From a virus (lineage: Duplodnaviria > Caudoviricetes): a stretch of 48,991 nucleotides of DNA. Below the pieces are notes generated by a model. That model was not told the DNA's origin. It searched no databases and saw only the letters and a list, made by a program, of their open reading frames with translations. The stretch lies in the IMG/VR virus record IMGVR_UViG_3300017658_000264, positions 1 to 48,991 of that record. The stretch is one strand, 5' to 3'. The translations under genes and the position numbers were made by a program. Positions 1 through 48,991 of this stretch are shown here, piece by piece. Position 1 is the first letter of the stretch, and every line of letters begins with the position of its first letter.

Positions 1-66
1 CGCGAGTTTCACGTCATCGGGCCAATCGTTGGCGGCGATGATGTATCCGGTGAAGGTTGCCGTCAT
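1..66 (-). CDS. 5' part of a hypothetical phage gene running off the window edge
   Basis: ATG at 66 overlaps the stop of ORF 63..368; reads MTATFTGYIIAANDWPDDVKLA. Confidence 0.4.
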   Translation of the reverse strand, partial: MTATFTGYIIAANDWPDDVKLA

Positions 67-266
67 CCCCGCTCCTTATCCAGTGCGTTGCGGGAGGATG
101 CGTGAAGTGCGGACTGCCAATAATGCCACCCCGCGTTTATTACCTCATCGGCATAGCCATCTTCGCAGCGCACAAGGCACTCGGTGCGGATCTCGACTTC
201 GAGGAAGCCGCTCTCCTTCATCCTGTCCACGACGGCTGCCTCAAATAGCGACCTTTGGTCTGTCAT
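63..266 (-). CDS. hypothetical phage protein
   Basis: Part of ORF 63..368; likely start MTDQRSLF, overlapping the stop of 263..454, with a GGAGAG RBS. Confidence 0.55.
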   Translation of the reverse strand: MTDQRSLFEAAVVDRMKESGFLEVEIRTECLVRCEDGYADEVINAGWHYWQSALHASSRNALDKERG

Positions 267-454
267 TCGCTCTCTCCTCTCTGGCGGATAGCGGAGGTTC
301 CGGAAGCTGTGAGGGCGGCAATCATTTCCCGAGCGGTCTGAGCGACCTGAACCGGCGTGAATTTCCACCCCTGCTTGATCAGATGGCGCTCTGCGATCCG
401 TAGCGCCTCGGCATGCGTTTCGTCGCCGATAACCGGTCTGGGGCTCTCATTCAT
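263..454 (-). CDS. hypothetical phage protein
   Basis: 63 aa ORF translationally coupled to its neighbours in the leftward operon. Confidence 0.55.
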   Translation of the reverse strand: MNESPRPVIGDETHAEALRIAERHLIKQGWKFTPVQVAQTAREMIAALTASGTSAIRQRGESE

Positions 455-716
455 CAGTCGACCTCTTCAGTTTGAGGTAGGCCTCGATGAGCTGATCGCG
501 AGTTTTGAACCCAGTCTCTCGCTCGATGAGCGCATCTTCCATGTCGGGGGTGTGTGGATCGCCGCCAAAGATCGTCACTTCGGCGAATTGCTCGACGCCG
601 ACTAGGTTCATGCGGAAGATGTGCTTGACCGACATAATACCCTCGCCGGATGGGATATGGACGTTCATTTCGCCCGGCATCTTGGCAAGCGCCTTTCGGA
701 GTTCGCGGACCTTCAT
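447..716 (-). CDS. hypothetical phage protein
   Basis: Part of ORF 447..791; likely start MKVRELRKAL, coupled to the stop of 713..1570. Confidence 0.6.
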   Translation of the reverse strand: MKVRELRKALAKMPGEMNVHIPSGEGIMSVKHIFRMNLVGVEQFAEVTIFGGDPHTPDMEDALIERETGFKTRDQLIEAYLKLKRSTDE

Positions 717-1570
717 TCGACGCACCCCTTCGTTTTTGTGGCGGAAGCGCTGCGCGTGGCGGCGAGGGCTTCCGCGGCTGTGTTCCTGCAAAATGCACTG
801 AGGTGGTTGGGCCCGTAGCCGTCGCTGATCTTTTCAAGCGCATCGCGCAGCCTCTCCACCTCCGCGCTGTCCTCTCCTTCTCGGGAGAGGGGTGGGGAGG
901 TGAATGGATTTGCGATGAAACCGTGCTTGATACCGTAGGCCAACGCGGCAACGGTGTGCTTGACAACGGCCCTGCGCTGGTCAGTGTCGCAGGGCTGGCC
1001 GCTCTGGCACACGCCGTCCATATCGGCGCAATCGCGGCACATGCCCCCGTAGCGCAGCACATAGCCGACCAGGTCGTCACCCACCGGCTCTATCGCCGGC
1101 ACATCGACAAGGGCGCTTCGGATGCGCTGCTCGTAGTCGGTTTGGGCCGCGGCTTTGGCGGCTTCGGCATGAGGGTGCGCGGACTTTGTGACGCTGCTGC
1201 CTTCATGCTTGGCGAGGACCGCACATTCATGGTCTTCATCGACCGCGTATAAAATGCCTATGCCGTGCGCTAGGTACGTCCCGTTCCGTATGGCTTGCCG
1301 CCACTCCAGTGGCTTGATCTTCACCTCTCCCGCCTGCTTATCTGAAAGGGCGGCGGTGAGGGAGCGACGGTTCCAAGCCTCAACGGCCGATTTGCTGGAA
1401 GCATCGAAATCCTTGCCGGGAACATCCGTATAGCAGCCGCTGCATCGCACAACCGGAAATGCGCGGTCGGCCGCACTGTATGGCGTGTCCCGGTCGCATG
1501 TGGGCGGCAGCACCATAAGCCTGTCTGAGCCACAGAATGGGCAGGGCTTGAGTTCACTCTGCATTTTCAC
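713..1570 (-). CDS. Lar-family (restriction alleviation) Zn-ribbon protein with mosaic C-terminus
   Basis: N-terminal ELKPCPFCG...CSGC...AVEAWNRR signature; second Cys cluster CRDC..C..C further on. Confidence 0.7.
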   Translation of the reverse strand: MKMQSELKPCPFCGSDRLMVLPPTCDRDTPYSAADRAFPVVRCSGCYTDVPGKDFDASSKSAVEAWNRRSLTAALSDKQAGEVKIKPLEWRQAIRNGTYLAHGIGILYAVDEDHECAVLAKHEGSSVTKSAHPHAEAAKAAAQTDYEQRIRSALVDVPAIEPVGDDLVGYVLRYGGMCRDCADMDGVCQSGQPCDTDQRRAVVKHTVAALAYGIKHGFIANPFTSPPLSREGEDSAEVERLRDALEKISDGYGPNHLSAFCRNTAAEALAATRSASATKTKGCVE

Positions 1571-2012
1571 CTCCGAGGAGTGCGCGGGCGCGGCGGAAGT
1601 TGCCGTAGGACAGCTCGACGCCGTCGTAACCCCACAACGGTTTGTGTTCGGGCACTTCTACGCTGCGGATAGGAAGTTGGTCGGCAATCGCTGCAAACGG
1701 CATCAACGCTTCCTGCAGATCCGCATTCTCCCGCTGCAACGCCTCTGCCTGGCGGGCGAGGGCGAGGAGCTCGGAGATGGCGACAGGGTTGCAGGCCGCG
1801 ATGTAGCGCATGTTGGCGGCGTCTTCGGCGAAGAGACGGTCATTCATGCGATCAGGCTCACAGATGCCGTCGAGCCCGCAAACGATCTCGGACGGACCAG
1901 CGACCGTCAGCCGCTGAATATCCGTTCTGGTCTGTACGGTTTGCCACGGCCCCGGCGTCACGCCTTCCATTGCCTTCTCTATTGCCTCTATGGCTGATAC
2001 GGGGGAGGTCAT
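1554..2012 (-). CDS. Ead/Ea22-like early phage protein
   Basis: TPGPW motif, then NMRYIAACNP and a coiled coil, typical of this family. Confidence 0.6.
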   Translation of the reverse strand: MTSPVSAIEAIEKAMEGVTPGPWQTVQTRTDIQRLTVAGPSEIVCGLDGICEPDRMNDRLFAEDAANMRYIAACNPVAISELLALARQAEALQRENADLQEALMPFAAIADQLPIRSVEVPEHKPLWGYDGVELSYGNFRRARALLGGENAE

Positions 2013-2887
2013 GGGCGGCCCTCCGCATCAATTGCCGCCAGCTCAGCGGCCAGCTTCGCCTTGCGCTGCTCGACAAGCTTGGCGTCGTTCTCGGCCTTCA
2101 TCGCTTGAATGTCTTCCGGGATGCTCAGAGCCGGGTGCGTCTTCACCCACTCCAGCAACGTGCCATAGTGCAGGTTGGTCGTGGTGTAGATGTCGACCGT
2201 GAAGTCCGGCTTCTGGCGGAAGCGGGCGCAGGTGGTCTCAAATTCCGACTGGATGACGGCGGCGCGCTCTTCCTCGGTGTCGAAGAACTGAAATTCGGAG
2301 CCGTAATGGTCGGACAGATAGTACTTTGCCCGCCACTCTTTGCCTTTCTCGAAGTCGCCGCCTTCAACGCGAAGGCCGCTGATATCCTTCATCTTAATGA
2401 TGCGAGGGATACTCCTGGCGCCGTGGTAACGGTTTCCTTCGACTGACAACGGGTAAAGGACCTTGCCGTCCAGAAGCTTCCCGAGATCGATCATCCCCTT
2501 ATGAGTCTTCATCCACTCGTCAAGCTGGCGCTTGGCTGACGAGAGCTCCCATTCGGCCTTCTGCTTTTCGCTGCGAAGGTTATCTATCACCTTCGAGGCT
2601 TCAGCTTTGATCTGGGCAAGCTCTGCCTTCTTCGCCACGATGTCAGCGTCGAGTTCAACACGCGGGGGCGCGTCGAAAAGCTCATCGCGATCCTTCGCAA
2701 CAAGATATCCGGCAGGCTCCGTCGTTTCCTCCTCGTGGAAGTCGTCGCCGTGATAGTTGGGCGACTGCATCACAACCGTTACCATGGGTCGGACATAAGC
2801 AGTGCCGTCATGCTCATGATCCAGGCTGAATGCGGCTCCGGTCTTGTCGTACAACAAGCCGCTCGTATGCTTCACGTTCTCACCCAT
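2009..2887 (-). CDS. hypothetical coiled-coil phage protein
   Basis: Part of ORF 2009..2932; start uncertain (2887 or 2932). Confidence 0.7.
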   Translation of the reverse strand: MGENVKHTSGLLYDKTGAAFSLDHEHDGTAYVRPMVTVVMQSPNYHGDDFHEEETTEPAGYLVAKDRDELFDAPPRVELDADIVAKKAELAQIKAEASKVIDNLRSEKQKAEWELSSAKRQLDEWMKTHKGMIDLGKLLDGKVLYPLSVEGNRYHGARSIPRIIKMKDISGLRVEGGDFEKGKEWRAKYYLSDHYGSEFQFFDTEEERAAVIQSEFETTCARFRQKPDFTVDIYTTTNLHYGTLLEWVKTHPALSIPEDIQAMKAENDAKLVEQRKAKLAAELAAIDAEGRP

Positions 2888-2935
2888 TGGAGGAGCCTTT
2901 CTGCTGAAGAGCGCGGAGGGTGGGCGGCTCATGCT

Positions 2936-3550
2936 TCACCTGCCTGCTTCTGGGGCGTTGCCGGTGAGTTCGCGATAGCGCAGAAGGAATGCTTCTGCCG
3001 CCTGCTCAGGCGACCAAGGGTAAATCTCGAAATCGTAGGGCTTGATGTCCGAAAGCGACCAGCGTTCTCCGCGCCATAGCAGTAGATCGCGGCGCTCGGT
3101 GGCCAGCATCCGGACGTCGGCCTGCTTCAGCGCGACGGGGTCGGTGATGGTGATGCCAAACCGCGTCAGGATTGCCGCCTCGCACCGCTTTTCGATAGCC
3201 TTGAAGCCCGGGACGAGTGACTTGAGTGGCGCGGTCATGTCGCCGCAGACAGCTTCGCCGACTTCGTGCATGAGGGCTTGCATGGCAAGTTCTGGCGCGA
3301 TGGCGTAGCTCATTCGGACGCAGTGCTCCGCGACTGAGTAAAACACGCGGCGCTGAAAGTGCCTGCTGTAGCACTGTCCCGCGCACCTTCCTTCAAAAGC
3401 CAGCCCGTAAGCGATGTCCTCAATAGTAATCTCGCTGCTCTCAGGGTCCTCGAAATCGAAGTAGGTTCCCGAGCCGAGTAAGATCGTGGGGCCGATCGCG
3501 TGGCGGATGACGCTGGCGCGCATCGCTTCAATGGCGAGTTCGTCGCTCAT
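2936..3550 (-). CDS. HD-superfamily phosphohydrolase (YfdR/YfbR-like deoxynucleotidase)
   Basis: IEDIA, YSVAEHCV, ALMHEVGEAVCGDM.APLK and KQAD..MLATERRDL motifs. Confidence 0.8.
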   Translation of the reverse strand: MSDELAIEAMRASVIRHAIGPTILLGSGTYFDFEDPESSEITIEDIAYGLAFEGRCAGQCYSRHFQRRVFYSVAEHCVRMSYAIAPELAMQALMHEVGEAVCGDMTAPLKSLVPGFKAIEKRCEAAILTRFGITITDPVALKQADVRMLATERRDLLLWRGERWSLSDIKPYDFEIYPWSPEQAAEAFLLRYRELTGNAPEAGR

Positions 3551-3840
3551 TCGGAAACTCCGTTCGACTCGCTTGCAGCAATCATGGCGTCGGCCATGCG
3601 ATAAGCCTGATACGCGGCTGCGGCAGGGCCAGCGTCATGAAGGAAATCACTCCCATCATCGAAGCTGTGCGCCATGAGGCCTACCAGCGCCTGACCGGCG
3701 AACCAGTCGCGGAGGCTCATGCCGGGGTGCTCTGCTTCCGCGAACGTTTTTTCGATGTCACCGCCGATGTTGACGAAACCAATTTCCTCCATGCGCTTGC
3801 CTGAAAAGGCGAGCCCGCCGTCTTCTATCTTCTTGGTCAT
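3547..3840 (-). CDS. conserved phage protein
   Basis: GMSLRDWFAGQAL...AYRMADAM motif is common in phage early genes. Confidence 0.75.
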   Translation of the reverse strand: MTKKIEDGGLAFSGKRMEEIGFVNIGGDIEKTFAEAEHPGMSLRDWFAGQALVGLMAHSFDDGSDFLHDAGPAAAAYQAYRMADAMIAASESNGVSE

Positions 3841-4232
3841 GCGGAATCCTCGCGGTAAAAGGTGCAGGGCCGGTAGACGACCGGCTTCTTCGGCTTGTCG
3901 GATTTGGGGAAGGGGGCGGATTTCAGCTTGCCGGCCGGGCGAATGACGCCGCTATGCCGGTCCCGCTGCCGGTCGGACTTGCGGATCTGCTGAATGTCGT
4001 TCCGGGTTTTAAACTTATGACACTGGACGCAAATCGCCATGCAGTTCGAAAGGCTGTTATCGCCGCCAAGCTGGTCGGGAACATTGTGGTCGAACTGGAC
4101 GCCGAGCGACAGGTGGCAGTTTCATCGCTGGCCCGGCTCAAATCCGTAGCGGGTTCCTTCTGCCTCGCAGCGATAGCCGGAACGCTCCAGTGCGGCGCGC
4201 TTGGTGGCGCGGGAGAATTCGGTGCGGGCCAT
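3837..4232 (-). pseudogene. HNH endonuclease interrupted by an in-frame TGA at 4124-4122
   Basis: Reads MARTEFSRATKRAALERSGYRCE...QR*NCHLSLGVQFDH.VPDQLGG.N...NC..IC..CH in a single frame. Confidence 0.75.
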
Positions 4233-4438
4233 CACACCCTCCTCAGATCATCGAGGACGGCCTTGCGCATTTCTTTGCGGGCGCGGTGGATAGCCTGGGT
4301 GCTGCCGGTGCGCTTGGCTGTGGCGAGGTCTTCCGATGCCTTGCGCCATGCCGGCAGCTTACTCATGCCGCCGTGGCGCTTGTGAAACAGCCACATGATG
4401 TCGGAGACAATGCGAGGCACGCGGATGGTGCTGGTCAT
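4232..4438 (-). CDS. small basic hypothetical protein
   Basis: 68 aa ORF coupled to both neighbours. Confidence 0.6.
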   Translation of the reverse strand: MTSTIRVPRIVSDIMWLFHKRHGGMSKLPAWRKASEDLATAKRTGSTQAIHRARKEMRKAVLDDLRRV

Positions 4439-4875
4439 GCCACTCTCCTATCGTTCGCAGCCTCGTGGAAGCCGCCACGGATGGTCTCGGTCAGGTGGAC
4501 GTTGTTCGTGTCGCAGAAGGCGATCGCGTAGGTGATGAGGCTCGCAGCCCGCTTCACCGACATGCGGGCGGTGCTCTCGCGGATGTTGACCGGTTCGCCT
4601 TCGAGGCCCGTCACAAGATCGACTTCACCGTTGGTCGCCACGGTATGGGCGGATACCAGTAGAACCTTCCACTCGTCAGCGTTCCGACGCTTCCCGTCCC
4701 AAGGCAGGCTTGAACGGGCAAGATCGGTGCAGATCGCATGAAAGAACGCATTCTGCCCGCCGCTGCGCGTGACAGGGCCGATCGCGACCGAGCAACCTTC
4801 TGCTGCTTGGATGACAGCATTGACCGCGTTGCGGCGCACCTTGTCGTTGATGAGAGTGAAGCGCTGCTTTTCCAT
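4435..4875 (-). CDS. ninB: NinB-family recombination protein
   Basis: TRS..QNA.FHAI.TDLA, WK.L, GLEGE and STARMSV...LI.Y..AF motifs. Confidence 0.8.
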   Translation of the reverse strand: MEKQRFTLINDKVRRNAVNAVIQAAEGCSVAIGPVTRSGGQNAFFHAICTDLARSSLPWDGKRRNADEWKVLLVSAHTVATNGEVDLVTGLEGEPVNIRESTARMSVKRAASLITYAIAFCDTNNVHLTETIRGGFHEAANDRRVA

Positions 4876-4877
4876 AT

Positions 4878-5543
4878 TCAGCCCGCCGCCATAGAGCGTT
4901 GAAGGATTTCGCGGTCAGTGACTACCGGCTCGGGCGCGCCGTAGCGGCGAACCTTCTCGACGATCTCGGCCAGTTCCTCGTTGAACTGCTTCACCGCACT
5001 GGCGAGCGAGACGATGTAAGGCCCGTCGCGATAGGCGCGCTTCACGAACAGCGGCATCTTCGGCCAATAGACGACGATATCGATCCATTCGCGTTCGGCT
5101 ACCCAAAGCGCGCCTTGGCACTGTGCTTTGTGCTCTGGCGGGAACTCATCGCGCTCGATGCACTCAATGAGCAGATGCGGCAGTTTGGACTTGGCTTCGA
5201 ACATACCGCTGGACCCGACAAGCCCGTCAGGGCTGGCGCCTTTGTCCCCATTGCGGATGAAGCCGGTGAGATGGATCTCGGCATCTACGATGAAGGAATA
5301 CATCTCGCGCGCCAATGGCTCATGCTCATGGCCGCGCTCCATATGGTCGTTGCTATAGGATATCATCGGGTCGCCGGTGATGATTTCGCCAGCCAACTGG
5401 CGCATGTACTTTGCTCGGGTTTTGCTATCGCCGCCGCCACGGCCAGAAGCCATGACGGTCGCGAACATCGAAGCCGTTGGAATACCGGCGCGGCACGCGA
5501 GCCATTCCGGCGTACCTTGCTCGCAATCGAAAATCTGGATCAT
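4878..5543 (-). CDS. YqaJ/lambda-exonuclease family protein
   Basis: EQGTPEW...R.G..TAS, GASPDGL, FEAK and QCQGALWV motifs. Confidence 0.9.
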   Translation of the reverse strand: MIQIFDCEQGTPEWLACRAGIPTASMFATVMASGRGGGDSKTRAKYMRQLAGEIITGDPMISYSNDHMERGHEHEPLAREMYSFIVDAEIHLTGFIRNGDKGASPDGLVGSSGMFEAKSKLPHLLIECIERDEFPPEHKAQCQGALWVAEREWIDIVVYWPKMPLFVKRAYRDGPYIVSLASAVKQFNEELAEIVEKVRRYGAPEPVVTDREILQRSMAAG

Positions 5544-6340
5544 CGGCCGAACCTCTCGTCGCGGCGACGGCGGAGCATGGTCATCGCCCTGTCGAAATCT
5601 GCCGCTGGCATGTCCGCGAGGCGGGCGATCTTGCCAATCTCGCAGACGCGCGATTCCTCGGCCTCGGCTGCCTCGATCATCTCGCGAAGCTCGATTACCT
5701 GATCCTCGGAAATCGTCTCGACCTCGGCTGGGGCCTTGTTGCCGTCCTTGTCATCCATGAATGCGAGATCGAGCGCGCTGGCCTTGAGGTAGCGGCGGGC
5801 ATAGGTCTGGGTGCTGCCTTTGGCCTGAATGGGGGTCTTGTTGACCTTGCCCCCAGAGCCGGCCGCATCGAGCGGGAAATCATCCTCATAGATTTTTTCA
5901 TGCCCGCCGGAGTGTCCGAGCGTCAGGCGCATACGGATATGGCCGGGGAGGTCGCAGGGGACGGGGCACGAGGTAGTGGAGAAGCCGTGTTCCGTCAGGA
6001 TCGGCGTAACCACGCGCTCGATGTCGGCAAGGTCGGCATACTTCGACTTGGTATGGTCGTTGTCGTTCGTGCGGAAGATCGGGCCGATTTCCTTCTGAAC
6101 CTTCGCGAAGGCGGCCAGCCATTCGCGGCGCGCAGCGTCCTCCCGGTCTTCGCGCTCGATGCGACGAAGACGCTCCTGTTCGTCGGCGCGAACCTTGACG
6201 ATCGCGGCAAACTTGTCGGGGTCCAGTTTGTCGTTGCTGGCAAGACGCTCGATGACACCGAGAAGGCCATCCGCATGAGGCTGCGCGTCATCATACCGTT
6301 CAAGCTGAGTATCGCGTTCAACTGTAGCAATCTGGTTCAT
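5540..6340 (-). CDS. erf: ERF-family ssDNA annealing protein
   Basis: SKYADLADI...PIL..HG, IQAKGSTQTYARRY and D.DG motifs; adjacent to the exonuclease. Confidence 0.9.
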   Translation of the reverse strand: MNQIATVERDTQLERYDDAQPHADGLLGVIERLASNDKLDPDKFAAIVKVRADEQERLRRIEREDREDAARREWLAAFAKVQKEIGPIFRTNDNDHTKSKYADLADIERVVTPILTEHGFSTTSCPVPCDLPGHIRMRLTLGHSGGHEKIYEDDFPLDAAGSGGKVNKTPIQAKGSTQTYARRYLKASALDLAFMDDKDGNKAPAEVETISEDQVIELREMIEAAEAEESRVCEIGKIARLADMPAADFDRAMTMLRRRRDERFGR

Positions 6341-6342
6341 GA

Positions 6343-7557
6343 TCAAATCTCCACGATGCAATGCGGGATGTCGCCGTTCATGAGGGCTTCCGCGATGGCT
6401 TCAGGGGTGGCGCGGCCGGACATGGTGCGCAGGGCGTCGGCTATGTCCTTCGCGATCTTGTCGCGATGGGCTGCATCGGCCTCGCGCTTGGCGCGGGCTT
6501 CGTCCTCAGCCTTCCGTTCGTTGGCGATCCGGTCGCGTTCTGCCTGGGCGGCCTCTTCGACCTCCCGCTTGTGGCGGGCCTCGTCTTCGGCCTGCTTGAG
6601 GGCGGCGGCCGCCTTTGCTGCCGCCTCGGCTTCAGCCGCATCCGCCTTGCGCTTTTCTTCGGCCTTGGCGGCATCGTCAGCGGCCTGCCGCTCCATTGCC
6701 AGCGTGATGGTTGCCAGAGCGCCTTTGCGCAAAGCGTGAAGGTCAGCAGCGTGTTCGCCGAGTTGGTCGATGAGCGGCGGCAGTTTCTGCTCAAGCTCAT
6801 AGATCAGAATGCCGTAGGGCTGGGGCTGGCCGCCCACGAAACCCTTCTCGACCTCCTCGATGTACTGCCGGGCCTTCACCGCGCGCTCGCGCAGCTTCTC
6901 GGCTGCTTCCTCCGCCTCGCGGCGCTGACGATCCTCTTCGTCCTTTGCGGCCTTCAAGGCTCGGAGTTCTTCGAGCTCGCGAGCATCCGCTTCCCGCTTC
7001 TCTGCGGCGGCAAGGTTCTGGCGCAGCGCCGAGACGGCGCGATCTTTGGCGATGGCAGCCTCGTCGCGGTACTCTTGCCAGTCGTCTCCTATTTCGGTGG
7101 CTTCGATTTCCGCCAGAACGGCGGCGATCTGGTCGGACGGGCAATTGGCGTCGGCGCGGCCAGCGTCGAGCGCCGCGAAGCGATCCTTGAGCGACTGGAG
7201 ACGGGCCTCTTCCGCATCTTCCCAGTCATCGACAGGCTTGCGGACGCTGGCTTGAAGCTCTTCAAGCCGGGCCTTTATCTTGTTCCGAGTCTCGTTGACC
7301 TTCTTCGTGTTCTCGCGCCATTCCTCGGTCAGGTCCTTGCCTTGCTGGTCCAGCGTCGTCTTGGTGCGGGCGATCTTGAAGGCGAGCGACTTGATCTCGT
7401 CTCGACCCTTCTTCGTCGAGACATCGGGCTTATGCTCGTCCACCTTTTTCAGGATGGCGTCATAGAGCTTGTCGAACTCCCTCTCGTCGGTGAACGTGGC
7501 AACGCTCGGAACGGACGGAAGGGCGATAATCAGGTCGGTGGATGCGGTATCGGACAT
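6343..7557 (-). CDS. long coiled-coil phage early protein
   Basis: DVSTKKGRDEIKSLA.KIARTKT motif and Ala/Glu/Arg-rich helices. Confidence 0.8.
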   Translation of the reverse strand: MSDTASTDLIIALPSVPSVATFTDEREFDKLYDAILKKVDEHKPDVSTKKGRDEIKSLAFKIARTKTTLDQQGKDLTEEWRENTKKVNETRNKIKARLEELQASVRKPVDDWEDAEEARLQSLKDRFAALDAGRADANCPSDQIAAVLAEIEATEIGDDWQEYRDEAAIAKDRAVSALRQNLAAAEKREADARELEELRALKAAKDEEDRQRREAEEAAEKLRERAVKARQYIEEVEKGFVGGQPQPYGILIYELEQKLPPLIDQLGEHAADLHALRKGALATITLAMERQAADDAAKAEEKRKADAAEAEAAAKAAAALKQAEDEARHKREVEEAAQAERDRIANERKAEDEARAKREADAAHRDKIAKDIADALRTMSGRATPEAIAEALMNGDIPHCIVEI

Positions 7558-7817
7558 TAGACCCTCCGGGCGATTTCGTTGGCCCGCTCAACACGGGAAA
7601 AACTGTGATCGGCGGCTATCAAGCCGACGACGAGAATGGTGATGATGACGACGAGGCCGGCGCAAAGGTCGCGTGCCGTATCGTTGATGATCTGGCCGAC
7701 GCTGGGGCGGGTCGCCTCGCGGAACTCTTCGGGGCCAGCCTGTTCCTGAACCTTGCAGGGGACGCCGGAGGGAATGCAGGAGCATTCCCGGTGGGTGTGG
7801 AGGTCGCAGCGGGTCAT
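7557..7817 (-). CDS. small membrane protein with Cys-rich N-terminus
   Basis: One hydrophobic segment; coupled to neighbours. Confidence 0.55.
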   Translation of the reverse strand: MTRCDLHTHRECSCIPSGVPCKVQEQAGPEEFREATRPSVGQIINDTARDLCAGLVVIITILVVGLIAADHSFSRVERANEIARRV

Positions 7818-8131
7818 TCCGCAGCCTCCAGAAAGCTGCCGGCGCGATATTCAGAAATCGCCTCGCCGAACGTTTCCTGCGCGTGCTTGCTGTTTTCGAT
7901 CTGCTTGGAAATGGCTTCGAACAGCGCCTTGTTGACGGCGCTCGGGAAGCCCATGGCACCAGTGCCGAAACGGTCGAGAACCTTCCCACCGATCAAGATG
8001 CGCTCGACATAGAAATCGTCGTCGCAGTCCTCGACGAGCGTTGCCACGCCCCAAGCCATGAGGCCGTCGCCGATAAGCTCGACTTCCTCGAAAGTGTATT
8101 CGATCTCGAAACGGTCTGCTTCGTGTCGCAT
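7814..8131 (-). CDS. hypothetical acidic phage protein
   Basis: Part of ORF 7814..8212; GAGGA RBS precedes MRHEAD. Confidence 0.6.
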   Translation of the reverse strand: MRHEADRFEIEYTFEEVELIGDGLMAWGVATLVEDCDDDFYVERILIGGKVLDRFGTGAMGFPSAVNKALFEAISKQIENSKHAQETFGEAISEYRAGSFLEAAE

Positions 8132-8193
8132 GGCTTGTTCCTCAGGTGATCTCTTTCGATATCCCGCCGCTGTGTGCGGGATGCCGAAGGGGA

Positions 8194-8400
8194 TCAGCAC
8201 ATGTCCGCCCAATCCCTGAGCTTGTTCTCAGCGGCAACATGATCCCAGCGAGAGTCGTCCTCGGCGTCTTGAAATCCGTAGAACCAGTCCTCGCTACGCT
8301 TGAGCTGGATTTCGCCGCGATAATGGGCATTGACCGCGTCACGCATCGCCGGGTTCTGGAAAGCTTCCCGACCGTTCAGGTAATCGTCTTGCTGCGCCAT
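8194..8400 (-). CDS. first gene of the leftward early operon, hypothetical
   Basis: 68 aa; purine-rich RBS; lies just downstream of the PL-like promoter. Confidence 0.6.
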   Translation of the reverse strand: MAQQDDYLNGREAFQNPAMRDAVNAHYRGEIQLKRSEDWFYGFQDAEDDSRWDHVAAENKLRDWADMC

Positions 8401-8444
8401 TTCCCTTGCTCCTCATATTCCCGGTGTGTCGGGGTGATGAGGAG

Positions 8445-8494
8445 AATATGCATTACGCACATTTGCGCGTCAAGTCAGAAAATGCAAAACGCAT
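8445..8494 (-). promoter_or_regulatory. PL-like promoter with repressor operators
   Basis: Minus strand TTGACG(8473-8468)-N17-CATATT(8450-8445); palindromes ATGCATTACGCAC 8448-8460 and ATGCAAAACGCAT 8482-8494. Confidence 0.75.
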
Positions 8495-8523
8495 ATCTAG
8501 TGTGCAAAAAGATGCGCGCGCAC

Positions 8524-8550
8524 AAAAAAGCCCGCCGGAAGAGCGGGCTG
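8524..8550 (-). terminator. intrinsic terminator downstream of cI
   Basis: Minus strand AGCCCGC-loop-GCGGGCT followed by a T run. Confidence 0.7.
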
Positions 8551-8640
8551 GGTGTTCTTACAATAGGCGGCGAAAATCTACGCTTTCACGGTAATAGCGC
8601 GACCGCGCCGGCAGAGAGGAGGGCGGGGTCATGCGACAAG

Positions 8641-9333
8641 TCAGGCCCTCCGCCCATCAAGCCGAACGTCCTGAATCTCAGCGTTTGGGTTGCGTCGGAT
8701 ATGTTTCTGCGCTGATCGGCGAGGCTTGATGTCCGTTACGAAAGCGAAATACCGAACTGGCACGTCGAGCATCATGGGGGCGTTCACGCTTTCCAGGTGG
8801 TAGAGGCCTTGCTGTGACCCCGGATAGGGCGTCTTCACCAGAACGCGATCATCCTCAAGGAAACAAACGCAAGGCTCGCCCATATGGTCAGGGCGAGGGT
8901 CTTCCTTCTCCTCGTAGAAGATCAGCCATCCGTCGTTTGCCAGCCCACGCATTGAATCCCCCTCTACTTCCAACGCTGAGGTATTCTCTGTCGCGCCCTC
9001 GGGGGCGGGAACTTCGCCAAGGTATCCATCGCCCGTTGCAAACAGCACGGAGCCGTCAGGCCCTGCACCCGCCTTGCCGCGAATTTTCGTCATCAGCGGC
9101 GCGCGTTCGGGGGCGGGGCCCTCGCCGGTGAGAAGCCATCCTTCGCTCACCTTGTAGGCCTTCGCATATTTCGCCGCCGCTCTCGGGATGCCCCGGATTC
9201 CCTGCTCATGCTGAATGTATGTTTCATACACCCACCCATGGTAACGGGCGGCATCCTTCGCCGTGGCAAAGCCTCTGGCGATGCGGGCTTGTTCGAGACG
9301 TTTGGCGGGCTCTGGGCGATCATCATATTCCAT
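8641..9333 (-). CDS. cI: CI-like repressor (HTH plus S24 autopeptidase)
   Basis: N-terminal XRE HTH; AGAG cleavage-type region; VEGDSM (Ser) and VLVK (Lys); divergent from cro; start taken at MEYDD. Confidence 0.9.
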   Translation of the reverse strand: MEYDDRPEPAKRLEQARIARGFATAKDAARYHGWVYETYIQHEQGIRGIPRAAAKYAKAYKVSEGWLLTGEGPAPERAPLMTKIRGKAGAGPDGSVLFATGDGYLGEVPAPEGATENTSALEVEGDSMRGLANDGWLIFYEEKEDPRPDHMGEPCVCFLEDDRVLVKTPYPGSQQGLYHLESVNAPMMLDVPVRYFAFVTDIKPRRSAQKHIRRNPNAEIQDVRLDGRRA

Positions 9334-9336
9334 GTC

Positions 9337-9399
9337 ATGCAAAAAGCATATTTTCGGTATGCGTTTCGACTTGACGACACGATGTGCGTTATGCATATT
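9337..9399 (+). promoter_or_regulatory. PR-like promoter and OR operators
   Basis: TTGACG(9371-9376)-N17-CATATT(9394-9399); operators ATGCAAAAAGCAT 9337-9349 and GTGCGTTATGCAT 9384-9396. Confidence 0.75.
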
Positions 9400-9407
9400 G
9401 TCGTACC

Positions 9408-9602
9408 ATGGAAAACGAAATCGACCTCAAAGAACTTCGCCGTCGTCGCAATTGGACCCAGGATGAAATGGGACAGTTCTTTGGCGTCGATAAATCCACG
9501 GTCTGGCGTTGGGAAAACGAGGGTATCCCTGCGCGCGGCGCTACGCGCAAAGCTATTGAGCGCGAGTGGCTCGCTTCGGAGAAAGCTGGAGCCCCCGCAT
9601 GA
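9408..9602 (+). CDS. cro: Cro-like HTH regulator
   Basis: LKELR...WTQDEMG..FGVDKSTVWRWE XRE HTH; divergent from cI. Confidence 0.85.
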   Translation: MENEIDLKELRRRRNWTQDEMGQFFGVDKSTVWRWENEGIPARGATRKAIEREWLASEKAGAPA

Positions 9603-10384
9603 CGGACTCTCAAACCATCCCGGACGTCCACAGCATTGCCCGCGATCAACTCCGCGCCTTTGTTCAGCGCGTCGAGCGTATCGAAGAGGAAATCAAAACC
9701 CTCAACGACGACAAGTCCGACATCTACAAAGAGGCGGCTGCAGTTGGCTTCGACAAGAAGACGCTGAAAAAGGTCGTCGCTCGCCGGAAGGTCGATGACA
9801 ACCAGCGCCAGGAAGAGGACGCGCTTTTCGATATGTATTGGGACGCCGTTCATGGCACCAATCTCGTGCATGCACGAGTACGAGAAAACATTGAGGAATT
9901 TGACGCAGAGACCGGCGAAATCCTCGAAGACCGCCGCTCCGACGCTGGCCTGAACATCGTCACCAAGCATACCGAAATCACAGCTTCCTCCGCCGAGGCC
10001 GCAGTTACGGCGGACGATGATTTGCGCGAACCTGTTGCTGCGGAACAGGGTCAAATTATCCGGGAAGGGGATGCGCCCCGTGAAACCGACCGCTTCGGCG
10101 GTGACGCTTCGTGCCCGGATACCGAATTTCAGATGGACCGCGCCACGGAAGGCTCTTTCGAGACCGGAAGTGAGGCAGCGGAAAAGGGGCGCGAGGCAAT
10201 CCCGGCTGGACCGGAAGGCGTTGACCTGAGCCATGCTGGAGCCGGTGAAAGCCCGGCAACCGCATCCAAGCCGAAGGTTTCCTTCCGCCCGAACTGCCTC
10301 CAACCCGAAATGTGCCGAAGCGGAACGCGAGACCATTGCTACTCGTGCCGCAAGGCTATGGCGCAGCATGAGGACGCCGCGTGA
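9599..10384 (+). CDS. GapR-like (DUF2312/UPF0335) DNA-binding protein with long acidic, Cys-tipped extension
   Basis: QLRAFVQRVERIEEEIK.LNDDKSDIYKEA...GFD.K.LKKVV..RK motif. Confidence 0.85.
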   Translation: MTDSQTIPDVHSIARDQLRAFVQRVERIEEEIKTLNDDKSDIYKEAAAVGFDKKTLKKVVARRKVDDNQRQEEDALFDMYWDAVHGTNLVHARVRENIEEFDAETGEILEDRRSDAGLNIVTKHTEITASSAEAAVTADDDLREPVAAEQGQIIREGDAPRETDRFGGDASCPDTEFQMDRATEGSFETGSEAAEKGREAIPAGPEGVDLSHAGAGESPATASKPKVSFRPNCLQPEMCRSGTRDHCYSCRKAMAQHEDAA

Positions 10385-10752
10385 TGAACCCAATTCGTTT
10401 CTCCAATGGCTATGACTCTGCAGCGCAGAACCTAATCGAGGGCCGCATCCGCGATAGCCGGGCGCAGATCGCCCGCGCCGAGGTCTCTTCCATCGTCAAG
10501 GCCTACATCGAGCGCAACGGCGTCCGTCGTTTCGAGGCTGGCACGTCTGGAGACTATCAGTCCTTGAAGGCCTTCCTCGCTGATCGGGGATACCACCTCA
10601 GCACCTATCGCAGCCAAGCCAGCTTTATCATCACCGTTCCCGGCCAACGCGGTCGTCCGAAAGCAATGAACTGGTCGAAGGTGATCGAGTTTGTTGACGG
10701 GCTTCGCATGGGCGAGGGGCTTGAACCTTTGAAGCGGAGGGCAGCGGCATGA
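10384..10752 (+). CDS. hypothetical phage protein
   Basis: Coupled ORF in the rightward early operon. Confidence 0.7.
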   Translation: MNPIRFSNGYDSAAQNLIEGRIRDSRAQIARAEVSSIVKAYIERNGVRRFEAGTSGDYQSLKAFLADRGYHLSTYRSQASFIITVPGQRGRPKAMNWSKVIEFVDGLRMGEGLEPLKRRAAA

Positions 10753-10871
10753 CCTGGCTCATCTACGGCATCATCGGCTTCACGATCCTCTGCGGCTGCG
10801 CGGCCCTCGCGTTCGTCCTCTCCGATGAAGACGACGACTACCAGGAACACGACTGGTGGAGGGATCAGTGA
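10749..10871 (+). CDS. small single-pass membrane peptide
   Basis: MTWLIYGIIGFTILCGCAALAFVLSDEDDDYQEHDWWRDQ; ATGA overlap with the previous stop. Confidence 0.5.
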   Translation: MTWLIYGIIGFTILCGCAALAFVLSDEDDDYQEHDWWRDQ

Positions 10872-11240
10872 TCAACGGAATCGGTCAGCGCCGCTCCTCA
10901 TCCTCCCAAGCCGCTGACTGATCGGAGCGCGCGGCGAAGTCCCCCTCAGTCGCGCGCTCCACTCGAATTCTCGGAAACCGTCCTTGCAGCCTCATCACGA
11001 CGGCTCGGACAGGAACCGACAAAGGAACAAACGTCGAGGACGCCGAAGCCGAGGATACCCCGGCGTCCTCTGAACCCTCAGCAGACAAAGCGGCGGCGGC
11101 GCTGCGAGGGAATGGAATTAGACGGTTCGACCCAGGCGGGCCGGACGAGATGGCTTCACAAGAGCCGGCAAGCTCCTCGGAGCCATCTCGTTTCTCAGTA
11201 GTGATCCTGTCCATGACAGTTCTCCTTGAACGCGAGAACA

Positions 11241-11651
11241 ATGGCACAGGGAAAATCGAAAATGTCGGGAAAGTCACCCGTAGATTCGGGAAAACTAAAA
11301 CACGGTAAGAGCACGAATATGAGCGACGTAACACTGGCAAACGACCTGATCAAAGAGATTGGCGGATCGCGCCATGTCGCCGTGATGTTCAAAAATGCAT
11401 GCGCAGAGCTGCGCAGGATTTTCCCGCATCGTGACGATCCTGAAAACAAGTGGACAGAGCGACGCCTCCGGGCGTGGTGGAACAACGAGAGCCAGACCGT
11501 ACGGCACTTCCAGATGATGGAGCTTTACGAGACGGCAGAGGCCGTAAGGAGGGCCCGCGATGTACACGCGGAATATCGACAGAAAACCGCCCGCCTTCGC
11601 CAGATGGCTCAGCTTCGAACGCAGGCACGCGATTGCGATGTGGCTTCGTGA
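11241..11651 (+). CDS. putative CII-position transcription regulator
   Basis: Part of ORF 11226..11651; helical WTERRLRAWW motif; start uncertain. Confidence 0.6.
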   Translation: MAQGKSKMSGKSPVDSGKLKHGKSTNMSDVTLANDLIKEIGGSRHVAVMFKNACAELRRIFPHRDDPENKWTERRLRAWWNNESQTVRHFQMMELYETAEAVRRARDVHAEYRQKTARLRQMAQLRTQARDCDVAS

Positions 11652-11702
11652 CAGGGCCGCTTGGGCTGCCGAGTGGATCTGTCCGGAACTGAGGGAAGAT
11701 CA

Positions 11703-12299
11703 ATGACTGTGTACTTCGTCCGCAAGATTGACGCGCCGACCGAGATAAAGATCGGTACCGCAACCAATGTCGTGAATAGGTTGACGGCAATCGCTCGCGC
11801 TGTGGGCCCTATTCACTATTTCGCCTCCATGCCGGGCGGCGTCACTACCGAACGTAAAGTCCAGCTGCGCTTCGCTCACCTTCGGACAGAAGGGGAGTGG
11901 TTCACCGCGAGCCATGATCTGGAAGCCTACATCAGCTTGGTCGCCGACAAAGAGGACGCCGAGTTCCGCTTTACGCCGAAAACGTGGACGACAAAGGCCG
12001 TCCACCCTGTTGCCCGGCGCGAGGAAGACGCCCGTCGCGCATTCGCGCTCTTACAGCAGATCTTCGAACGTTACCCACGCCAAACTCCGATCGGCGATTG
12101 TGTGGAGAAAGCGTTTCAGGAACTTCATTTGATGAATCCGGCTTGGTCGAGGCGGCGAGTACGTGCGTTGCATGAGCTGCGCGGTCTACGCGTCGATCTC
12201 TTTGAAATTATCGACATGCTCACCTTGCTGAACATCCCAAGGGACCGGTGGGCCGATTGGATTTCACCCGAGAAGCAGCAAGCACGGCGGGCAGCGTGA
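11703..12299 (+). CDS. GIY-YIG (T5orf172-like) domain fused to a helical regulator-like domain
   Basis: VYF..., IKIG, E...Q.RF...R..GEWF motifs. Confidence 0.75.
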   Translation: MTVYFVRKIDAPTEIKIGTATNVVNRLTAIARAVGPIHYFASMPGGVTTERKVQLRFAHLRTEGEWFTASHDLEAYISLVADKEDAEFRFTPKTWTTKAVHPVARREEDARRAFALLQQIFERYPRQTPIGDCVEKAFQELHLMNPAWSRRRVRALHELRGLRVDLFEIIDMLTLLNIPRDRWADWISPEKQQARRAA

Positions 12300-12394
12300 T
12301 GATGGTGGCACCAGAAATGCTGCGCATCGCGAAGCGCTGGCGCGACCGTTCTCGGAAATGGGCCGATAGGGCCGACTGGATCGTGGGGGACTGA
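12299..12394 (+). CDS. short hypothetical peptide
   Basis: 31 aa ORF that exactly fills the gap between coupled genes. Confidence 0.35.
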   Translation: MMVAPEMLRIAKRWRDRSRKWADRADWIVGD

Positions 12395-12395
12395 G

Positions 12396-12932
12396 ATGAG
12401 CATCTACGTTTTGCGCTCCGCGGAACTGGTCAAAATCGGCTACAGCGCCGACCTGCATAAGCGCGTCGGGGCTATTGTCTCAGGGTCTCCAGTAGCAGTC
12501 GAATTTGTTGGGCATATGCCAGGTGATCGAGACGTTGAGGCGCATCTGCACCAACGGTTCGCGGCGCATCGGTTCTCCGGAGAGTGGTTTGTAGAGACCG
12601 AGGAGATGCGATCGGTCTTCGCCGCGATACTCACCCCCAAGATGCCGCAACCGTTGCCGCCAAAAGGGCCTGTCGGCCGGCGCGACCGTGACCACTCGGC
12701 AGTGCTAGTCTTCAAAGAGCGGCTTCGTGAAGCCGGCGCTCGTCTATTACCAATGGCAAACCACGCTGAACGCACCATCGCTCTTGCGGATGCGCTCGGC
12801 TGGCCGAAGAGCCGGGTGAAGGACGTTTACCACGGCGATCTGCGGGTCTCCCTGCGTGCCGTCGAGACCGAAGAACTCAATGCGTTCCTGCTCGCGCCGG
12901 AGCTTAAGGCCGAGATCGAGGAGGGCGAGTGA
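12396..12932 (+). CDS. second GIY-YIG (T5orf172-like) fusion protein
   Basis: IYV..., VKIGYS, E..LH.RF...R..GEWF motifs. Confidence 0.8.
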   Translation: MSIYVLRSAELVKIGYSADLHKRVGAIVSGSPVAVEFVGHMPGDRDVEAHLHQRFAAHRFSGEWFVETEEMRSVFAAILTPKMPQPLPPKGPVGRRDRDHSAVLVFKERLREAGARLLPMANHAERTIALADALGWPKSRVKDVYHGDLRVSLRAVETEELNAFLLAPELKAEIEEGE

Positions 12933-14113
12933 TGCAGATGCAACGTATCGAAGTGCTCGACTTGTTCAGCGCAGCGGCCGGCGGCTGGTCACTCGGTATG
13001 CATCGAGCTGGCTTCGAGACCATGGCCGCCTGCGAATTCGTTGATTGGCGCCGCGCGCTCTACTCGCAGAACAACCCAGGCGTCAGGATCTATGACGATG
13101 TTTGCACCCTCACGGCAGATCGAATTCTTCGAGATTTCGGACGACTTCCGTCAGTCGTCGTCGGAAGCCCTCCCTGCCAAGACATCAGCAGCGCAAACAC
13201 CAAAGGCAAAGGCGTCGAAGGCGCGCGCAGCGGCCTCTACTTCGAAGCCATCCGCATCATCGGAGAGTGCCGTCCTCGTTGGTTCGCTCTTGAGAACAGC
13301 TCTAATCTCCGAACTCGGGGCGCTGACGCCGTCCTCGCTGCGCTGGAAGCACTCGGCTACACCTGCTGGACGTTCGTGGTTCGTGCTGGAGACATCGGCG
13401 CCAATCACGAGCGGCCCCGAAGCTGGCTCATCGGATGCGACCTCAATCAAATTGCCGACGCCGATAGCTGGCAACAGTGGCAGCAATCAGGGCGGCGGGA
13501 TGGGGCGCACCGGGCCAATCCGACATTCCACCAAGACGATGATACGGCAAAGCCTCTTGGCGCTGGGCACGTCTGCGAACACGGCATCAGATGGCCTTGG
13601 GCCTGCGACGAATGCGACCAAGCTGCCTACCCCGGTAAAGAACGACCGGAAGATGGAGCCGTGGTCGGAAGCCTACGCCCGTCGGCGATCGCCGAAGCTG
13701 GATGCTCTGATGGACGGAGCGGCGAAGCACGAGATGATGCCGACGCCTCTGAAGAGCGACCGGAAGGGCTCGCTTGGCGTCATGAGTGGCGGCAAGGTGA
13801 AATCTCAAAACGTCCCAACGTTTCTCCGCGATCAGAAATGGGACTACGCACGGCAGATTGCGGCCGCGTTGCAGAGTGGCGGGCTGACTGGTCCCTCGAT
13901 GACCTTGCCCGTCACCTACAACTGGATGATGGGCTTTCCGCCTGGGTGGCTGGCGCGCGCATTGCGGTCGGCGGTCCAAAAGGGACTTCTGCAGCAAGTC
14001 TCATCGTCGAAGCGTTCGGGGACGCCGTCGTTCCGCAAATCCCAGAAGCAATAGGTCGCGCGATCCTTCGGACCGAGCGCGCGCTAGCCGTCGCTCACGG
14101 GAGGGCAGCATGA
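12932..14113 (+). CDS. C5 cytosine DNA methyltransferase, alpha polypeptide
   Basis: Motif I (LDLFSAAAGG), IV (GSPPCQ), VI (LENS), VIII (HERPR), X (FGDAVVPQ); motif IX is missing from this frame. Confidence 0.9.
   Translation: MQMQRIEVLDLFSAAAGGWSLGMHRAGFETMAACEFVDWRRALYSQNNPGVRIYDDVCTLTADRILRDFGRLPSVVVGSPPCQDISSANTKGKGVEGARSGLYFEAIRIIGECRPRWFALENSSNLRTRGADAVLAALEALGYTCWTFVVRAGDIGANHERPRSWLIGCDLNQIADADSWQQWQQSGRRDGAHRANPTFHQDDDTAKPLGAGHVCEHGIRWPWACDECDQAAYPGKERPEDGAVVGSLRPSAIAEAGCSDGRSGEARDDADASEERPEGLAWRHEWRQGEISKRPNVSPRSEMGLRTADCGRVAEWRADWSLDDLARHLQLDDGLSAWVAGARIAVGGPKGTSAASLIVEAFGDAVVPQIPEAIGRAILRTERALAVAHGRAA
13041..14054 (+). CDS. nested alternate-frame methyltransferase beta polypeptide (TRD plus motif IX)
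   Basis: 337-codon open frame inside the MTase; repeated (L/M)PTP units; NWMMGFPPGW resembles motif IX; true start uncertain. Confidence 0.7.
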   Translation: MIGAARSTRRTTQASGSMTMFAPSRQIEFFEISDDFRQSSSEALPAKTSAAQTPKAKASKARAAASTSKPSASSESAVLVGSLLRTALISELGALTPSSLRWKHSATPAGRSWFVLETSAPITSGPEAGSSDATSIKLPTPIAGNSGSNQGGGMGRTGPIRHSTKTMIRQSLLALGTSANTASDGLGPATNATKLPTPVKNDRKMEPWSEAYARRRSPKLDALMDGAAKHEMMPTPLKSDRKGSLGVMSGGKVKSQNVPTFLRDQKWDYARQIAAALQSGGLTGPSMTLPVTYNWMMGFPPGWLARALRSAVQKGLLQQVSSSKRSGTPSFRKSQKQ

Positions 14114-14295
14114 CCGAAATCACCCTCCTCAAGGAAGAAAGAAAAGAGATTCAAGCGGAGATAGACCGTCTTCGCGGCTCGATGAACCGTGCCGACAATG
14201 GGGTGAAGCTTCACAGGATCACCATCCTATCCAGAACGGTTGCCCGTCTGGATCGCGAGATCGCCTCCCTCGATGACAGGAGGGCGAGCGCATGA
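14110..14295 (+). CDS. small coiled-coil protein
   Basis: ATGA-coupled ORF. Confidence 0.6.
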   Translation: MTEITLLKEERKEIQAEIDRLRGSMNRADNGVKLHRITILSRTVARLDREIASLDDRRASA

Positions 14296-14555
14296 CCTGG
14301 TTGGACGAAGCCCGCGCCGTCATCAAGCGCTACGACGACGAGACGCCCGGCACGATATCGCTTGAGGATCGCAAGCGGCATCTGCGCCAGCTTTGCCCGG
14401 CGCACTTCCGCTCGACGAGCTGGGGCCGCAAGGTCTGGCCGAAGGCCTGCAAGGAATACCTGAGGCGGTTTGAGCCGGTTGCTAAGTCTGACGTCGCGAT
14501 ACCGGCCAGCCACCTTTCGCCGCTTGAGCGCATGATGCGGAGGGCAGGGGTATGA
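14292..14555 (+). CDS. hypothetical phage protein
   Basis: ATGA-coupled ORF. Confidence 0.65.
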   Translation: MTWLDEARAVIKRYDDETPGTISLEDRKRHLRQLCPAHFRSTSWGRKVWPKACKEYLRRFEPVAKSDVAIPASHLSPLERMMRRAGV

Positions 14556-14767
14556 CCTTCGGACAGGAAGCCCTCATCAAGATAGGCCAGTTGTTTCTCG
14601 GCCGAGACGGCCAGCACGACACGGCAGAGATTGCCCAGATCATGGGATGCACCGAGGGCGAGATATACAACGCCCTCACCGCTGCCCGCGCAGCCTACGA
14701 GGCCCATAAGACTTGGCACAGGGAACACCAGCAGGCCGTCCGTAACAAGAGCGGGGTGGCTGCATGA
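14552..14767 (+). CDS. small HTH-like protein
   Basis: DTAEIAQIMGCTEGEIYNAL HTH pattern. Confidence 0.65.
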   Translation: MTFGQEALIKIGQLFLGRDGQHDTAEIAQIMGCTEGEIYNALTAARAAYEAHKTWHREHQQAVRNKSGVAA

Positions 14768-15138
14768 GTGACCGCATGTCAGCCGCCGAATTCCACCAGA
14801 TGCGATACGGTTCCCATTCCCGCGAAAACAAGTTCGGGGCGGTTGCCTCGGTAGAGGACGGCAAGCGGATCGATAGCAAGGCAGAAAGAAAGCACCTTGC
14901 TCTCCTCCGGCTCCGGCTTCGCGCTGGTGAAATCTACGCGCTCGCCTGCCAGCCGGAATTCCCCCTGATCGTCAACGGCCAATTCATCGGCAAATACACA
15001 GCCGATTTCGCCTTCTGGGATGCCCGTGAAGATCGCTTCCGCGTCATCGACGTGAAGGGCGTTGAAACACGAGAATTCAAGCGGGCGAAGAAGCACGTCA
15101 AGGCGCTGTACGGAATAGAAGTGGAGATCGTGAAATGA
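14764..15138 (+). CDS. DUF1064 PD-(D/E)XK nuclease
   Basis: NKFGA, DG..IDSKAE, QPEF, YTADF and DVKG motifs. Confidence 0.85.
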   Translation: MSDRMSAAEFHQMRYGSHSRENKFGAVASVEDGKRIDSKAERKHLALLRLRLRAGEIYALACQPEFPLIVNGQFIGKYTADFAFWDAREDRFRVIDVKGVETREFKRAKKHVKALYGIEVEIVK

Positions 15139-15929
15139 CGAAGAGAAAGTCGATAAGCAAGAAGCTCCGCTTTGAAGTTTTTAAGCGCGACAAGTTTACG
15201 TGCCAGTATTGCGGATCCAAAGCGCCAGATGTGGTTCTTCATGTGGATCACTTGCACCCCGTTGCCAAGGGCGGCGAGAACGACGTCCTCAATCTTGTCA
15301 CCGCGTGCGAAGGCTGCAACTCGGGGAAAGGCGCTCGCTTAATTGACGATTCCAGCGTCGTCGAACGCCAACGCGCGCAGATTGAAATCCTGGAAGCTCG
15401 CCGTGAGCAGTTGCAGATGATTTTGGAATGGCGAGATGAACTGGAGCGCATCAAAACGGATACCGTTGAGCTGATTTGCGGGAAGATCGGAGAGCGAGGC
15501 CACTTCGTACCGAATGAGAACGGAAAGTCCGATATTCGGAAATGGCTGAAAAAGTACTCTTTTGATGAGGTTTTACTGGCTGTCGATGAAGCGTTCGATA
15601 TCTACATGGAGTGGACCGAGGATAAGCCAGACGACAAGGCCTGGAACAAAGCCTTTATGAAGGTCCCAGCGATATGTTCAATTCGTCGCCAGTCGGTTGA
15701 GAAACCTTACATCAAAAGCCTTTGCTACACGCAAGGGATACTTCGTCGCCGGTTTCGAGATCGGCGCGGTCTCTATGTCGAGGCATTGGAGTTGATGCTC
15801 ACGAAGTGGGGAGCCACCGAGGATCTCCTTGAGGAGACAGCCAAACGATGCCGCGACTGGGATGATTTCAACAACATCATCATAGCCGAAACTGCATGGC
15901 TCGAAAGCGAAGAACAGTCAGATGGCTAG
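15135..15929 (+). CDS. HNH endonuclease with helical C-terminal domain
   Basis: RFEVFKRD.FTCQYCG, VDH..PV.KGG.N...NL...C..CN.GK. Confidence 0.9.
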   Translation: MTKRKSISKKLRFEVFKRDKFTCQYCGSKAPDVVLHVDHLHPVAKGGENDVLNLVTACEGCNSGKGARLIDDSSVVERQRAQIEILEARREQLQMILEWRDELERIKTDTVELICGKIGERGHFVPNENGKSDIRKWLKKYSFDEVLLAVDEAFDIYMEWTEDKPDDKAWNKAFMKVPAICSIRRQSVEKPYIKSLCYTQGILRRRFRDRRGLYVEALELMLTKWGATEDLLEETAKRCRDWDDFNNIIIAETAWLESEEQSDG

Positions 15930-16737
15930 GATTCGCTCTATCCATCCTGGCATCTGGACCGATGAGGCGTTCATGTCTCTATCGGCCTACGCTCGCCTCC
16001 TTCTCATGGGCATCTGGACAGAAGCATTTGACGATGGCGTTTTCGAATGGAAACCGCTGACGCTCAAAGCGCGCATTTTCCCTGTCGATGCCGTCGATGT
16101 GAACGAGCTATTGCTTGAGCTTGTCGAGCACGGACTTGTCGCGCGGCTCGATGCGCACCCGAAGAGACCGGGCGTCATTCGCAATTTTCAGCGCTACCAG
16201 AGGCCGAAGAAGCCCAACAGTTCGGGAATGCTGCCGGATGACTGGCTTGATTTCGTGGGCGCAAAAGCTGTTCCCGAGCCATCTGAAGATGACGGTTTGG
16301 AAGCAGTACCGAACCAGTTCGGAACCGTTTCGGAAAAGTCTCCGCAGATGGAGGATGGAGGAGGGAGAGGTAATTCCTCACTTCGTTCGGAATCTATCGA
16401 AAAGAAAGAGCGCGAGCGCGCGGATTTCGATTCTTGGATTTCTTCATGGCCATCCCAAGCCAGCGACGACCACGAGGATGCTTTCCGGTCGTGGCAGCAG
16501 CTTTCCGATGAGGATCGAGCCGCAGCCAAGCGCCTTTCCAGCGCCTATGTCGAGCAGGCCAAGGGCGGCGGTAGGACGGTAATCTGCTCCGCTGCGAAGT
16601 ACCTCCGCCAGCGGATGTGGAAGCGCGTCCAGAGCAAGCCCCCCGACAAACCTCCCAAGACCGGGAAGAAAATCCCGACCCGCGAAGAGTATCTTGCCGC
16701 CGAGCTGCGGCGTTCCGAGAGGAGTTTCCAGCGATGA
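15922..16737 (+). CDS. phage replication initiator (O-like)
   Basis: MARIRSIHPGIWTDE N-terminus typical of phage replisome organisers; position in the genome. Confidence 0.75.
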   Translation: MARIRSIHPGIWTDEAFMSLSAYARLLLMGIWTEAFDDGVFEWKPLTLKARIFPVDAVDVNELLLELVEHGLVARLDAHPKRPGVIRNFQRYQRPKKPNSSGMLPDDWLDFVGAKAVPEPSEDDGLEAVPNQFGTVSEKSPQMEDGGGRGNSSLRSESIEKKERERADFDSWISSWPSQASDDHEDAFRSWQQLSDEDRAAAKRLSSAYVEQAKGGGRTVICSAAKYLRQRMWKRVQSKPPDKPPKTGKKIPTREEYLAAELRRSERSFQR

Positions 16738-17255
16738 ACATTCAAATCGCAACGAAGGAAATCACGGACGTTCCGTCCTACCTTGCCGAAGCAAAAGCCC
16801 GTCGCGAGGCGTTGATGGGAAGCAGGAAGGCGGCGGTGAATGTTGCGGAGCGGAAGATGCTGCACGACAGGATATCGGAATTGGCGGACCGCTTGACGGA
16901 AATGAAAGCAACTAACCGAAGCTTGCGTGAACAACTGGACGAGAAGACCAGCATCATCCGCGCCCATGAGCAAACCATCATGAGCCTGACCGCAAGCGAC
17001 GAAGCAACCGAGGGCCGGCGGCCGGCGAAAGCGATCATCACGGATATCCTCCAGGAGTTCCCCGGCATCACATACGCCCAGGTCGTCGGGGCTGGCCGGT
17101 CAGTGCCTGTCGTCGAGGCCCGTCATACTTGCATCCTGGCCGTCCACAGGGCGCGGCCCGATCTATCTTTCCCGCAGCTCGGCGCAATCTTCGGCGGCCG
17201 CGATCATACGACCATCCTTTTCGCAGTTCGAAAGATGGAGGCCCGCCTTGGCTAA
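16734..17255 (+). CDS. protein with DnaA C-terminal (domain IV) HTH
   Basis: LSFPQLGAIFGGRDHTTILFAVRK. Confidence 0.85.
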   Translation: MNIQIATKEITDVPSYLAEAKARREALMGSRKAAVNVAERKMLHDRISELADRLTEMKATNRSLREQLDEKTSIIRAHEQTIMSLTASDEATEGRRPAKAIITDILQEFPGITYAQVVGAGRSVPVVEARHTCILAVHRARPDLSFPQLGAIFGGRDHTTILFAVRKMEARLG

Positions 17256-17586
17256 CCGCATCATATGGACCGAGGAAAGATTGAACGAAGCATCCAGGCT
17301 TTGGGATCAGGGGCTGTCTGCTTCGAAAATCGCTGAGCTGGTTGGCGTCACCAGGGGAAGCATGTTGGGCACGGCCAGCATGCATCGTGATCTTTTCCCG
17401 GGGCGGGTGAGGGCGAGGGAGCAGGCAATCACCATCAAGGAGGAGCCGCGCGCCGTCGAGCCGGTCCAGCGGCCACCTCGCAAGCGTGTCCATAGCTTCG
17501 GCATCCGCTCCGTCGAGCGCCACCACGTATCGGGCGAGGTGCATTCCATGCCTCGCGTCTCGATCCTCAACGGCAAGGAGGGGTGA
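17248..17586 (+). CDS. GcrA-like regulator (N-terminal HTH)
   Basis: WTEER......LW..GLSAS.IA...GVTR....G. Confidence 0.75.
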   Translation: MANRIIWTEERLNEASRLWDQGLSASKIAELVGVTRGSMLGTASMHRDLFPGRVRAREQAITIKEEPRAVEPVQRPPRKRVHSFGIRSVERHHVSGEVHSMPRVSILNGKEG

Positions 17587-17774
17587 GGATGGCAGAGGCC
17601 AAGCCTAGATCGTGGCTTGAGGTGATGGGCCCGCATATCCGGCGTTTCGAGGTGGCGGCGAAGTTCGGGCAAAACGCCACTTACAACGCGACCGGCAGCG
17701 CAGCTATGGCCCGGCTCATCAAAAAAATGGCGACGATCATTGACGAAGAGATCGACCGTCGCCGCAAAGACTGA
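17583..17774 (+). CDS. hypothetical phage protein
   Basis: Coupled ORF with GGAGGG RBS. Confidence 0.55.
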   Translation: MRMAEAKPRSWLEVMGPHIRRFEVAAKFGQNATYNATGSAAMARLIKKMATIIDEEIDRRRKD

Positions 17775-17799
17775 ACGGCGGAACACGAGGAACACCACA

Positions 17800-18360
17800 A
17801 TGGCAAGACGAGGACGGAAGGCAAAGCTCGGCGGGATCGATCTGGCGGCAGTCGGTCACAGCCAGGCGAAGCCCGAACTCAGCGAGATTGATAACCCGCT
17901 CTACAATCGTGCCCACGATGGCGAGACCTGGAACCCGAAGAAGATCATGGGCGTGAAAAACATGAAGGAGAGCGCGCTCGTCGTGCTGGAGCAGCGCAGG
18001 CTCATCGATGCCGCCCAAGTGCAGGCCGGCGAGCGATTCCGGCGCATCTGGGAAGCCCTCGGCGGCGCTGGCGCTGGATCGTTCGACTATAGCCGCGAGC
18101 CGGTCGATGGTGGGGGCCCGCGCTCGGCGCTGTCCGACCGGCAGATACAGGCCGGCATAGACCTTGCCGATTGCCGGCGCGTCCTTGGCATCGGCTATGA
18201 CGTCATGGTGAAGGTGGCCGGCGAGGGGCGGGCGGTTGCCGATCTCGCACAGAGCAAAAATCTCCAGCGGGCGTATGTAGAAATGCTTAAGCAGGGGCTC
18301 ACCGCACTGGCTATGCATTTCGGCTATGAGAACAATGGAAAACTAAGAAAATCTGCTTGA
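17800..18360 (+). CDS. putative late-gene activator/antiterminator (Q position)
   Basis: Last early gene; GAGGA RBS; C-terminal HTH-like helix ending L..GL..LA.HFG. Confidence 0.65.
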   Translation: MARRGRKAKLGGIDLAAVGHSQAKPELSEIDNPLYNRAHDGETWNPKKIMGVKNMKESALVVLEQRRLIDAAQVQAGERFRRIWEALGGAGAGSFDYSREPVDGGGPRSALSDRQIQAGIDLADCRRVLGIGYDVMVKVAGEGRAVADLAQSKNLQRAYVEMLKQGLTALAMHFGYENNGKLRKSA

Positions 18361-18420
18361 ATAGGGATTCCACTCGGAACCCGAATAAGGTATACGAAAT
18401 CTATAGTGGTGATTTGCGCT

Positions 18421-18667
18421 TAGGGCGCTGATAGTTTGCCACGACGGCACAGGTTGGGTTCGCTCAGCCGAGAACGTGGATGCAAGTCTGAAGGACCGTT
18501 ACAGTAGACTTGCCAGAAGTGGGATCGGTCAGAAACGCGCGATTGGTTCAAAAGCAGAAGCCCACGGAACCGTTTCAATACCAGGGGAAGCCGCTGCGCC
18601 CCGCCCATCGAAGTGACGGATACGCAACCGTCGCCAGCGGCCAAGCCGGGAGGGTAGGCCGGCGCCA
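18421..18667 (+). ncRNA. unrecognised multi-helix structured RNA candidate ending in CCA
   Basis: At least seven helices in an interval with no + strand ORF; directly abuts the 5' end of tRNA-Gln; 5' boundary approximate. Confidence 0.55.
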
Positions 18668-18742
18668 TCAGGCTTAGTTCAGCGGTAGAGCGTCAGATTT
18701 TGGATCTGAATGTCCCTCGTTCGAATCGAGGAGCCTGAGCCA
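18668..18742 (+). tRNA. tRNA-Gln(UUG)
   Basis: Full cloverleaf: TCAGGCT/AGCCTGA acceptor, TCAGA-TT TTG GA-TCTGA anticodon arm, TTCGAAT T-loop, G-CCA. Confidence 0.95.
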
Positions 18743-18747
18743 GTTCA

Positions 18748-18822
18748 CGCAGAGTAGCCAAGTGGTAAGGCCTCCGGCTCATAACCGGATCATCGCGGGT
18801 TCAATTCCCGCCTCTGCAACCA
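18748..18822 (+). tRNA. tRNA-Met(CAU), initiator-like
   Basis: Cloverleaf; TCCGG-CT CAT AA-CCGGA; TTCAATT T-loop; C1:A72 mismatch; A-CCA. Confidence 0.93.
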
Positions 18823-18823
18823 A

Positions 18824-18908
18824 TCGGGAAGGCGGGCCTGTCGTCGTTTCGTAGCGCAAGCTGGCGGCGAACCCCGCGTAAGTTGAGGGATTCTCCTTCC
18901 CGACCCCA
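18824..18908 (+). ncRNA. unrecognised tRNA-sized rod-like RNA candidate ending in CCA
   Basis: TCGGGAAGG/CCTTCCCGA closing stem, inner stems, AGC-GCAA-GCT tetraloop. Confidence 0.45.
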
Positions 18909-18932
18909 TACGGCATAGCCGGCATTCATTCT

Positions 18933-18968
18933 GCCCGTCGCCTTCACTGGTGGCGGGCTTTCGCATTT
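18933..18968 (+). terminator. intrinsic terminator after the RNA cluster
   Basis: GCCCGTCGCC/GGTGGCGGGC stem followed by TTTCGCATTT. Confidence 0.65.
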
Positions 18969-19159
18969 CAGGAGTAAGGCTTAAGGCGGTGCAGAAGAGC
19001 CCGGCAGGCTAGGCCAGTTCTGGTGTCGGCGCCGTTCTTCTTCATGGCAACAACGGCATTGGCGGAGACATCGAGTAGCCTGGCGCATTGTGCGTCCGAA
19101 CGGGCAAGACCTGCGGCCTTCATTTCAGCAAGCCAGCGCGTGAACTGTTCGGCTGTCAT
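18968..19159 (-). CDS. small HTH protein
   Basis: SDAQCARLLDVSANAVVAMKKNG; GAGGG RBS. Confidence 0.6.
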   Translation of the reverse strand: MTAEQFTRWLAEMKAAGLARSDAQCARLLDVSANAVVAMKKNGADTRTGLACRALLHRLKPYS

Positions 19160-19425
19160 ATGTCCCTCGTGTCTGGAGCGGGTTTGTAGTGCTGCGCCCA
19201 TACTCGGCGCGGGTCATAGCCCGAATATATCCAGGCATCTATTTCTGTTTGGTTTCTCCCGTCGAAAGACCACTCATGTCGCTGGAACCAGTGGTGGGTG
19301 CATTTGCACATCCATATACGGTATCCGTTCGCGCCGCCGTACCCATTGAAAGGCATCCATTCGGTTACCCGGCAATCCGCGTCGGCAAAGTCGGTCGGCT
19401 GCAAATTGTCTCGGAGCAGGGCCAT
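19156..19425 (-). CDS. hypothetical aromatic-rich protein
   Basis: 89 aa; ATGA-coupled to the HTH gene. Confidence 0.55.
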   Translation of the reverse strand: MALLRDNLQPTDFADADCRVTEWMPFNGYGGANGYRIWMCKCTHHWFQRHEWSFDGRNQTEIDAWIYSGYDPRRVWAQHYKPAPDTRDI

Positions 19426-19455
19426 AAAGATTAAGGCGGGTTGCCCCGCCCTCCC

Positions 19456-19728
19456 TTAGTCGATGTTGGCTGCAACGAGCTCTGCAAAGGCGTAATCGGC
19501 GCCGTTCCAATTGCGCTGGGTCCAGCGGCGCTCGATGTCGAACCGTTCCTGCTCAAGCTCCCATTCGCGATCATGGGCGGCGTTCCAAGTGATGGAGAGT
19601 TCTTCAGTGATCTTTTCGCCGGCCTCAGCGCTGGCATTGAGGTTTTCGAGTTCAGCTTTAATGGAGGCGATAGCAGTTTCGTTGGCTGCGATGTCTGCGA
19701 GGTACTGGCGCTTTGTGTACTTGGTCAT
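19456..19728 (-). CDS. hypothetical coiled-coil protein
   Basis: GGGAGA RBS before MTKYTK. Confidence 0.6.
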   Translation of the reverse strand: MTKYTKRQYLADIAANETAIASIKAELENLNASAEAGEKITEELSITWNAAHDREWELEQERFDIERRWTQRNWNGADYAFAELVAANID

Positions 19729-19752
19729 GTCGGTCTCCCTTGTTGATGCCAA

Positions 19753-19805
19753 ATCATACAAGATACGTGTATGAAGTCAACAGGAAATACAAGTGACATG
19801 TATGA
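19753..19805 (-). promoter_or_regulatory. promoter with paired palindromic operators for the antisense three-gene cassette
   Basis: Minus strand TTGACT-N16-TATGAT; TCATACA-N7-TGTATGA 19754-19774 and AATACA-N7-TGTATG about 19786-19804. Confidence 0.6.
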
Positions 19806-19873
19806 AAATCGGCGGAACCATCCATTCAAGGTGTATTCACCTAACCCCTCCACCCCAGCAGAAAGGAACCAGC

Positions 19874-20002
19874 ATGCGCTACCATCGCAAAGCCGACGGA
19901 ATTCTGATGGTGGACGAGAATGGGCGCGGGCGCTTCCTGACGCTGGTGGAGCGAATACTCTTCGTGTTCGGCTATCGCCCTCGTTTCCGAAGTATCTCCT
20001 AA
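19874..20002 (+). CDS. small hypothetical protein
   Basis: AAAGGA RBS; 42 aa. Confidence 0.45.
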   Translation: MRYHRKADGILMVDENGRGRFLTLVERILFVFGYRPRFRSIS

Positions 20003-20021
20003 CCCCCGCATCCCCGAAACG

Positions 20022-20046
20022 AGAGCCGGGCCTAGGTCCGGCTTCT
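20022..20046. terminator. hairpin between convergent genes
   Basis: GAGCCGGGCC-TA-GGTCCGGCTT. Confidence 0.4.
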
Positions 20047-20062
20047 CAGATGCGCGTCGCTA

Positions 20063-20266
20063 TCAGTAGATGGCCTCGCCTTGCAGGGCAGCGACGACAT
20101 GATCGTAGTTCTCCTGGACGTAATACGCGAGGCTTCCATCTCCGTTTGGGGCGGCGAATTGGATCACGGTTTTATCCCCAGCCGTAATAACGGCCGCTAC
20201 CAACTCGGGATTGACCGAAACTGGGGCGCCAGCCGGTGACGTGCGAGTAAATTGTACGAGCCTCAT
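20063..20266 (-). CDS. small FlbD-like protein
   Basis: GGAGG RBS; M.LVQFT...G.PV.VNPE.V..V......T.I......YV.E...V...L pattern. Confidence 0.55.
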   Translation of the reverse strand: MRLVQFTRTSPAGAPVSVNPELVAAVITAGDKTVIQFAAPNGDGSLAYYVQENYDHVVAALQGEAIY

Positions 20267-20288
20267 TGGAACCTCCAAGGTTTAGACT

Positions 20289-20336
20289 ATGCCAGTTCTC
20301 AAAAATGCCCGGCATGAGAAGTTCGCGCAGCGCTGA
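20289..20336 (+). pseudogene. remnant N-terminus of a terminase small subunit
   Basis: MPVLKNARHEKFAQ followed almost immediately by a stop. Confidence 0.5.
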
Positions 20337-20350
20337 TCCGAAAGCAAGCC

Positions 20351-20974
20351 ATGATTGAGCGACCACAACCTCCAGAGAGCATGTTCGAGGTGGAAGGATC
20401 GCCTTTCACTCCCGCGCTCGACATGCCGGAGTGGGTGGAGGTCACGTTCCTGGATGAGGCCTCGCCGGTGGCTAACCCCGAGCACGCCCACTTGGCCGAT
20501 GCCCATATCGGCTATCTGTGGGCGGCCGTGGAGAACACCCGCAAGGGCAAGCGCGTCATAGGCCAGTGCGAGACGGGCCAGCCACAAGGCGCAATGGGTA
20601 AGTGGGCAAAGGCCCGCGTCGAGCAGCAGATCACAGAATGGTTCGGCTCTGTGCCGGACTTCATCATCACGCTCGATGCCAATTACTGTGCCGCCTGTGG
20701 TGATGCCGAGTTCATGGCTCTGGTGGAGCACGAGCTTTACCACGCCGCCCAGGACGTCGACAGTTTCGGCGCCCCGAAGTTCAACAGTCAGACCGGCCGC
20801 CCGGTCTTCACCATTCGTGGACATGACGTAGAGCAGTTCATCGGCGTGGTTCGGCGCTACGGGGCAGATGCCGCCGGAGTGCGCGAGCTCGTAGATGCTG
20901 CCAGCAGGCCGCCTGAGGTTGCCCGAGCCCACATCGAGCATGCATGCGGCACATGCAATCTGCGTGTGGCTTAA
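20351..20974 (+). CDS. putative phage metallopeptidase
   Basis: LVEHELYH zincin motif; HDVEQF.GVVRRYG. Confidence 0.85.
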   Translation: MIERPQPPESMFEVEGSPFTPALDMPEWVEVTFLDEASPVANPEHAHLADAHIGYLWAAVENTRKGKRVIGQCETGQPQGAMGKWAKARVEQQITEWFGSVPDFIITLDANYCAACGDAEFMALVEHELYHAAQDVDSFGAPKFNSQTGRPVFTIRGHDVEQFIGVVRRYGADAAGVRELVDAASRPPEVARAHIEHACGTCNLRVA

Positions 20975-21216
20975 CCCAGGTCGATCTGACCACTTATCAC
21001 GAGGTCGGTGACATCGAGGTCGAAGCGTTGCACTCCGGTTGCCCCTTTGCCCGCCTTCTGGGTTGCCAAGTGCAGGAAGTAGGAAAACAGCCGGTTCCGT
21101 TGTCTCTCGATCTCGGTGTCCGAGATTTTCTGACCGACGTAGACCCCATCGCTGACCCTGTGCCCATCGACCACGACAGGCTGCTTCACTCTGTATTTCA
21201 CGGGCCGGATAGTCAT
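20971..21216 (-). CDS. small antisense hypothetical protein
   Basis: 81 aa; GGGAGA RBS; fills the intergenic gap. Confidence 0.45.
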   Translation of the reverse strand: MTIRPVKYRVKQPVVVDGHRVSDGVYVGQKISDTEIERQRNRLFSYFLHLATQKAGKGATGVQRFDLDVTDLVISGQIDLG

Positions 21217-21250
21217 CGCTTATCTCCCTTGACTGGACTTTGACACGAAG

Positions 21251-21715
21251 ATGGCAAAAGCGAAACTCTCCGATGAGGTGAAAACCTACATCGTCCAAGC
21301 CCTGGCATGTTTCGACAGCCCGTCGATCGTCGCTGCATCAGTCAAGAAGGAGTTCGGCATCGAGGTGAGCCGGCAACTCGTCGAGAGCCACGACCCGAAC
21401 AAGAAGGCGGCTTCCGGCCTCGCACCCAAGTGGCGCGTGCTGTTCGAGGAAACCCGCAAGACCTTCCTTGAGGACACCGCGTCCATCGCCATCAGCCACC
21501 GAGCCGTCCGTCTTCGCGCTCTCCAGCGTATGGCCGACAAGGCAGAGGGGCAGGGCAACATGGTGCTGGCGTCCTCGCTGCTCAAGCAGGCAGCCGAGGA
21601 AGTCGGCGGCAGCTATACCAACCGGCGCGAGCTGACAGGGAAGGACGGAAAGGATTTGCCGGTGCCAGTATCGCCGGTGACGATCTTCCAGTTGCCCGAC
21701 AATGGCAGGGGATGA
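21251..21715 (+). CDS. terS: terminase small subunit (DUF2280-like)
   Basis: VK.YIVQALACFD.PS, AISHRAVRLRAL and ELTGKDG motifs; directly upstream of terL. Confidence 0.85.
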   Translation: MAKAKLSDEVKTYIVQALACFDSPSIVAASVKKEFGIEVSRQLVESHDPNKKAASGLAPKWRVLFEETRKTFLEDTASIAISHRAVRLRALQRMADKAEGQGNMVLASSLLKQAAEEVGGSYTNRRELTGKDGKDLPVPVSPVTIFQLPDNGRG

Positions 21716-23093
21716 GAAGGGCGCTACAGCCCAGACGATAATCAGGCCGCAAGCCGGGCCTCAAACGACGTTTCTCTCTTCTCCGGCCGATATTGCCATC
21801 TACGGTGGCGCGGCTGGCGGCGGGAAGACGTGGGCGCTATTGATGGAGCCGCTGCGACACGTTGGCAACCCCGGATTCGGGGCTGTCTTCTTCCGGCGCA
21901 ACCTGACGCAGGTTCGCAATGAAGGCGGCCTGTGGGACGAAAGCGAAAAGCTCTATCCGCACTTGAGTGCCACGCCGCGTTCGGCGCCGGACCTGAGTTG
22001 GACCTTCCCATCGGGGGCGGGCGTGGCATTCGCCCACCTTGAACATGAGAAGACGATCTATAACTGGCAGGGGTCGCAGATCCCGCTAATTTGCTTCGAC
22101 GAGCTGACGCATTTCAGCGCCAAGCAGTTCTGGTACATGCTCAGCCGTAACCGCTCCATGTGCGGGATACGGCCTTACGTGAGGGCGACATGCAATCCCG
22201 ATGCGGATAGCTGGGTTGCTGAGTTCATTGCCTGGTGGATCGATCAGGAGACCGGATTAGCCATCCCTGACCGGGCTGGCGTTCTTCGCTGGTTCATTCG
22301 CATCGGCGACACCATCATCTGGGCTGACAGTCCCGAGGAACTGGCCCATCATACTAACCCGCTGACGGGCGAGCCTATCCCGGCGAAGTCCGTTACCTTC
22401 ATCCCGGCCAAGCTCAGCGACAACGCCATGTTGATGGCGGCTGACCCTGGCTATCTCGCCAACCTGATGGCGCAGCCGACCGTCGAACGCGAACGTTTGC
22501 TCGGCGGCAATTGGAAGATCAGGCCGGCGGCTGGGTTGTTGTTCCAGCGGGGTTGGTGCCAGGTCGTCGATGCTGTACCGGCCGGCGTCCGCTGGATGCG
22601 GGGATGGGACCTGGCTTCTACGCCGAAGACTGAGGGAAGCGATCCCGACGCCACTGCCGGTACGAAAATCGGGAAGCTGCCGGACGGGCGATATATCGTC
22701 GGGCACCACGTCACCGATTTCCTTTCGCCGTCAGGCGTCGAGAGGCTGATCAAGAATACTGCCGAAGCCGATGGCCGGCAGACGCAAATTTCGCTCCCGC
22801 AGGACCCCGGGCAGGCTGGCAAGTCGCAGGTGACGAACCTGACGAAGATGCTTGCAGGGTTCAGCGTAAAGGCAACGCCGGAATCGGGCGACAAGGTTAC
22901 TCGCTTCAGCCCGTTCTCAGCCCAGGCCGAGGCCGGGAATGTGCTCGTCTTGCGGGGGCCATGGAATGACGCGTGGTTTTCCGCGCTTGAAGCGTTCCCG
23001 GAAGCCAAACACGACGACGACGCGGACAGCACGAGCCGAGCGTTCAACGCCCTCCTGACGGCGAGTACCTACACGCTCTCGAACATCGGATGA
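21702..23093 (+). CDS. terL: terminase large subunit
   Basis: Walker A GGAAGGGKT, Walker B ICFDE, ATCNP, GWDLA and HDDDAD nuclease motifs. Confidence 0.95.
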   Translation: MAGDEKGATAQTIIRPQAGPQTTFLSSPADIAIYGGAAGGGKTWALLMEPLRHVGNPGFGAVFFRRNLTQVRNEGGLWDESEKLYPHLSATPRSAPDLSWTFPSGAGVAFAHLEHEKTIYNWQGSQIPLICFDELTHFSAKQFWYMLSRNRSMCGIRPYVRATCNPDADSWVAEFIAWWIDQETGLAIPDRAGVLRWFIRIGDTIIWADSPEELAHHTNPLTGEPIPAKSVTFIPAKLSDNAMLMAADPGYLANLMAQPTVERERLLGGNWKIRPAAGLLFQRGWCQVVDAVPAGVRWMRGWDLASTPKTEGSDPDATAGTKIGKLPDGRYIVGHHVTDFLSPSGVERLIKNTAEADGRQTQISLPQDPGQAGKSQVTNLTKMLAGFSVKATPESGDKVTRFSPFSAQAEAGNVLVLRGPWNDAWFSALEAFPEAKHDDDADSTSRAFNALLTASTYTLSNIG

Positions 23094-23097
23094 CACC

Positions 23098-23247
23098 ATG
23101 GCCTGTGGATCGTGTGAAAAGCGTCGGCAGATGATTGCCGAGGCGCGCAAGCAGGCTGGCGTCAAGGGTGTGGTTAAGGTTCTGCCGAAGGTCGCGCGGG
23201 ATGTCGTGAAGAACCCGCCGAAACTCAGGGACAAGCGCAATGGGTGA
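23098..23247 (+). CDS. small basic protein with CxxC
   Basis: MACGSCEKRRQM...; 49 aa between terL and portal. Confidence 0.5.
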   Translation: MACGSCEKRRQMIAEARKQAGVKGVVKVLPKVARDVVKNPPKLRDKRNG

Positions 23248-25081
23248 TGTGATCCAGCTTCGGACGAATGACAGCCTGCGGTCTGTCGTCGCCGGCCTCG
23301 GCGATCCGCTGCGCGACAAAATGGCGACTGCGGCCTATGTGCTGCAATACCTTGATGATTACCAACTCGCCGCGATCTACAAGAGCAACTGGCTCGGTCG
23401 GAAGATCGTTGACATTCCCGCCATGGATGCCGTGCGCAAGGGGCGCGATTGGCAGGCCGAACAGGATCAGATCGAGCTTATCGAGGCTGAGGAGAAGCGC
23501 CTCGGGTTCTGGAACAAGCTGCTTGAAGTGAAGGTCAAGGCGCGCCTGTGGGGCGGCGCTGCGCTGTACATCGGTACTGGCGAGACTGATCTGATGCAGC
23601 CGCTCAACGTCGAGGCCATGGCAAAGGACAGGGTCAAGTACCTGACCGTCCTTTCTCGCCGCGACGTGAGCGCCGGTCCTATCGAGCAGGACGTTCTTTC
23701 CGAGTTCCATGGGCGGCCGGCCTATTACGAAGTGACCGGCAATGCGTCCATGGTGCGCATTCATCCGTCCCGACTGGCAGTGTTCGTCGGCGCTCCGCAT
23801 GGTGACAGCCTGCTCGGCATGGGGCCGAACCAAGGCTGGGGGGATAGTATCATCGAGGCCGTCTATTCGGCCATGAAGAACGCCGATGCGACCGCGGCCA
23901 ACATCGCCTCTCTGGTCTTCGAGGCGAACGTGGATGTCTTCCGCATCCCGGATTTCATGGCGAGCCTTGCCGATCCCGCCTACCAGACGAGGCTGCTCGA
24001 TCGCTTCACGTTGGCTGCCACGGCCAAGGGTATCAACAAGGCGCTGCTGCTCGACAAGGAAGAGGAATACGACCGCAAGCAGGTTACGTTTGCCCAACTG
24101 CCCGAAGTCATGCAGACGTTCTTGCAGATGGCCGCCGGCGCCGCCGATATCCCGGTTACGCGCCTGCTGGGTCAGTCCCCGGCCGGCATGAATGCGACCG
24201 GCGAATCCGACATGAACAACTACTACGACCGGGTGTCGTCCATCCAGTCTCTGGAAATGACGCCGGCCCTCTATCGTCTCGACGAATGCTTGATCCGCTC
24301 GGCGCTCGGCAGCCGGCCGCCTGAAATCTTCTACGAGTGGTCTCCGCTCAAGCAGATGACAGAGAAGGAGCAGGCCGAAATCGGCAAGATGAATGCCGAG
24401 ACCGCCGAAATCCTCGGCCGCACGGGCATTTTCACGTCTGAGGAGCTGCGCACCGTCGTCGGCAACCAGCTTGTCGAAAGCTCATTCTATCCCGGCCTCG
24501 ATCAGGCCATGTCCAGCACCGGCAATAGTTGGGAAAAGGAATTCGAGGAGGCACAGCAAGCGGAGGCGGAAGCCAAGGCCAATGCGGAGCAGGCGCGCCA
24601 GCAGGCGAACGATGCCGCTCCGCGCACGCTCTATGTCCGCCGTGACGTCCTGAACGCCGCCGAAATCATTGCATGGGCCAAGGGGCAGGGCTTCGAAACC
24701 GTACAGGACGGCTTGCACGTCACCATCATCCACACCCGCACGCCGCTCGACTGGATCAAGGTTGGGCAGGCTGGCGAGTGGTCTTCGGATGAGGACGGCG
24801 AAATGACTATCGCGCCAGGTGGCCCGCGCATCATCGAGCGCTTCGGCGAAGCTGTGGTGCTCCAGTTTGCTTCCTCCCGGCTGACCTGGCGTCACGAGGA
24901 TATCAAGCGGCTCGGCGCGGAGACGGATTATCCAGAGTACCAGCCGCACGTCACCATCTCGTGGAATGCCGCCGGTCTCGAACTGTCGAAGATCGAACCT
25001 TACACGGGCAAGATCGTGCTTGGGCCGGAGATATTCGAGGAGGTCAAGGAAGACTGGCAAGCCAGCATCCGTGAGGAATGA
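23240..25081 (+). CDS. portal protein (DUF1073-like) fused to a C-terminal Acb1-like 2H phosphoesterase
   Basis: IVDIPA.D, IHPSR, IPVTRLLGQSPAGMNATGESD..NYYD; C-terminal LHVT and PHVT motifs. Confidence 0.9.
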   Translation: MGDVIQLRTNDSLRSVVAGLGDPLRDKMATAAYVLQYLDDYQLAAIYKSNWLGRKIVDIPAMDAVRKGRDWQAEQDQIELIEAEEKRLGFWNKLLEVKVKARLWGGAALYIGTGETDLMQPLNVEAMAKDRVKYLTVLSRRDVSAGPIEQDVLSEFHGRPAYYEVTGNASMVRIHPSRLAVFVGAPHGDSLLGMGPNQGWGDSIIEAVYSAMKNADATAANIASLVFEANVDVFRIPDFMASLADPAYQTRLLDRFTLAATAKGINKALLLDKEEEYDRKQVTFAQLPEVMQTFLQMAAGAADIPVTRLLGQSPAGMNATGESDMNNYYDRVSSIQSLEMTPALYRLDECLIRSALGSRPPEIFYEWSPLKQMTEKEQAEIGKMNAETAEILGRTGIFTSEELRTVVGNQLVESSFYPGLDQAMSSTGNSWEKEFEEAQQAEAEAKANAEQARQQANDAAPRTLYVRRDVLNAAEIIAWAKGQGFETVQDGLHVTIIHTRTPLDWIKVGQAGEWSSDEDGEMTIAPGGPRIIERFGEAVVLQFASSRLTWRHEDIKRLGAETDYPEYQPHVTISWNAAGLELSKIEPYTGKIVLGPEIFEEVKEDWQASIREE

Positions 25082-25902
25082 TGCTTCGCTATTCGCTCGC
25101 GAAACTCGGCAGGCAGGCGGGCCGCAAGAAGGGCACCACCGCGAACCTCCCCGCTATCGAAGGGCGGCTCGGGACAGAGAAGGAATATTACGCCGTCCTC
25201 CGCTCAATGCTGACACAGATGGCGAAGGAGACGCGGGAGAGCATCATCGCCGCCTACGAGGCCGAACAACGCCAGAAGCGCGCCGCTCGGGCCTACAGCG
25301 GTGATGCGGGGCGCGATTGGTTCGTCCGTCTGCGACAGTTGGCAACACAGTTGTCGCGGGTGGCATCCGACACAGTGGACCGGATACTGACGCTCGAAAG
25401 CCAGCGCCATACTGAAACGTTCATGGCTACGGCGAAGCGGGCGCTCGGTATCGACCTGCGGGCCGTGGTGCAGCAAGAGGATCTGGCCGGCTATCTTCGC
25501 GAGGCCGCCGCCCGGAACGCCTCGCTGATCACCGGATTATCAGATGACCTGATCAAAGGGATCGAGCAGGCAGTCTACAACAACAGCATCGCGGGTAACT
25601 CGGTTGCGACCCTCCGCAAGGCATTGCAAGAGCAATTCGGGATCGCAGATCGCCGGGCGAAGTTGCTCGCCAGAGACCAGACGAGCAAGCTCAATTCGGA
25701 TTTGAATCGCCGCCGGCAGGAACAGGCGGGAGTGACATCATATACGTGGCTTACCAGTCGCGACGAGCGGGTGCGCGAGCGCCATCGTCGATTGGAAGGG
25801 AAGGTCTACAAGTGGGGTGAGGCGACGGGCGCGGAGCAGGGGCTTCCACCCGGCCAGCCTATCAATTGCCGCTGCCTGGCTCGCGGGATTGTAGAGTTTT
25901 GA
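25078..25902 (+). CDS. minor head protein (SPP1 gp7/MuF-like)
   Basis: RA.L.ARDQ..KLN, Y.W.TS.DERVR..H and PGQPINCRC motifs. Confidence 0.9.
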   Translation: MMLRYSLAKLGRQAGRKKGTTANLPAIEGRLGTEKEYYAVLRSMLTQMAKETRESIIAAYEAEQRQKRAARAYSGDAGRDWFVRLRQLATQLSRVASDTVDRILTLESQRHTETFMATAKRALGIDLRAVVQQEDLAGYLREAAARNASLITGLSDDLIKGIEQAVYNNSIAGNSVATLRKALQEQFGIADRRAKLLARDQTSKLNSDLNRRRQEQAGVTSYTWLTSRDERVRERHRRLEGKVYKWGEATGAEQGLPPGQPINCRCLARGIVEF

Positions 25903-26059
25903 GAAGGTCGTCGGTGGTCATCCGTGGATCATCGAGAAACACCACATCGGTGGTCTCAACCGCCTTCTTCAAGGCTCTGATATCGGCAGAAAGCGCTTCG
26001 ATCTTGACGGATTGGTCGAGGATCAACGTCTTCAACGCTCGGAACTGATCATCAGACAT
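25862..26059 (-). CDS. possible small antisense coiled-coil protein
   Basis: MSDDQFRALKTLILDQ...; occupies an otherwise empty gap. Confidence 0.3.
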   Translation of the reverse strand: MSDDQFRALKTLILDQSVKIEALSADIRALKKAVETTDVVFLDDPRMTTDDLLKTLQSREPGSGN

Positions 26060-27215
26060 GGACACGTTTTCGGTCCCCAGAGAGTGGGAAGGGCAAGCGG
26101 CATTCGTGATCGGCGGCGGCCCTTCTGTCAAGGGCTTCGACTTTGATCGCCTCCGAGGCCGGAACGTCATCGCCGTCAACAATGCCGGTCTCGATCTCGC
26201 TCCATGGGCTCATGTCCTACTGTGGGTGGATCGTCGATGGCTTGACTGGAATCATGGCCGGCTCGAGCTGCACAAGGGGAAATACAAGATTAGCCGGAAG
26301 CGGCCGCACATCGAGACCGGCCACGATATCAGGTTTATGCGGTTCTTGCCGCGCCGCCTTTCACATTGGCCTGATACGCTCGGCGGTTGGTGCGGTGGCT
26401 CATCCGGGATCAATCTCGCATACCTCATGGGGGCAAGGGTGGTCGTTCTCATGGGCTTCGACATGAGGCCGGGGAATTACCATCAAGATCACCAGCTGCC
26501 CCCCGTCCCAGGCCAGCACAGGGATCGCTTCATACCGACGCTTGAAGCCATGGAGCCCGAACTGACGAAGGCGGGCGTCCTTGTGCTCAACACCAATCCG
26601 AGAAGTGCCCTGCGGTGCTTCCCATTCGCTGACATCGAGGAATTGCTGTCCATGGACAATCTCGCCGCCGTCGAGCGCGAAAAGTACGTCGCTGTCTGGC
26701 AGCGCCAGGAATACCGGAAAGTCAGCCCCGGCATGCTGGAATGTGAAAGGGCGTTCACGATCTGCCGGATGATGTCGAGCCAGACGCTCATCGATTTCGG
26801 CGCCGGCCCGGCGCGGGCGACGAAGTGGTTTGAAGAGAAGGGCCTTGACGCCATCGCCGTCGATTTCGCCCCCAACGCGCGCGAGACCGACGTCCCATTC
26901 GTTGAGGCCTGCCTATGGGATATGCCGGAAGCGCTGCCTCCCGCCGACTACGGCTACTGCTGCGACGTGATGGAGCATATCCCGGGGCACAAGGTCGATG
27001 ACGTGCTCGGCGGCATTTCGGCAAGAGTGAAGCGGGCGGCATATTTCCGCATCGCCACCCGGCCCGACAGGATGGGCCCGAAACTGCTCAAGGTTCCGCT
27101 CCACCTCACGGTCAGAGATGGCGAATGGTGGCGGCGCAAGGTCGAGGCGCATTTCGCGTTGGTCGATGTCGTCGAGAATACCGGGCGGGACGTGGTTCTG
27201 CTGGCGAGGCCGTAG
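26058..27215 (+). CDS. fusion of a Maf/MptE-like (glycosyltransferase-related) domain and a class I SAM methyltransferase
   Basis: N-terminal VIGGGPS, IAVNN and LMGFDM; C-terminal IDFGAG, AVD and DVMEHIP. Confidence 0.75.
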   Translation: MDTFSVPREWEGQAAFVIGGGPSVKGFDFDRLRGRNVIAVNNAGLDLAPWAHVLLWVDRRWLDWNHGRLELHKGKYKISRKRPHIETGHDIRFMRFLPRRLSHWPDTLGGWCGGSSGINLAYLMGARVVVLMGFDMRPGNYHQDHQLPPVPGQHRDRFIPTLEAMEPELTKAGVLVLNTNPRSALRCFPFADIEELLSMDNLAAVEREKYVAVWQRQEYRKVSPGMLECERAFTICRMMSSQTLIDFGAGPARATKWFEEKGLDAIAVDFAPNARETDVPFVEACLWDMPEALPPADYGYCCDVMEHIPGHKVDDVLGGISARVKRAAYFRIATRPDRMGPKLLKVPLHLTVRDGEWWRRKVEAHFALVDVVENTGRDVVLLARP

Positions 27216-27223
27216 GAGGCTCC

Positions 27224-28354
27224 ATGCAATTCGTTGATGCTGCACCGATCGCGGGAACGCGACGGACCGCCGATGGCTATCTGGTCGCCGAGGTGCGTAC
27301 GGCACGCACTGGAATTCAGGATTATGCCGGCTTTGAGGTCGGGCGTCCCGACATGCCTATCGTCAAGGTCTATCGTCCAGCCGATCAGGTCTTCGCGAAA
27401 GGCAGCATGGGCAGCTACGCCCATAAGCCGGTGACGAACGATCACCCGGCGGAGGCCGTGAGTGCCGCGAACTGGAAAGACCTCGCGGTCGGCCAGATCG
27501 GCGACGAGGTGGCGCGTGATGGGGAGTTCGTGCGCATCCCGCTCGTTGTCATGGACGCTGCGGCCATCAAGCTCGTCGAGGACGGCAAGCGCGAACTGTC
27601 TGCCGGCTACGTCTGTGACCTTGCTTGGGAAGCAGGTGTAACGCCGGACGGCCAAGCATACGACGCCATCCAGAAGGACATTCGGATCAACCATGTTGCG
27701 ATTGTGCAGAACGGTCGCGCTGGTTCCAAGGCTCGCATCGGCGACGGTGCGATTTCGTGGGGCGTTGCCCCTGTGACCAATGATCAGCAACCCGAAAAGG
27801 AAAAGATCATGACCCTGAAGACGGTTACCGTCGATGGAATCCCGGTCGAGGTGACCGACCAGGGCGCCACCGTCATCGCCACGCTGCAGTCGCGGCTTGC
27901 CGATGCGGTCTCCAAGATCACCGCCACTGAAACGGCTCACCAGACGGCCATCGCCGCCAAGGATGCCGAACTCGCCAAGAAGGACGCCGAAATCGACGCC
28001 CTCAAGGTCAAGGTTCTCGACGAAAAGGCCCTCGATGCCAAGGTGCAGGCGCGCGCCGACCTGATTTCCCTTGCTACCAAGATCGCCAAGGACGTCAAAA
28101 CCGAGGGCCTGACCGATGCCGAGATCCGCAAGGCGGTCGTCGTCGCCAAGGTCGGCGATACGGCGATCAAGGACAAGCCGGAAGCCTACATCGACGCTCG
28201 TTTCGACATCCTCGCCGACGAAGCGAAGGCCGCTGCCGATCCGGTTCGCGGTGCGCTTCTCAACCGCGACACGACCATCAAGCCCACGGACAACGGCCAG
28301 GCTGCCTATGAGCAGCGTCTCGCCGATGCGTGGAAGCCGAAGAAGGAGGCCTAA
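27224..28354 (+). CDS. DUF2213 prohead protease/scaffold
   Basis: ARTGIQ.Y, VYRP, PVT.DHP, GKRELSAGY, INHVAIV..GRAG; coiled-coil tail. Confidence 0.9.
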   Translation: MQFVDAAPIAGTRRTADGYLVAEVRTARTGIQDYAGFEVGRPDMPIVKVYRPADQVFAKGSMGSYAHKPVTNDHPAEAVSAANWKDLAVGQIGDEVARDGEFVRIPLVVMDAAAIKLVEDGKRELSAGYVCDLAWEAGVTPDGQAYDAIQKDIRINHVAIVQNGRAGSKARIGDGAISWGVAPVTNDQQPEKEKIMTLKTVTVDGIPVEVTDQGATVIATLQSRLADAVSKITATETAHQTAIAAKDAELAKKDAEIDALKVKVLDEKALDAKVQARADLISLATKIAKDVKTEGLTDAEIRKAVVVAKVGDTAIKDKPEAYIDARFDILADEAKAAADPVRGALLNRDTTIKPTDNGQAAYEQRLADAWKPKKEA

Positions 28355-28357
28355 CCG

Positions 28358-28834
28358 ATGGCTGTACAGACCGCCTACAACGATACGATGGACGCCGCTC
28401 GCGCCGGCCAGATCGCCAACATGGAACCCGTCGACCTGATCTCCCGCACCGTCGCAGATGCCGCCGGCATCGGCTTCGGCAAGGTCGTCCAGGAAGCGGC
28501 GGCGGACGGCTCCAAGGACGGGCAGTGCACCGCCGACCTCGATACGGCGGATATGGATGCCTACAAGTTCCTCGGCATCACCGTCCGCGAGCGCTCGGTT
28601 CGCCCGGAAACGCCCAATGCATTCGCTCAGTACGAAAGCGCACGCATCATGCGTAAGGGCGTGATCTGGGTCGAAGTCGCCGGTGCGGTTTCGGCGGGCC
28701 AGGACGTCACCGTCACCCTCGCCACCGGCGTTCTCGGCACGGCTGCCGTTGGCGCTGGCGTCGTCGCCATCCCGAACGCCCGGTGGGAATCGTCCACCTC
28801 CGGCGCCGGGCTCGCAAAGCTCCGTCTCGGCTAA
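28358..28834 (+). CDS. capsid decoration/cement protein
   Basis: Lies between protease and major capsid; IGFG and G.IWV motifs. Confidence 0.75.
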   Translation: MAVQTAYNDTMDAARAGQIANMEPVDLISRTVADAAGIGFGKVVQEAAADGSKDGQCTADLDTADMDAYKFLGITVRERSVRPETPNAFAQYESARIMRKGVIWVEVAGAVSAGQDVTVTLATGVLGTAAVGAGVVAIPNARWESSTSGAGLAKLRLG

Positions 28835-28851
28835 TCGAAAGGAACCGATCA

Positions 28852-29784
28852 ATGAACCCGAACTTCCAGTTCGACGCGCAGGCCGCGATGGGCTTTGTGG
28901 TCTCCCAGACCACGCATGTCGAGACCGCCGTCAACGAAACCGTCTATCCGGATATCCAGTATCCGGCCCTGATCCCGGTGGACACGTCGGCGCACCCGTT
29001 CGCGCAGACCGTCACCTATTACAGCTCCGACAAGTTCGGCAAGGCCAGCTGGATCAACGGCAATGCCGATGACATCCCGCTCGCCGGAACCGAACTGACC
29101 CAGCACAAGACGTCGGTCTATACGGCCGGCATCGGCTACGGCTGGGGCTGGGAAGAGGTCAATGTCGCCATGATGCTCGGCCGGAATCTGCCGAACGACG
29201 ACGCCATGGCCGCCCGCCGCGCCTACGAGGAGATGGTGGACCGGGTCGCTCTTGCCGGCGATGCCGAAAAGAACTTCCAGGGCCTCATCGACAACTCGGC
29301 CATCACGCCGACCGGCGCGACCAATGGTGACTGGGGCGGGACCGGCACGACGGAAGACCAGGTACTGGCCGACGTCAACGACGCGATTCTCGCGACCGCG
29401 ACGGACACCAAGTACACGTCCATCGCCGACACGCTGCTGCTCTCCAACGGCAAGCTGAACTATCTGGCAACGACCCGCCTCGGGGATACCGAGACGACGC
29501 TGCTGAAGTTCCTGCGGGAGAACAACACGTTCACCGCGACGACGGGCCGACCGCTCACGATCCGCGGCGTTCGCGGCCTCGAAACGGTCGGCGCCGGCAA
29601 CACCGAGCGCATGATCGCCTATCGCCGTGACCCGCAGGTGCTGAAGCTGCACATTCCGATGCCGCATCGCTTCCTCGGCGTCTACCAGGACGGCCCGCTG
29701 CACTGGGTCGTTCCCGGCGTCTTCCGCCTCGGCGGCCTCGACATCCGGCGCCCGCTGGAAGTCAAGTATCGCGACGGCATCTGA
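28852..29784 (+). CDS. major capsid protein (DUF2184-like)
   Basis: AAAGGA RBS; ADDIP, GD.....GL and GG..IRRP....Y.DGI motifs. Confidence 0.9.
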   Translation: MNPNFQFDAQAAMGFVVSQTTHVETAVNETVYPDIQYPALIPVDTSAHPFAQTVTYYSSDKFGKASWINGNADDIPLAGTELTQHKTSVYTAGIGYGWGWEEVNVAMMLGRNLPNDDAMAARRAYEEMVDRVALAGDAEKNFQGLIDNSAITPTGATNGDWGGTGTTEDQVLADVNDAILATATDTKYTSIADTLLLSNGKLNYLATTRLGDTETTLLKFLRENNTFTATTGRPLTIRGVRGLETVGAGNTERMIAYRRDPQVLKLHIPMPHRFLGVYQDGPLHWVVPGVFRLGGLDIRRPLEVKYRDGI

Positions 29785-29786
29785 TC

Positions 29787-30131
29787 ATGGCCGTCATCGT
29801 CTCGAAACACAAAGGTCCGCTCGGTCTTCCGCGCGGGCCCGTTCTCCGGCCCGGCGTCGAAACGAACATCGACCAGTGGCCGTACATCAAGAACCATGCC
29901 GTCGTTAAGGCATGGCTCGCATCCGGTATCCTCTCCGTCGTCGGGGAGGAGCACGGAGAACCTGAGCCCGTCGATCCTCCGGAAGGTCGCGGGGCAGGAG
30001 AAGGCAACCCCGCGCCGGATGAGGAACTCGAAAAGCTCCGGAGCGAGGCAAAGGAACTCGGCATTGCGCCTCACTGGCGTTGGTCGAAGGAAACGCTTCG
30101 CGAGAAGATCGACGCGAAACTGGCGGAGTGA
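29787..30131 (+). CDS. hypothetical virion-associated protein
   Basis: Follows the major capsid gene; C-terminal small helical motif (AKELGI...W..ETLREKI). Confidence 0.7.
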   Translation: MAVIVSKHKGPLGLPRGPVLRPGVETNIDQWPYIKNHAVVKAWLASGILSVVGEEHGEPEPVDPPEGRGAGEGNPAPDEELEKLRSEAKELGIAPHWRWSKETLREKIDAKLAE

Positions 30132-30134
30132 CCC

Positions 30135-30551
30135 ATGGCCTATGTGACGCCGACGCCGGAACTATTCAAAGCTCGTTTCACCGAGTTCACCGCAGTGTCC
30201 AACATACTTGTCGGCCTGGTGCTCGGGGAGGCAGTAGAGCGCGTCGGCGACACATGGCTGGAGCGTGATCGGGCGAGGGCGCAGATGTACCTTGCTGCGC
30301 ACCTCCTCGCCATGGAGGGAGAACCCGCCCGCTCCGCCGCGATCGCTAATGGCGGAACCGGCAGCGAAACGCTCCTCAACGGCGCTGTGAAGCGGCGAAA
30401 GGTCGGCGACGTGGAAACGGAATTTGCTGGCGTCTCGTCCGGTGACACCGGCTCCTCTGGTGGCCTTGCGGCATCGTACACCACCACTGCCTATGGACGT
30501 CGGTTTATCGAGTTGATGCGCCTGAATTTCCCGTCGGTCGCTGCCGTATGA
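30135..30551 (+). CDS. head-tail adaptor (DUF4054-like)
   Basis: FKARF.EF, YLAAHL and T.YG..F motifs. Confidence 0.8.
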   Translation: MAYVTPTPELFKARFTEFTAVSNILVGLVLGEAVERVGDTWLERDRARAQMYLAAHLLAMEGEPARSAAIANGGTGSETLLNGAVKRRKVGDVETEFAGVSSGDTGSSGGLAASYTTTAYGRRFIELMRLNFPSVAAV

Positions 30552-31024
30552 CCTTCACTGTCTCAGTCCGCCGCACCAAGCATATCGACCTGTCCAAGGT
30601 CCAGATGGGCTTGCGTGGCCCTACCATCGTCAAGGTTGGTTTCCCCGCTGGCGAGGCAGACGCGGACAACATCCAGAAGGCGGTGTGGAACGAGTTTGGG
30701 ACTCGCGGCGGTGCTTCCGGTGGAGGTTGGGGCGGTCCAGTCCCGGAACGTCCGTTCCTTCGCAACGCCATGCGCGACAATACCACGAAGTATCGCAACG
30801 GCATGAAGGCATCTGCCGCGAAGCTGCTCACCGGGCAGACCACGATTTCGGTTGTTTTGTCGAAGCTCGGGATACTGGCGCAAGGCGATATTCAGGAAGA
30901 GATCACCGCACTTTCCAGCCCGCCGAACAGCCCTGTGACCGTCGAACTCAAGGGCTCCAGCAACCCGCTCATCGACAGTGGCGAGATGCGCGGAGCCGTA
31001 ACCTATAAGGTCGACAGGCGATGA
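30548..31024 (+). CDS. neck/tail completion protein
   Basis: NEFG, PERPFLR, PNSP.T...KG and PLIDSG motifs. Confidence 0.8.
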   Translation: MTFTVSVRRTKHIDLSKVQMGLRGPTIVKVGFPAGEADADNIQKAVWNEFGTRGGASGGGWGGPVPERPFLRNAMRDNTTKYRNGMKASAAKLLTGQTTISVVLSKLGILAQGDIQEEITALSSPPNSPVTVELKGSSNPLIDSGEMRGAVTYKVDRR

Positions 31025-31356
31025 TCGATATTGCTGTGGCAATCGATGGCGAAGCGGTCAACGTCTCGCTGACCCGGGAAGGCTCTGGGGGCTACTGGAA
31101 CGACGACGGCGAGTGGGTGCCTGGTGGCCCGTCAACCTCGACGATCAGGGCTGCTATCCAGCCCGCGAACGGTAACCAGTTGATGGACCTGCCGGAAGGT
31201 CTTCGCGTTGAGGCTCGCTGGCTTCTCTGGAGCCGGTCGGAAGTGAAACTGGATGACGAGATTGCCTCGGGTGGCGTGTCCTACCGGGTGATGTATCTCT
31301 GGCCCCGCATGGAAGGCGGGTTCTATCGGGCGGCGGTGGGGAGGCTTTCTCCATGA
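31021..31356 (+). CDS. head closure protein
   Basis: Position; G.W, IQP and LPEG.R motifs. Confidence 0.7.
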   Translation: MIDIAVAIDGEAVNVSLTREGSGGYWNDDGEWVPGGPSTSTIRAAIQPANGNQLMDLPEGLRVEARWLLWSRSEVKLDDEIASGGVSYRVMYLWPRMEGGFYRAAVGRLSP

Positions 31357-31874
31357 CCAACGATGAAGTCTGGAGCGCCGTCGTCCGCTGGGTGAAGACG
31401 AAGACCGGCAAGATCACAATCAAGTCGCACCAGAGCGGCCCATCGCCGGCCACCCCATACGCCATGGTGAACTTCACCGGGGCGGCGGAGGTGCGGCGCT
31501 GGCACTCGAACGTCGAATACGAACACGCTGATACCGGAGATATCGATACCGGCGATGTCTTCCCGGACGTCACGGCGCGGATGGTCATCGAAATGGAATG
31601 GCGGTTTTCTGTCCATGCCTATGGACCGGACCCGTCCGACGTCCTCCGCCCCATCGTGTCGGCGCACAAACTGACCCAGGCAATGGAGCCGATGTTCCCG
31701 AACCTGATGGTTCACGAAATCTCCCAAATCCGGAACGTGCCCGACTGGATCAACGAGCAATGGCAGCCAAGGGCACAGATGGACCTCATCGTGCGCGGCA
31801 TCATCCGCGATAGCGCGGGGCCTGTCGAAATCATCGAAGAAACGTCGCCGATAGTCATCGAGCGGCAGGACTAG
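31353..31874 (+). CDS. tail terminator/neck protein
   Basis: Position directly before the sheath gene. Confidence 0.65.
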   Translation: MTNDEVWSAVVRWVKTKTGKITIKSHQSGPSPATPYAMVNFTGAAEVRRWHSNVEYEHADTGDIDTGDVFPDVTARMVIEMEWRFSVHAYGPDPSDVLRPIVSAHKLTQAMEPMFPNLMVHEISQIRNVPDWINEQWQPRAQMDLIVRGIIRDSAGPVEIIEETSPIVIERQD

Positions 31875-31898
31875 CAACCCACCAGAAAGGAAAGCCCG

Positions 31899-33041
31899 AT
31901 GGCTGTTCTTCCGATTTCGCGCAATGTTCGGGTGAGCATTACGCGGCAAAATCGCTTTGCGACCCGTCGAGGCTTCGGCGTGCCGCTCCTCCTCACGTCT
32001 GAAAGCGTGGCCGGCGTTCTCGACGCTGCAAAGCCAGTCTTCTATGCGTCGTCCATCGATGAGGTGGCGGCACATTGGGACGCTGGCGATGCCCCGTATG
32101 ATGCGGCTCTTGCAGCGTTCTCACAGAACCCGCGCCCTCTCCAGGTAGCGTTCGGCTATTACGAAGCCAGCACCGGGCTTACGGCCAATGACCTTTCCGA
32201 CGCGCTCGACGCCATCCAGGACTACGATACCGGGTGGTATTGGATCGACGTGGAGCCGGCGCTTCGCGACACGGATGCGCTCGATGGCCTCGTGGCATGG
32301 GTCGAGGCTCAGACCAAGATGGCGATCATCACTTCCAACGATCCGCTTCTGAAGGACCCCGCGGACACCAGCAACATCGCGGCCCGCCACAAGGGCACGG
32401 TGGAGCGGACGGCGGTCTTCTACCATCCGACGGCCACGCTTTACCCCGGCTTCGCGCTTGCGGCCAAGCTCGGCACGTTCTCGTTCGACAATGCGAATTC
32501 GGCATATACGGCGAAGTACAAGCCGCTGGCCGGAATCACGCCGATCAACATCCTGTCCGATCAGGCGCGGGCCATCGACGGCTTCGTGCCGGCCATCGGT
32601 CAGAGTTCTGCAACGGGTCATCTGGCGAACATCTATATCGACCAGGGCGGCATCAATCAGGTGGAGCAGGGTTCCACCCTGACGGCCAACGTCTTCATCG
32701 ACGAAATCCATTCCGGCGACTGGATGGTAGCCCGGTGCGAGGAAGAACTCCTCAACGTGCTTCGCAATAACAACGTCGTCGGCTTCGACGATGCGGGCAT
32801 GCAGCTTCTCGCCAGCGGCCCGAGGATCGTCACCCAACAGGCAATTCGCGCCGGGCTGATCGCCAACGATCTGAACCCGGAGACCGGGGATTATGAACCG
32901 GCCGTCGTCATCGAAGTGCCGTCTGTCTTCTCCGTCCCGGCCAGCCAGCGCAAGAACCGCATCGCCCCGCCGATCACCATCTATTTCCGCGCCCGCGGTG
33001 CTGTGCATTACGCCCAGGCCGATTTCGTGGTCTCGTACTAA
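31899..33041 (+). CDS. tail sheath protein (DUF3383-like)
   Basis: AA..FSQNPRP, K.L.GI, FID.IH..DW and GAVH motifs. Confidence 0.85.
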   Translation: MAVLPISRNVRVSITRQNRFATRRGFGVPLLLTSESVAGVLDAAKPVFYASSIDEVAAHWDAGDAPYDAALAAFSQNPRPLQVAFGYYEASTGLTANDLSDALDAIQDYDTGWYWIDVEPALRDTDALDGLVAWVEAQTKMAIITSNDPLLKDPADTSNIAARHKGTVERTAVFYHPTATLYPGFALAAKLGTFSFDNANSAYTAKYKPLAGITPINILSDQARAIDGFVPAIGQSSATGHLANIYIDQGGINQVEQGSTLTANVFIDEIHSGDWMVARCEEELLNVLRNNNVVGFDDAGMQLLASGPRIVTQQAIRAGLIANDLNPETGDYEPAVVIEVPSVFSVPASQRKNRIAPPITIYFRARGAVHYAQADFVVSY

Positions 33042-33054
33042 AGGAGCCTGACCA

Positions 33055-33489
33055 ATGTCTCAAACATCCGCTTATGGCTTCCAGAACGTATCCGCATCGG
33101 TCGACGGCCAGAAGGTCGTTGGCCTCTGGGATGGGGATGATCCGATCTCCGTTGCGCCGGCCGCCGACAAAGGGACCGGGCTTGTCGGTGCCGATGGTGC
33201 TGGCATCTTCTCGGTTTCGGCCAATCGCGGCGCGATGATTACCATCCGCCTCCAGCACACCAGCCCGACCCATCGGCTTCTCAGCCAGAAGCTCAAGCGC
33301 CAACAGGCCCTTGCGAGCATGACGGCGGCGTTCCCGTTCAGTTTCATGGACGCAGGATCGGGCGAGGGCGGCTCTGCCGACAAGTGCTTCATCCAGACCG
33401 CGCCCACGGACCAGAAGGGCGTGAACGCCGTGGTGCGCGAATGGGTGCTGTGGACCGCAGACTGGAACCCGGAGATCCCCAATGGGTGA
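33055..33489 (+). CDS. tail tube protein (DUF3277-like)
   Basis: VGADG, ITIRL..TSP and REW motifs; follows the sheath gene. Confidence 0.8.
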   Translation: MSQTSAYGFQNVSASVDGQKVVGLWDGDDPISVAPAADKGTGLVGADGAGIFSVSANRGAMITIRLQHTSPTHRLLSQKLKRQQALASMTAAFPFSFMDAGSGEGGSADKCFIQTAPTDQKGVNAVVREWVLWTADWNPEIPNG

Positions 33490-33919
33490 ACGCAAAATCC
33501 GAGGCATGGAGATCAAGGTCGACCGGCCACTCGCAACGGAGGCGCTGCGCCTTCAAGCCCGTCTCATGCGCGCGGCCGGCGGCGTTGCCGATCAACTCCC
33601 CGAACTGATCGGCTCGCTTCGTGCCGCACAGACGGACGAAGCAAAGCAGGCGGTCGGCGTGAAGTTCGTTGGCGTGCTGACCGGCGTCTTTGCCGAACTG
33701 GAGCCCGACGAATACGCCCGCCTTGTCGGCGACATCATCGGTCTCGCCCGCCTGAAACGGCCGTCCGGTGCTTATGAGGTGATGGACCTCGATGGCGACT
33801 TTACCGAGGACTTCGGCGCCATCATCCCCGTTGCCGCCTTCGTGCTGAAAGAGGTGTTCGGGGATTTTTTCTCCGCCGCGCCGGGCAGTGGCATCCGAGG
33901 GGTGGCGGGAAGGGCCTGA
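33482..33919 (+). CDS. tail assembly chaperone
   Basis: Follows the tube gene; slippery site near the 3' end. Confidence 0.75.
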   Translation: MGERKIRGMEIKVDRPLATEALRLQARLMRAAGGVADQLPELIGSLRAAQTDEAKQAVGVKFVGVLTGVFAELEPDEYARLVGDIIGLARLKRPSGAYEVMDLDGDFTEDFGAIIPVAAFVLKEVFGDFFSAAPGSGIRGVAGRA

Positions 33920-34104
33920 CGACGGCCGAGGTCGGGCGGATCGCGCCCAACCTCAATATGTGGCTGTGGCGGCCAATCCTCGCGGACCCGCCGATCTACA
34001 CCCAGGCCGATCTAAGGCAATGGGTCACGCTACAGGACGTCATGGACGCCCATGAAGCGCTCGATCTGAAAGCCGCCATGCAAGAGAAGAGCCGAAAGGA
34101 TTAA
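33865..34104 (+). CDS. -1 frameshift extension of the tail assembly chaperone (G-T type)
   Basis: T TTT TTC at 33865-33871; -1 frame stays open to TAA 34102-34104 (..WLWRPI..TLQDVMDAHEALD..). Confidence 0.7.
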   Translation, partial: FFLRRAGQWHPRGGGKGLTTAEVGRIAPNLNMWLWRPILADPPIYTQADLRQWVTLQDVMDAHEALDLKAAMQEKSRKD

Positions 34105-34580
34105 TCACACCGCGCGCCGCGGACCACGCAAGGCGGGATGAAGGTGCCGGACCATATGCCGAGCTTCGCGTCCTGTGCCTGGCGCTGCTCCTTCGCATAT
34201 CGGCCCTTGCTGTATTTCGGCCAGTCGATGGCATGACCGTTGGAAACCAGCCATTGGTTCACGTCAGTGCCATCGGCGCGGGTACAGATGGCGACGATGC
34301 GGTTATGGTCCCTTCCGGTCTTGCGGCAGGAGACGGGGCGGGATTCGGCGAGGAACCTATCAAGGGCCTCCGCCGATACCTTGCCGCAACGGTAGGGCTT
34401 GCCGGCGGCATCAACACAGGACTGTCGGCTCTCCGGGGCGTCGATGCCGTCGAAGCGAATGCGGGTGCCGTGGATATCGATTGTGTCGCCGTCGATGACG
34501 GAGGCGCGGCCGGTGATATCGGTGGCGAAGAGCGGTGCAGGGGCCAGCAAGGCAAGGGTGAGGATCAGCTTGCCGAGCAT
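34101..34580 (-). CDS. secreted thermonuclease (SNase-like)
   Basis: Signal peptide; VIDGDT, IRFDGIDAPE, LV..G.A and AK.GIW motifs. Confidence 0.9.
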   Translation of the reverse strand: MLGKLILTLALLAPAPLFATDITGRASVIDGDTIDIHGTRIRFDGIDAPESRQSCVDAAGKPYRCGKVSAEALDRFLAESRPVSCRKTGRDHNRIVAICTRADGTDVNQWLVSNGHAIDWPKYSKGRYAKEQRQAQDAKLGIWSGTFIPPCVVRGARCD

Positions 34581-34582
34581 AC

Positions 34583-34888
34583 CTATGCGCCAGAACTAAT
34601 CACAGCGATGCCGATGGTTGCGCCAAGGATAGCTCCAAGGACAACAGTAGGAAGCTGACGGCCGGAGAGGTCAAGCGCACCACCGACCAAGCCAGACATA
34701 ATGATGCAGCCAGCGAATGCTACCAGTTGGTTGGACACGCCTATTAGGGAAAGCGCGACCGAGGTGGCGACGAAAACAAGCCCAACGACCCCGCCGACCC
34801 ACGGTTTGGCTCTTACGATTACGGCTCCCACAACACCGCCAATGATAGAAATGAGGCCAGCAGCGACACTGGCGGAGACAACGTCCAT
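34583..34888 (-). CDS. small multi-pass membrane protein
   Basis: About four Gly-rich hydrophobic segments. Confidence 0.6.
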   Translation of the reverse strand: MDVVSASVAAGLISIIGGVVGAVIVRAKPWVGGVVGLVFVATSVALSLIGVSNQLVAFAGCIIMSGLVGGALDLSGRQLPTVVLGAILGATIGIAVISSGA

Positions 34889-34909
34889 CTGGTGTGACCT
34901 TCTGAAGTC

Positions 34910-35131
34910 CTACTTAAAGAGTGCCTTGAGCAGAGCCCAAAAGCTGAATGTAGTTCGGCTGTAGAGCCTATTATAGGCCGCTCTCTTCGGATTGGTTAGC
35001 CATCCCCAACCACGAGGCGCTTTGAGGCCCAGACTGTGCCGGACAACTCGTTTTATCGACGTGCGAGCGGCCAGGCTTTTCTTTAAGCTTGGCTTTCGCA
35101 TTCGGAATTTGAATGAGGATCTCCTGCCCAT
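34910..35131 (-). CDS. small very basic conserved phage protein
   Basis: RKPSLKKS..ARTS...GWGW.TNPK.A.YN..Y..TT. Confidence 0.65.
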   Translation of the reverse strand: MGRRSSFKFRMRKPSLKKSLAARTSIKRVVRHSLGLKAPRGWGWLTNPKRAAYNRLYSRTTFSFWALLKALFK

Positions 35132-35182
35132 CCTTCTCTCCCTCTATTCGGGATGAGATCACACGGGCAATCTGGAGTCGAG

Positions 35183-35518
35183 TCAGCTCTTGTCGTTGTC
35201 AACCGTCGTCGCCGCGACGTAGAGTTCCCGCAGGTTCTCGTCTACTCGCTTAATAAGGCTCGCGGCGCGTGGGTTTTCCTTTGAAAGACGATAGTCGGAC
35301 TTCAGTTCGGCTATGAGTTCGTCGGCAAGAACGGAGACAGCCATGCCCGCCTTTAGTAGGCGGCGGATAGCCTCGGGGCGAGTTGGAAGATCCATCGCGT
35401 GGCGTCGGAAGCCGTCGATGCTTTCGATCATCTCACGGGGAAGCCGCAGCGTCACAGCCTCAGTATCGACAGAGGGGCGACCGGTTTTTGACTTTTTAAT
35501 GTTATCTATTGACGTCAT
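35183..35518 (-). CDS. ribbon-helix-helix regulator
   Basis: GRP....AVTLRLP...IE.ID.......TRPEAIRRLL. Confidence 0.75.
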   Translation of the reverse strand: MTSIDNIKKSKTGRPSVDTEAVTLRLPREMIESIDGFRRHAMDLPTRPEAIRRLLKAGMAVSVLADELIAELKSDYRLSKENPRAASLIKRVDENLRELYVAATTVDNDKS

Positions 35519-35537
35519 GACTTTATGATGTCATAAA
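35509..35537 (+). promoter_or_regulatory. promoter/operator of the antirepressor operon
   Basis: TTGACG(35509-35514)-N17-CATAAA; palindromes TGACGTCA and TTATGA-TG-TCATAA. Confidence 0.5.
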
Positions 35538-35610
35538 TAAAACGACCGCACAAGAGGGGCCTAATCCTCAGGTGCGGTCTAACCGAAACCAATCTTTCGA
35601 GGAGATTGAT

Positions 35611-35787
35611 ATGGCTACCCGCCGTATACCCCTTTCTGCGCTCATCCGAAACCCTCTGGTCGCCGACGCCTTCCGCCGCGCTGAACGTGATGGCGGCTCG
35701 GCTTTCGCCGTCCCGGCTCCGAAGTCCCCGGTTCTGACCGGCGGCGAGGCGCTGACCCTTGAAACCGCGACGATGGGGAATGCGTGA
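35611..35787 (+). CDS. small hypothetical protein
   Basis: GAGGAG RBS before MATRRIP. Confidence 0.55.
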   Translation: MATRRIPLSALIRNPLVADAFRRAERDGGSAFAVPAPKSPVLTGGEALTLETATMGNA

Positions 35788-36149
35788 TGGACCGTCGCAC
35801 TTTCATGAAGGGAGCCGCAATCGCGGTATCCACGCCGGCAGCCATTGGTGCCGTCGCCACGCTGGAAATCGATCTTCTGATCCGCCGTTTCTATGCCGAC
35901 AAGGAAGCATGGAGCGCGATGGCTGATGAAGACGGTGATCTTATCGCGGACGGCCCGGAATACGAAAACTCGTGGGCATCGTGCAAGAACCTGATCCGCT
36001 ATCAGTGCCGGACGGAAGAGGACGTCCGCCGCAAGGTAACGGCGATCCTCGAAAACGGCTGGCTGGAAGAAACTGCGGAAATCGGCTTCGGCGATGAGCC
36101 TTTCCACTTCCGCGACTTCCTCAAGACGCTGATCGTCCCGGCGGCGTAG
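35787..36149 (+). CDS. hypothetical protein with RR-type leader
   Basis: MDRRTFMKGAA leader; coupled ORF. Confidence 0.6.
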   Translation: MDRRTFMKGAAIAVSTPAAIGAVATLEIDLLIRRFYADKEAWSAMADEDGDLIADGPEYENSWASCKNLIRYQCRTEEDVRRKVTAILENGWLEETAEIGFGDEPFHFRDFLKTLIVPAA

Positions 36150-36311
36150 TCCGAAGTTGAATGGTTAACGGAAATTAAGAATTGGGCGGCATTGTCGCCT
36201 GATCCGTGACGGCGGGGTTTGGCAACGACTCCGATGCCCCGCTGTCACGACCACCGGCCATCGTTTCCGCGATGGCTAGCTCCACTGCCTACGCACAGAA
36301 GGAAATAGGCA

Positions 36312-37103
36312 ATGACAAGCGCACAGATGACACCGATGAATGCCGAGCGCAATCCCGTCGTCTTCACGAAGGACGGTGAGGTCTTCGCCAATAGCCGCGA
36401 CGTCGGCGCGTTCTTCGACAAGCGGCACGATAATGTCATGCAGACAATCGACGGCCTTATCCAGCAGGAGCCGAAATTGCGTCTCCTGAATTTTAAGGAG
36501 ACGGTCAGCGAGCGCCCGAACCCGAGCGGCGGCGCGCCGATCCGGTCCCGCTCCTACGATATGGACCGCGACGGCTTCACCCTTCTCGCTATGGGCTTCA
36601 CCGGCGGCAAGGCCCTGAAATGGAAGCTGCGCTATATCGAAGCCTTCAACGCCATGGAGGCCGAGCTTCGCCGGATTGCGAACAGCGGTCCGACCGTCGA
36701 TCTCAACGACCCCGGCGCGCTTCGCGGCCTTCTGCTCACCTACAGCGAAAAGGCGCTGGAACTGGAAAAGCAGGTCAAGGAGCTTCTGCCGTCGCAGGAA
36801 GCCTTGCAGCGGCTTTCGGAGGCGGATGGCTCGCTTTGCATCACCGACGCCGCAAAGGCACTCCAGATGCGCCCGAGCGACCTTTTCAACTGGCTCCGCC
36901 AGAACGGCTGGATCTACAAGCGGGTGGGGGCGTCTCATGACCTCGGCTATTCGTCCAAGACACAATCCGGTCTGCTGGAGCACAAGGTCACGACGGTTCT
37001 CCGCGCTGACGGCTCCGAAAAGGTCACGGAACAGGTCCGCGTGACGGCCAAGGGCCTGACGAAGCTGGCGCAGTTGATCAAGCCGGCGCTGACCGAAGCG
37101 TAA
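36312..37103 (+). CDS. Rha-family N-domain plus ANT/KilAC antirepressor
   Basis: SRDV...F.KRH.NV, RDGFTLLAMGFTG.KA..WK..YI.AFN.ME; C-terminal AK.L...LF.WL...GW...VT.KGL. Confidence 0.9.
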   Translation: MTSAQMTPMNAERNPVVFTKDGEVFANSRDVGAFFDKRHDNVMQTIDGLIQQEPKLRLLNFKETVSERPNPSGGAPIRSRSYDMDRDGFTLLAMGFTGGKALKWKLRYIEAFNAMEAELRRIANSGPTVDLNDPGALRGLLLTYSEKALELEKQVKELLPSQEALQRLSEADGSLCITDAAKALQMRPSDLFNWLRQNGWIYKRVGASHDLGYSSKTQSGLLEHKVTTVLRADGSEKVTEQVRVTAKGLTKLAQLIKPALTEA

Positions 37104-37129
37104 TCAGCGATCATCGCAAGACAATATTT

Positions 37130-37156
37130 AAGGCTCTCTTTGGAGAGCCTTTTTCT
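37130..37156 (+). terminator. intrinsic terminator after the antirepressor gene
   Basis: AAGGCTCTC-TTTG-GAGAGCCTT followed by TTT. Confidence 0.75.
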
Positions 37157-37173
37157 ATTGAGGAAACAATAAG

Positions 37174-38889
37174 ATGATCGTTGATGAGTTGGTGGCCGTG
37201 CTTGGCTATGACGTCCGCGGCCAAGACAAATTGCGCGCATTCACCCAGTCGATTGATGACGCTGCGCGGCGCTTAGCAACGTTTGCCGCCGCTGCCGCCA
37301 CGGTCGCCGCCGGCGCCATGGCCGTATTCGGTCGTTCGGTGATCCAGACGTCTGCAAAGTTCGAGAGTTTCCAAGCCACGCTAGAGACGATCGAGGGAAG
37401 CGCGGAGAAGGCGAGGAAGTCTCTCGATTGGGTGACGGACTTCGCAACCCGCACACCCTATGACGTCGGGGAAGTCACCGAGGCGTTCATTCGGATGCGC
37501 GCTTACGGTCTCGATCCCACGAACGGGTCGCTGACGGCGGTGGGTGACGCTGCAAGCGCGATGGGCCGATCCATCATGGACGGCGTTGAGGCTATCGCCG
37601 ACGCGACGACTGGCGAAAACGAACGGCTGAAGGCATTCGGCATCACTACCGCAGTCGCCGGGAAGAAGATCACCTATACGTGGCGCGAGAACGGCAAGGA
37701 GTTCAAAAAGACGCTCGACAAGAACGGCGTCGAGATCGCCAAATTCCTGTCGGAGAATTTCGAGCGCCGTTTCGGCGGCGCGATGGATAAGCAGTCCAAG
37801 ACGTGGAACGGCATGGTTGCCAACCTCGGTGACGTCTGGGAAGGCTTCCAGCGTCGGATTGGCGAGGCGGGGTTCTTCGACGCAGTGAAAGGTCAACTCG
37901 CCAGACTGATGCGGTTCCTCGACCAGTTGGCGCTCGACGGCACCTTAGATAGGTGGGCGACGTCTTGGTCGAAGGCCTTTATCTGGATTACCGATCTGAT
38001 CGCTCGCTTCGGATGGCGCATGGCGGCGCATTGGGGGACGATTGCGGAAATCATCGAGCAGCACAAGGGAACGTGGGAATGGTTGAAGGGAATTCTCTTC
38101 GCCGTTGCCATCCGTCTATGGCCGCTCGGGGCTGCGCTGTTCGCCGCCGCCATCGTCCTCGACGACTTCCTCGGTTATATGCGCGGCGGGAAGTCGGCCA
38201 TAGGAGACTTCATCGACGCGCTGGCCGACTTTCTTGACGCCGACCCGGAAAAGGTCGCCGACGTTCTCGGAAAGATTGCTACGGCCGCTGGCGGTCTTTT
38301 GGCCGCGTCTATCGGTGTTGCTATGTTCGCCGGGGCGTTGCGCAGCCTCGCCTCGGCACTTGGGCTGATGGGCGGGGCCGGTGCCGCGGCTGGCGCTGCG
38401 TCGGTCGGACGGCTTAGCGCGGTCGGCAAGCTCGGCTTGGGGGCGGCCGGAATTTGGGGTTTGGTCGAGCTGCTTAAAGGCGGAAAGGAACACATTCTTT
38501 CCGATCCCGAAGAAGCAGCCAAGGCAACGCCAGAGGCGAATAAGGCCCGCGTGAAGGCCCGTGGTGACGCGATCCGTGGTTGGTGGTCGTCTTTGTTCGG
38601 CGGTTCTGACGGTTCAAGCGGAGCGAATGACGACGGTGGGCGGCAGTCGTCGCTCGACGGGTTCCTCAACTTCCAAAACAACATGGCGAAGATGGGCGGC
38701 AATGCTGCAGCGTCTACCGTCGTCAACGATAACAGCGACCGCAGTATCAACGTCAAGGCAACGGCAAGCGTCTCCGTGACGGAGATCAACCAGGCTGCCG
38801 CCGCGGCGGGTCGAGAAACGGAGAACGCGATTCGCGATGCTCTCTCCGGCGCCGGAAAGGCGCGTATCGTAAACGGCGGGCCGCGCTGA
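37174..38889 (+). CDS. tape measure protein
   Basis: FA..TPY, A.GDA.S, GE.ERLK.FG and TW.G...NL.D motifs; Ala/Gly-rich with hydrophobic segments. Confidence 0.9.
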   Translation: MIVDELVAVLGYDVRGQDKLRAFTQSIDDAARRLATFAAAAATVAAGAMAVFGRSVIQTSAKFESFQATLETIEGSAEKARKSLDWVTDFATRTPYDVGEVTEAFIRMRAYGLDPTNGSLTAVGDAASAMGRSIMDGVEAIADATTGENERLKAFGITTAVAGKKITYTWRENGKEFKKTLDKNGVEIAKFLSENFERRFGGAMDKQSKTWNGMVANLGDVWEGFQRRIGEAGFFDAVKGQLARLMRFLDQLALDGTLDRWATSWSKAFIWITDLIARFGWRMAAHWGTIAEIIEQHKGTWEWLKGILFAVAIRLWPLGAALFAAAIVLDDFLGYMRGGKSAIGDFIDALADFLDADPEKVADVLGKIATAAGGLLAASIGVAMFAGALRSLASALGLMGGAGAAAGAASVGRLSAVGKLGLGAAGIWGLVELLKGGKEHILSDPEEAAKATPEANKARVKARGDAIRGWWSSLFGGSDGSSGANDDGGRQSSLDGFLNFQNNMAKMGGNAAASTVVNDNSDRSINVKATASVSVTEINQAAAAAGRETENAIRDALSGAGKARIVNGGPR

Positions 38890-39461
38890 TGTCCTCTATC
38901 ATTGCTTTTTCAACGGCAATCGGGCCGGTCCCGCTCGATTGTGTTATCTCGGAAAAACCCAGCTCCGAGTTGGAAATCACCGAGATTGCCATCGAAACCG
39001 GCGCGCGCATAACTGATCATGCGGTTGTCCTGCCGAAAAAGGTAGGATTGGACGTAGCAAGCGGAAATGCTGCCGCAACCTTTGCCGCCCTCGTGGCCTT
39101 TCAGGAAAGCCGGGTTCCCTTCACCCTCGTCACCGGCTTGAAGGTTTTCCCGAATATGTTGGTGAAAGCCATCTATCCTGAAAGGGACGCGGGCTTTTCG
39201 TCCGTCTTCCGCGGGAGGGTCGAGCTTCAGGAGGCTATAATCGTTGCGACCGCCTATGCAGCGGATCCCGGCGGCGACAACAGCGAACGCGGGAAGCCTG
39301 GCGGCAAGAAAAGCACGCGTGCAGCGCCGGCCACCTCTGAGCGGGCTAAGGGCGGGGCAACGCCGGATCGCGCCTCTCAAACGGAAATGCGCGGCGACAC
39401 GGGCGTAAGCACCGCAACACCTGAGGACAGGTCTTTCTTGTCGAGCTGGTGGGGCAACTGA
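38889..39461 (+). CDS. baseplate/tail tube initiator protein
   Basis: IETGA.ITDHA and PFT.VTG...F.NM motifs. Confidence 0.7.
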   Translation: MSSIIAFSTAIGPVPLDCVISEKPSSELEITEIAIETGARITDHAVVLPKKVGLDVASGNAAATFAALVAFQESRVPFTLVTGLKVFPNMLVKAIYPERDAGFSSVFRGRVELQEAIIVATAYAADPGGDNSERGKPGGKKSTRAAPATSERAKGGATPDRASQTEMRGDTGVSTATPEDRSFLSSWWGN

Positions 39462-39775
39462 TGGAAGTGTTTCGCATCATCGACGCTGCCGATCAGCAGT
39501 TCGGCACGATCATCAACGGCCGGCGGGTGACAATCCGGCTACGGTATAACCCGGCTTCTGAGCGCTGGAGCTTCGACCTCGCCATTGATGATCAGCCTGT
39601 CCTCGTAGGGCGGCGGATCGTTACGGGCGTGGACCTGCTCGCGCCGTTCAACTTCGATCTCGGGGTCATCGTCGCACTGGCTGTAACCCCAAACGCAAAC
39701 CCAGATCGGCGGGCGCTGCCGGCAGGGACAGTCAAGCTATTCCACGCGTCAGAGGCTGAGCTGACGGAGGCATAA
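39461..39775 (+). CDS. baseplate protein
   Basis: LRYN....W..D and G..IV.G.DLL motifs. Confidence 0.7.
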   Translation: MEVFRIIDAADQQFGTIINGRRVTIRLRYNPASERWSFDLAIDDQPVLVGRRIVTGVDLLAPFNFDLGVIVALAVTPNANPDRRALPAGTVKLFHASEAELTEA

Positions 39776-40659
39776 TGCGGCAGTATCTCCGGAAAGTCAG
39801 AGCGGTCCTCGGCGGGAACGTCATTATCAACCCCGGTCCCGTGTCGCTCCATGAAATGAAGATCGAATTCACGATCACGAAAAGCATATCCAGCGCTCAA
39901 AACGCGGCAGAGATCAAAATCTATAACCTCGCCGAAAAGACGCGGAATTCGATTGGCAAGGAGTTGGACAGCATCACCTTGTCGGCCGGGTACATGCCGC
40001 CGGGCGAGGCTGGGAACGTCGGTATCATCTTCAAAGGCGCGATCCGTGACGTAGAGCATCGGCGAGAAGGAACGAACATCATCACCATCATTTCGTGCGG
40101 CGATGGTGATGCTGCCTTCCGCAGGGCGACGATCAGCAAGAGCTATCCGGCCGGCACGCCCGTCAAAGACGTGATCGACGATATCGCCAAAGAGTTGGAG
40201 GCGAAGGGCCTCAGCCGGGGGGAGGTGAAGCTACCGGAAGCGGTGGAGAAGAAAACCTTCAAGCGGCCATACGTGGCGTGCGGCTCTTGCGTTCGGGAAA
40301 TGGACACTATCAGCCGCGGCAACGGGTTCTATTGGGGGTCGCAAAACGAAACCTTGGAAATCGTGCCGAGTGACGGCTTTGTCGGCACGGTGGCGCTGAT
40401 CACACCGGAAACGGGCATGATCGGCACGCCAGCACTCACGGATAATGGTGTCCGCGTGTCGGCCCTCCTCAATCCCGAGGTGAGGCCAAACCGCCGCGTC
40501 CAATTGAAGAGCGATACCTTAGAGATGAACGCCCAGGACGGGATGTACCGCGTCTCCACCTGCACTTACTCAGGCGACAATTATGACGGGGATTTCAAGA
40601 TCGAGATCACCGGGGAAGCGATCAAGAGCGGGAAAGTTGACGAAGGAGTGAAACCCTGA
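39775..40659 (+). CDS. baseplate hub protein
   Basis: N.A.I.IYNL, L.AGY, IF.G.I, GMIG.P and LLNP motifs. Confidence 0.8.
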   Translation: MRQYLRKVRAVLGGNVIINPGPVSLHEMKIEFTITKSISSAQNAAEIKIYNLAEKTRNSIGKELDSITLSAGYMPPGEAGNVGIIFKGAIRDVEHRREGTNIITIISCGDGDAAFRRATISKSYPAGTPVKDVIDDIAKELEAKGLSRGEVKLPEAVEKKTFKRPYVACGSCVREMDTISRGNGFYWGSQNETLEIVPSDGFVGTVALITPETGMIGTPALTDNGVRVSALLNPEVRPNRRVQLKSDTLEMNAQDGMYRVSTCTYSGDNYDGDFKIEITGEAIKSGKVDEGVKP

Positions 40660-41321
40660 TGCCGGGCTACACTGGGAAAACAACCAACGCGCCGGCCGAT
40701 GTGATCGGCACCTATGCGCAGGAGGAAACGGCAAGCATGTGGGGGCCGATCCCCGGCGTTACGGTTGGTGCGTGGAACGGACGAACGGTCAATGTGCAGC
40801 CTCTATATAAGCCGGTCGTCAACGGTCAGAAGCTGGATATGCCGGTTCTCTATGATGTTCCGGTTGACCAGCCGATGACCGGCAACGGCGGGATGACGTT
40901 TCCGATCCCCGCGGGGACGCCTGTCATGCTCACACCGCAAATGCGAGCCTTGGACGACTTCGAGGAAGGCGGGGAGGCCTCGGCCTACGACGCTCGGCAA
41001 TTCCACCCATCGACCATGCGGGCGAGCCTGTCGGGTGGGGAAAGCCTGTCCCAGAACATTCCGGACATCGATCTGGAGAATTTCCACCTCCGTTTCAACG
41101 CCGATGGTTCATTCGGCCTCAAGGGCTCGGCAGACGGAAAATTCCAACTGACGGGTGCCGAGGGCGAGATTTTCGACATCTTGGCATCTGCCATCGAAAA
41201 GGACGCCGAGGGCTTCCAGTTGCTCAGCACTGAGCCCGAGCTGGTCCATACGGGCGAATACGCTTCCATCTCTGCGGACCTTGCAGCGCTGGCGGCGAAA
41301 GTCCGAGGGATGATGATCTGA
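40659..41321 (+). CDS. baseplate spike (Gp138/gpV-like)
   Basis: VNVQPL, DVPV..P..G and TFPI..G motifs. Confidence 0.7.
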   Translation: MPGYTGKTTNAPADVIGTYAQEETASMWGPIPGVTVGAWNGRTVNVQPLYKPVVNGQKLDMPVLYDVPVDQPMTGNGGMTFPIPAGTPVMLTPQMRALDDFEEGGEASAYDARQFHPSTMRASLSGGESLSQNIPDIDLENFHLRFNADGSFGLKGSADGKFQLTGAEGEIFDILASAIEKDAEGFQLLSTEPELVHTGEYASISADLAALAAKVRGMMI

Positions 41322-41686
41322 TGACAGCAGTTCGTATCGGCCTTGCTCTGGACGAGGCCACCAATGACCTATTCCTCCGGGATGATGGCTCCCTCGCCGT
41401 TGTCACGGATGCTGAAGCGGTTGGTCAGCATGGGCGCCAGCGCCTTCAGACCTATTCCGGTGAGTGGTTTCTTGACACGACCTGCGGCGTCCCGTGGCTC
41501 GATCAGATCCTCGGCAAGGGATATGACCCCGCGCTCGCCGAAAGCGTCGTGAAGGCTCACCTGCTCGATACGGACGGGATCGAGGAAATCACCTCGTTCT
41601 CGGTCGGGTTCGACAAAGCAACGCGCGGGCTCCTGATCCGCGAAATCAATGTTCTGACGATGTTCGATGAGGAAATAAGCGTATGA
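41321..41686 (+). CDS. baseplate wedge/sheath initiator (gp25-like)
   Basis: RL....GEWFLD...G.PW. Confidence 0.8.
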   Translation: MTAVRIGLALDEATNDLFLRDDGSLAVVTDAEAVGQHGRQRLQTYSGEWFLDTTCGVPWLDQILGKGYDPALAESVVKAHLLDTDGIEEITSFSVGFDKATRGLLIREINVLTMFDEEISV

Positions 41687-42573
41687 CCTCGTATGGCGTA
41701 GTCCCGGAAGGCTTCTCTCGCAAGCCGCTGACCCTCGTTCTTGCCGAGATCGAGGCCGCGCTGATTACCGAGTTCGGCCCGGGCGTGATCCAGACGGCAC
41801 AGTCTCCGCTCGGGCAGATCAACGGCTTGATGGCCGAGATCATCACGAAGCTCTGGGAACAGGCGGAGGACGTTTACCAGTCATACGATCCCGATCAGGC
41901 GGAAGGCGTTCGGCTCGATACCCTTGGCAGCATCCGTCTTATCGGGCGCGGCACGGCGACCGACGAGGAATACCGGCGCGCCATCACCAATGCAGGGCAG
42001 GCCCGTATCGATCTGCAAGACATCAACCGAGCTATCGCGGCTCTCGACGGCGTGACCTATTCCCATGTCTGGGTAAACGATACTGGCGAGGTTGACGAGA
42101 ACGGCATGCCTGCCGGATCGATCTGTGTCGCCGTGACGGGCGGGGATGGGGAGGAAATCGCACAAGCAATCCGGCAGTACATCGTCCCGGGAGTTACGAT
42201 CTTCGGGACTGAGATCGTAGAAAGCGTGATCGACGGCTATTGCCGGTCGTTCCGTATTCTTCGACCGATCGATGTTCCGGTTGAATTGACGATCGCCGTT
42301 CGCACGCGCCGCGATGGTCTCGGCTGCCCGCCGCCTGCTGCTTCGGCGATTAAGGCGGCATTCCTTACTTCCGTCTACCTTCTTAACGGAGAGGACGTTT
42401 CCTACTATCGCGTCCGATCCATCATCGAAAGCCTGTTCTCGAACGTGGAGGTGGTCTCGATCAACGGGCAGCGCGACGGGATTTCTCAGGGCGACAACCA
42501 AGATGTCGACATTGCGTTCATCGAGCGGGCATCGCTGGCCGCTGACGACATTACGGTGACGGTGACGGCATGA
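41683..42573 (+). CDS. baseplate J-like protein
   Basis: A.G..LD, TDEEYR, N.T...D.NG.P..SI...V.GG motifs. Confidence 0.8.
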   Translation: MTSYGVVPEGFSRKPLTLVLAEIEAALITEFGPGVIQTAQSPLGQINGLMAEIITKLWEQAEDVYQSYDPDQAEGVRLDTLGSIRLIGRGTATDEEYRRAITNAGQARIDLQDINRAIAALDGVTYSHVWVNDTGEVDENGMPAGSICVAVTGGDGEEIAQAIRQYIVPGVTIFGTEIVESVIDGYCRSFRILRPIDVPVELTIAVRTRRDGLGCPPPAASAIKAAFLTSVYLLNGEDVSYYRVRSIIESLFSNVEVVSINGQRDGISQGDNQDVDIAFIERASLAADDITVTVTA

Positions 42574-43370
42574 GCTGCGTTGATATCGAGGAACTTGTCG
42601 AACAAGGCCTATCGAAGGTCCTGACGCAATATCGCGAAAGTCCTCGGCTCCTTTTCATGATCGCAACCTACATGCGGAAGGTGGCAGAGGTTCACGCGGC
42701 GATCTGCGACCTGCCGAGCTACTTCGACCTGCAAACGGCAGTTGGGGACCAGTTGACGCTCATCGGCAAGCGCATGGGTTTCCCGCGCTGTCATTGCGTA
42801 TGCGACATTTCTCCCGTCTACGGCTTCGCTTGCGACGGTGTTCCAACCGACCGCCCTATCATCGGTCCCTGCGAGGTGGGTTCGTGGGAAGGCTGCGGCG
42901 AGGACGGCATTTCGGAGATATGTATCGACGACGACGAGATGTACCGGAAGCTGCTCATAGCGCGCTCCTACCAGATGCAATCGCGGTACAGTCTTGCAGA
43001 CCTAACCGCAGCTCTTCAGGCAATCTATGGCGAGCAAGCGGCGGTTCTCGATGCTGGCAACGGACGTGTGGTCCTCGCGCCATTCCGCGAACTCAGCGAG
43101 GCCGAGACGGCCATACTGCAGATCGTGCCGCGCGCCCTGCCTCTCGCGCCCGGCATCGTGTCCCGCTGGCATTTCGGAACGCGCATCGTCGCAGGGTTTG
43201 GGGAGGGATGGGGCTCTGCCTGCGAGGAATGGGAACCGGAAGGTCTCCCGCTTGCTACCGAGTCCGGCGATATCCTCGTTACCGAAGACGGTGAGGAAAT
43301 ATGGACCGGCCCGCTCACCCAAGGCGCCGACATGATGTGCGAGTTGGACGTCAAACCTTATAGTTGCTGA
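42570..43370 (+). CDS. baseplate wedge protein (DUF2612-like)
   Basis: LTQYRESP, FD..TAVG.QL..IG and DD..YR motifs. Confidence 0.8.
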   Translation: MSCVDIEELVEQGLSKVLTQYRESPRLLFMIATYMRKVAEVHAAICDLPSYFDLQTAVGDQLTLIGKRMGFPRCHCVCDISPVYGFACDGVPTDRPIIGPCEVGSWEGCGEDGISEICIDDDEMYRKLLIARSYQMQSRYSLADLTAALQAIYGEQAAVLDAGNGRVVLAPFRELSEAETAILQIVPRALPLAPGIVSRWHFGTRIVAGFGEGWGSACEEWEPEGLPLATESGDILVTEDGEEIWTGPLTQGADMMCELDVKPYSC

Positions 43371-43385
43371 CAAGGAACACCTAAA

Positions 43386-44318
43386 ATGGCTGATTTTGAT
43401 CCCCCGTTCGCATGGGATGGCGAGCGGCGCGTACCTACTGCTGACGAAATTCAGAGCGGCATCGGCTGTGGACCGTTCAGCCTACCCATGTGGAACTGGC
43501 TGTTCTGGTCGCTCTGGTCGGAACTTGGCGAGGTCATCACCCATGCCGGGTTGACTCCCGACAATGGCGACATGACGCAAGTGCGTCAGGCTATTCAGGC
43601 GATGATCGATGCTTCCACCGGAGGCGGTGATACCGAGAGTTACCTGACGCTGCTTCAGGCTTCGGCACGCCTGCCGATCTTCCCAGAGGTGCAGAACGAT
43701 AACGGACATTTCGGCGTCACGACGCCGGGAACCGGCCAGGTGCGCGTCCCGGCCGGGGTCAATTTCCTGCATCGCGGGATATCGCCCTATACGACTACGC
43801 AGACCGATCTCGCGACGGATGCCAGCAAGACGTATCACCTTCGCTGGAACAAGGTGGATGGATTCGCTCTCAAGGATTTGGCATCCGGCGTGTACAACCC
43901 CAGCACTCTTTCGGAAGACAACGCGTCATTTGACAGCACGTTTGACGACATGCTCGTGGCGCGCGTCATTACCAACTCCAGCAACGTGCCGACGATTACT
44001 AATCTGGTCAATCGTGATCGGCTGATGCTGAACGCACCGATGACGGCCGGCGCCGTCGTTAGCCCCGGTCTCAATGAAGCGAGGTGCACGCAAGCTCTTA
44101 ACTATGGTTGGGCCCGCACGCCAAAACAGAAGGGCTTCACCCGCGTGTTTATCGAAATGGCGAACACGGCATATGTGGACGGGGATGAGTTTATTTACAC
44201 GTCTTATCCGGGGACGCCGGCCATCGATATTCCAGCCACGCGCTATGCGATGAACTTCATCTATGTCGTCGACATGATGGCTATGCCGGCGCGATTGATC
44301 GCGTCGATTGGAGCTTGA
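43386..44318 (+). CDS. tail fibre/baseplate-attached protein
   Basis: WNWLF...EL..VI..AG.TP...D.TQ..QAI anchor motif. Confidence 0.75.
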   Translation: MADFDPPFAWDGERRVPTADEIQSGIGCGPFSLPMWNWLFWSLWSELGEVITHAGLTPDNGDMTQVRQAIQAMIDASTGGGDTESYLTLLQASARLPIFPEVQNDNGHFGVTTPGTGQVRVPAGVNFLHRGISPYTTTQTDLATDASKTYHLRWNKVDGFALKDLASGVYNPSTLSEDNASFDSTFDDMLVARVITNSSNVPTITNLVNRDRLMLNAPMTAGAVVSPGLNEARCTQALNYGWARTPKQKGFTRVFIEMANTAYVDGDEFIYTSYPGTPAIDIPATRYAMNFIYVVDMMAMPARLIASIGA

Positions 44319-44322
44319 TGCC

Positions 44323-45426
44323 ATGGCTATTCGCATCGACGCCCTAAATCCGACAGTTCTACCTAGCCGGGACTATGTACTCCCGGCAATGAAGGACGGG
44401 CTCACGGTTAAGCTCACCGTAGGGCAGATACTCGATATCTTGATCGGGTTGGCACCTGAAACGCTCGATACGCTGGAAGAGATTGCCGCATGGATCGATG
44501 AGCATGAAGACGCCTACGAGGCTTTGCTTGTCGCTCTCGCGCAGAAGGCAGACGCGAACGTGTCTGTGCGGGTCGATGCCGCGCAATCCTTCACTGCGGC
44601 ACAGCAGGCGCAGGCCAGAACGAATATCAGCGCGGCGCTCAAGGGGCACCTCTACGGCCTGACGCTCTCCAACAACGTCTCGGACGCCGCCAACGATATC
44701 GACATTGCAGCAGGCGAGGCGGCAAGCACGGAGATCGACTCTGTTCTTATGGTCCTCGCGTCCGCGCTAACCAAGCGGCTTGATGCGGCTTGGGCAGTCG
44801 GATCGGGAAACGGCGGCCTCGACACGGGATCGGTCGGCAACAACATCTACTATGTCTGGCTTATCCAGCGGTCGGACACGGGCGTCGTCGACGTGCTGTT
44901 CTCGCTGTCCAAAACCTCGCCGACCATGCCGACGAACTACGACCGTAAGGCACTCATCGGATCGTTTGCTAGGGTGTCGGGGGCGAATAATGTCCCGCGG
45001 TCGTACAGCCAGAAGGAGGTCGGCCCGTGGGTGGCGTATACACCGACTATAGTGGGTTTGGGGACCCCAACGCAGGTGTTGATCTATTCGCGTCGCAACG
45101 GGCCGGATCTGGAAGTAAGGGGGCAACTTACGTCGGGCGTATCAACGGTGACCACGTTGTCGATCTCGCTTGGCGTCGATGGCGTTAATGGTGGGCTCAC
45201 TGTTTCCTCCATCTTCAACGGTCGCTACCTCGTCGGGACAGCGGCCCGGTCGGCCGTAGGGGCAGAATCCTACACCGTATTGGCCACCGACGGACAAGCC
45301 GGACTGAACTTCGGCGTTCAAAGCTCCGGGCGAGGTGGGACAACTACCGTCAGCGGCAGCACAATACTGACGTCAGGCGACGTCCTGCTGTTCAATGCCT
45401 CCGTACCAATCCAAGGGTGGAACTGA
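44323..45426 (+). CDS. tail fibre/receptor-binding protein
   Basis: APETLDTLEEIA and QQAQARTNI fibre motifs; beta-rich C-terminus. Confidence 0.8.
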   Translation: MAIRIDALNPTVLPSRDYVLPAMKDGLTVKLTVGQILDILIGLAPETLDTLEEIAAWIDEHEDAYEALLVALAQKADANVSVRVDAAQSFTAAQQAQARTNISAALKGHLYGLTLSNNVSDAANDIDIAAGEAASTEIDSVLMVLASALTKRLDAAWAVGSGNGGLDTGSVGNNIYYVWLIQRSDTGVVDVLFSLSKTSPTMPTNYDRKALIGSFARVSGANNVPRSYSQKEVGPWVAYTPTIVGLGTPTQVLIYSRRNGPDLEVRGQLTSGVSTVTTLSISLGVDGVNGGLTVSSIFNGRYLVGTAARSAVGAESYTVLATDGQAGLNFGVQSSGRGGTTTVSGSTILTSGDVLLFNASVPIQGWN

Positions 45427-45522
45427 TGGCCAAGGTGGTCTACCTGAACAACGTATCCAGCCCCCGCGTCAGGCAAGACTATTCGACGGCAGTTAACGTC
45501 ACAGCTTCGGTGAAGCTCTTCG

Positions 45523-46599
45523 CTATGCCGTGACCGCGAGCGATCGCTTTGGGGTGGATCGCAGCCAATTCTTCATGGGAATTTCGAAGAAGCGGTAGAT
45601 AACGTAGCTCATGAGGAAGGTCCCGCCAGCGAAGGCGGCTATCCGCAACGCAAAAGGTCCAATCCAAGACACGTTCTGATAGACGAACCAGTGGGATAAA
45701 TAGATGGAATAGCTGAGGTTCCCAAGCAGGCGTGCGGTAGGGACAACGGCGAGCGGTAGCGAACTGGAGTAGGCGAAGAAGACTGCTGCGGAAGCGATAG
45801 CGCTCAGCGCAATGTATGCCGCCCCTCCCTCGAAAAGGTTCATCGGGAAGATTGGCGTAAACAGGGATATTGCTCCCACGAGGATGATCGAAACCACCCA
45901 TCCGTGTTGCCACTCGGCGTTTCGCGCCCTGAAAATTATGATGCCCGACAAGAAGAATGGCGCGAAGGTGAGGGGCATAGAGTATCGTCCCCAAAAATCC
46001 GGCGAGTCTGGGGCGTGAAGAGTAGCAATCGCTGTCTGCTGAGAGAATACAAGTGCAGCCAACACAAGAGCAAGCGTTGTCACGCGAGCCTTTGCGGTCA
46101 GAACGCAAACTACCGGGAACACCACGTAAAACGCCAGTTCAATCCCAAGTGACCATGCCCCGGGGGTATTTGACAGCGCGCCGGGCAGCTGTAGAAAAAA
46201 CAGGCCTGTGCCTGTAAAGAACGCCTTGGCAAGACTTTGATTGCCGTACCTGATTTGGAAATACACGAACGACAACGCGGCCATAAGCAGCAATAGAGGA
46301 ATGATCCTCGCAATTCTGTTGCGGTAGAACTCTCTCAGCGCATCCGGGCCTATACCGTCTTCGAAAGTCCTCGAATATCGGATCATCAATACGAGAGCCG
46401 AAAGAACGAAGAACATGTAGACCCCGAACATCGATACGCTCTGAAGGTCGTATTTTGTCGACCAGTAGATGAAGTGATAGGCGGCAACGCCAATGGCGCA
46501 CAGACCTCGCAGCAATTCGAGCGCGTAGAGTTTTTGATCCTTTATCGGCAACTGATAGTACCTCGGCGTTAATGTGCCCGCTTTACCACTGATCTGCAC
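45523..46599 (-). CDS. acyltransferase-3 family (OafA-like) membrane O-acyltransferase
   Basis: LRG.....V..YH, GV..FFVLS, FY.NR.ARI.P, WSL..E..FY, G.LSYS.YL.H and Y...E.P motifs; start uncertain. Confidence 0.9.
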   Translation of the reverse strand: MQISGKAGTLTPRYYQLPIKDQKLYALELLRGLCAIGVAAYHFIYWSTKYDLQSVSMFGVYMFFVLSALVLMIRYSRTFEDGIGPDALREFYRNRIARIIPLLLLMAALSFVYFQIRYGNQSLAKAFFTGTGLFFLQLPGALSNTPGAWSLGIELAFYVVFPVVCVLTAKARVTTLALVLAALVFSQQTAIATLHAPDSPDFWGRYSMPLTFAPFFLSGIIIFRARNAEWQHGWVVSIILVGAISLFTPIFPMNLFEGGAAYIALSAIASAAVFFAYSSSLPLAVVPTARLLGNLSYSIYLSHWFVYQNVSWIGPFALRIAAFAGGTFLMSYVIYRFFEIPMKNWLRSTPKRSLAVTA

Positions 46600-47011
46600 A
46601 ACCTGAAAGCGGGCCGGCAGGGACTTTCAGCCTTCTGTCGGCCCTAGCCTGACCCCGTCAGGGGGGGCGATGCTCGGCTGCCTCTCGATATATCAAATTG
46701 AGACCCGGGAACGCCTCGTATCGCTCAACCGGGTCCCCTCACGATCTTACGCAGTACCCACCGTGAGCGGTCCATCTTGCACCGCAAGCGGTTAGGTGGG
46801 CAATCCGCCCGACCGGCCTAGCCGCAAAAAAGCGGCCGGCAGACGAGTGGCTATCTGCCAGCCCAAACCGTCTGGAAGACTAGGAAACCAGACGGGCCTC
46901 GCTCTATAGCATAATCCAACCTCAAGGACATAACCATGCGCGTTCATGCTTCCGACTGCGGCCTGCATAACTTGCCGGCCAAGATGCCGATGGCTTGCGA
47001 TTGCGGGGTCG

Positions 47012-47296
47012 CTAAAGCCGACAGAGAAACCGCTCGATTGTCCGGTCGTTTCGGTTATATCCTCGGCGCGGCCCTTCGAAGTTCTGTTGAGTTATGGAAA
47101 ATGCGGTGGCTCTACGTAGATGAAAAGCTCGGAAGCCCCGTCCACTTCCTCCTGACAACTGCCACGCGCTTAATGTCAGATCGCCGTCATGGTCATAACC
47201 AACCAGATGGGGCTCCACGGTCCTAAGCGAGCCGTCATAGTAGAACGTGACGATCCTTCTTTCGGCAATGGCGCGGCAGGCGTCATTCTCGATCAT
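47012..47296 (-). CDS. stand-alone WYL-domain protein
   Basis: V.F.Y....R.VEP..., L.AW and R.F.L.R patterns. Confidence 0.7.
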   Translation of the reverse strand: MIENDACRAIAERRIVTFYYDGSLRTVEPHLVGYDHDGDLTLSAWQLSGGSGRGFRAFHLRRATAFSITQQNFEGPRRGYNRNDRTIERFLCRL

Positions 47297-47370
47297 GCTT
47301 CATCCCCCGTTTTCAGGATGATTCCACCAACTCGCCAAAGAGTCGAGTGACTTCCTAAAGGACAATTTCC

Positions 47371-48135
47371 ATGAATCGCGCAGCGTTTTACGTCAGCGTG
47401 CGAGCCCGCACGTCGGCAGTCTTCGGCACGTCTATCAGTCAGAGCCAGGTGCAGGGCGTCGAGGCCATCCTTGACGAAGCCGAGAAGCGAGGAACGCCGC
47501 TCCGGCAGCTCGCCTATATCCTCGCCACGGCCTACCACGAATCCGCCCACACCATGCAGGCGGTGAGGGAGACGCTCGCGACGACCGACGCGGGCGCCAT
47601 CGCCGCGCTGGAGAAGGCGTGGAAGGCCGGCAAGCTGACATGGGTGAAGACGCCGTACTGGCGCAAGGACGCTGACGGCAAGTCATGGTTCGGCCGTGGT
47701 CTCGTCCAGATCACCCACAAGGCGAACTATCAGAAGCTCGGCATGCTGATCGGCGTCGATCTGGTGAAAGACCCGTCGAAGGCGCTGGAGCTTTCCACGG
47801 CGGTTCAAATCCTCTTCACCGGGATGGAGCTTGGCAGCTTCACGGGGAAGGCTCTCGCGGATTACATCAGCGACGGCCGGGCCGATTACGTCGGCGCTCG
47901 GCGGATCGTGAACGGCACGGACAAGGCGGCGCTGATTGCCGGTTATGCCGAAGCATTCGAGCGAGCGCTGATTGCTGGCGGCTATACCGCGAAGGCGCCG
48001 CCTGCCGCCACCGAGCCCGCCCCAGCGCAGCCGAAGCCCACCGCCACCATCGAGCAAGGCCCGGTCCCTTCCGGCAACTGGCTCGCCGGCATCCTCGCCG
48101 TAATCCTCAATCTCGTGAAAGGATGGAAGAAATGA
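47371..48135 (+). CDS. endolysin (GH19/lysozyme-like)
   Basis: LAYILATAYHES, GRG.VQIT...NY and ARRIVNG.D motifs. Confidence 0.9.
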   Translation: MNRAAFYVSVRARTSAVFGTSISQSQVQGVEAILDEAEKRGTPLRQLAYILATAYHESAHTMQAVRETLATTDAGAIAALEKAWKAGKLTWVKTPYWRKDADGKSWFGRGLVQITHKANYQKLGMLIGVDLVKDPSKALELSTAVQILFTGMELGSFTGKALADYISDGRADYVGARRIVNGTDKAALIAGYAEAFERALIAGGYTAKAPPAATEPAPAQPKPTATIEQGPVPSGNWLAGILAVILNLVKGWKK

Positions 48136-48323
48136 CAGCCGTACTCGCGCGCATCGCATTGCGCTATCTCGCCGCCGCCCTCGTCACGGCCGGCTATCTC
48201 GATTCGGACCTCGGCCAGCAGATCGGCGCGGATCCCGATATTCTGATCCTCGTCGGCGGTGCTATCGGCCTGGCCGTCGAAATGGCCTACGCTGCAGCCA
48301 AGCGGCTCGGGTGGGCGACGTGA
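48132..48323 (+). CDS. putative holin
   Basis: 63 aa with two hydrophobic segments; ATGA overlap with the endolysin. Confidence 0.7.
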   Translation: MTAVLARIALRYLAAALVTAGYLDSDLGQQIGADPDILILVGGAIGLAVEMAYAAAKRLGWAT

Positions 48324-48598
48324 TCGGCCTCCTCGACGCCCTCAAGATCGGCGCCGGGGCGGTCCTCGGCGCTGCGCTCTTCGCCGGCCCAGCCTACCTC
48401 TACGGCGTCAAGGCCGGCAAAACGGCGGCTGCAACGGCTGCTCTGGAAAAGACCGTCGAACTCATCCAATCAAGGGAACGGACCAATGCGGAAATCTCTT
48501 CTGCTGATGCTGCCTCTCTGTGCGCTCATTTCGAGCTGCCAGACGCCGAACGCCTCGAATGCGTGCGCCGGGTGGCAGAGGCTTCAGCCCAACCTTGA
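48320..48598 (+). CDS. i-spanin (Rz-like)
   Basis: N-terminal TM segment, helical periplasmic part, two Cys. Confidence 0.7.
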   Translation: MIGLLDALKIGAGAVLGAALFAGPAYLYGVKAGKTAAATAALEKTVELIQSRERTNAEISSADAASLCAHFELPDAERLECVRRVAEASAQP

Positions 48599-48689
48599 GA
48601 CTTCGGTGATCATCGCCACCAAGGATCGGCCATTCGCCAATCAGGTGGCATCGCATAACAAGCATGGCAAGCAGGCAGGATGCTGGTAA
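48486..48689 (+). CDS. o-spanin lipoprotein (Rz1-like)
   Basis: Lipobox LISSC; overlaps the i-spanin out of frame. Confidence 0.75.
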   Translation: MRKSLLLMLPLCALISSCQTPNASNACAGWQRLQPNLETSVIIATKDRPFANQVASHNKHGKQAGCW

Positions 48690-48991
48690 TGACTCCATCG
48701 GATACGGACCCCGATCTTCGCAGCCGCATGGTGAGCGCGGAGCATACAATCCAGGGCAATAGTCAAAGACTGACCGCTCTAGAGGCTTGGCAGCGCCAGC
48801 GGGACATTGAAAGTGCGCGCTATGATGAGCGATGGAACGCTATGGATCACCGAATAGACGCGCGCTTCGCAGGGCTAGAACAATCCGTTGGCGACATAAA
48901 GACATCACTTTCCAGAATAAATTGGCTCATTCTTGGCGGGATCGTTTCCGGCATCATAGCCTTTATCGTCAGAGGTGGCCTTAGCGTCTAG
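48689..48991 (+). CDS. coiled-coil protein with C-terminal TM segment (XhlA-like)
   Basis: Coiled coil followed by WLILGGIVSGIIAFIV. Confidence 0.65.
   Translation: MTPSDTDPDLRSRMVSAEHTIQGNSQRLTALEAWQRQRDIESARYDERWNAMDHRIDARFAGLEQSVGDIKTSLSRINWLILGGIVSGIIAFIVRGGLSV

Follow-up and report, generated by a model that had tools for sequence, protein, structure and literature searches.

Introduction

ROOL and GOLLD, as described in PMC5737381, are structured non-coding RNAs of phages and prophages that contain pseudoknots and are often located near tRNAs; ROOL averages 581 nt and GOLLD is larger. The element analyzed here, module B (18578–18663), is located in the late leader of an IMG/VR provirus record, whose whole stretch of 48,991 nt is referred to as the window. 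It shares phage origin, a pseudoknot and tRNA proximity with ROOL and GOLLD, but at ~90 nt it is not a multistem RNA of several hundred nucleotides, it gave no covariance-model match and, unlike these RNAs, it was encountered solely among alphaproteobacterial genomes and phage contigs. Another phage H-type pseudoknot is pseudo-ToxI, an RNA decoy of type III toxin-antitoxin systems. Both are potential neutralizers, in trans, of a defence protein, whereas module B is single-copy and GC-rich, carries two extra hairpins and has no cognate toxin identified.

Theta ribozymes, like module B, are small pseudoknotted phage RNAs beside tRNAs, often tRNA-Met and often at the 3' end, according to the account in PMC10879173. 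However, module B is without the P3, L3 and P1.1 elements of HDV and theta ribozymes, only 2 nt being present between the P2 5' strand and the P1 3' strand in 64/64 copies, a spacing that belonged to the search filter. It is also without the catalytic C of theta J4/2, with 0–2 unpaired nt before the P2 3' strand in 62/64 copies. In the 10 copies with an upstream tRNA, 6–8 nt separate G1 of module B from the end of that tRNA, compared with a distance within about 1 nt in theta ribozymes, and module B, unlike the latter, is also found 5' of tRNAs. With xrRNAs, as presented in PMC5760640, module B shares a pseudoknot and, before it, a short 5' leader that is single-stranded and constant in length; the xrRNAs belong to eukaryotic RNA viruses, whereas module B differs in sequence and junction architecture and any exonuclease resistance would be putative. 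Finally, the setting of module B, rather than module B itself, resembles the GafZ/lambda Q module described in PMC11150451, in which a regulator gene (in the window, that of a putative antiterminator) is followed by a promoter whose -35/-10 spacer is conserved, then by a long untranslated leader and a terminator-like hairpin. As a phage RNA motif, module B is compact and covaries well, and assays of it are cheap; it would be notable as a new class of ribozyme, as an xrRNA from a bacterial phage or as an RNA factor in counter-defence, if the corresponding reading were true.

Results

Late leader of the window

The interval 18421–18667 and two tRNAs are located upstream of the terminase genes. 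The gene preceding the interval (17800–18360, + strand) encodes a protein of 186 amino acid residues, which matched Pfam DUF6456 (E 8e-4, short of the curated cut-off) and phrog_21451, a family of unknown function, and whose nearest ESM Atlas cluster was DUF6456 (score 0.94, with the family on 40% of the members); the search against PDB sequences gave 0 matches. The gene was called a putative late regulator in the earlier note, and this is probably right. DUF6456 annotations are tied to GafA in one passage of PMC9638019, and GafZ is described in PMC11150451 as an antiterminator that is homologous to the C-terminal part of GafA and binds between -35 and -10. The 186-aa protein may thus be regarded, by inference, as a putative GafA/GafZ-related antiterminator candidate. 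Its nearest relative (locus L018) is 97% identical, and the regulator and cassette of L018 recur in a Shinella fusca genome (L100).

When the window was aligned with 18 loci carrying a related regulator, a putative late promoter (18368–18407, +) proved to be conserved. This alignment revealed a -35-like TTCCAC (18368–73, +), a conserved spacer GGAACCCGA (18376–84, +), a -10-like TATACG (18391–96, +) and, 11 nt from it, a second -10-like TATAGT (18402–07, +); a consensus promoter scan called 0 sites at this position. This arrangement resembles the geometry of Q-type promoters, and we infer a promoter of this type.

Both tRNAs were found by the tRNA and Rfam scans on the + strand, namely tRNA-Gln(UUG) at 18668–18742 and tRNA-Met(CAU) at 18748–18822. 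The latter has ends (C1:A72, GCAACCA) that we take to be initiator-like, and its anticodon stem is without three G-C pairs. A further non-coding module with a terminator-like hairpin (18824–18968, +; z -2.45) follows, with a closing stem at 18824–31/18896–903 (+) and the hairpin, which has a weak U tract and gave no call in the terminator scan, at 18933–58 (+). Pieces of 18824–18968 recur in L003–L005 and L018.

Such leaders repeatedly contain cassettes whose closing stems are conserved and whose interiors vary (window 18824–18903, L003, L005, L009, L013 and L018), one type in the window and a second in L003, L005 and L009, which suggests further unnamed RNA families. Approximately 85–145 nt past the regulator stop, L003/L004 and L006 carry a tRNA-like mini-element with an acceptor-like stem and a T-arm-like hairpin; a compensatory change distinguishes L003 from L006, and neither Rfam nor ARAGORN called the element. 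In rhizobial prophages, non-coding RNA cassettes and initiator-like tRNAs make up the late leaders as shuffled arrays, and such RNA cassette and tRNA cargo is missed by protein-centered anti-defence screens.

Two modules in the interval 18421–18667

The interval had been described in the earlier note as one densely paired, unrecognized RNA of ~250 nt without a + strand ORF. The helices listed there are all present in the sequence: CCACG (18439–43)/CGTGG (18475–79) around the UUCG hairpin 18452–69; GCAAGTCT (18482–89)/AGACTTGC (18506–13); GTGGG (18519–23)/CCCAC (18561–65) enclosing ATCGGTC/GATTGGT; GCCGCTG (18590–96)/CAGCGGC (18635–41) enclosing GTGACGG/CCGTCGC; and the terminal GCCGG/CCGGC (in 18645–63), followed by GCCA (18664–67). 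The density of pairing was not above chance (z -0.54; 58/200 shuffles folded equally well), and the separate z-scores were -0.07 for module A and +0.25 for module B, the pseudoknot of which cannot be scored by ViennaRNA. A 55-aa ORF with a TTG start (18510–18677) does exist, but nothing marks it as a gene. No Rfam family covered the interval at the gathering score or at E≤10 and no tmRNA was found by ARAGORN, in agreement with the description of an unrecognized RNA distinct from tmRNA. When 18361–18667 was used as a BLASTN query, annotated phages gave no match and three plasmid records matched in the module B part only. Instead of a single RNA unit, the interval comprises two modules, and the conserved unit is ~90 nt long.

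Module A (18433–18577, +) consists of three predicted hairpin domains with A-rich linkers, the helices of which were seen in the sequence. It was found only as identical or near-identical copies, always joined to module B, and its structure is therefore a prediction. Its second setting is a phage with a NusG-like regulator, a different 3' flank and no tRNA behind (L054 type). Module A was present in 0/18 of the related-regulator loci, where the leaders otherwise carry different cassettes; no match was found in five Shinella genomes, and 401 genomes gave one weak match of 31 nt. A 17-nt module A pattern matched 12 times; one match was an identical L054-type copy, and the remaining 11, inside a coding region, were rejected as chance. 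The single match of a structured pattern was the same L054-type copy. In one RNA-library contig, module A shows one change from G-U to G-C and another that breaks a pair. The loop GAAACG (18532–37) is perfectly complementary, over 6 bp, to the 3' linker CGTTTC (18571–76), and this pairing is a possible extra pseudoknot.

Fold and covariation of module B

The conserved unit of module B is about 80–110 nt and, as judged from the aligned copies, its fold is a three-stem H-type pseudoknot with a 3' hairpin. It begins with the single-stranded leader AU-NNN-A (18578–18583, +), identified by comparing copies: AT was found at -6/-5 in 58/64 copies and A at -1 in 62/64, and the copies found without imposing the leader gave 46/52 and 50/52, respectively. 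In P1 (18584–18602, +), GGGG (18584–87) pairs with CCCC (18599–602) around a loop formed by AA, the P2 5' strand (18590–96) and CG, with the consensus GGGG/CYCC across copies. P1 cells were paired in 100% of cases (44 sequences), with G-U changes only and no double-sided change; P1 had been imposed in most scans and was present in 21/24 and 4/4 loci of the scans leaving it free.

In the pseudoknot helix P2 (7 bp, 18590–96/18635–41, +), 6/7 pairs show double-sided change and 96.8% of cells are paired; the 64 copies contain 23 haplotypes, and two to four Watson-Crick pair types are seen at 6/7 positions. The P2 5' strand is followed across copies by 2 nt ending in an invariant G and then by a linker of 10–13 nt (10 nt in the window). 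This linker precedes the variable hairpin P3 (18613–19/18628–34, +), which lies within P2 and folds next to the P2 3' strand in 62/64 copies. The last part (18642–18663, +) comprises the junction CAA, with the consensus C-A(-A) and an invariant C, and the hairpin P4 (18645–50/18658–63), whose loop is AGGGUAG in the window and mostly NGGG(W)AG across copies; covariation in P4 was observed as double-sided change in 2/6 pairs, with 91.2% of cells paired.

The pairing percentages and double-sided changes come from 44 copies aligned with MAFFT, which were selected for diversity and include three from outside the 64. For the whole fold, 95.6% of cells were paired and 63 cells were double-sided, with 8/17 pairs changing on both sides. 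None of 500 shuffles (a control that ignores relatedness) reached the score, and slid partners were paired in 34–51% of cells. The G-U pairs on the + strand fix the strand of module B. Covariation, which the earlier note had proposed as a check, bears out its claim of a structured RNA under selection for module B; module A offered only near-identical copies. A CGCCC loop had also been proposed to pair with GGGCG at 18423 or with the terminal GGGT loop. The loop does pair, but the partner of its CCCC is the adjacent GGGG (18584–87), which had been missed, while the partner at 18423 is missing in other copies; no covariation that would link the L4 GGG to the C-run or the 5' leader was seen by eye in the aligned copies.

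Distribution of module B

Sixty-four distinct copies of module B, mostly without module A, were counted under one filter in phages and Rhizobiales genomes after pattern scans of viral contigs, genomes and metagenomes. True copies made up 22/40 and 21/24 of the matches in viral contigs, with more among a further 102, and 22/74 of those in genomes; metagenomes contributed 25 loci. The matches discarded as chance (18/40, 52/74, 2/24 in addition to one truncated copy, and most of the 102) were those in which P2/P4 do not form. Outside the 64 stand four full copies (L111, L179, L196 and L214) and four 5'-truncated ones (the second site of L132, L150, L177 and L180). The copies without the 5' half, at L132:3797–3887, L150:1167–1225, L177:1501–1581 and L180:1501–1580, suggest recombination within the motif.

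Genomes with module B belong to Rhizobium, Shinella, Ensifer, Mesorhizobium, Phyllobacterium, Oricola, a Stakelama MAG and unclassified proteobacteria. The covariance-model search matched 3/151 genomes in the family sample (one the center, one a remnant) and only the center among 151 in the class sample; module B is therefore rare in the genome samples searched. No Rfam 15 family matched module B in 40 loci at the gathering score or in seven divergent loci at E≤10. Alpha-r14-like RNAs near two module B loci were judged a coincidence. No literature description of module B was found, with the proviso that the motif files of PMC5737381 and part of PMC10690425 could list one; its motif strings were absent from six supplementary files of PMC10690425 and from the supplement of PMC10085705. 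The comparison of copies thus points to a real, apparently undescribed RNA motif of ~90 nt, of an already known kind, namely structured phage RNAs near tRNAs.

The CCA at the 3' end

As the earlier note stated, GCCA (18664–67, +) ends exactly where tRNA-Gln begins (18668). RNase P cuts at tRNA 5' ends, and a cut at 18668 would free the upstream RNA. A free NCCA-3' end had been proposed on this basis, the RNA serving as a tRNA mimic or an anti-defence decoy. When the copies were compared, GCCA proved to be a spacer that is not conserved. Among the 64 copies, a CCA abutting the tRNA 5' end was found only in the window copy and the identical L286; among the 38 distinct tRNA 5' contexts of all loci compared, it precedes the tRNA in two. 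A CCA within 8 nt after P4 was found in 12/64 copies, at varying offsets. The window copy has a private P4 mismatch, G at 18658; of the other 63 copies, 62 carry C at this position, or A in those of the 8-nt-loop type, and one carries U. The ViennaRNA probability of P4 was 0.0 in the window and 0.9 with the common base at 18658. In the predicted fold of the window, a long-range helix pairs the CC of the CCA with 18424–25. The T-loop motif, searched with the T-arm/T-loop consensus, was present in 0/64 module B copies and nowhere in 18421–18667. The tRNA-mimic reading is therefore not supported, given that the CCA is not conserved and the T-arm is absent; the decoy idea survives for module B, but without the CCA.

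It is accordingly highly improbable that one RNA of ~250 nt is freed by RNase P and mimics a tRNA through its NCCA end. At least two phages and three RNA-library contigs do carry modules A and B jointly, and in the window and L054 the flanks are predicted (0.55–0.57) to pair as a closing helix. However, that helix itself would pair the CC of the CCA, and the other A + B cassettes (L054 type and RNA-library contig X21) have different 3' ends and no tRNA behind; the L054-type 3' flank is also found behind module B without module A (L285), and that of X21 is another one.

Genomic neighborhood of module B

Unrelated alphaproteobacterial phages carry module B either in a lambdoid late leader or in a Mu-like head module, where it lies between the FluMu_N and gp36 genes; L002, L090 and L131 showed no clear phage neighbors in the available DNA. 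It comes after NusG-like, DUF6456-like or other, unnamed regulators, with terminase genes downstream, and is present in 3/18 related-regulator loci. DUF892 genes stand directly upstream in the late leaders of L042, L132 and L135.

This placement bears on whether module B is a put-like nascent-RNA antitermination element of the late operon, which appears quite unlikely. Put is independent of the regulator family, as is module B, and module B does precede terminator-like hairpins and terminase genes in late leaders. However, its distance from the promoter ranges from ~20 nt (L018) to deep within head modules, 15/18 close relatives keep the same promoter without module B, and these phages already have a gene for a candidate protein antiterminator.

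A tRNA or a CAU-anticodon remnant, mostly fMet-like, flanks module B on either side in 26/64 copies. The CCA end of an upstream tRNA lies 0–2 nt before AU in 10/64 copies, a stop codon lies 0–3 nt before AU in 16/64, and a downstream tRNA starts 4–12 nt after P4 in 11/64. An ORF of unrelated kinds starts <50 nt after module B in 11/64 copies; a riboswitch was rejected on these grounds, no consistent 5' position being found. Tad2-like genes begin 28 and 223 nt after module B (L085 and L295, respectively), an Acb2/Tad1 gene 25 nt after it (L204), and a sub-cut-off Acb2/Tad1 match is found at 489 nt (L287). A known sponge gene is thus near 4/64 copies, of which L287 is the weakest, with no background rate to compare. 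We give very little weight to the suggestion that module B is an RNA-only anti-immunity sponge, in which the processed pseudoknot would serve as an aptamer, either for an immune signal of nucleotide type or for an enzyme of host defence, and would be the RNA counterpart of the Tad1/Acb2 and Tad2 proteins found in the same cargo slots.

The CAU-anticodon tRNAs or remnants beside module B (18748–18822 in the window and 24 others) mostly have initiator-like GCAACCA ends. Their anticodon loop is invariant and their stems are highly varied, none having three consecutive G-C pairs adjacent to the loop; they could be nuclease-evading or decoy tRNAs.

Possible roles of module B

Six RNA runs contain part of 17800–19000. 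The contigs of three RNA runs (three studies) and one probable DNA run cover only 18424–18663, and X19 has two short contigs, of 83 and 87 nt, that extend over module B alone. These RNA-library contigs, which may include DNA and from which ends, strand and level are unreadable, give a weak hint of module B RNA. They come from relatives with differing flanks, and the limit at 18424–18663 may reflect flank divergence.

Module B has a defined fold, is independent of its neighbors, occupies a late-operon position and is linked to tRNAs; it is a self-contained motif that is mobile among the late operons of phages. As to what it does, we tentatively, and with some reserve, favor a processed, decay-resistant small RNA of ~90 nt that acts in trans as a counter-defence decoy. 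In the window phage, modules A and B would be co-transcribed from the late promoter ahead of the two tRNAs. RNase E would cut at the AU leader, also trimming the upstream tRNA or 3' UTR; the leader is read as an RNase E site because a tRNA CCA or a stop codon immediately precedes AU. AU is described as enriched at Rhodobacter RNase E sites in PMC6238624, and PMC8682795 reports cleavage 2 nt past stop codons. The 3' end would be released by RNase P or RNase E, the CCA of the window copy would be a spacer, and the knot with its 6-nt leader would withstand 5'-3' decay, leaving the invariant P1, the junction and the GGG loop as a putative binding surface for a host defence component.

Action in trans is favored because the neighbors on both sides are interchangeable, and it is backed by the Tad1/Acb2 and Tad2 neighbors and by phage tRNAs, which, as described in PMC11555353, counter tRNA-cutting defences. 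It is weakened by the presence of a sponge gene near only 4/64 copies and by the T5 tRNA-rich regions, for which the same source describes few known anti-defence genes. The fixed AU distance (58/64), which RNase E alone does not require, weakens the RNase E step, and the small-RNA reading is also weakened by the lack of double-sided change in P1 and by the broken P4 of the window copy. Modules A and B are on single contigs in three RNA libraries, and module B may consequently stay joined to module A in the window lineage.

The 6-nt leader also agrees with an xrRNA-like shield in cis, in which RNase E would remove an upstream tRNA or gene and the knot, as the new 5' end, would guard the late mRNA or cargo behind it against RNase J; this is possible but less probable. 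Its length before P1 falls within the 5–7 nt of xrRNA leaders, and flaviviral xrRNAs are described in PMC5760640 as halting exonucleases 5–6 nt before P1 and as blocking RNase J1 too. A full-length RNase J-like gene (365–380 bits, below the cut-off of 400) was found in five host genomes, and an ORF starts 15–45 nt past module B in Mu-like phages and before Tad1/Tad2/HNH genes. However, in the 11/64 copies, including the window, with a tRNA 4–12 nt downstream, RNase P would sever module B from its cargo, and the short X19 contigs contain module B only.

Compared with the released small RNA, a new class of small self-cleaving ribozyme that would process the late transcript, as theta ribozymes do at phage tRNA 3' ends, is doubtful. 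Size, pseudoknot, invariant junction and covariation are features by which candidates were picked in PMC10085705, tRNA-Met association is common to theta ribozymes (PMC10879173), and A is found at -1 before G1 in 62/64 copies. However, ten motifs chosen on such features gave 0/10 cleavage according to PMC10085705, and the 6–8 nt between G1 and the tRNA end contrasts with ±1 nt for 77% of theta ribozymes in PMC10879173. Module B is often upstream of the tRNA, no Rfam ribozyme was present in 40 neighboring loci, and no known core was found in module B. The simple core patterns of the hammerhead and twister ribozymes, glmS, SRP and the fluoride riboswitch each matched 0/64 copies.

Other genes in the window

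The portal protein gene (23240–25081, +) encodes a C-terminal Acb1 anti-CBASS domain (PF23474, E 3e-38, residues 462–608). A C5 DNA methylase ORF (12929–14113, +; 394 aa) is overlapped in another frame by an ORF of 337 aa (13041–14054, +) with no Pfam match. Near the tail and lysis genes, an Acyltransferase_3 gene is located on the opposite strand (45526–46602, -) and is likely a surface-modifying moron.
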